A DNA stretch of 7,806 bases, taken from a virus (lineage: Duplodnaviria; Heunggongvirae; Uroviricota; Caudoviricetes). Positions 1 to 7,806 of the stretch are shown piece by piece. How positions within the stretch are numbered: the stretch's first letter is position 1; every line of letters begins with the position of its first letter. The DNA lies in IMG/VR virus record IMGVR_UViG_3300029459_000073, positions 1 to 7,806 of that record. The stretch is one strand, 5' to 3'. The notes under the pieces were generated by a model. The model was not told the origin of the DNA, searched no databases, and saw only the letters and a program-made list of their open reading frames with translations. Made by a program: the position numbers and the translations under genes.

Positions 1-208
1 CAGCAATATCCATGAAAAACTGCTTCGCCTGCTTTTTCGCCTCAGCTTCGTAAAACTCCAGCGTGGCACCTTCAGTACGGTCAAGACTAATCGCCACATT
101 TGGCAACAACAGTGGCGGATACCCACCAATTTCCAGTGCCACAGTAACAGCTATCTTATCCGGGTAATGATTTATCCCTTTTACAACCAGTTCATATTTT
201 TTATTCAT
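1..208 (-). CDS. DUF1327/YdfR-like lysis-cassette protein, N-terminal part only (gene runs off the left edge)
   Basis: Minus-strand ATG at 208-206 lies 4 nt after the holin stop (TAA 215-213). The frame stays open to position 1 (MNKKYELVVKGINHYPDKIAVTVALEIGGYPPLLLPNVAISLDRTEGATLEFYEAEAKKQAKQFFMDIA...). It is absent from the ORF track because the window edge truncates it. Its position directly after the holin matches ydfR (DUF1327) in the K-12 Qin prophage. The family name is recalled, not computed. Confidence 0.55.
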   Translation of the reverse strand, partial: MNKKYELVVKGINHYPDKIAVTVALEIGGYPPLLLPNVAISLDRTEGATLEFYEAEAKKQAKQFFMDIA

Positions 209-212
209 CGCT

Positions 213-428
213 TTACTCTCCCCGCGCCGCCTTACGACGGTCCTCTCTGATTTTGAAATACAGGTTAGTCAGATATGTCAGCAGCCCAAACAGCAGACTT
301 CCCAGTACGCCTATTGCCGCCCACTGAGACGGGGAAACCCTGTCCAGCAGCTGCAGGAACCAGTAGCCCGTCCCCACCGCTGACGTGGTGTATGACACAC
401 CTGTTGTGATTTTTTCCATCTGGTACAT
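213..428 (-). CDS. S: Class II holin (phage 21 S21 / Stx-phage S type pinholin) with dual start
   Basis: This 71-aa ORF matches the S21 holin pattern as I recall it ([23 protein letters not shown]...[22 protein letters not shown]). It has two hydrophobic segments and a basic C-tail. Met1 and Met4 (MYQMEK; ATGs at 428 and 419) form a dual start. GGAG at 439-436 sits 7 nt before the first ATG. Confidence 0.9.
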
Positions 429-503
429 ACCCCGTCTCCCGCAATCCGGAAGCTCACAACAACAAGTGGGGCATCAGCTCACACCGACAGCCCCTGCGCA
501 TGG

Positions 504-773
504 TTACATCATCATTTCGCCGTCAGGCTGAGGCTCACTGCCACCATCAGGCTGAGACACGACACCATCTGAAACAGCACTGTCACCCGCACCGTCTTCA
601 GGCCCGTGAGCAGCCGTTACCCCCAGCAGTTCATCAAGAATGGCATCCACTTCAGCATCAAGACGCGCCTCAAGATTCTGACGAAGTTGCTGTTTCAGTG
701 CGCTCCTGACTTCTTCAGAGCGCAGAACATCCTTCACTGCTTCAGCAGTGACCAGCGATTTTATTTCTGACAT
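504..773 (-). CDS. Small acidic phage protein of unknown function (89 aa, DUF826-like)
   Basis: I use the internal ATG at 773-771 of the 504..947 track ORF (MSEIKSLVTAEAVKDVLRSEEVR...). The upstream extension overlaps the 811..993 gene and has no RBS. A GAGAAA purine tract lies just upstream of the ATG. The N-half is helical and charged; the tail is a low-complexity acidic D/G/P/S stretch ending in MMM. The DUF826 label comes from memory of Stx-phage gene order. Confidence 0.55.
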   Translation of the reverse strand: MSEIKSLVTAEAVKDVLRSEEVRSALKQQLRQNLEARLDAEVDAILDELLGVTAAHGPEDGAGDSAVSDGVVSQPDGGSEPQPDGEMMM

Positions 774-810
774 GGTATTTTCTCGTTGAAAGGTGTTGTT
801 AAGAAAGTTG

Positions 811-993
811 CTACGGAATGAGAGGCTCTTCGGGTTTTGTTCCGGCTGACTGACTGGCACTGATTTTCTCAGCGGCCCTTTTGTCAATCTGTCTGCGCCA
901 GAAATCGCGCACTGCCCTGTACCCACCCGAAAGAAGATACAGCACACAGACCGCCGTACAGAAGTACAGCATCACCTGATGAATAAATGTCAT
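811..993 (-). CDS. Small single-pass membrane protein (60 aa), unknown function
   Basis: ATG at 993-991. The N-terminal hydrophobic helix (HQVMLYFCTAVCVLYLLSGG) is followed by a basic and then acidic tail. The gene has no good SD of its own, but its ATG overlaps the stop of an upstream micro-ORF (ATGA at 993-990). Confidence 0.55.
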   Translation of the reverse strand: MTFIHQVMLYFCTAVCVLYLLSGGYRAVRDFWRRQIDKRAAEKISASQSAGTKPEEPLIP

Positions 994-1034
994 AGTTTCT
1001 TACCGTTATGGTTGACAATGAGAACTGTTTTCAT
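990..1034 (-). CDS. 14-codon micro-ORF (MKTVLIVNHNGKKL), candidate translational-coupling ORF
   Basis: Its ATG (1034-1032) overlaps the TGA of the upstream 15-codon ORF (1033-1031). Its own TGA (992-990) overlaps the ATG of the 60-aa gene (993-991). It is too short for the ORF track; I read it by hand. Confidence 0.25.
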   Translation of the reverse strand: MKTVLIVNHNGKKL

Positions 1035-1078
1035 TTAAAAACCGATATACGAAAGCATCTTTTCTTTACATTCTCCAT
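1031..1078 (-). CDS. 15-codon micro-ORF (MENVKKRCFRISVFK) with consensus Shine-Dalgarno
   Basis: GGAGGT at 1091-1086 is followed by a 7-nt spacer and ATG at 1078-1076. The first two SD bases lie in the 3' arm of the hairpin that follows the nanS-p stop. Confidence 0.3.
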   Translation of the reverse strand: MENVKKRCFRISVFK

Positions 1079-1089
1079 TGGGATTACCT

Positions 1090-1126
1090 CCGCCAGCTTC
1101 CGTTCCTGCCGCTGGCGGCTTTTTTT
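1090..1126 (+). terminator. Intrinsic terminator oriented for the plus strand, abutting the nanS-p stop codon
   Basis: An 8-bp stem CCGCCAGC (1090-1097) / GCTGGCGG (1111-1118) encloses a 13-nt loop. It is followed by C and T7 (1120-1126). On the minus strand the same hairpin has an A-tract before it and no U-tract after it. Confidence 0.5.
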
Positions 1127-1127
1127 A

Positions 1128-3089
1128 TCATGCCGCGGCATCCGCGTTGTTCACTTCCACCTTCACACTGTCAATCAGCAGCGTATATGTCGCCGCCTTT
1201 GATATGCCTGTCAGTTGCAGTTTGTCCGCCGCCCCTGATGCCGGAGATTTCACCAGTGTGAACGGCGTCCCCCGTTTCTCATCCAGTACCGGCGTCACCT
1301 GAATGCTGTTGTTTCCGGCAAACTCAAAAGCCAGTGTGTGCCATCCGTTATCAAAGACCCCGAACGTATCCAGCTTCGCATTCGGCTTCTTGTGGTACAT
1401 CGCGTTCAGGTTCGTCGCATCCGTCTGCAGGAAGAAGGACATCAGCATGTCGTTGCCTTCCTCTGCCAGCGTCACTCCCTCCGGCAGGGACGACAACTGC
1501 CAGTAAATGCCCAGGGCAAACCGATTCGGCACCAGTGAACCCGGCAACTTAAACCGTACGCTCACACGTCCCCCCTTCTTCAGTAACTCCACTCCCTGTC
1601 CGGCTGCATCATGCTCCAGAAACCAGATGTGGTTTTCCGGTTTATTCAGTTGCAGGGCCTTACCTCCCGTAGCCCCCGCATCACTGACCACCGCTTCAGC
1701 AATGTTTTTGTTAACATTGTCTCCGCTCGCCGGTTTGTGATAATAGCGCCAGCCCTGTGATGCCAGGTCTTCGCCGGACGCCAGCAGACTCATCAGGGTT
1801 CGGTTACTGACCGGGGCTTCCGGCTCTCTCTCCGTACCTTCACCGGAAGGTCCGGTGGGCTTCACCGTATCAGGCTGTTTTCCGGTAATGAATTCAGCGG
1901 TTCTCCCGGCATGCACAAGAATCGCCGTTGCCAGACGGTCGGAAATAATCCCACGACGTGCCCATGATCCAAAATGCGTTTTACGGTCGGCCGTCGTCCA
2001 GGTTTTGGCGTCCGTTCGACCACCGGCTCCGTAATACCCAATATCCGCAACATCCGGATCTTCTGACGGCTCGTTGGTACCCACATTTCGCCCGTTTTCA
2101 TCCGTCATAAACGGCACAAAGAAGATTTTTTTTGCGGATTTCGTCTTGTATGCACCATACACCGCATCGTATTGCGAAGAATAAGTCTGCTTCCAGTAGT
2201 AGGTCGTGTCGCCACAAATCCAGGGAACCGATGACGGAGAGCCCCCGAGACACTGACCTCCGAATTCCGACAGGTCAGAACGATATTTTTCCACCATGGA
2301 ATCAAACAGCCCCGGCTGAGTGGCGTATGCACCCTGTTTCAAATCAAACTCGCCCTGCATCCAGACCACTGCAAGCAGAATATTTTTAGGGTTAGCCTTC
2401 AGTGCGGCCTGAGTACGGGTAAGCAGGTCCTTGTACAGTGGCTTATCTACACCCCAGCGTGCCGAGGTCTCGCTTGCGCCGGTGGATTCGCTGAAGGTAC
2501 CTTCATCGCCCGCCAAAAATGCAGAACCACCACGGCAGCACGGAACCAGAAGAATACCGGCATTCGCCGGAATAAACGGCAACAATTTCTTCGCGATATG
2601 TAATCCCTGCCCCACGCATCCATACTGAGCTGCGCTGGCTTTCGGGTGTGAAAACTTACTCAAATCCTGAACATCATGCAGGCAGTGGTCCGCAGGAATA
2701 ATGTCATTGTAGTTACAGGACGCACCACCCGGCGTGACAGTGCTGCGACGCGCCAGCTGTTTAATACGCGGGTCCGGACGGTCATATGTCTCCGGCAGCG
2801 GAAGCCCTTCACCATACGCCATACCGTTTGACTGCCCGGCCAGGGCAACAACAAAGTAATACTCCGGGTTGCTGGTGGTGCTGATAACTGCGCCTTCTCC
2901 ATCCGACGGCTTCACCACCACAGGTGTGGTGACATCACCTTCCGCCGCAATGGCCTGCATCAGGGTATAAGGCGTGATGGCCACCGGACTGCCAAATGGC
3001 TGCCACCCCTCCTTCAGTTTTTGTGTCAGTCGCTCCGCAAGGTCTGACGGCGACGCCGCCCTGACCACGTCATAGTGTTTAAATGCCAT
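1128..3089 (-). CDS. nanS-p: Prophage sialate O-acetylesterase NanS-p (DUF1737 N-domain + SASA/SGNH esterase + C-terminal lectin-like domain)
   Basis: A 653-aa ORF with GGGAGGA 5 nt upstream of the ATG at 3089. The N-terminus (MAFKHYDVVRAASPSDLAERLTQKLKEGWQPFG) is the DUF1737-type start of the large ORF found downstream of stx in Stx phages. The esterase block GQSN (aa 85-88, nt 2826-2837) is followed by GxxYGEG. The last ~200 aa are beta-rich and look lectin/ConA-like. The position between Q and the holin matches nanS-p loci. Confidence 0.85.
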   Translation of the reverse strand: MAFKHYDVVRAASPSDLAERLTQKLKEGWQPFGSPVAITPYTLMQAIAAEGDVTTPVVVKPSDGEGAVISTTSNPEYYFVVALAGQSNGMAYGEGLPLPETYDRPDPRIKQLARRSTVTPGGASCNYNDIIPADHCLHDVQDLSKFSHPKASAAQYGCVGQGLHIAKKLLPFIPANAGILLVPCCRGGSAFLAGDEGTFSESTGASETSARWGVDKPLYKDLLTRTQAALKANPKNILLAVVWMQGEFDLKQGAYATQPGLFDSMVEKYRSDLSEFGGQCLGGSPSSVPWICGDTTYYWKQTYSSQYDAVYGAYKTKSAKKIFFVPFMTDENGRNVGTNEPSEDPDVADIGYYGAGGRTDAKTWTTADRKTHFGSWARRGIISDRLATAILVHAGRTAEFITGKQPDTVKPTGPSGEGTEREPEAPVSNRTLMSLLASGEDLASQGWRYYHKPASGDNVNKNIAEAVVSDAGATGGKALQLNKPENHIWFLEHDAAGQGVELLKKGGRVSVRFKLPGSLVPNRFALGIYWQLSSLPEGVTLAEEGNDMLMSFFLQTDATNLNAMYHKKPNAKLDTFGVFDNGWHTLAFEFAGNNSIQVTPVLDEKRGTPFTLVKSPASGAADKLQLTGISKAATYTLLIDSVKVEVNNADAAA

Positions 3090-3242
3090 GAATCCTCCCG
3101 GCCTGGATAATATTGTGAGTAAAATGAGGAGCGGGCTGAAGTCCGGAAGTTACAGGACAATGGCAGAAGATAGACAACAGCCCGCAATACGAAAAAGGCC
3201 GCGCTATTGCGCAGAGTGATTACTGTCGGATATTATTCGCCA

Positions 3243-3311
3243 GCTGAAATATTACTTCACGTTTTGTTGTTTATTCCTTGCCGCCCGCGTCTCCCAGCGC
3301 GGGATTTTTTT
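3243..3311 (+). ncRNA. Candidate ~70-nt plus-strand small RNA (promoter-like TTGCGC-N18-TATTAT at 3207-3236 to the terminator at 3284-3311)
   Basis: A plus-strand intrinsic terminator has no plus-strand CDS to serve. A sigma70-like promoter sits ~75 nt upstream. The body is U-rich (CACGUUUUGUUGUUUAUUCCUUG) before a GC stem. This is a prediction only. Confidence 0.2.
3284..3311 (+). terminator. Intrinsic terminator, plus-strand orientation
   Basis: An all-GC 6-bp stem CCCGCG (3284-3289) / CGCGGG (3298-3303) encloses an 8-nt loop. It is followed by A and T7 (3305-3311). Confidence 0.6.
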
Positions 3312-3312
3312 G

Positions 3313-3342
3313 TCCATAAGAAAGCCCCTCCGGAGAGGGGCT
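3313..3342 (-). terminator. Intrinsic terminator, minus-strand orientation
   Basis: An 8-bp stem AGCCCCTC (3323-3330) / GAGGGGCT (3335-3342) encloses a tetraloop. On the minus strand it is followed by TTCTTATGG. It is convergent with, and 11 bp from, the plus-strand terminator. Confidence 0.5.
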
Positions 3343-3657
3343 GGAGAGTGGCGCTATGTGCCATTGCATGGTGCCGGGTGCCTCCCGGTGAGTTCAGTAT
3401 CAGCACCTGAACCCGCACAGAAAGGATAAGGGTCGGTGACAAAACACCAGTTGCTGATTGCCCCTCCGCACAGGGGGATTCACCATGCCAGTTTCTTTTA
3501 ACAAACTCCCCGCAAACCAGACAACAGTCAACCGCCTGAATTGTGAGGTATTTAAAAATTTCAACGGGTAACTGATACCCTGCTAATCGCCTGATGCTTT
3601 CTTTTTCAGCAACGGGAAAGCAACAACCACCACACCCACCAGCCGCCCATTTACCAC

Positions 3658-3685
3658 AAATAAAAAAGCCTTCACTGCGGAAGGC
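3658..3685 (-). terminator. Intrinsic terminator ending the 65-aa gene
   Basis: The minus strand reads GCCTTC-CGCAGT-GAAGGC followed by TTTTTTATTT (3667-3658). The TGA stop (3674-3672) spans the loop/stem junction. Confidence 0.65.
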
Positions 3686-3869
3686 GTCTGTAACAACCGA
3701 ACTGATAGTCTGCCAGACCCGCCATAACCAGCTGGGTCAGTATTAACTGGCAGCGTTCGCGTGAAAGGTAAGTATTCTGCGCTATCTCCCCGACTGTCGC
3801 CGGTTCGGTGACGCTTAATTCATTAAACACCACTCTGGCGGTTTCTGTCATATCCTGCTGTTTCAGCAT
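3672..3869 (-). CDS. Small (65 aa) winged-helix/HTH-like protein, unknown function
   Basis: I use the internal ATG at 3869 of the 3672..3992 track ORF, preceded by AAAAGGGAAAAAGAC. The track's start is a GTG abutting the U-tract of the upstream terminator and has no RBS. The sequence MLKQQDMTETARVVFNELSVTEPATVGEIAQNTYLSRERCQLILTQLVMAGLADY has the T-x-x-EIA...S...v...L..L...G pattern of wHTH recognition units. An alternative ATG lies at 3851. Confidence 0.5.
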   Translation of the reverse strand: MLKQQDMTETARVVFNELSVTEPATVGEIAQNTYLSRERCQLILTQLVMAGLADYQFGCYRRLPQ

Positions 3870-3992
3870 GTCTTTTTCCCTTTTCCGGTTAACGTGACAC
3901 ACCAATAACTCTTGTCGAAAAAGCCAGCAACCTGAAAGAACGGTATTAATAACCACCAGCGAATTTATTGCGCTACTGTATATCGCGGACAC

Positions 3993-4016
3993 AAAAAAAC
4001 CACCTTCCGGTGGCTT
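3993..4016 (-). terminator. tR'-like intrinsic terminator downstream of the Q-like gene
   Basis: The minus strand reads AAGCCACC-GGAA-GGTGGTTT with a run of 7 T (3999-3993). A second, weaker hairpin (GCGAAA...TTTCGC, 4044-4023) lies just before it. It sits 78-101 nt after the Q-like stop, as expected for a lambdoid late-promoter-proximal terminator. Confidence 0.7.
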
Positions 4017-4066
4017 CCTTTTGCGAAAAAAACTTGCGTTTCGCCTCGCGATACAGCTTTGCGAAG

Positions 4067-4104
4067 CTTATACGGATTGAAGCAGTTTATTGATCAGTTT
4101 GCAA
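4067..4104 (-). promoter_or_regulatory. Candidate late promoter (PR'-like) with a second -10-like hexamer in the initial transcribed region
   Basis: The minus strand reads TTGCAA (4104-4099), N17, TTCAAT (4081-4076), followed 3 nt later by TATAAG (4072-4067). Lambdoid PR' promoters carry a promoter-proximal -10-like element that causes the sigma70-dependent pause used by Q. This assignment rests on position and motif only. Confidence 0.35.
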
Positions 4105-4657
4105 CATTTTTCTCTGTAACAAAAGCCATGCGCATGGGGGCATATAACATAAATTCAGATACCCCCAACCATTGATCAATTCGGCGTCTGCACGTAACCA
4201 ACGACCAATCAGGATGATCTGCATTTAACCTTTCGGCCATTTTCAGTTTGCTCATTCCCCGTCCTTCGTACCTTTGCCGGAGAACATTGATTAGCCCGGG
4301 ATATTCCCCAAGCACCTTACTGATAACGCGATCAATAATCAACGCCTCTGTGTCTGTACAATGTGACAACCAGCTCTTCTGCTTTCCTCTTGTCATATCC
4401 CGAAAAAATGCCTCAAGTTCCGGTTTTTCCAGCCCGGATTTCTTCATTCTGCGCAAAACCTCATTAACTGCTGTTTTCGTCAGCTTTTTCGAAACCAGTA
4501 ACCGGTTAAACATATTTCCGGATTTACCCCCACCGATATACGACCACCGCCCCCACATCCGTAATTTCCCCTGGATCCAGACTGCTTCCAGCGTGTTCAG
4601 GCGTAAATGTTCGCCGCTTTTGCCTGTAATTTCCGGATATATCATATTTACGCTCAC
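4094..4657 (-). CDS. Late-gene antiterminator Q-like protein (DUF1133-type)
   Basis: The position is canonical for Q: directly after rusA and directly before a promoter-plus-terminator pair. The N-terminal L..WG.W motif (GKLRMWGRWSYIGGG) resembles the ERWGAWA motif of QuuD/82-type Q proteins. The track start is a GTG at 4657. The ATG at 4645, with GTGAG 7 nt upstream, is at least as likely (MIYPEITGK...). The family name is recalled, not computed. Confidence 0.6.
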   Translation of the reverse strand: MSVNMIYPEITGKSGEHLRLNTLEAVWIQGKLRMWGRWSYIGGGKSGNMFNRLLVSKKLTKTAVNEVLRRMKKSGLEKPELEAFFRDMTRGKQKSWLSHCTDTEALIIDRVISKVLGEYPGLINVLRQRYEGRGMSKLKMAERLNADHPDWSLVTCRRRIDQWLGVSEFMLYAPMRMAFVTEKNVAN

Positions 4658-4663
4658 TCACTC

Positions 4664-5023
4664 TCAATTTTGTAAATCTTCACACCCAGCCNNNNNNNNN
4701 NNNNNACCAGATACTGGCTGACCACGTACAATATTGATTTCATCAAACTGCTCATCGTCCATTAACAGTCCTGCATGCGTCAGCGCATCCAGCGGCGCTT
4801 TCAGGATATTGTCCAGGTCGCGACGGCGCTTATCCGGTGGCTCTGCCATAATCCTGATTACCAGCCTTCCGGACAGGCTTAATTTCAGCCGCTGCTGGCG
4901 AACAATAAGCGCCACAGCCCGGCGATAACGCTTTCCCTCCTCCGAGATAAAATATGTGCTGCCACGGCGTCGCCAGTAAGTGTTCACCGTCGGCGGGTAA
5001 GGTAAAACCAAATCTATGAGCAT
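4664..5023 (-). CDS. rusA: Holliday-junction resolvase RusA (3' end uncertain because of the N run)
   Basis: LPYPPTVNTYWRRRG...PPDKRRRDLDNILKAPLDALTHAGLLMDDEQ matches the RusA core (PDRRRRDLDN..K...DALT.AG...DD.Q). ATG at 5023 is preceded by AAGAGGTGA. The GTG at 5026 is the track start. The C-terminus after the N run is better explained by another frame ending at 4654 (see findings). Confidence 0.85.
   Translation of the reverse strand: MLIDLVLPYPPTVNTYWRRRGSTYFISEEGKRYRRAVALIVRQQRLKLSLSGRLVIRIMAEPPDKRRRDLDNILKAPLDALTHAGLLMDDEQFDEINIVRGQPVSGXXXXXAGCEDLQN
4692..4705. other. Run of 14 N (masked or unresolved bases) inside rusA
   Basis: Read directly from the sequence. Confidence 1.
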
Positions 5024-5035
5024 CACTCACCTCTT

Positions 5036-6082
5036 TTACCCAAGCACGCCAGTTGCAAAGGCGTGATCAAGAAAACGAAAAATTAAATCAACCTGAGAAC
5101 CATGCTTTTCTTCGAACGCCAGAGGATCCGCATGAAGCTCGTTGTGATGCTCCCGACACAGCGGTAGCGTGAAAATATCGTGAGATTTTGTCCCCATTCC
5201 GCCCTGACCATGACCAATCAGGTGATGGGGATCGTCGGCTGGCTTACCACAACACGCACACGGCTGTGTCTTCACCCAGCGTGTGTATTTCTCGTTAACC
5301 CAGCGGCGACGTTTAGGTCGTTTCATGAAAGATTCCGGAGACTCAGGATCAACGGCAATGCTGACCACCGTCTTTTCCTGTGGTGGGTTCTGTTGCTGGT
5401 GGGCGTGAGNNNNNNNNNNNTTTTTTGTGCGCTGTTTCAGTATGCTGGTGGCGGTCTGCTCTCCCGGTACGATGTCGCTTTCACGGTACATTGAGCGGAT
5501 TTTTTCCGCACGCAACCCCAGCGAACGACGTAATACCGCTTCCGGTAGCGCGTCCGCCACCTGATTGTGGACCGCCCACCAGGATAATTCAGCCAGCGAT
5601 AATTCCCGCTCCTGTGTGCCATTCATTGCGTGACGAATGACGTCAATCATCCATGCTGACAAGTTTTGGTGAGCAAGTTGCTCAAGTGATTCGGAGGTCT
5701 GGTCACGCAACTGGTTGTCGCAGTGCCAGCACAACACCATTGCGCCGGTACCATAACGGTGAATGACGGTTTCGCTGTGATGATAATCGCCGTGTGGCCA
5801 CTGGCAGGATTTAATATGGCGCAACAGCCAGTCAGACAATGCACCAGCACCACCAGCAGCACGAATCACCCGTGCGTTACTGAAAAACGGCAGCAATGTT
5901 TTGTCTTCCACCAGCGGCTGGCGAACGGCAGGAACGACCCCGGACGGCAGATTACGCATGCTTTTCGGTTCCGGCTCCACCAGTACCCGGGTATTGTGGA
6001 ATACCGGCATGGATTCACGGCCCGGCTTAACGATCACCAGCCCGAGTTCCGGTACCAGAACAGGTCGAAGTAATACTCGCAC
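5036..6082 (-). CDS. DUF968 / YdfU-like protein with two Cys/His (HNH-like) motifs
   Basis: A 348-aa ORF with a GTG start at 6082, 1 nt after the upstream TAA. The C-terminal CACCGKPADDPHHLIGHGQGGMGTKSHDIFTLPLCREHHNELH is an HNH-like metal-binding motif. A degenerate copy lies at aa 93-125. Size and position (before Q, after a hok locus) match ydfU of the K-12 Qin prophage. The frame is continuous across the 11-N run. Confidence 0.8.
   Translation of the reverse strand: MRVLLRPVLVPELGLVIVKPGRESMPVFHNTRVLVEPEPKSMRNLPSGVVPAVRQPLVEDKTLLPFFSNARVIRAAGGAGALSDWLLRHIKSCQWPHGDYHHSETVIHRYGTGAMVLCWHCDNQLRDQTSESLEQLAHQNLSAWMIDVIRHAMNGTQERELSLAELSWWAVHNQVADALPEAVLRRSLGLRAEKIRSMYRESDIVPGEQTATSILKQRTKXXXXXHAHQQQNPPQEKTVVSIAVDPESPESFMKRPKRRRWVNEKYTRWVKTQPCACCGKPADDPHHLIGHGQGGMGTKSHDIFTLPLCREHHNELHADPLAFEEKHGSQVDLIFRFLDHAFATGVLG
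5410..5420. other. Run of 11 N (masked or unresolved bases) inside the DUF968 gene
   Basis: Read directly from the sequence. It falls in the linker between the two Cys/His motifs and preserves the reading frame. Confidence 1.
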
Positions 6083-6083
6083 G

Positions 6084-6362
6084 TTACCTCCAGATGCGTT
6101 GCTGGAATGTGCGGGACGGACGCGGTGAGCGTTCGGAGTAAGGAAGCCTGACGGAGATTATCCAGTGACGATAATCGAGGCTGAGGGCTTTCTTAATCTC
6201 GTATCCGTGTCTGCGGTAGCACTGAATTAGCCACTCGGCCTGTTCTTCAGTGCATGGGGGATGCTGGAACCAGTCAGATTTGAAAGTGCGGGAACGCCGC
6301 CCGTGCCTGCTGGCAAAGACGGCAGAATCATCAGAATTGTGTAATTTGGTATCGTGCGCCAT
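6084..6362 (-). CDS. Hypothetical 92-aa protein (occupies the position of rem in Qin-type prophages)
   Basis: I use the internal ATG at 6362 of the 6084..6491 track ORF (MAHDTKLHNSDDSAVF...). The upstream 43 codons span the hok terminator hairpin, so they are unlikely to be coding. The TAA (6086-6084) lies 1 nt before the DUF968 GTG, suggesting coupling. I recognise no domain. Confidence 0.5.
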   Translation of the reverse strand: MAHDTKLHNSDDSAVFASRHGRRSRTFKSDWFQHPPCTEEQAEWLIQCYRRHGYEIKKALSLDYRHWIISVRLPYSERSPRPSRTFQQRIWR

Positions 6363-6434
6363 CGGTTGTCTCTGCTGGCGCAGCAGGTGCCAGTTGTTCA
6401 GGCTGGCGTGCGAATTGTAAACCAGAATGCCAGG

Positions 6435-6461
6435 AAAAAACAAAACCCGCCGAAGCGGGTT
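6435..6461 (-). terminator. Intrinsic terminator of the hok transcript
   Basis: The minus strand reads AACCCGC-TTCG-GCGGGTT followed by TTGTTTTTT (6443-6435). Confidence 0.8.
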
Positions 6462-6467
6462 ACGTGC

Positions 6468-6480
6468 GGGTGCGTTGAGG
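6468..6480 (-). promoter_or_regulatory. fbi-like 3' fold-back element of hok mRNA
   Basis: Minus-strand CCTCAACGCACCC is complementary, with one bulged C, to the predicted mRNA 5' end GGGTGCTTGAGG (6855-6844). Confidence 0.55.
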
Positions 6481-6529
6481 ATGCCTGACACATCAGAGGT
6501 GGCGAGGGATTTCTCCCTCGCCGGGTCTC

Positions 6530-6685
6530 TTACTCCTCAGGTTCGTAAACTGTGAAGACAGCGACCTCCGTCTGGCCGGTTCGGATTCGTACCTCGCAGA
6601 GGTCTTTCCTCGTTACCAGTGCCGTCACTATGACGGTTAAACAGATGACGATCAGGGCGATTAACATCGCCTTTTGCTGCTTCAT
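6530..6685 (-). CDS. hokD: Hok/Gef-family type I membrane toxin (51 aa)
   Basis: MKQQKAMLIALIVICLTVIVTALVTRKDLCEVRIRTGQTEVAVFTVYEPEE is, as I recall it, almost identical to HokD/RelF of the Qin prophage and clearly belongs to the Hok family. ATG at 6685 is preceded by AAGGAG (6700-6695). Confidence 0.9.
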   Translation of the reverse strand: MKQQKAMLIALIVICLTVIVTALVTRKDLCEVRIRTGQTEVAVFTVYEPEE

Positions 6686-6742
6686 AGCCTGCTTCTCCTT
6701 GCCTTTCGGCACGTAAGAGGCTAACCTACATGTGTCTAGCAT
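6530..6742 (-). CDS. mok: Mok-like overlapping reading frame (in-frame N-terminal extension of hok, 70 aa)
   Basis: ATG at 6742 with GAGG (6754-6751) 8 nt upstream. It shares the stop with hok, as for mokC/hokC in K-12. Confidence 0.55.
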   Translation of the reverse strand: MLDTCRLASYVPKGKEKQAMKQQKAMLIALIVICLTVIVTALVTRKDLCEVRIRTGQTEVAVFTVYEPEE

Positions 6743-6806
6743 GAAATTGGCCTCAGATTAATGTTAAGCGTCTTGCAGGACGCGTAATGTTAACTGGGGC
6801 TTTTCT
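6734..6806 (+). ncRNA. sok: Sok-like antisense RNA (approximate ends)
   Basis: The plus strand has TTGCCT (6699-6704), N17, TAACCT (6722-6727). The predicted 5' tail (about 6734-6757) is antisense to the mok ATG and SD. A 15-bp hairpin with one mismatch follows (6758-6793), then CTGGGGCTTTTCTCT. The ends are not determined. Confidence 0.4.
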
Positions 6807-6843
6807 CTATCTGCCTTTTGGTATTCATGCCTGAGACAGATAG

Positions 6844-6855
6844 CCTCAAGCACCC
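6844..6855 (-). promoter_or_regulatory. tac-like 5' element of hok mRNA
   Basis: The minus strand reads GGGTGCTTGAGG, starting 7 nt after the -10 hexamer. It resembles the GGCGCUUGAGGCU 5' end of R1 hok mRNA as I recall it, and it pairs with 6480-6468. Confidence 0.55.
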
Positions 6856-6861
6856 GCAGCA

Positions 6862-6889
6862 ATTCTACTTAACTATCCTTTCCCCGCAA
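6862..6889 (-). promoter_or_regulatory. hok/mok mRNA promoter
   Basis: The minus strand reads TTGCGG (6889-6884), N16, TAGAAT (6867-6862). The predicted transcript from about 6855 to 6436 is about 420 nt, the usual size class for hok-family mRNAs. Confidence 0.55.
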
Positions 6890-6896
6890 ATCGTTT

Positions 6897-6980
6897 TTAT
6901 CCCCAGCGACAAATCGAATACACCACCAGCGCCACCGCCATTGCGATCCCTACCGTTGTGAATGCCTCAGGCCAGGTCAT
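6897..6980 (-). CDS. 27-aa hydrophobic micropeptide ([27 protein letters not shown])
   Basis: Read by hand, as it is too short for the track. Its ATG (6980-6978) overlaps the TGA (6979-6977) of the 114-aa gene. It has one predicted TM helix and a TAA at 6899-6897. Confidence 0.35.
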
Positions 6981-7321
6981 CGTAAAACATCCTCTGCGCT
7001 TATCAGTCCGTTTCGCTTCAGGTAGTCCATCGCCTTACCCGGCAATTTACAGTCCGGCTTCGTTTTCCTCAGTTGCCAGGTTAACTGCTTTACCAGCATG
7101 GTTAACTCGTCGACCAGACGCTGATGTCCCACTGGTTTGTATTCATGCAATTTACCGGCTGGCTCTGCTGCCAGCGATGCCAGTGCGATTTCCAGAACAG
7201 CAATATCTATCTTATATGTGCGGATGATGTCATGGTCGATTGTGCCCGGTATGCACAGTCTCTGTGCTTCAATAGTCTCCTCTGCGTGAGCTATTAACTG
7301 CTCTCTGGTAAAAGTGGTCAT
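6977..7321 (-). CDS. Hypothetical 114-aa protein, predicted helical
   Basis: Its ATG (7321-7319) overlaps the TGA (7320-7318) of the upstream nuclease gene. There is no competing ORF, since the 6958..7227 plus-strand ORF is antisense and low-complexity. I recognise no domain with confidence. Confidence 0.65.
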
Positions 7322-7806
7322 GCCGCGCTTCCTTCTTGCTTATTAACGATTACACCGTCATATATTTCATTAAGGTGTCCCCTCAACTCCATGCGCCTTA
7401 ATGCAGACAACATGTAATCGCATTCAACCTGCTTATTTCCAGTAAATGGCTTATCGTCAGGATCACCCCAACAGCAATTACCCTTGGGCCACCCATGTAC
7501 TTTCCGTACTCTTCCGTTAACAACGTGAAGTAATCCCCAGCCAGGTGGTAAATCCTCAATTGAAATAATTCCCGGCTCACTAATAAAGAATCTCCAGTCG
7601 CCCATGCCAAGAGAGGGATTTTTACGGAAACGCTTTTTTCTATCTGCCAACAAGTCAGCACGAGAACACTTCGCCTCTATCAGGCATGATGCTGAATTTC
7701 TGAATCCCATAGCATCTGGCTGTTCTCCGGTACTGGTTACAGCAACAAAGCGGTCATGAAAGCAAACCTTGAACCCGTTGCGCTTAAGGAACCTGTACGC
7801 AATCTG
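7318..7806 (-). CDS. MmcB-like PD-(D/E)xK nuclease-fold protein (N-terminus beyond the right edge)
   Basis: The frame of the 7318..7710 track ORF stays open upstream to 7806 ([60 protein letters not shown]...). The PD ... IEAK spacing fits a D...ExK nuclease core. The [11 protein letters not shown] string after it is the signature I associate with the MmcB-like family (PF06319). This is recalled, not computed. Confidence 0.65.

Follow-up and report, generated by a model that had tools for sequence, protein, structure and literature searches.

The window (the whole stretch of viral DNA that was analysed, 7,806 nucleotides) holds, at 3130-3517, what is very probably the meeting point of two convergent small RNA (sRNA) genes, in the late region of a lambdoid prophage and between the genes for the Q antiterminator and for a nanS-p-type sialate O-acetylesterase (Table 1). 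The latter is the conserved downstream neighbour of the sRNA pair. Between Q and the pair the window has neither a toxin gene nor a tRNA; a 106-codon open reading frame (3672-3992) and a terminator (3685-3668) lie between Q and the minus-strand RNA, a copy of STnc100. Neither the plus-strand RNA nor its STnc100 partner is new, both being already catalogued; the former is missing from Rfam and from genome annotation. At the heart of the locus is a module of 110 nucleotides (3213-3322) that occurs 1,442 times, in 992 of 5,426 complete Escherichia coli genomes (about 18%), and is found in 55 phage records too, with EHEC, EPEC, O104:H4 and UTI89 among its carriers. Because it recurs in this way across genomes and phages, it is a conserved element and not a chance pair of hairpins. 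No annotated feature lies under it among the 30 matches listed, nor in the Sakai and EPEC records.

Table 1. Features of the locus, in window coordinates, with the basis of each assignment
Feature	Position	Strand	Description and basis
nanS-p-type sialate O-acetylesterase gene	1128-3089	-	Pfam DUF1737, SASA, DUF6645
Candidate long-form promoter region	3083-3125	+	ATGCCA-N17-GATAAT (3083-3111) or a TAAAAT -10 (3120-3125)
Long form, EcOnc08/21/42-type sRNA (EPEC 'E2348C_1409.E2348C_1408.IGR')	3130-3311	+	Sequence identity
Second terminator-like hairpin	3192-3214	-	CUGCGC-AAUA-GCGCGG, then CCUUUUUCG; scan hit
Internal sigma-70-like promoter	3207-3236	+	TTGCGC-N18-TATTAT; alignment to the AsxR promoter and variant conservation
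Putative short form, ~69 nt	3243-3311	+	Coincides with the EcOnc08 CRAC peak; start by analogy with AsxR
21-codon ORF	3252-3317	-	Reads MDKKIPRWETRAARNKQQNVK; rejected as a conserved coding gene
Proposed seed CCUUGCC	3276-3282	+	Just 5' of the terminator; complementary to a published target motif
Plus-strand sRNA terminator	3284-3311	+	7-pair stem, 6-nt loop, U7; scan and folding
STnc100-family sRNA	3312-3517	-	Rfam RF02076; counterpart of EcOnc05 in Sakai Sp4
STnc100-family RNA terminator hairpin	3323-3342	-	8 bp, 4-nt loop, then CUUUCUUAU; scan and folding
Q antiterminator gene	4094-4657		

Facing terminators and the minus-strand RNA

A preliminary description of this DNA, made from its letters, had placed two terminators face to face, 11 bp apart (3312-3322), and all its coordinates for them agree with the sequence. 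The plus hairpin has the arms CCCGCGT and GCGCGGG (3284-3303), followed by an A and then T7 (3305-3311); the minus hairpin pairs AGCCCCTC with GAGGGGCT (3342-3323) and runs into TTCTTAT. Both are GC-rich stem-loops with a U-run, the minus tail CUUUCUUAU being weaker than the U7 of the plus strand. A terminator scan of the whole window returned 17 hits, against 8.0 +/- 2.8 in shuffled sequences, and listed the facing pair first, with eight pairs (six GC) in the minus hairpin and seven (six GC) in the plus hairpin. The former folds at -18.0 kcal/mol (z -3.45), a value equalled in none of 200 shuffles; the latter at -13.4 kcal/mol (z -2.2), with 6 of 200 shuffles equally good. Across 15 distinct variants of the plus terminator, pairing holds in 99% of cells; there is a single compensatory double change, from GC to AU, and UG is also replaced by CG or UA. 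The sequences are closely related, and shuffles matched the both-side pair changes in 39 of 500 cases and the covariation score in 35 of 500. The 3' end of the EPEC RNA, estimated from coverage, maps to 3311.

Two converging transcription units without a plus-strand coding sequence had been read from this arrangement, and that part stands. What had been missed is the owner of the minus terminator, an RNA of the STnc100 family: RF02076, for which the gathering score is 47, matches here with 143.2 bits (E 1.5e-32) over the full model (1-206), the minus hairpin lying at model positions 173-197 in the Rfam alignment. In the Rfam search of other prophages, STnc100 directly adjoins AsxR, AgvB or EcOnc03 in Sakai Sp5, Sp10 and Sp9, always convergently. 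It adjoins an RNA of the EcOnc08 type in Sp4, Sp15 and EPEC PP6, and there STnc100 is the only Rfam match. Farther along the minus strand, the second terminator-like hairpin (3192-3214) folds at -9.1 kcal/mol (z -1.9). Its 5' arm is complementary to the internal plus-strand -35 hexamer, it contains a U-G pair that is functional in the minus-strand RNA only, and it is kept in the window and in all five aligned Sakai loci.

Another proposal concerned a 21-codon ORF on the minus strand (3317-3252), the sequence of which is as the preliminary description gave it. That it is translated into a basic micro-protein or leader peptide, with its Shine-Dalgarno sequence in the 3' arm of the STnc100 terminator, is scarcely credible. 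To be sure, in the window its ATG lies 7 nt past GGAGGGG and the 21 codons are open. However, 65 of 147 copies (44%) are disqualified, 28 having no ATG, 18 a frameshift and 19 a premature stop, while about 82 keep the same frame intact; the same 147 copies retain the plus-strand terminator, and all but one of them the promoter hexamers. The 18 frameshifts arise from the length of a run of A (giving MDKKARAGRRGRQGINNKT and one other peptide), and amino-acid changes follow the changes in hairpin and loop. Furthermore, the Shine-Dalgarno sequence is locked inside the -18 kcal/mol terminator stem, and transcripts that are not antiterminated stop before the ATG.

The plus-strand RNA and its promoters

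Published catalogues of O157 sRNAs, where the preliminary description had advised looking, do contain the locus: it matches EcOnc08/21/42, of which EcOnc08 and EcOnc21 are from Sakai Sp4 and EcOnc42 from Sakai Sp15 (Tree et al., 2014). The Northern probe published for these RNAs (Tree et al., 2014) is antisense to 3203-3237 without a single mismatch (35 of 35), its target being the plus-strand RNA. Mapped onto the window, the Hfq-CRAC peaks lie at ~3139-3231 (EcOnc21/42) and ~3237-3309 (EcOnc08), the EcOnc08 peak appearing in five of five datasets and the upstream one in three of five (Tree et al., 2014). In EPEC E2348/69 (prophage PP6), an RNA of 182 nt (NC_011601, 1444797-1444978), for which Table S6 of the original work names EHEC homologues (Pearl Mizrahi et al., 2021), is identical to 3130-3311 of the window at 178 of 182 positions. 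By this measure of identity, the plus-strand RNA is the same gene as EcOnc08/21/42 and as E2348C_1409.E2348C_1408.IGR. The data on expression, Hfq and interactions belong to the O157 Sakai Sp4/Sp15 and EPEC PP6 copies, which are 96-98% identical to the window, and it is Northern, CRAC and RIL-seq work on these copies that bears out the candidate of the preliminary description: a real, Hfq-binding plus-strand sRNA ending at the plus terminator. The place is a familiar one. 'Convergent sRNAs' occupy the moron site downstream of PR' in Sp3, 4, 5, 9, 10, 11, 15 and 17 (Tree et al., 2014), and stx1AB is 'bookended' by StxS and EcOnc42 (Sy et al., 2020). Reading the raw sequence alone had thus recovered a real, experimentally supported pair of sRNAs.

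Rfam, searched over 3180-3330 with permissive thresholds, gave chance-level scores only (anti-hemB 15.9, OmrA-B 15.1, ftsZ-DE 13.9 and suhB 13.3 bits); these four were rejected as families, their scores being far under the gathering scores. The plus-strand RNA has no Rfam family despite its support from Northern, CRAC and RIL-seq, a gap that a covariance model and a name would close.

The published sizes disagree, with ~271 nt on the Northern blot and 182 nt from EPEC RNA-seq coverage. Together, the band and the coverage imply that a longer RNA exists, starting at least 110 nt upstream of the start that had been proposed. In the homologues this long form starts near 3118-3132, and the estimated EPEC 5' end maps to 3130, 4 nt after the TAAAAT at 3120-3125. 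The candidate promoter region there was a hit of the promoter scan and has a weight-matrix score of 8.3; conservation in it is uninterpretable because the ribosome-binding site and start codon of nanS-p overlap it. The weight-matrix scan found no good promoter near 3040, where the size of 271 nt requires one.

The proposed start depends on an internal promoter, and its elements are all present as described: TTGCGC at 3207-3212, a spacer of 18 nt, and TATTAT at 3231-3236. The promoter scan missed it because the -35 matches in just three of six bases. The weight-matrix scan puts no other plus-strand site of 2940-3330 above it, and among the 15,532 positions of the whole window it comes 11th, a rank that by itself is not compelling as evidence of a promoter. 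The site aligns column for column with the TTGCGC-N18-TAAAAT of AsxR, AgvB1 and EcOnc03, and the primary 5' end of AsxR, mapped by RLM-RACE with and without TAP (Tree et al., 2014), falls 5 nt past the aligned -10 hexamer. Conservation of the hexamers, which had been named as a check on the proposal, came out in its favour: among 37 distinct variants none has a changed -35 and one has a changed -10, while the 3' half of the spacer varies at a constant length of 18. A putative short RNA of ~69 nt, with a start predicted near 3243, is plausible because the promoter aligns with the mapped one of AsxR and its hexamers are near invariant. The sole Northern probe overlies the internal promoter, upstream of the predicted start. 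That the short form was never reported is therefore uninformative, since this probe could not detect it, and the homology with the AsxR and AgvB promoters makes the short form cheaply checkable with a probe placed downstream.

Partners and possible roles of the plus-strand RNA

Just ahead of the proposed seed lies a G/U-rich stretch (3262-3275), and the seed itself answers to the target motif GGCA[A/G]GG (MEME E 0.0096; Fig. S5 and Table S7 in Pearl Mizrahi et al., 2021). CCTTGC is kept in the W-type copies, which were collected via a nanS-p anchor, a procedure that leaves the seed unbiased. In the portion of the EPEC work drawn on here, RIL-seq joined the sRNA to cfa in 767 chimeras, to dppA in 197 and to pcm in 118, and its partners also include tir, espC and perA; the sRNA is always RNA2 in the cfa, dppA and pcm chimeras, and its partners in Table S3 are mRNAs throughout (Pearl Mizrahi et al., 2021). 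Such partners, as far as that portion goes, would tie carriage of the prophage to membrane lipid modification, peptide uptake and type III secretion. For none of its targets has a regulatory effect been published, and a review table gives the target as unknown. Duplexes computed with RNAduplex, which ignores accessibility, between the body (3243-3283) and the cfa, dppA and pcm segments did not surpass dinucleotide-shuffled controls, which equalled them in 33, 58 and 192 of 300 cases.

We propose the following picture. On the minus strand, the STnc100-family RNA (3517-3312) would terminate at the 3342-3323 hairpin, and on the plus strand the EcOnc08/21/42 sRNA would terminate at the 3284-3303 hairpin with its U7, the back-to-back terminators keeping each polymerase out of the opposing gene. 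The long form would start at ~3118-3132, as in the homologues, and a ~69-nt form would probably start at ~3243. Both would carry a single-stranded G/U-rich stretch and CCUUGCC beside the terminator. The plus-strand RNA, which binds Hfq in the homologues, would do so via its U-tail and U-rich body, and may pair in trans with the 5'UTRs of cfa and dppA and with pcm, tir, espC and perA, to judge from the homologues' chimeras in the data drawn on. In the lysogen, the STnc100 and 3214-3192 terminators may further bar unmodified polymerases from nanS-p and the lysis genes. Finally, the slot may be modular, the same scaffold of -35 and terminator holding AsxR, AgvB or EcOnc03 in other prophages.

That the main active species is an AsxR-like sRNA of ~69 nt (3243-3311) transcribed from the internal promoter, the long RNA being a minor and compatible read-in, has a little less than an even chance. 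The -35, spacer and -10 align exactly with the RLM-RACE-mapped promoter of AsxR, the hexamers hold nearly unchanged around a variable spacer, and EcOnc08 forms a CRAC peak of its own, more regularly found than the upstream one. Against this, no band or 5' end of the required size has been reported, and the -35 doubles as an arm of a minus-strand terminator, which is a possible cause of its invariance. The cassette from 3193 on also survives in two contigs in which the upstream DNA, with the nanS-p region, has been replaced. As proof of an autonomous cassette these contigs were rejected: a deletion in a decayed prophage, with Rz adjacent, seems to account for them, and they are therefore given little weight.

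Alternatively, the plus-strand RNA might act mainly in cis, as an antisense fully complementary to the Q-antiterminated late leader between the STnc100 terminator and nanS-p, with cleavage or interference affecting nanS-p and the lysis genes. The layout itself entails convergence with the late operon, the sRNA element is nearly always linked to nanS-p, and the long form (3130-3311) spans most of the 222-nt leader that precedes the nanS-p start (3089). Still, we hold this to be improbable. Going by the EPEC estimate, 41 nt separate the RNA from the start codon of nanS-p, which would leave the ribosome-binding site unmasked; the siblings AsxR and AgvB act in trans (Tree et al., 2014); and the RIL-seq ligations in the part of the published data used here are mostly to unlinked mRNAs, with the sRNA as RNA2, as is typical of trans-acting sRNAs. 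A very improbable reading takes the hairpins for nothing more than a bidirectional insulator that separates nanS-p from the late promoter region, with the plus-strand RNA as functionless noise. The further minus-strand terminators at 3214-3192 and 3685-3668 would fit a heavily terminated leader of this kind. However, the 3284-3303 hairpin has its U-run on the plus side only and so does not qualify as a terminator for both directions, and the RNA is abundant enough to be caught by Northern, CRAC and RIL-seq in two pathotypes. Conservation extends to the promoter hexamers and the seed, and the slot holds sRNAs of proven function in other prophages.

A shared slot and its known occupants

In likening the locus to the sRNAs of Tree et al. 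(2014), with AsxR and AgvB as examples, the preliminary description was right as to the kind, a 'convergent sRNAs' layout; as to identity with AsxR or AgvB, the Rfam models fail. Those of AsxR (RF02703) and AgvB (RF02702) gave no hit at E<=1 in the whole window, nor at E<=10 over 3180-3330, yet they score their positive controls well (AsxR in Sp5, 88.1 bits; AgvB in Sp10, 96.5, and in Sp9, 56.6), and for this reason the locus is taken to be neither. The conserved 3' region of AsxR and AgvB (about 42 nt, GTATCTCATGC..TTGCCCGAACCCAYTCGGGC) has only scattered identities in the window (TAT..C.TGC), and the hairpin sequence differs.

In the alignment of the window with five Sakai loci, one common scaffold emerges. 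As we picture it, a minus-strand terminator would also serve as the -35 TTGCGC, to be followed by a spacer of 18 nt and a -10, and a terminator next to that of STnc100 would close the scaffold. From here one may go further and see the gap between STnc100 and nanS-p as a modular 'sRNA slot', the bodies of which are swapped by recombination, and in which the cassette at hand also makes an unseen, AsxR-like RNA of 69 nt that contacts the dppA and cfa leaders through its G/U-rich stretch and CCUUGCC seed. Taken as a whole this is a rather doubtful proposition. Were it true, sibling cassettes in one slot would drive dppA in opposite directions, since AgvB relieves repression by GcvB and the window RNA would bind the dppA leader directly.

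Set beside AsxR, AgvB and EcOnc03, the plus-strand RNA occupies the same slot, convergent with and adjacent to STnc100 and upstream of nanS-p. It shares with them, in equal columns, the -35 TTGCGC, the 18-nt spacer and a TAnnAT -10, and also a short U-rich body, a GC hairpin, a U-run and Hfq binding. In contrast, body and terminator sequences are unrelated; the known RNAs measure 51-60 nt, whereas here 69 nt are predicted for the short form, beside which there is a longer one of 182-271 nt; and the partners of AsxR and AgvB are sRNAs such as FnrS and GcvB, whereas those reported here, in the portion of the source used, are mRNAs (cfa, dppA). StxS and lambda 6S RNA, the short transcript from PR' to tR', are likewise short Hfq-binding RNAs made from the late-region leader in lysogens, but StxS, as the PR'-tR' transcript, follows directly on Q. 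On the minus strand, the STnc100 copy covers the full model including its terminator and stands in the usual place in a prophage late region, although it scores 143 bits against 208 for the Sp5 copy. With the family go EcOnc05 and its likely equivalents EcOnc13 and EcOnc27, and PasD1/PasD2 are relatives. [quoted passage not shown]

The closest of all known systems are EcOnc08/21/42 themselves. A few point changes set the window apart, for example in the terminator loop (A for T) and before the U-run (A for C), and at EcOnc42 (Sp15) stx1AB lies upstream of the STnc100 copy, where the window has no toxin gene. For the rest, the Sakai copies are 97-98% identical over 3040-3350, they have the same terminator and CCUUGCC seed, and their synteny is the same, with a convergent STnc100, then nanS-p, and the sRNA opposite the late genes.

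Two RNAs ending face to face

The most likely account of this locus is that two convergent, Hfq-binding prophage sRNA genes meet there with abutting terminators. Sequence, terminator scan and folding bear out the two facing terminators of the preliminary description, 11 bp apart: their hairpins head the list of 17 matches in the window (8.0 ± 2.8 in shuffled sequences), and each folds better than its shuffled controls (z of -2.2 for the plus and -3.5 for the minus hairpin). The pair may have an insulating role. In aligned copies, 99% of the cells in the plus-terminator helix are paired, with one GC-to-AU double change and with UG-to-CG or UA substitutions. Of 500 shuffles, 39 had no fewer pairs altered at both positions, and 35 equalled or exceeded the observed covariation score. 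Such covariation is weak evidence, since the sequences are closely related.

Coordinates of the facing terminators and their surroundings in the window
Feature	Position	Strand	Details
Plus terminator	3284-3303	+	CCCGCGT-CTCCCA-GCGCGGG, then A, T7 at 3305-3311
Minus terminator	3342-3323	-	AGCCCCTC-TCCG-GAGGGGCT, then TTCTTAT
Second minus terminator-like hairpin	3192-3214	-	directly upstream of nanS-p leader
nanS-p-type esterase gene	1128-3089		flanks sRNA pair
106-codon ORF	3672-3992	-	between Q and STnc100 copy; own terminator 3685-3668 next
Q-type antiterminator gene	4094-4657		flanks sRNA pair

On the minus strand, STnc100 (RF02076) matches over the full length of its Rfam model at 3517-3312 (143 bits, gathering score 47), and the terminal stem of the model is the minus hairpin. 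By this match the minus terminator belongs to an STnc100-family RNA. Copies of STnc100 are transcribed in O157:H7 EDL933, one being confirmed by Northern blot (PMC5331693), and the family is related to the EPEC sRNAs PasD1 and PasD2 (2026 preprint). The 106-codon ORF has no significant Pfam match; its stop codon is overlapped by its terminator.

On the plus strand, Hfq-CRAC in EHEC O157 Sakai yielded peaks EcOnc08 and EcOnc21 in prophage Sp4 and EcOnc42 in Sp15, with one Northern band of ~271 nt common to the three (Tree et al. 2014, Table S2). Their probe, AATAATATCCGACAGTAATCACTCTGCGCAATAGC (Tree et al. 2014), has window 3203-3237 as its exact reverse complement and therefore detects a plus-strand RNA. 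With the 2014 coordinates mapped to the current Sakai record and then to the window, the offset being calibrated by other probes, the EcOnc21/42 peak falls at ~3139-3231, that of EcOnc08 at ~3237-3309, and EcOnc05 lands on the STnc100 copy. Users mapping published EcOnc tables should heed this shift, which between NC_002695.1 (2014) and NC_002695.2 is 0 at 1.18 Mb and ~+128 bp from 1.27 Mb onward. A counterpart exists in EPEC, where the new sRNA 'E2348C_1409.E2348C_1408.IGR' (NC_011601 1444797-1444978, minus strand; PMC8550237, Pearl Mizrahi et al. 2021, Table S6) is noted by its authors as homologous to EcOnc08/21/42 (PMC8550237). This 182-nt RNA aligns to window 3130-3311 with 178/182 identities, its 3' end being the last T of the plus-terminator U-run. 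Probe match, CRAC peaks and EPEC alignment together indicate that the preliminary description was right in its core idea, convergent units with a plus-strand sRNA. Expression, Hfq binding and chimeras have been demonstrated in copies 96-98% identical to the window locus.

The feature is already known, yet it carries no name, has no Rfam entry and is unannotated in the genome records examined. Among 5,426 complete E. coli genomes, 992 carry a 110-nt module of it; none of the 30 matches listed coincides with an annotated feature. The module also occurs in 55 phage records, and many of these belong to Stx2a phages. Elsewhere, stx1AB is described as 'bookended' by StxS and EcOnc42 (Sy et al. 2020), and EcOnc42 appears with an unknown target in a 2021 review.

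Transcript forms, coding potential and targets

EPEC coverage starts at 3130, 4 nt past TAAAAT (3120-3125) and near ATGCCA-N17-GATAAT (3083-3111); a weight-matrix scan found no promoter to account for the ~271-nt EHEC Northern size. The TTGCGC-N18-TATTAT promoter from which the preliminary description started its RNA is present at 3207-3236, and it is conserved in relatives. Among 147 copies from viral contigs, anchored on nanS-p and the sRNA body and comprising 37 distinct variants, the -35 is invariant, the -10 is altered in a single variant, and the spacer stays at 18 although several positions of its 3' half vary. A short form of ~69 nt (3243-3311) made from this internal promoter is plausible; the published blots are uninformative about it, as the sole Northern probe is placed before the point where it is predicted to start. 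In two viral contigs, homology to the window begins abruptly at 3193 and extends to 3395, with an Rz lysis gene replacing nanS-p on the other side; this looks like a deletion within a decayed prophage that spared the sRNA cassette.

An alternative reading had been a 21-codon minus-strand ORF at 3317-3252. It reads as described, but fails on conservation and on its buried Shine-Dalgarno: 28 of the 147 copies have no ATG there, a change in A-run length shifts the frame in 18, and 19 have an early stop codon; the proposed Shine-Dalgarno is enclosed in a -18 kcal/mol stem. The same copies retain the plus terminator and, in all but one, the promoter hexamers. For the plus-strand sRNA, action in trans on host and virulence mRNAs through a CCUUGCC seed is the most likely mode. 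This heptamer, at 3276-3282 just 5' of the plus terminator, is complementary to GGCA[A/G]GG, the motif common to targets of the EPEC RNA (MEME E 0.0096; PMC8550237). In the portion of the RIL-seq data drawn upon here, the EPEC RNA is always RNA2, as expected of sRNAs, and its chimeras involve the cfa 5'UTR (767), the dppA 5'UTR (197), pcm (118 plus 17), perA (30), tir (29), espC (26), E2348C_3965 (16) and emrA (15) (PMC8550237). Duplex energies of the 3243-3283 body with the RIL-seq target segments of cfa, dppA and pcm, computed with no account of accessibility, were equalled by 33, 58 and 192 of 300 dinucleotide shuffles. Regulation of these mRNAs is presumed, and the RNA may in addition affect the late leader as a cis-antisense.

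Other elements of the window

No tRNA was found in the window. The promoter that ranks second in the window by weight matrix (score 10.5) is a strong plus-strand one with TTGACA at 1012. It precedes a plus terminator whose stem (1106-1118) is followed by C and by a T7 run reaching 1126; this terminator faces nanS-p and stops one base before its stop codon (1128-1130). An antisense-oriented RNA of ~80 nt is predicted from this layout, in the position that PasA (85 nt) or PasC (78 nt) holds in EPEC; outside the GCCAGC...GCTGGC terminator arms it resembles either of them weakly in sequence. Further along, the Rfam model of the sok antitoxin RNA (RF01794) matches over its full length at 6680-6855 (-), with 120.7 bits (gathering score 59). 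The match overlaps the beginning of a 70-codon ORF (6530-6742, -), and the two together resemble a toxin-antitoxin module of hok/sok type carried by the prophage. At 6440-6521 (-) there is a sub-threshold isrK match (27.8 bits, gathering score 50, E 0.006) with a good terminator (6461-6444, -) at its end; it could represent a further prophage sRNA or else the terminated leader of a 135-codon ORF (6084-6491) downstream. Runs of N, masked or unresolved in the source record, occupy 14 bases at 4692-4705 (RusA ORF) and 11 at 5410-5420 (DUF968 ORF).

A slot shared with AsxR and AgvB

The preliminary description had raised identity with AsxR or AgvB. This does not hold: neither Rfam model matches in the window, nor in a 151-nt slice of it searched at E<=10, while on the Sakai control loci these models score 88 bits (AsxR in Sp5), 96.5 bits (AgvB in Sp10) and 56.6 bits (Sp9), each hit adjoining and converging on an STnc100 copy. 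Sp4, Sp15 and prophage PP6 of EPEC carry STnc100 alone, with no AsxR/AgvB match in Rfam. The plus-strand RNA is therefore distinct from both while occupying their slot, and no Rfam family covers it.

Aligning the window with five Sakai loci displays a common scaffold. From the nanS-p start come a conserved leader, then the second minus hairpin, kept in the window and in all five loci, with its arm TTGCGC (plus strand), an 18-nt spacer, the -10 hexamer, the exchanged RNA body, a GC hairpin with its T-run and the STnc100 terminator. The 5' arm of the second hairpin complements the -35 of the plus promoter, one DNA stretch serving both strands. The -10 is TATTAT in the window, whereas AsxR, AgvB1 and EcOnc03 have TAAAAT. 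The primary 5' end of AsxR, mapped by RLM-RACE (Tree et al. 2014), lies 5 nt past the aligned -10, so that the promoter at 3207-3236 is, by alignment, the positional counterpart of the mapped AsxR promoter.

Follow-up and report, generated by a model that had tools for sequence, protein, structure and literature searches.

The window, that is, the whole 7,806-nt stretch of viral DNA analyzed here, carries a small gene for a protein with a predicted winged-helix fold between a Q-type late antiterminator gene and a nanS-p-type sialate O-acetylesterase gene (Table 1). All elements of the region lie on the minus strand. The order given in the preliminary description (Q, terminator, small gene, nanS-p esterase, and holin) was confirmed, with hairpin/T-run elements flanking the small gene on both sides (4013..3993 and 3685..3658). 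The Q-type gene was identified by matches to PF06576 (348 bits), PF06530 (31.9 bits; cut-off 26), and PHROG 753 "anti-termination protein Q-like" (1e-75).

Table 1. Features at and around the small winged-helix gene in the window, listed from the Q-type gene to the holin gene.
Feature	Position	Strand	Basis
Q-type late antiterminator gene (187 aa, DUF1133 / Phage_antitermQ)	4094..4657	minus	Pfam, PHROG 753
tR'-like intrinsic terminator	3993..4013	minus	terminator scan and fold
Chi site GCTGGTGG	3953..3960	minus	pattern count
Promoter-like box (putative)	3894..3930	minus	alignment of 28 loci
65-aa winged-helix gene (ATG 3869-3867, TGA 3674-3672)	3869..3672	minus	PHROG 331
Intrinsic-terminator-like hairpin	3658..3685	minus	terminator scan, fold, and co-varying arms
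Leader remnant (5' 20-30 nt) with Chi site 3643..3636	3632..3664	minus	identity to full-cassette loci
STnc100 prophage sRNA gene (neighbor, outside the cassette)	3312..3517	minus	Rfam RF02076
nanS-p-type sialate O-acetylesterase (653 aa), next protein-coding gene downstream	1128..3089	minus	SASA, DUF1737, DUF6645
Class II holin	428..213	minus	

The tR'-like terminator lies 81 nt past the stop codon of the Q-type gene and consists of a stem (4013..4000; CCACC-GGAA-GGTGG plus A/U pairs) followed by seven T residues (3999..3993), with a folding energy of -17.7 kcal/mol (z -3.5). A hairpin plus T-run occupies the equivalent position 3' of three unrelated Q families in related loci, several of which also share the Chi-containing block GCGCTGGTGG. 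The consensus scan revealed no PR' for the Q gene of the window, and a hand-picked candidate (TTGCAA-N17-TTCAAT) was unconvincing. The small gene nevertheless has the layout of a Q-dependent late gene, being 3' of the Q gene and terminator and on the same strand as the lysis genes, and this layout recurs after four Q families (lambda-, 82-, 21-, and DUF1133-type). A role as a Q-specific cofactor was rejected since winged-helix subtypes mix freely with all four types of Q gene.

Between the terminator and the small gene lies a promoter-like box comprising TTGCTG (3930..3925), a 17-nt spacer, TATTGG (3907..3902), and TGTGTCAC (3901..3894). Its two conserved blocks were present in all 28 aligned loci with a variable spacer sequence but an invariant spacer length of 17 nt. 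The form TTGCTG-N17-TAYNTG is conserved from E. coli to Proteus and Plesiomonas, and a related box was found 5' of N15 gp50-gp51 and in PhiR46_1. In agreement with the earlier statement that no strong sigma70 promoter precedes the gene, the sigma-70 consensus scan 5' of it detected none, and TTGCTG-N17-TATTGG indeed fell below the threshold of that scan; its dismissal as merely a weak candidate, however, does not fit the conservation of the box across genera, which argues for a putative functional promoter or operator. With a spacer fixed across genera, expression by Q alone is not established.

The ORF of the small gene is preceded by a Shine-Dalgarno sequence (AAAAGGG, 8 nt 5' of the ATG), and its predicted product is MLKQQDMTETARVVFNELSVTEPATVGEIAQNTYLSRERCQLILTQLVMAGLADYQFGCYRRLPQ. 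The proposal that this small gene is real was borne out by its substitution pattern, with a median dN/dS of 0.15 (160 usable pairs) and, between genera, saturated dS at a dN of ~0.1, as well as by conservation of the ATG start and the N-terminal MLKQQDMTE at the protein level among homologues. Of 80 IMG/VR loci, 71 have an intact ORF of 63-67 aa, as do 23 of the 26 loci at species level, and the protein of the window has the same sequence as the common form (RefSeq WP_000917768.1 type). The databases also contain variants with a frameshift or a replaced C-terminus (P0012, P0022, P0074, P0093, P0125, P0131, and others), but these are small clusters whereas intact ones occur on hundreds of contigs. 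Judged by these substitution and conservation patterns, the ORF is shown to be a genuine gene under maintaining selection. An alternative gene model, a GTG-started ORF of 106 aa (3992..3672), was rejected despite its higher PHROG 331 score, because its GTG abuts the T-run of the terminator without a Shine-Dalgarno sequence and the N-terminal extensions of homologues (P0007, P0105, P0121, P0152, and P0170 compared) are mutually unrelated; the conserved feature 5' of the gene is the DNA box and not a peptide. A start-codon hairpin (TGCTG-AAA-CAGCA, 3868..3856) was likewise rejected, being lost in relatives, where the Leu2 codon is CTA or TTA.

The whole 65-aa protein is predicted to form a single winged-helix domain with three helices, a beta-strand between H1 and H2, and a C-terminal beta-hairpin wing. 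This modeled topology matches solved winged-helix domains, in line with the wHTH-like segment noticed earlier. Conservation is highest in the predicted recognition helix (CQLILTQL) and at a basic residue of the wing. At the N-terminus, the first 8 residues are modeled with lower confidence (pLDDT 77) and are highly conserved as protein despite varying synonymous codons. By count from the sequence, the protein has a charge of about +6/-7 and is thus not basic, and its structural neighbors include protein-binding stand-alone winged-helix domains such as RPA32C and the N-terminal domain of T4 MotA.

As for family membership, the protein matched the PHROG 331 profile over residues 1-64 (E 1.4e-37, 128.7 bits), and RefSeq labels it as hypothetical or "TrmB family". 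The Pfam search gave sub-threshold matches only: TrmB (PF01978) reached 18.0 bits (E 0.0026) against a cut-off of 25.6, with neither the C-terminal effector (sugar-binding) domain nor the coiled-coil dimerization region of TrmB present, and MarR_2 reached 14.7 bits against a cut-off of 27. MarR-family proteins comprise ~140 aa with N- and C-terminal dimerization helices, and the 65-aa protein has no such flanking helices. Compared with TrmB-, MarR-, and ArsR-type regulators, which have dimerization helices and effector domains, it is a bare domain with neither. The Mu Com family (PF10122) gave no match, and the protein contains only two Cys residues. No match to NCBIfam models, only a chance-level match in PADLOC, and nothing meaningful in the PDB profile search were obtained. 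The signature of Z-alpha (Z-DNA/Z-RNA-binding) domains comprises a conserved Asn and Tyr on helix 3 and a Pro-Pro-x-Trp wing motif; these residues are not matched, and this assignment was rejected.

A hairpin (GCCTTC-CGCAGT-GAAGGC, 3685..3668) overlaps the stop codon of the winged-helix gene and is followed by TTTTTTATTT. Together with its six T residues (3685..3658), it has the form of the factor-independent terminator of its own that a moron, as defined by Hendrix and Juhala, carries directly 3'. The hairpin was kept via compensatory arm changes in ~17 of 24 related loci, with arm variants across genera including GCCTCCA/TGGGGGC, GTCGCCA/TGGCGGC, and CGCTGCT/GGTGGCG, but was absent in Proteus and Providencia among the related loci compared. 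The following U-tract is strong only in some loci and degenerate in most genera. A terminator overlapping the stop codon had been placed correctly, but calling it strong was an overstatement, as its folding energy is only -8.9 to -9.5 kcal/mol (z -0.7).

Beyond the hairpin, the window is identical to other loci through ...GGCTGGTGGGTGT and divergent thereafter. In these loci, the winged-helix gene belongs to a cassette that the preliminary description had omitted, consisting of the winged-helix gene, a structured RNA leader, and an adenine methyltransferase of the M.EcoGI/GII family, of which the window holds a shortened version. A cassette was recognized by the ~148-nt leader (model R1) within ~10 nt, followed by a PF01555 methyltransferase. 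Leader and methyltransferase followed the winged-helix gene in 23 of 26 species-level loci, in which the methyltransferase (~350 aa) starts ~150 nt 3' of the gene, and the gene-leader-methyltransferase junction was present in at least 1870 E. coli genomes. Conversely, among 80 close methyltransferase loci, the leader was found in all 80 and the winged-helix gene in 73. The order is stereotyped, namely Q gene, PR'/tR'-type terminator, box, winged-helix gene, hairpin, leader, and beta-class adenine methyltransferase, and beyond these lie tRNAs and stx (in Stx phages), the nanS-p esterase, and lysis genes. A TACTGTAAAAATAAACAGTG box, a candidate LexA site, was observed at the 5' end of the methyltransferase ORF.

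The leader shows the covariation of a structured RNA. In close relatives, 94% of cells were paired (compensatory pairs, n=8), and in 13 diverse sequences compensatory changes occurred in 27 of 36 pairs, compared with 13.2 +/- 2.1 pairs for shuffles and a maximum of 15 for slid controls. Its helix 3 pairs GGUCA/AAG with CUU/UGAUC directly 5' of the methyltransferase AUG, such that a covarying helix covers the 9-10 nt before this start codon. A mini-ORF within the leader (MGGWWVL) was rejected because it lacks conservation and the substitutions within it are of the compensatory kind that preserves pairing. The Rfam search gave no match at E <= 10 for one leader (L007), nor at E <= 0.5 for those of seven distant loci. 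The leader is conserved together with this methyltransferase family across E. coli, Vibrio, and Aeromonas, including loci that lack the winged-helix gene.

In the window, the recombination junction (3632/3631) interrupts helix 1 of the leader at a distance of 4 nt from a Chi site, so that the STnc100/nanS-p region now follows the intact winged-helix gene. This junction is common to 201 E. coli genomes, in which the winged-helix gene is likewise intact. No methyltransferase and no tRNA genes were found in the window, and the leader search of the window gave no nhmmer or covariance-model match, as only ~20-30 nt of the leader are left. With 3664..3632 as the only part of the leader and no methyltransferase, the window is a truncated derivative and not a complete member of the cassette family; alignment with full-cassette loci shows that the remainder of the leader was lost by recombination, along with the methyltransferase and any tRNA or toxin cargo. 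Downstream, STnc100 matches RF02076 at full length (143 bits; gathering score 47), and the esterase is homologous to the yjhS/nanS-p gene 3' of stx2B in an Stx2a phage.

The winged-helix gene is widespread and not a rare oddity, occurring in 2268 of 5426 complete E. coli genomes (42%) with up to seven copies per genome and 4241 E. coli copies in all. The family is limited to temperate phages and prophages of Enterobacterales, with distant homologues in N15-like phages and one Vibrio phage. N15 gp51, PY54 ORF59, PhiR46_1, and an ORF of Vibrio ST2-1pr are such homologues (hhalign 93% probability, E 2.7e-7, 62 columns), and each lies 5' of the same leader and methyltransferase; the order of gene, leader, and methyltransferase is thus kept across lambdoid, N15-like, and Vibrio phage architectures. 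Leader and methyltransferase without the winged-helix gene were detected in 7 of the 80 close loci and in VHML, MAR, OS31, and phiARM81ld, indicating that a cis-encoded copy is not strictly needed. Moreover, two winged-helix subfamilies, only ~50% identical to each other, precede near-identical leaders and methyltransferases, and no co-variation of winged-helix subtype with methyltransferase subtype was visible. In two loci (L044 and L046), an extra ORF is tolerated between gene and leader, implying that the two units are separable.

The small gene had been regarded as alternative cargo in the slot where Stx phages carry stxAB. However, the intact 65-aa gene is also present in Stx2a, Stx2k, and 1720a-02 phages, directly after Q and 5' of the methylase, tRNAs, and stx2AB. 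With gene and toxin in the same phages, the former upstream between Q and stx, there is no replacement, and the gene is a Q-proximal companion of stx and not a substitute. In phage 1720a-02, the pair of winged-helix gene and methyltransferase follows Q, and this phage has been named as a carrier of an M.EcoGII-like enzyme (Murray et al.). M.EcoGII lacks specificity, stays silent in the lysogen, and has deleterious effects once expressed (PMC5778455).

Based on the modeled fold and the gene context, the winged-helix protein could be a nucleic-acid-binding regulator tied to the late methyltransferase cassette and orphaned in the window, a reading to which we give about even chances. Such a small regulator would act at the onset of late transcription and help to set the time at which the toxic, usually silent methyltransferase is expressed or to keep its expression in check, its target being either the leader RNA or the DNA of the box before its own gene. 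Transcripts that read through the upstream terminator with the help of Q would cover the gene, which may also have a weak promoter, and the orphan copy of the window could act in trans on complete cassettes of co-resident prophages. A narrower version, in which the protein is an RNA-binding gatekeeper, analogous but structurally unrelated to Com, that opens the leader helix hiding the start codon so that the methyltransferase is translated only under high Q-driven transcription, appears rather unlikely; in this version the leader, given its conservation also in the absence of the winged-helix gene, may in addition be a switch that responds to a ligand or a protein. Against a regulator speak the composition of the protein, as a lack of basic character is unusual for a nucleic-acid binder, the loci with leader and methyltransferase but no winged-helix gene, and the lack of visible co-evolution of its subfamilies with leader or methyltransferase. 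Its persistence in 201 genomes without an adjacent methyltransferase fits a function independent of that enzyme, and its place after Q could partly reflect a common insertion niche instead of functional coupling. A protein-protein adaptor would accommodate the near-neutral or slightly acidic composition, the protein-level conservation of the N-terminal 8 residues (pLDDT 77), and the resemblance to RPA32C and the MotA domain. The winged helix would then contact a protein instead of nucleic acid, for example RNA polymerase, a host factor, or the methyltransferase, whose activity or targeting it would modulate, with a contribution from the flexible MLKQQDMTE peptide; yet conservation peaks at the recognition helix and the basic wing residue, the usual nucleic-acid contacts, and does not visibly follow the methyltransferase subtype, making this very unlikely.

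The persistence of the gene without a methyltransferase, the existence of leader and methyltransferase without the gene, and the interposed ORF in L044 and L046 would also suit an autonomous moron after tR', consisting of its own weak promoter, gene, and terminator, that is expressed in the repressed prophage and regulates genes of the host or of other prophages with no tie to the methyltransferase. The box with its fixed 17-nt spacing in all 28 loci, also found in related form in N15-like phages, and the hairpin/U-tract directly after the stop codon could serve as the required signals. However, the box resembles the sigma-70 consensus poorly (TTGCTG; TAYNTG, in which position -7 is G) and fails the consensus scan, the degenerate U-tract in most genera and the missing hairpin in Proteus and Providencia mean that in many phages transcription would continue into the leader, and a gene order kept across three phage architectures is unexpected for a free-standing moron. 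This account is considered fairly improbable. The reading put forward at the outset, a strictly Q-dependent late DNA- or RNA-binding factor serving as alternative cargo in the toxin slot, is consistent with the position 3' of Q and a good terminator, the winged-helix fold, and the lack of a consensus promoter, but replacement of stx is refuted by the phages with the gene upstream of stx2AB, the gene is conserved and backbone-associated with four Q families, and the promoter-like box leaves Q-only expression unproven, so that we consider it unlikely as a whole. It is extremely improbable that the gene of the window has no function and is what remains of a cassette that recombination destroyed. 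The methyltransferase and nearly all of the leader have been lost and disrupted variants do exist in the databases, but neither the ORF nor its Shine-Dalgarno sequence, box, or hairpin is damaged, the protein has the sequence of the common form, the junction occurs with an intact gene in 201 genomes, and the disrupted variants form only small clusters.

Enzymes of the M.EcoGII type are non-specific adenine methyltransferases that have been characterized as a molecular-biology reagent and are presumed to give phage DNA blanket protection against restriction. The papers found do not describe what keeps these enzymes off and what later turns them on, and the literature covered, which excludes most subscription journals, yielded no paper on the winged-helix gene or the leader. 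The gene and the covarying leader are the obvious candidates for this control. In addition, in many Stx2 phages the cassette lies between Q and stx within the toxin-gene transcript, and terminators, promoters, or RNA structures there could thus influence toxin output. The gene of the window itself is common and already catalogued (as hypothetical or "TrmB-like"), here split from its usual partners.

The gene and leader recall the com-mom control of phage Mu, built from different parts. Mu Com, a zinc-ribbon protein of 62 aa, binds its target mRNA beside a structure that masks the start site and activates translation of mom, a toxic gene for DNA modification. In both systems, a small gene lies directly 5' of a toxic, late, anti-restriction DNA-modification gene whose start region is sequestered in an RNA structure. 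However, Com is a Cys4 zinc ribbon whereas the cassette protein is a winged helix, and com and mom overlap with a single stem-loop, whereas the cassette genes do not overlap and are separated by the multi-helix leader. In Mu-like prophages, other non-specific adenine methyltransferases likewise have a Com-like gene in front of them (hin1523, nma1821, and hia5; Drozdz et al. 2012, PMC3299994), and Com-like zinc-ribbon genes precede relatives of the cassette methyltransferase (~51-56% identity), together with the same RNA leader, in Aeromonas phiARM81ld (p55, 27.9 bits for PF10122) and Vibrio ST2-1pr (26.1 bits; cut-off 22.9). What the Mu-like prophages and phiARM81ld share with the cassette is a phage-borne N6-adenine methyltransferase, non-specific or orphan, that stays silent in the lysogen and has a small regulator gene in front of it. 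That regulator belongs to the Com family, whereas the lambdoid cassette has no Com-like ORF but the winged-helix gene 5' of the leader. As a winged-helix homologue and a Com-like gene coexist in ST2-1pr, the winged-helix protein does not simply stand in for Com.

Among the closest counterparts, N15 gp51, PY54 ORF59, and PhiR46_1 are uncharacterized proteins of 75-77 aa that share the N-terminal MTE motif and the xFIIEQM/xLILTQL helix. As in the lambdoid cassette, the methyltransferase of N15-like phages is followed by holin and lysis genes; unlike in the window, an annotated late promoter and terminator lie between winged-helix gene and leader, placing the gene upstream of that terminator and not downstream. 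Finally, the controller (C) proteins of restriction-modification (R-M) systems are small DNA-binding proteins that are encoded 5' of R-M genes and delay or limit expression of a potentially lethal enzyme. These are Xre-type HTH dimers acting on palindromic C-boxes, whereas the cassette protein is a winged helix, and no palindrome was seen in the conserved promoter-like box by inspection of the alignment. The partners of C proteins are R-M genes, whereas that of the cassette protein is an orphan methyltransferase without an endonuclease.

Every feature of the window that bears on the finding is encoded on its minus strand (table). The Q-type gene also exceeded the PF06530 cut-off (31.9 bits vs 26), and the STnc100 gene was located between the small gene and nanS-p, with its 3' end formed by the AGCCCCTCTCCGGAGGGGCT hairpin, which was also picked up by the terminator scan. 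The preliminary description of this sequence proved accurate, except that the terminator it called strong, downstream of the small gene, is a hairpin of moderate stability (-8.9 kcal/mol, z -0.7). A weak isrK-like match at 6440..6521 (-), with a GC hairpin and T-run at its end, and another in a related locus (L117:1215-1276) scored 27.8 and 27 bits (gathering score 50) and may reflect chance or a diverged prophage sRNA. In addition, N runs of 14 and 11 bases (4692-4705 and 5410-5420) break the RusA and DUF968 frames and give X in the translations; they are masked or unresolved bases rather than biology.

Coordinates of features in the window and, where an L-number is given, in related loci compared with it
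Feature	Location	Strand	Remarks
Hok/sok-type type I toxin-antitoxin module	6530..6855	-	first in minus-strand order
sok RNA RF01794	6855..6680	-	Rfam 120 bits
Hok-like ORF	6742..6530	-	
DUF968 gene	6082..5036	-	
RusA gene	5026..4664	-	
Q-type antiterminator gene	4657..4094	-	PF06576 348 bits; PHROG 753
Hairpin + T7, tR'-like terminator	4013..3993	-	-17.7 kcal/mol, z -3.5
Promoter-like box	window 3894..3930; L112 (phage N15):1193-1230; L119:694-731	- (window)	CTKGMTG-N17-TAYNKK-TGTGTC
65-codon ORF, winged-helix	3869..3672	-	AAAAGGG Shine-Dalgarno 8 nt before ATG
Hairpin GCCTTC/GAAGGC with TGA inside, then TTTTTTATTT	3685..3658	-	terminator scan
Leader stub	3664..3632	-	
STnc100 prophage sRNA gene, full-length	3517..3312	-	Rfam RF02076, 143 bits vs gathering score 47
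nanS-p-type esterase	3089..1128	-	
Class II holin	428..213	-	
Chi site	3636-3643	-	in conserved first leader helix, 4 nt from junction
Chi site	3953-3960	-	upstream of small gene
Chi sites	5850-5857, 5908-5915, 6923-6930	-	
Chi sites	2871, 5395, 5444	+	
Leader examples, among others	L007:5201-5348, L005:5148-5296, L112:1864-2006, L113:1819-1965, L115:1356-1506, L111:1726-1873		

Comparative analysis showed the 65-codon ORF to be a real gene under selection. Its ATG start and N-terminal MLKQQDMTE were kept in homologues from E. coli, Salmonella, Klebsiella, Citrobacter, Kluyvera, Buttiauxella, Erwinia, Mixta, Proteus, Providencia, and Plesiomonas, and dN was ~0.1 at saturated dS, with a median dN/dS of 0.15 (160 usable pairs). 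A 106-aa GTG ORF reported by some gene callers was rejected, its protein being unconserved and its start lying within the terminator's T-run. The wHTH-like character proposed earlier was borne out by an AlphaFold2 model (16-sequence alignment; pLDDT 93, pTM 0.80) of a winged helix with the predicted topology H1, bridge strand, H2, H3, and b-hairpin wing. The best-conserved parts were the predicted recognition helix (C-Q-L-I-L-T-Q-L), a basic wing residue, and the N-terminal MTE motif. No subfamily could be assigned, because all Pfam matches fell under the cut-off (TrmB 18 vs 25.6 bits), NCBIfam and PDB sequence searches gave no matches, and the signature residues of the Z-alpha domain, a candidate thus rejected, were missing. 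An exhaustive HMMER search of 1.84 billion cluster representatives recovered only 61 related clusters, many of them frameshifted or C-terminally replaced variants, and the family is therefore narrow. The gene is already catalogued but uncharacterised, matching PHROG 331 and being named 'hypothetical protein' or 'TrmB family transcriptional regulator' in RefSeq; a search of the available literature, which is incomplete, turned up no publication that deals with the gene or the leader described below.

The usual partner of the gene is a methyltransferase. Past its stop codon and the hairpin, 23 of 26 species-level loci had ~150 nt better conserved than the gene itself and then a beta-class (DPPY-first) PF01555 methyltransferase of ~350 aa. 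In phage 1720a-02, the methylase gene is immediately downstream of the small gene, and its enzyme is very similar to M.EcoGII, according to Murray et al. (PMC5778455); M.EcoGI/GII are prophage-borne, adenine non-specific, silent in normal growth, and deleterious if expressed (PMC5778455). The junction of gene, spacer, and methyltransferase was found in 1870 complete E. coli genomes at a coverage of at least 80%. Among close methyltransferase loci in IMG/VR, the spacer, hereafter the leader, abutted the ATG in 80/80, with the winged-helix gene upstream in 73 and unrelated genes or a contig end in the remaining 7. A 110-aa ORF was inserted between gene and leader in two IMG/VR contigs (L044:1986-2318 and L046), showing that the leader and methyltransferase form a module that can be separated from the gene, the recombination seam being where the leader starts. 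Within the methyltransferase ORF of related loci, a LexA-box-like palindrome, TACTGTAAAAATAAACAGTG, occupied +9..+28 (for example, L006:5351-5370, L118:1509-1528, L115:1509-1528); 15-16 of its 20 positions fit the SOS-box consensus (core CTG-N10-CAG). It was kept in 21/22 lambdoid-type loci, PY54, and Hafnia yong2 and was missing from the N15, VHML, OS31, phiARM81ld, and ST2-1pr ORFs. It may serve as an SOS operator or form an RNA hairpin shortly past the start codon.

Alignment with complete cassettes (winged-helix gene, leader, methyltransferase) showed that of the window to be truncated and its winged-helix gene orphaned. The window matched them through the hairpin and first leader bases (...AAATGGGCGGCTGGTGGGTGT, down to 3632) and then diverged into 85 unrelated nt (3547..3631, -) that contain a GCTTTC...GAAAGC hairpin and are not matched in the Stx2a phage locus, beyond which the region between stx2B and nanS-p of Stx2a phages, STnc100 included, resumed; the window therefore lacks the remainder of the leader as well as the methyltransferase, tRNAs, and any toxin cargo. 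The same recombination junction occurred in 201 complete E. coli genomes, mostly at 100% identity. Eight Chi sites (GCTGGTGG) were counted in 7.8 kb, vs ~0.24 expected in random sequence, and both that flank the gene are on its own strand.

The leader was shown, from patterns of covariation, to be a structured RNA of ~148 nt. A proposed five-helix fold was tested on 52 distinct close sequences, where 94% of cells were paired and 8 pairs were changed on both sides, vs 3.2 in shuffles (0/500 reaching the observed count) and no more than 4 in slid controls. A covariance model made from this alignment (R1) placed the leader right before the homologous methyltransferase gene of Hafnia yong2, PY54, Serratia OS31, VHML/MAR, N15, and PhiR46_1, and before a Com-like gene followed by the methyltransferase in Aeromonas phiARM81ld and Vibrio ST2-1pr (27-76 bits). 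Thirteen diverse leaders had compensatory changes at 27 of 36 pairs (74 cells), compared with 13.2 +/- 2.1 pairs in shuffles and maxima of 15 pairs and 24 cells in slid controls, a large margin for an alignment that is biased toward structure by being fitted to the model. In helix 3, GGUCA and AAG pair with CUU and UGAUC, the bases immediately 5' of the methyltransferase AUG, before which no Shine-Dalgarno was evident. From E. coli to Vibrio/Aeromonas phages the leader always preceded an M.EcoGI/GII-family gene, or a Com-like gene before one, and no family in Rfam 15 matched it.

Regarding expression signals, a hairpin and T-run followed each Q gene in the aligned loci regardless of Q family, which makes the tR'-like terminator before the small gene a constant feature. 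In most Enterobacteriaceae, the hairpin after the gene was maintained via compensatory changes; a strong U-tract accompanied it only in loci of the E. coli type and in a few more, and in Proteus and Providencia the hairpin was absent. The promoter candidate upstream of the gene had been dismissed as weak, and by a consensus scan its hexamers are poor sigma-70 matches. Its elements CTTGCTG and AGAGT-TAYNTG-TRTGTCAC, exactly 17 nt apart with an otherwise variable spacer, were kept in 28/28 aligned loci. A related box, CTGGATG-N17-TACAGT-TTGTGTC, was present upstream of N15 gp50-gp51 and of the PhiR46_1 homologue. This candidate is the most interesting non-coding feature; its conservation has the pattern of a promoter or operator, leaving transcription by Q-modified polymerase alone as one possibility, and, extending from lambdoid to N15-like phages despite the poor sigma-70 match, suggests a dedicated recognition factor or operator.

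We propose that the winged-helix protein would be a small nucleic-acid-binding regulator that acts at the start of late transcription and has a part in controlling the toxic methyltransferase, via the leader RNA or the conserved box. The descriptive part (fold, selection, cassette architecture, RNA structure, and truncation) carries high confidence, the regulatory link to the cassette is tentative enough that we lean somewhat against it, and the layered statement as a whole is about evenly poised. Strict coupling to the methyltransferase is doubted because the protein's charge is near-neutral, because leader and methyltransferase occur without the winged-helix gene in some phages, because two subfamilies, ~50% identical, precede the same leader, because ST2-1pr has a winged-helix homologue alongside a Com-like gene, and because the orphan copy persists in 201 genomes. 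An autonomous moron-type regulator, weighed against the recurrent order of gene and leader, is unlikely, and a protein-binding adaptor, the near-neutral charge and the conserved recognition helix both considered, is improbable. The truncation might be read as leaving a dead remnant in the window, which is very improbable.

The gene had also been read as cargo of the toxin slot that may be strictly Q-dependent. It follows Q and a constant terminator, and the winged-helix subtype showed no correlation with Q family; this reading is distinctly unlikely, and its claim that the gene replaces stx was refuted, as the intact 65-aa gene lies upstream of stx2AB in Stx2 phages. In Stx2a, Stx2k, and 1720a-02 phages, the small gene comes directly after Q and is followed by the gene of a DNA methylase, then by three tRNA genes, and further on by stx2AB and nanS-p. 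The 65-aa frame is likewise intact in Stx2_14040, whose 'possible pseudo' annotation stems from expecting a longer ORF. Overall, 2268 of 5426 complete E. coli genomes had the gene; it occupied 4241 places in total, with a maximum of 7 in one genome. Returning to the proposed regulator, that a winged-helix RNA gatekeeper and a new leader RNA class control M.EcoGII-type enzymes is a doubtful extension; the window itself holds only the orphaned gene and the leader stub.

The winged-helix protein proved distantly homologous (hhalign probability 93%, E 2.7e-7) to N15 gp51, PY54 ORF59, a PhiR46_1 protein, and a Vibrio ST2-1pr ORF, each of which is encoded ahead of this leader and methyltransferase, with holin/lysis genes after them; on comparative grounds, the association of the three elements is old. 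The annotated methyltransferase start of N15 gene 52 (NC_001901.1; L112:2001-2235), at 2235, is seemingly too far downstream, because protein homology starts at 2001 and the leader AUG aligns there. In phiARM81ld and ST2-1pr, a Com-family zinc ribbon is encoded before the methyltransferase relative (PF10122 scores of 27.9 and 26.1 bits; cut-off 22.9), that of ST2-1pr (MZ496293.1) being an unannotated ORF directly upstream of the methyltransferase gene (L116:1355-1468). A Com-family gene before a non-specific adenine methyltransferase is an arrangement known from Mu-like prophages (PMC3299994). The cassette is alike in logic to Mu com-mom and to the Com-plus-methyltransferase pairs, and differs from them in its winged helix and in the much greater size of its RNA.

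Follow-up and report, generated by a model that had tools for sequence, protein, structure and literature searches.

Three overlap-coupled genes beside a hok/sok locus in a probable lambdoid prophage assort independently

Does a string of three overlapping genes beside a hok toxin locus form a single functional module, or does it consist of separate genes that recombination has placed next to one another? The question is raised by one end of a 7,806-nt stretch of viral DNA (here called the window; positions 1 to 7,806 of IMG/VR record IMGVR_UViG_3300029459_000073), in which a nuclease-like gene, a gene for a 114-aa protein and a 27-codon micro-ORF follow one another directly. An earlier sequence-only reading had taken the three for a compact anti-phage or superinfection-exclusion cassette placed beside a type I toxin. 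Our analysis shows that the genes are shuffled independently; they probably represent ordinary lambdoid mosaicism, not a dedicated defence module.

All three ORFs lie on the minus strand. The nuclease-like ORF (7318-7806) is represented by its 3' 489 nt, equivalent to 162 codons and a stop, and stays open to the window edge, as previously noticed; its relatives are 171 aa long and place the start (MALTHRELC) 27 nt, or nine codons, past that edge. The 114-aa ORF (6977-7321) starts within the ATGA overlap at 7318-7321, preceded by a Shine-Dalgarno-like AAGGAAG, and the micro-ORF (6897-6980, stop TAA at 6897-6899) starts within a second ATGA overlap at 6977-6980, with a Shine-Dalgarno-like GAGGA at about -10. 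Both overlaps, which had been read as coupling the genes, were confirmed within the window, and each of the three ORFs is kept open in hundreds of genomes, beyond what chance would allow. Consensus scans revealed neither promoter-like nor terminator-like sites between the three genes, a picture compatible with early transcription by read-through, although such scans are crude and their silence does not strictly exclude a promoter.

The hok/sok type I toxin-antitoxin locus occupies positions 6530-6855 of the same strand, with mok at 6530-6742 and hok within mok. It is identified by a Pfam HOK_GEF match (E 6e-22) and by the Rfam hok/sok leader RF01794 at 6680-6855 (120.7 bits), and hokD is annotated in relatives. 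The three-gene string ends approximately 42 nt ahead of the leader (6855). Between the two lies a putative promoter of the mok/hok mRNA (6862-6889, minus strand), consisting of TTGCGG (6884-6889), a 16-nt spacer and TAGAAT (6862-6867), whose placement fits the Rfam leader. This placement is our own reading of the two hexamers, because a strict sigma-70 consensus scan of 6400-7806 flagged no promoter, the putative hok promoter included. The former statement that the string ends 7 bp from the hok promoter is accordingly accurate in its distance, the putative promoter beginning 7 nt past the micro-ORF stop, and a reasonable inference as to the promoter itself. The hok/sok locus is a neighbour, and its promoter is context that lies outside the gene string. 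The impression that the region is more AT-rich than nanS-p (GC 0.551) or the DUF968 gene (0.533) applies mainly to the nuclease gene (0.458; the 114-aa gene has 0.487) and does not extend to the micro-ORF (0.560).

If the three genes worked as one cassette, they would be expected to co-vary across prophages, an expectation already stated in the earlier reading. They do not. As simple counts without phylogenetic correction, 928 of 5426 E. coli genomes contain the nuclease, 666 the 114-aa gene and 1153 (about a fifth) the micro-ORF, whose carriers include the Stx phage 933W, whereas just 47 have the junction of nuclease and 114-aa gene and 29 the complete arrangement. The junction is thus present in only 47 of the 928 genomes with the nuclease. 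The same independence is seen in IMG/VR, where 67 of 80 nuclease loci occur without the 114-aa gene and 67 of 80 loci of the 114-aa gene occur without the nuclease. All 80 nuclease loci nevertheless retain the ATGA; the genes that follow are unrelated and all begin with M-[TI]-T-[IFL]-T, and at least five unrelated ATGA-coupled genes were found downstream of the nuclease. The micro-ORF is similarly promiscuous, with at least five unrelated genes upstream and about eight unrelated sequences downstream, among them hok here and in 933W, and DUF4222-xis-int in BP-4795.

An anti-phage or superinfection-exclusion cassette in which a nuclease effector, a partner and a membrane peptide work beside hok could draw on the tight ATGA coupling of all three genes and on the recurrence of the arrangement at 98-99% identity in the 29 complete genomes. 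The combination of a nuclease with a membrane peptide also occurs in some defence systems. Set against this are the independent assortment, the exchange of unrelated genes at one and the same ATGA junction, and a micro-ORF that is not tied to hok. A search of all three products against PADLOC-DB v2 returned 0 families at E <= 1, and the relatives of the nuclease lie among recombination genes. Lysogen-expressed exclusion genes usually carry their own promoters, whereas no promoter of its own was found for the trio, which sits inside an early lytic operon. The trio fails as a cassette because its genes occur independently of one another, and we consider joint action in defence or exclusion extremely improbable.

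The region is probably better described as the distal end of an 'ea/nin-type' accessory string of a lambdoid E. coli prophage, composed of three separate genes joined by mosaic recombination. A relative (L004) illustrates the order in which such a string may be embedded: O/P-like replication genes, DUF1627, DUF977, DUF4406, an Ea22-like gene, the nuclease, the 114-aa gene, hokD, DUF968, RusA and Q. The string would sit between the replication genes and hok-DUF968-rusA-Q. We postulate that its members were brought together at conserved gene-boundary junctions and are translated successively, by ATGA stop/start coupling, from a delayed-early transcript.

What, then, do the individual genes encode? 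The AF2 model of the nuclease (pLDDT 85) forms a single 171-aa domain, without a sensor or ligand-binding domain, and contains the α-β-β-β-α-β core fold of PD-(D/E)xK enzymes. Its sequence carries the motifs GEQPD...CLIEAK followed by an 11-residue stretch with the S-R-A-D-F-x-A-D motif seen after the catalytic lysine in the MmcB family. The predicted active-site codons fall within 7669-7716 on the minus strand (D40 7714-7716, E53 7675-7677, K55 7669-7671). The predicted catalytic residues occupy the second and third strands of the core. Across 43 diverse family members D40 is invariant, and conservation of E37, E53 and K55 is 90% or higher; in a closer alignment of 30 sequences D40, E53 and K55 are all invariant, and this region aligns with the D/E-x-K and SRADFQAD of 3dnx. 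The model matches phage 'MmcB-like DNA repair' proteins in BFVD (E 1e-7 to 3e-4), and the family profile matches 3dnx (E 2.9e-4), which makes the MmcB family the closest structural relative. Among the 43 relatives, sub-threshold Pfam matches were obtained to Hjc (20 of 43) and to MmcB-like (9 of 43, best E 2.9e-4). The protein itself falls below every Pfam and NCBIfam threshold, with no Pfam match even at E <= 10, and in PHROG the three products matched 'unknown function' families and, weakly, a 'DNA repair protein' entry. The assignment to the family is therefore drawn from the predicted structure and from weak profile matches; on this footing the MmcB-like PD-(D/E)xK fold proposed earlier is supported.

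The product may therefore be described as a putative small Mg2+-dependent DNA endonuclease, whose closest fold would be MmcB/DUF1052, followed by Hjc-type resolvases. Temperate and lytic-type phages alike carry the family among their early genes. Its order is NinB-x-nuclease-NinG in Lonsdalea and Lar-like-nuclease-RusA in Providencia, and in lytic-type phages it occurs in a region of PIF1 helicase and ligase. By analogy with neighbours such as NinB, NinG (Rap) and RusA elsewhere, the enzyme's most likely substrates are damaged DNA or the intermediates of phage replication or recombination. A recombination or repair role had been raised beforehand as a caution, and the gene neighbourhoods in other genera fit it. 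The nuclease could conversely be an offensive or counter-defence enzyme that, for example, degrades host or competitor DNA or cleaves a defence signal: the PD-(D/E)xK fold is common to restriction enzymes and Can2-type effectors, the gene is early in phages of both lifestyles, and P1/P7-like phage-plasmids carry it as well (248 plasmid places; P7 upf89.0). We regard such a function as unlikely, given that the nearest fold is that of the repair nuclease family MmcB and then Hjc, that the gene repeatedly adjoins NinB, NinG and RusA, and that its single domain has no sensing part.

The N-terminal hairpin of the 114-aa protein is variable. It is followed by an IALASL(A/E)AEP hinge and then by a C-terminal module, conserved in segments of 12 and 19 residues, which DUF551-containing proteins share; the PHROG matches of the 114-aa protein divide between the N- and C-terminal halves. 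The AF2 model is helical (pLDDT 70, pTM 0.42) and showed no significant fold match in Foldseek against the PDB. Generic helical-bundle matches from the same search (E > 0.4) were discarded, as they are meaningless at a pTM of 0.42. Searches of Pfam, NCBIfam and PADLOC yielded no significant match either, the sole Pfam match being AphA_like at E 0.025, far under the cutoff. With its helical and modular build, the product would belong to the Ea22/DUF551-associated mosaic class; comparison with exo-xis proteins suggests that it probably serves as an auxiliary factor early in infection or induction. Mosaicism of the Ea22 family and an early auxiliary role of exo-xis genes have been described (PMC10834534, PMC8614690).

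Co-inheritance was observed for one pair within the string, namely the 114-aa gene and the micro-ORF, and not for the trio. The junction of the C-terminal module with the micro-ORF occurs in 582 genomes, while most of the 114-aa gene is present in 562. Of the 80 IMG/VR loci, nearly all keep the micro-ORF region co-linear with this gene. Because the two are almost always together, they may work together, and a natural in-frame fusion of both (P0148) points in the same direction. The 114-aa protein and the 27-aa peptide could thus constitute a two-gene unit, for instance a membrane anchor together with a soluble helical protein that it regulates or that is recruited to it, with the nuclease as an unrelated neighbour. 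About half of the micro-ORF copies, however, lie behind unrelated genes (DUF551 proteins, L0139 of 933W, the Av-05 gene and others), the linkage could reflect a single common recombination module, and the fusion may be a decay product. We consider the two-gene unit rather unlikely.

The micro-ORF raises the prior question of whether it is a gene at all. Its 27-residue product was predicted earlier to form a single hydrophobic helix, in agreement with a mean Kyte-Doolittle hydropathy of 2.1 over residues 6-24. In loci chosen via the upstream gene it is intact in 76 of 81, the remaining five carrying a frameshift or nonsense change. The length is exactly 27 aa in 933W, BP-4795, PhiR12_5 and Av-05, behind unrelated genes, and is kept in alleles with many nucleotide changes and only about 59-67% amino-acid identity. 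The pN/pS ratio is 0.30 in frame and 1.1 and 1.4 in the two other frames, with conservation inflated by an allele set picked partly by peptide pattern; in an unbiased set the variable sites are distributed 7/6/15 over the three codon positions. One variant contains an in-frame two-codon insertion, and both TAA and TGA stops are found at the same codon. Of 42 distinct contexts, 41 keep a GGAGG-like motif upstream together with an overlap of 4 nt or 1 nt, and homology breaks off, at mosaic breakpoints, directly past the stop codon. By its frame, length, sequence, purifying selection and ribosome-binding site, the 27-codon ORF looks like a real coding gene, so that the check on conservation of the frame, proposed before the present analysis, came out in its favour.

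The 84 nt could instead be conserved as a linker for recombination, as an RNA or as a regulatory element, the open frame being incidental. Such an element would accommodate the five disrupted loci and the narrow taxonomic range: a contig scan found the micro-ORF in Escherichia and Shigella only, apart from two short contigs (about 400 bp) in unrelated genera, which we regard as contamination. The evolutionary depth is shallow, since the micro-ORF is confined to Escherichia and Shigella phages. It is also unannotated in RefSeq and in the 933W, BP-4795, PhiR12_5 and Av-05 records, while the exact peptide appears sporadically in GenBank as 'hypothetical/bacteriophage/prophage protein'. The peptide strings gave no occurrence in a full-text literature search, and the peptide is absent from the Ribo-seq supplements of EHEC strain Sakai; this last absence is uninformative, because the study covered uninduced cultures and intergenic ORFs. 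Against a non-coding element stand the fixed codon number in divergent alleles, the third-position bias and low pN/pS specific to this frame, the in-frame insertion and the interchangeable stops, the conserved Shine-Dalgarno motif, and the end of homology at the stop codon. In addition, the predicted RNA fold (z = +1.0) is no better than that of shuffled sequence, and no Rfam RNA was found over 6897-6980. A non-coding origin of this frame is in our view very unlikely. Two further candidates were rejected: an apparent fusion of the micro-ORF to DUF551 was treated as a clustering artefact, as the clusters hold DUF551 proteins without the peptide, and a programmed frameshift joining the upstream protein to the peptide finds no slippery heptamer, the upstream genes also being unrelated.

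The micro-protein appears to be a genuine 27-residue single-pass inner-membrane protein under purifying selection. Together with its own Shine-Dalgarno motif it would move as a unit, usually closing gene strings, whatever precedes or comes next. We propose, as an evenly balanced possibility, that it represents a previously unnamed phage micro-protein family. The product would be synthesised soon after induction as a single-pass membrane peptide, its mosaic module (Shine-Dalgarno motif plus 84 nt) would close accessory strings of lambdoid and Stx phages, and its target would be a specific membrane protein of host or phage, through which it would tune for example lysis-lysogeny, exclusion or envelope physiology. 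It is the sole mildly new item of the region.

The main value of these observations is negative: in lambdoid prophages, the tight ATGA coupling of genes and their nearness to hok do not constitute evidence of a functional module. The overlaps are conserved recombination junctions, into which any gene can plug and still be translated. Two by-products merit attention. The MmcB-like nucleases of phages form a large family without a name (about 3300 clusters at 50% identity), which could receive a family model and a testable activity; and the 84-nt micro-gene, found in over 1100 of the 5426 complete E. coli genomes, is an easy target for tagging or knock-out after prophage induction.

Among known systems, the predicted nuclease most closely resembles the MmcB-like/DUF1052 family (Pfam PF06319; 3dnx SPO1766; Caulobacter MmcB). 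It shares the D...E-x-K triad followed by S-R-x-D-[FL]-x-A-D and a comparable size of about 150-170 aa, and its structural neighbours include phage proteins annotated as MmcB-like. It differs in missing the Pfam model, which its relatives match below threshold only, in being about 21% identical to 3dnx, and in having its own conserved GMGDWRF and KPF-x-NKQ-x-E-C-D-Y...SALRR motifs. MmcB is a PD-(D/E)XK endonuclease, and its function in the repair of cross-link (mitomycin C) damage under SOS regulation is established for the Caulobacter protein only; the gene there is chromosomal and SOS-regulated, whereas the present gene lies in a phage early operon (PMC9578287). The family shares a genomic setting with NinG (Rap) and RusA, the structure-specific nucleases of the lambdoid nin region, as it adjoins or overlaps one or the other in other genera. 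A role like that of the archaeal Hjc-type Holliday-junction resolvases is a candidate; the matches to Hjc are sub-threshold, the folds of RusA and NinG differ from that of the present nuclease, and this prophage already carries RusA.

The 114-aa protein is comparable to the Ea22/Ead-like and DUF551 proteins of the ea region, which also have an M-T-T-x-T start, an IALASLEAEP hinge and the same C-terminal module. Ea22 variants similarly combine a modular N-terminus, a helical region and a swappable C-terminal domain (PMC10834534). In contrast to these proteins, the 114-aa protein is much shorter and matches neither Pfam Ead_Ea22 nor DUF551. Its gene is situated in the rightward string from replication to Q, and not between exo and xis as in the exo-xis region.

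The micro-protein recalls small single-pass membrane proteins and type I toxins (Hok, TisB, DinQ, Ibs, ShoB), with which it shares one hydrophobic helix with aromatic and charged flanks; its size is near that of DinQ, ShoB and KdpF, and it adjoins a hok locus. Its best matches in Pfam and NCBIfam, KdpF (E 0.024) and DUF883_C (E 0.04), are not significant family similarities. Unlike the type I toxins, the micro-ORF showed neither a promoter of its own on either strand nor an antisense RNA in our scans, and its translation is coupled to that of the gene before it. The conserved polar ends of the peptide, M-x-W-P-E-A and Y-S-I-C-R-W-G, suggest that it may engage a specific partner rather than cause generic membrane damage.

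The nuclease gene occupies the minus strand from 7318 to 7806 as a reading frame of 162 codons that is open to the window's last base. Records of relatives (phage P7, where it is named upf89.0, Shigella phage Ss-VASD and E. coli NMBU-W12E19) give a full-length protein of 171 residues, starting with MALTHRELC 27 nt past the window edge. Its TGA shares bases with the ATG of a 114-codon ORF (ATGA, 7318-7321, minus strand); both the open frame and this overlap, read earlier from the sequence, are present. The protein has no match in Pfam, NCBIfam or PADLOC, its PHROGs (9263 and 631) are both of 'unknown function', and a 'DNA repair protein' PHROG is matched weakly (E 0.003). It has 328 close relatives throughout Enterobacterales and belongs to a family of 3283 clusters library-wide at 50% identity. 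D40 never varies among 43 diverse family members, where E37, E53 and K55 each reach a conservation of at least 90%; in a closer alignment of 30 sequences, D27, E37, D40, E53 and K55 are invariant without exception. Family-specific motifs are GMGDWRF and KPF-x-NKQ-x-E-C-D-Y...SALRR. The AlphaFold2 model, built from 30 homologues, reaches a mean pLDDT of 85 and a pTM of 0.79, and among viral models, Foldseek picks out several entries named 'MmcB-like DNA repair protein' (E 1e-7 to 3e-4). A profile of diverse relatives matches 3dnx, the structure of the MmcB-like protein SPO1766 (E 2.9e-4), pairing the D/E-x-K residues and an S-R-x-D-F-x-A-D motif. Sub-threshold Pfam matches among the relatives are to Hjc (20 of 43) and MmcB-like (9 of 43). 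The designation as an MmcB-like PD-(D/E)xK nuclease thus holds for fold and active site, but not for membership of Pfam PF06319; it adds a new, unnamed protein to a known superfamily.

Two existing annotations differ from this picture. In NZ_CP042892.1 (8974-9152 of the inspected locus, corresponding to about 7655-7806 of the window and beyond), RefSeq/PGAP calls the gene a 179-bp 'frameshifted' pseudogene; the 171-codon ORF there is unbroken and 99.6% identical to the window, and the call looks like an annotation artefact. The P7 homologue (3974-4489 of the NC_050152 locus) is named 'minor tail protein' in RefSeq, which conflicts with the predicted PD-(D/E)xK fold. The family is frequent on P1/P7-like phage-plasmids.

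Outside E. coli, prophages of Lonsdalea have the gene between NinB and NinG, with an overlap into the latter; in a prophage of Providencia, it is flanked by RusA and a Lar-like gene, and in lytic-type phages it belongs to the early region, where a PIF1-type helicase and a DNA ligase are close by. A second lytic-type phage locus also carries a member of the family. These neighbours point away from defence and towards a role in replication, recombination or repair of DNA. That the enzyme is instead offensive or serves counter-defence is improbable. Caulobacter MmcB itself is an SOS-regulated PD-(D/E)XK endonuclease that protects against mitomycin C (PMC9578287).

The sequence-only reading had joined the nuclease, the 114-aa gene and a 27-codon micro-ORF into an overlap-coupled three-gene cassette beside hok with a possible defence or exclusion function. 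Independent occurrence, which that reading had itself set as a refuting outcome, speaks against this. Among 5426 complete E. coli genomes, at megablast sensitivity, the nuclease is found in 928 (and at 248 further places on plasmids) and the 114-aa gene in 666, while their junction occurs in 47 and the whole 1.4-kb arrangement with hok in 29. Likewise, the nuclease is missing from 67 of 80 IMG/VR loci with the 114-aa gene, as it is from vB_EcoS-689R5, and the 114-aa gene from 67 of 80 with the nuclease. In these latter 80 loci, the gene next to the nuclease overlaps it by ATGA every time and begins M-[TI]-T-[IFL]-T, yet no fewer than five unrelated kinds, 44 to 468 aa long, occupy this place. 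In phage records, the gene after the nuclease is EaA in Stx-type phages and Upf89.5 in P7. From these shuffled partners at the same junction, together with the genome counts, it follows that the ATGA overlaps are conserved mosaic junctions, which keep translational coupling for any inserted gene and give no sign of functional partnership. A three-gene defence cassette is accordingly most improbable, and the region represents ordinary lambdoid mosaicism, with a compact defence-like cassette unsupported. The start shared by otherwise unrelated proteins at the nuclease junction (window 7318-7335) has a counterpart in a similarly conserved '...GGTGAATCAATGA' junction upstream of the micro-ORF; both look like recombination linker sequences at gene boundaries.

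Consistent linkage is confined to the 114-aa gene and the micro-ORF: the micro-ORF occurs in 1153 of the 5426 genomes, and the C-terminal module of the 114-aa gene together with it in 582, so that about half of its copies pair with other genes. That the two products form a functional pair is possible, if doubtful, and would be compatible with our main account of mosaic assortment.

The micro-ORF (6897-6980, minus strand, 27 codons) overlaps the stop of the 114-aa gene by ATGA (6977-6980) and encodes a 19-residue hydrophobic core with a mean Kyte-Doolittle hydropathy of 2.1; coupling and hydrophobic segment are both seen as first described. When its conservation was checked in 81 loci fetched via the upstream 114-aa gene, with the peptide itself not a selection criterion, the frame was intact in 76. 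Variants comprise one allele with an in-frame two-codon insertion and the use of TAA or TGA at the same stop codon. Compared with the commonest allele, the window copy carries six changes; each is at a third codon position, and five are synonymous. Over 19 alleles, a set partly picked by peptide pattern, pN/pS is 0.30 in frame, and the two alternative frames give 1.1 and 1.4; variable sites in an unbiased set still fall 7/6/15 across codon positions. The peptide did not appear in supplements from an EHEC Ribo-seq study, which covered uninduced cultures and intergenic ORFs. That the micro-ORF is non-coding appears unlikely; the RNA fold is no better than that of shuffled sequence (z = +1.0), and Rfam gave no family match.

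By tblastn, the peptide is found in 94 phage records. Its range is limited to Escherichia/Shigella phages, and its consensus is M-x-W-P-E-A-F-x-x-V-G-[9 hydrophobic]-Y-S-I-C-R-W-G. In 933W, BP-4795, PhiR12_5 and Av-05, the ORF is exactly 27 codons long (63-81% identity), unannotated in all four records, and overlaps mutually unrelated upstream genes (L0139, a DUF551 protein, an 'Ea22' and a hypothetical protein). Among 42 distinct contexts, the upstream genes end in no fewer than five unrelated C-termini, and some eight unrelated sequences follow downstream; a start overlap of 4 nt or 1 nt and a GGAGG-like motif 6-11 nt upstream are kept in 41 of the 42, and homology breaks directly after the stop codon. 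The exact peptide appears sporadically in GenBank as a 'hypothetical', 'bacteriophage' or 'prophage' protein; it has neither family nor name, and a literature search found nothing. The micro-ORF is therefore a conserved small gene, mostly unannotated, which very probably encodes a single-pass membrane micro-protein; the gene travels as its own module, typically last in an accessory-gene string. We regard it as the most interesting of the three pieces, and it merits tagging.

In 933W, the reference Stx2 phage, the unannotated homologue (2501-2584 of the inspected locus) lies between L0139 and sokW/hokW, in the same position relative to hok as in the window. A tblastn search also finds this peptide, about 81% identical, in VT2-Sakai and many other Stx phages; among these phages, the placement relative to hok was inspected in 933W. 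Two short contigs, of 369 bp and 431 bp, from assemblies of Acinetobacter idrijaensis and Xanthomonas pisi carry the micro-ORF, and 'Actinobacillus phage vB_Apl-pPE4' (PP818812.1, H2) has a 94% identical E. coli-type 114-aa/hok region; all of these are probably contamination or mis-assignment.

Adjacency to hok is unspecific, since the micro-ORF is followed by DUF4222-xis-int in BP-4795 and PhiR12_5. In the window, the Hok/Gef ORF spans 6530-6742 (minus strand), and the Rfam hok/sok leader model matches at 6680-6855 (120.7 bits). A candidate hok promoter, TTGCGG-16 nt-TAGAAT (6889-6862), begins 7 nt past the micro-ORF stop, as had been proposed; because a stricter consensus scan did not pick it, we infer its placement only. 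The name of the matched model, 'sok' (RF01794), is misleading for strand assignment, as the match sits on the hok strand, spanning the hok mRNA leader, whereas Sok RNA is transcribed from the antisense strand (the 933W record has sokW opposite hok). Downstream, at the intrinsic terminator after hok (stem-loop 6444-6461), there is an overlapping sub-threshold Rfam isrK match (6440-6521, minus strand; 27.8 bits, gathering score 50, E 0.0012). In GC content, the nuclease gene (0.458), the 114-aa gene (0.487) and the micro-ORF (0.560) compare with 0.533 for DUF968 and 0.551 for nanS-p, which narrows the suggested AT-richness mainly to the nuclease.

The best full-length match is an E. coli chromosome (99% identical), where the region lies within a lambdoid prophage. 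Its gene order runs from the repressor region through O-like and P-like replication genes, DUF1627, DUF977, DUF4406 and an Ea22-like gene to two hypothetical genes, the nuclease, the 114-aa gene, hokD and one hypothetical gene, followed by DUF968, RusA, Q, tRNAs, the SASA esterase (nanS-p) and lysis genes. From this order, the three ORFs are the tail of an accessory ('ea/nin-type') string between the replication genes and Q. A consensus scan found no promoter-like sites between them and no convincing terminator; the lone terminator-like match (7314-7326, at the nuclease/114-aa junction) is on the opposite strand and does not exceed the scan's shuffled-sequence expectation. Expression within the delayed-early transcript would fit this absence. 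We consider the following mechanism likely as a whole. Upon prophage induction, the early rightward transcript would read through the accessory string, and ribosomes ending at each TGA would re-initiate at the overlapping ATG. The products would be a Mg2+-dependent MmcB-like/Hjc-like endonuclease acting on branched or damaged phage DNA beside RusA, a helical auxiliary protein, and a 27-residue inner-membrane peptide binding a specific membrane target, with a probable N-out/C-in topology suggested by R25.

The 114-aa protein (6977-7321, minus strand) gave no significant match in a family search, and its PHROG matches divide into those of the N-terminal and those of the C-terminal half. The homologue alignment is a modular mosaic, consisting of interchangeable N-terminal modules that all begin M-T-T-x-T, a conserved hinge IALASL(E/A)AEP, a short middle piece and, at the C-terminus, a conserved module some 45 residues long, which also terminates larger proteins, some with DUF551. 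In the all-helical AlphaFold2 model (pLDDT 70, pTM 0.42), the N-terminal hairpin is predicted with confidence, the linker is disordered and confidence is lower for the C-terminal part; the model has no meaningful structural neighbours. In a natural variant of 114 aa (P0148, 11 member sequences, related to window 6897-7321), the C-terminal module carries a deletion or frameshift that joins the N-terminal part in frame to the micro-ORF peptide; two short PGAP 'partial DUF551' fragments (P0399, P0420) likewise run into the micro-ORF frame. The protein is a typical mosaic ea-region protein, resembling in its modularity the Ea22 variants of lambda and Stx phages, which show the same kind of mosaicism (PMC10834534, PMC8614690). 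By analogy only, it may serve as an ea-region auxiliary protein; in lambda and Stx phages, the exo-xis genes act early and modulate the lysis-lysogeny decision without being essential (PMC10834534, PMC8614690).
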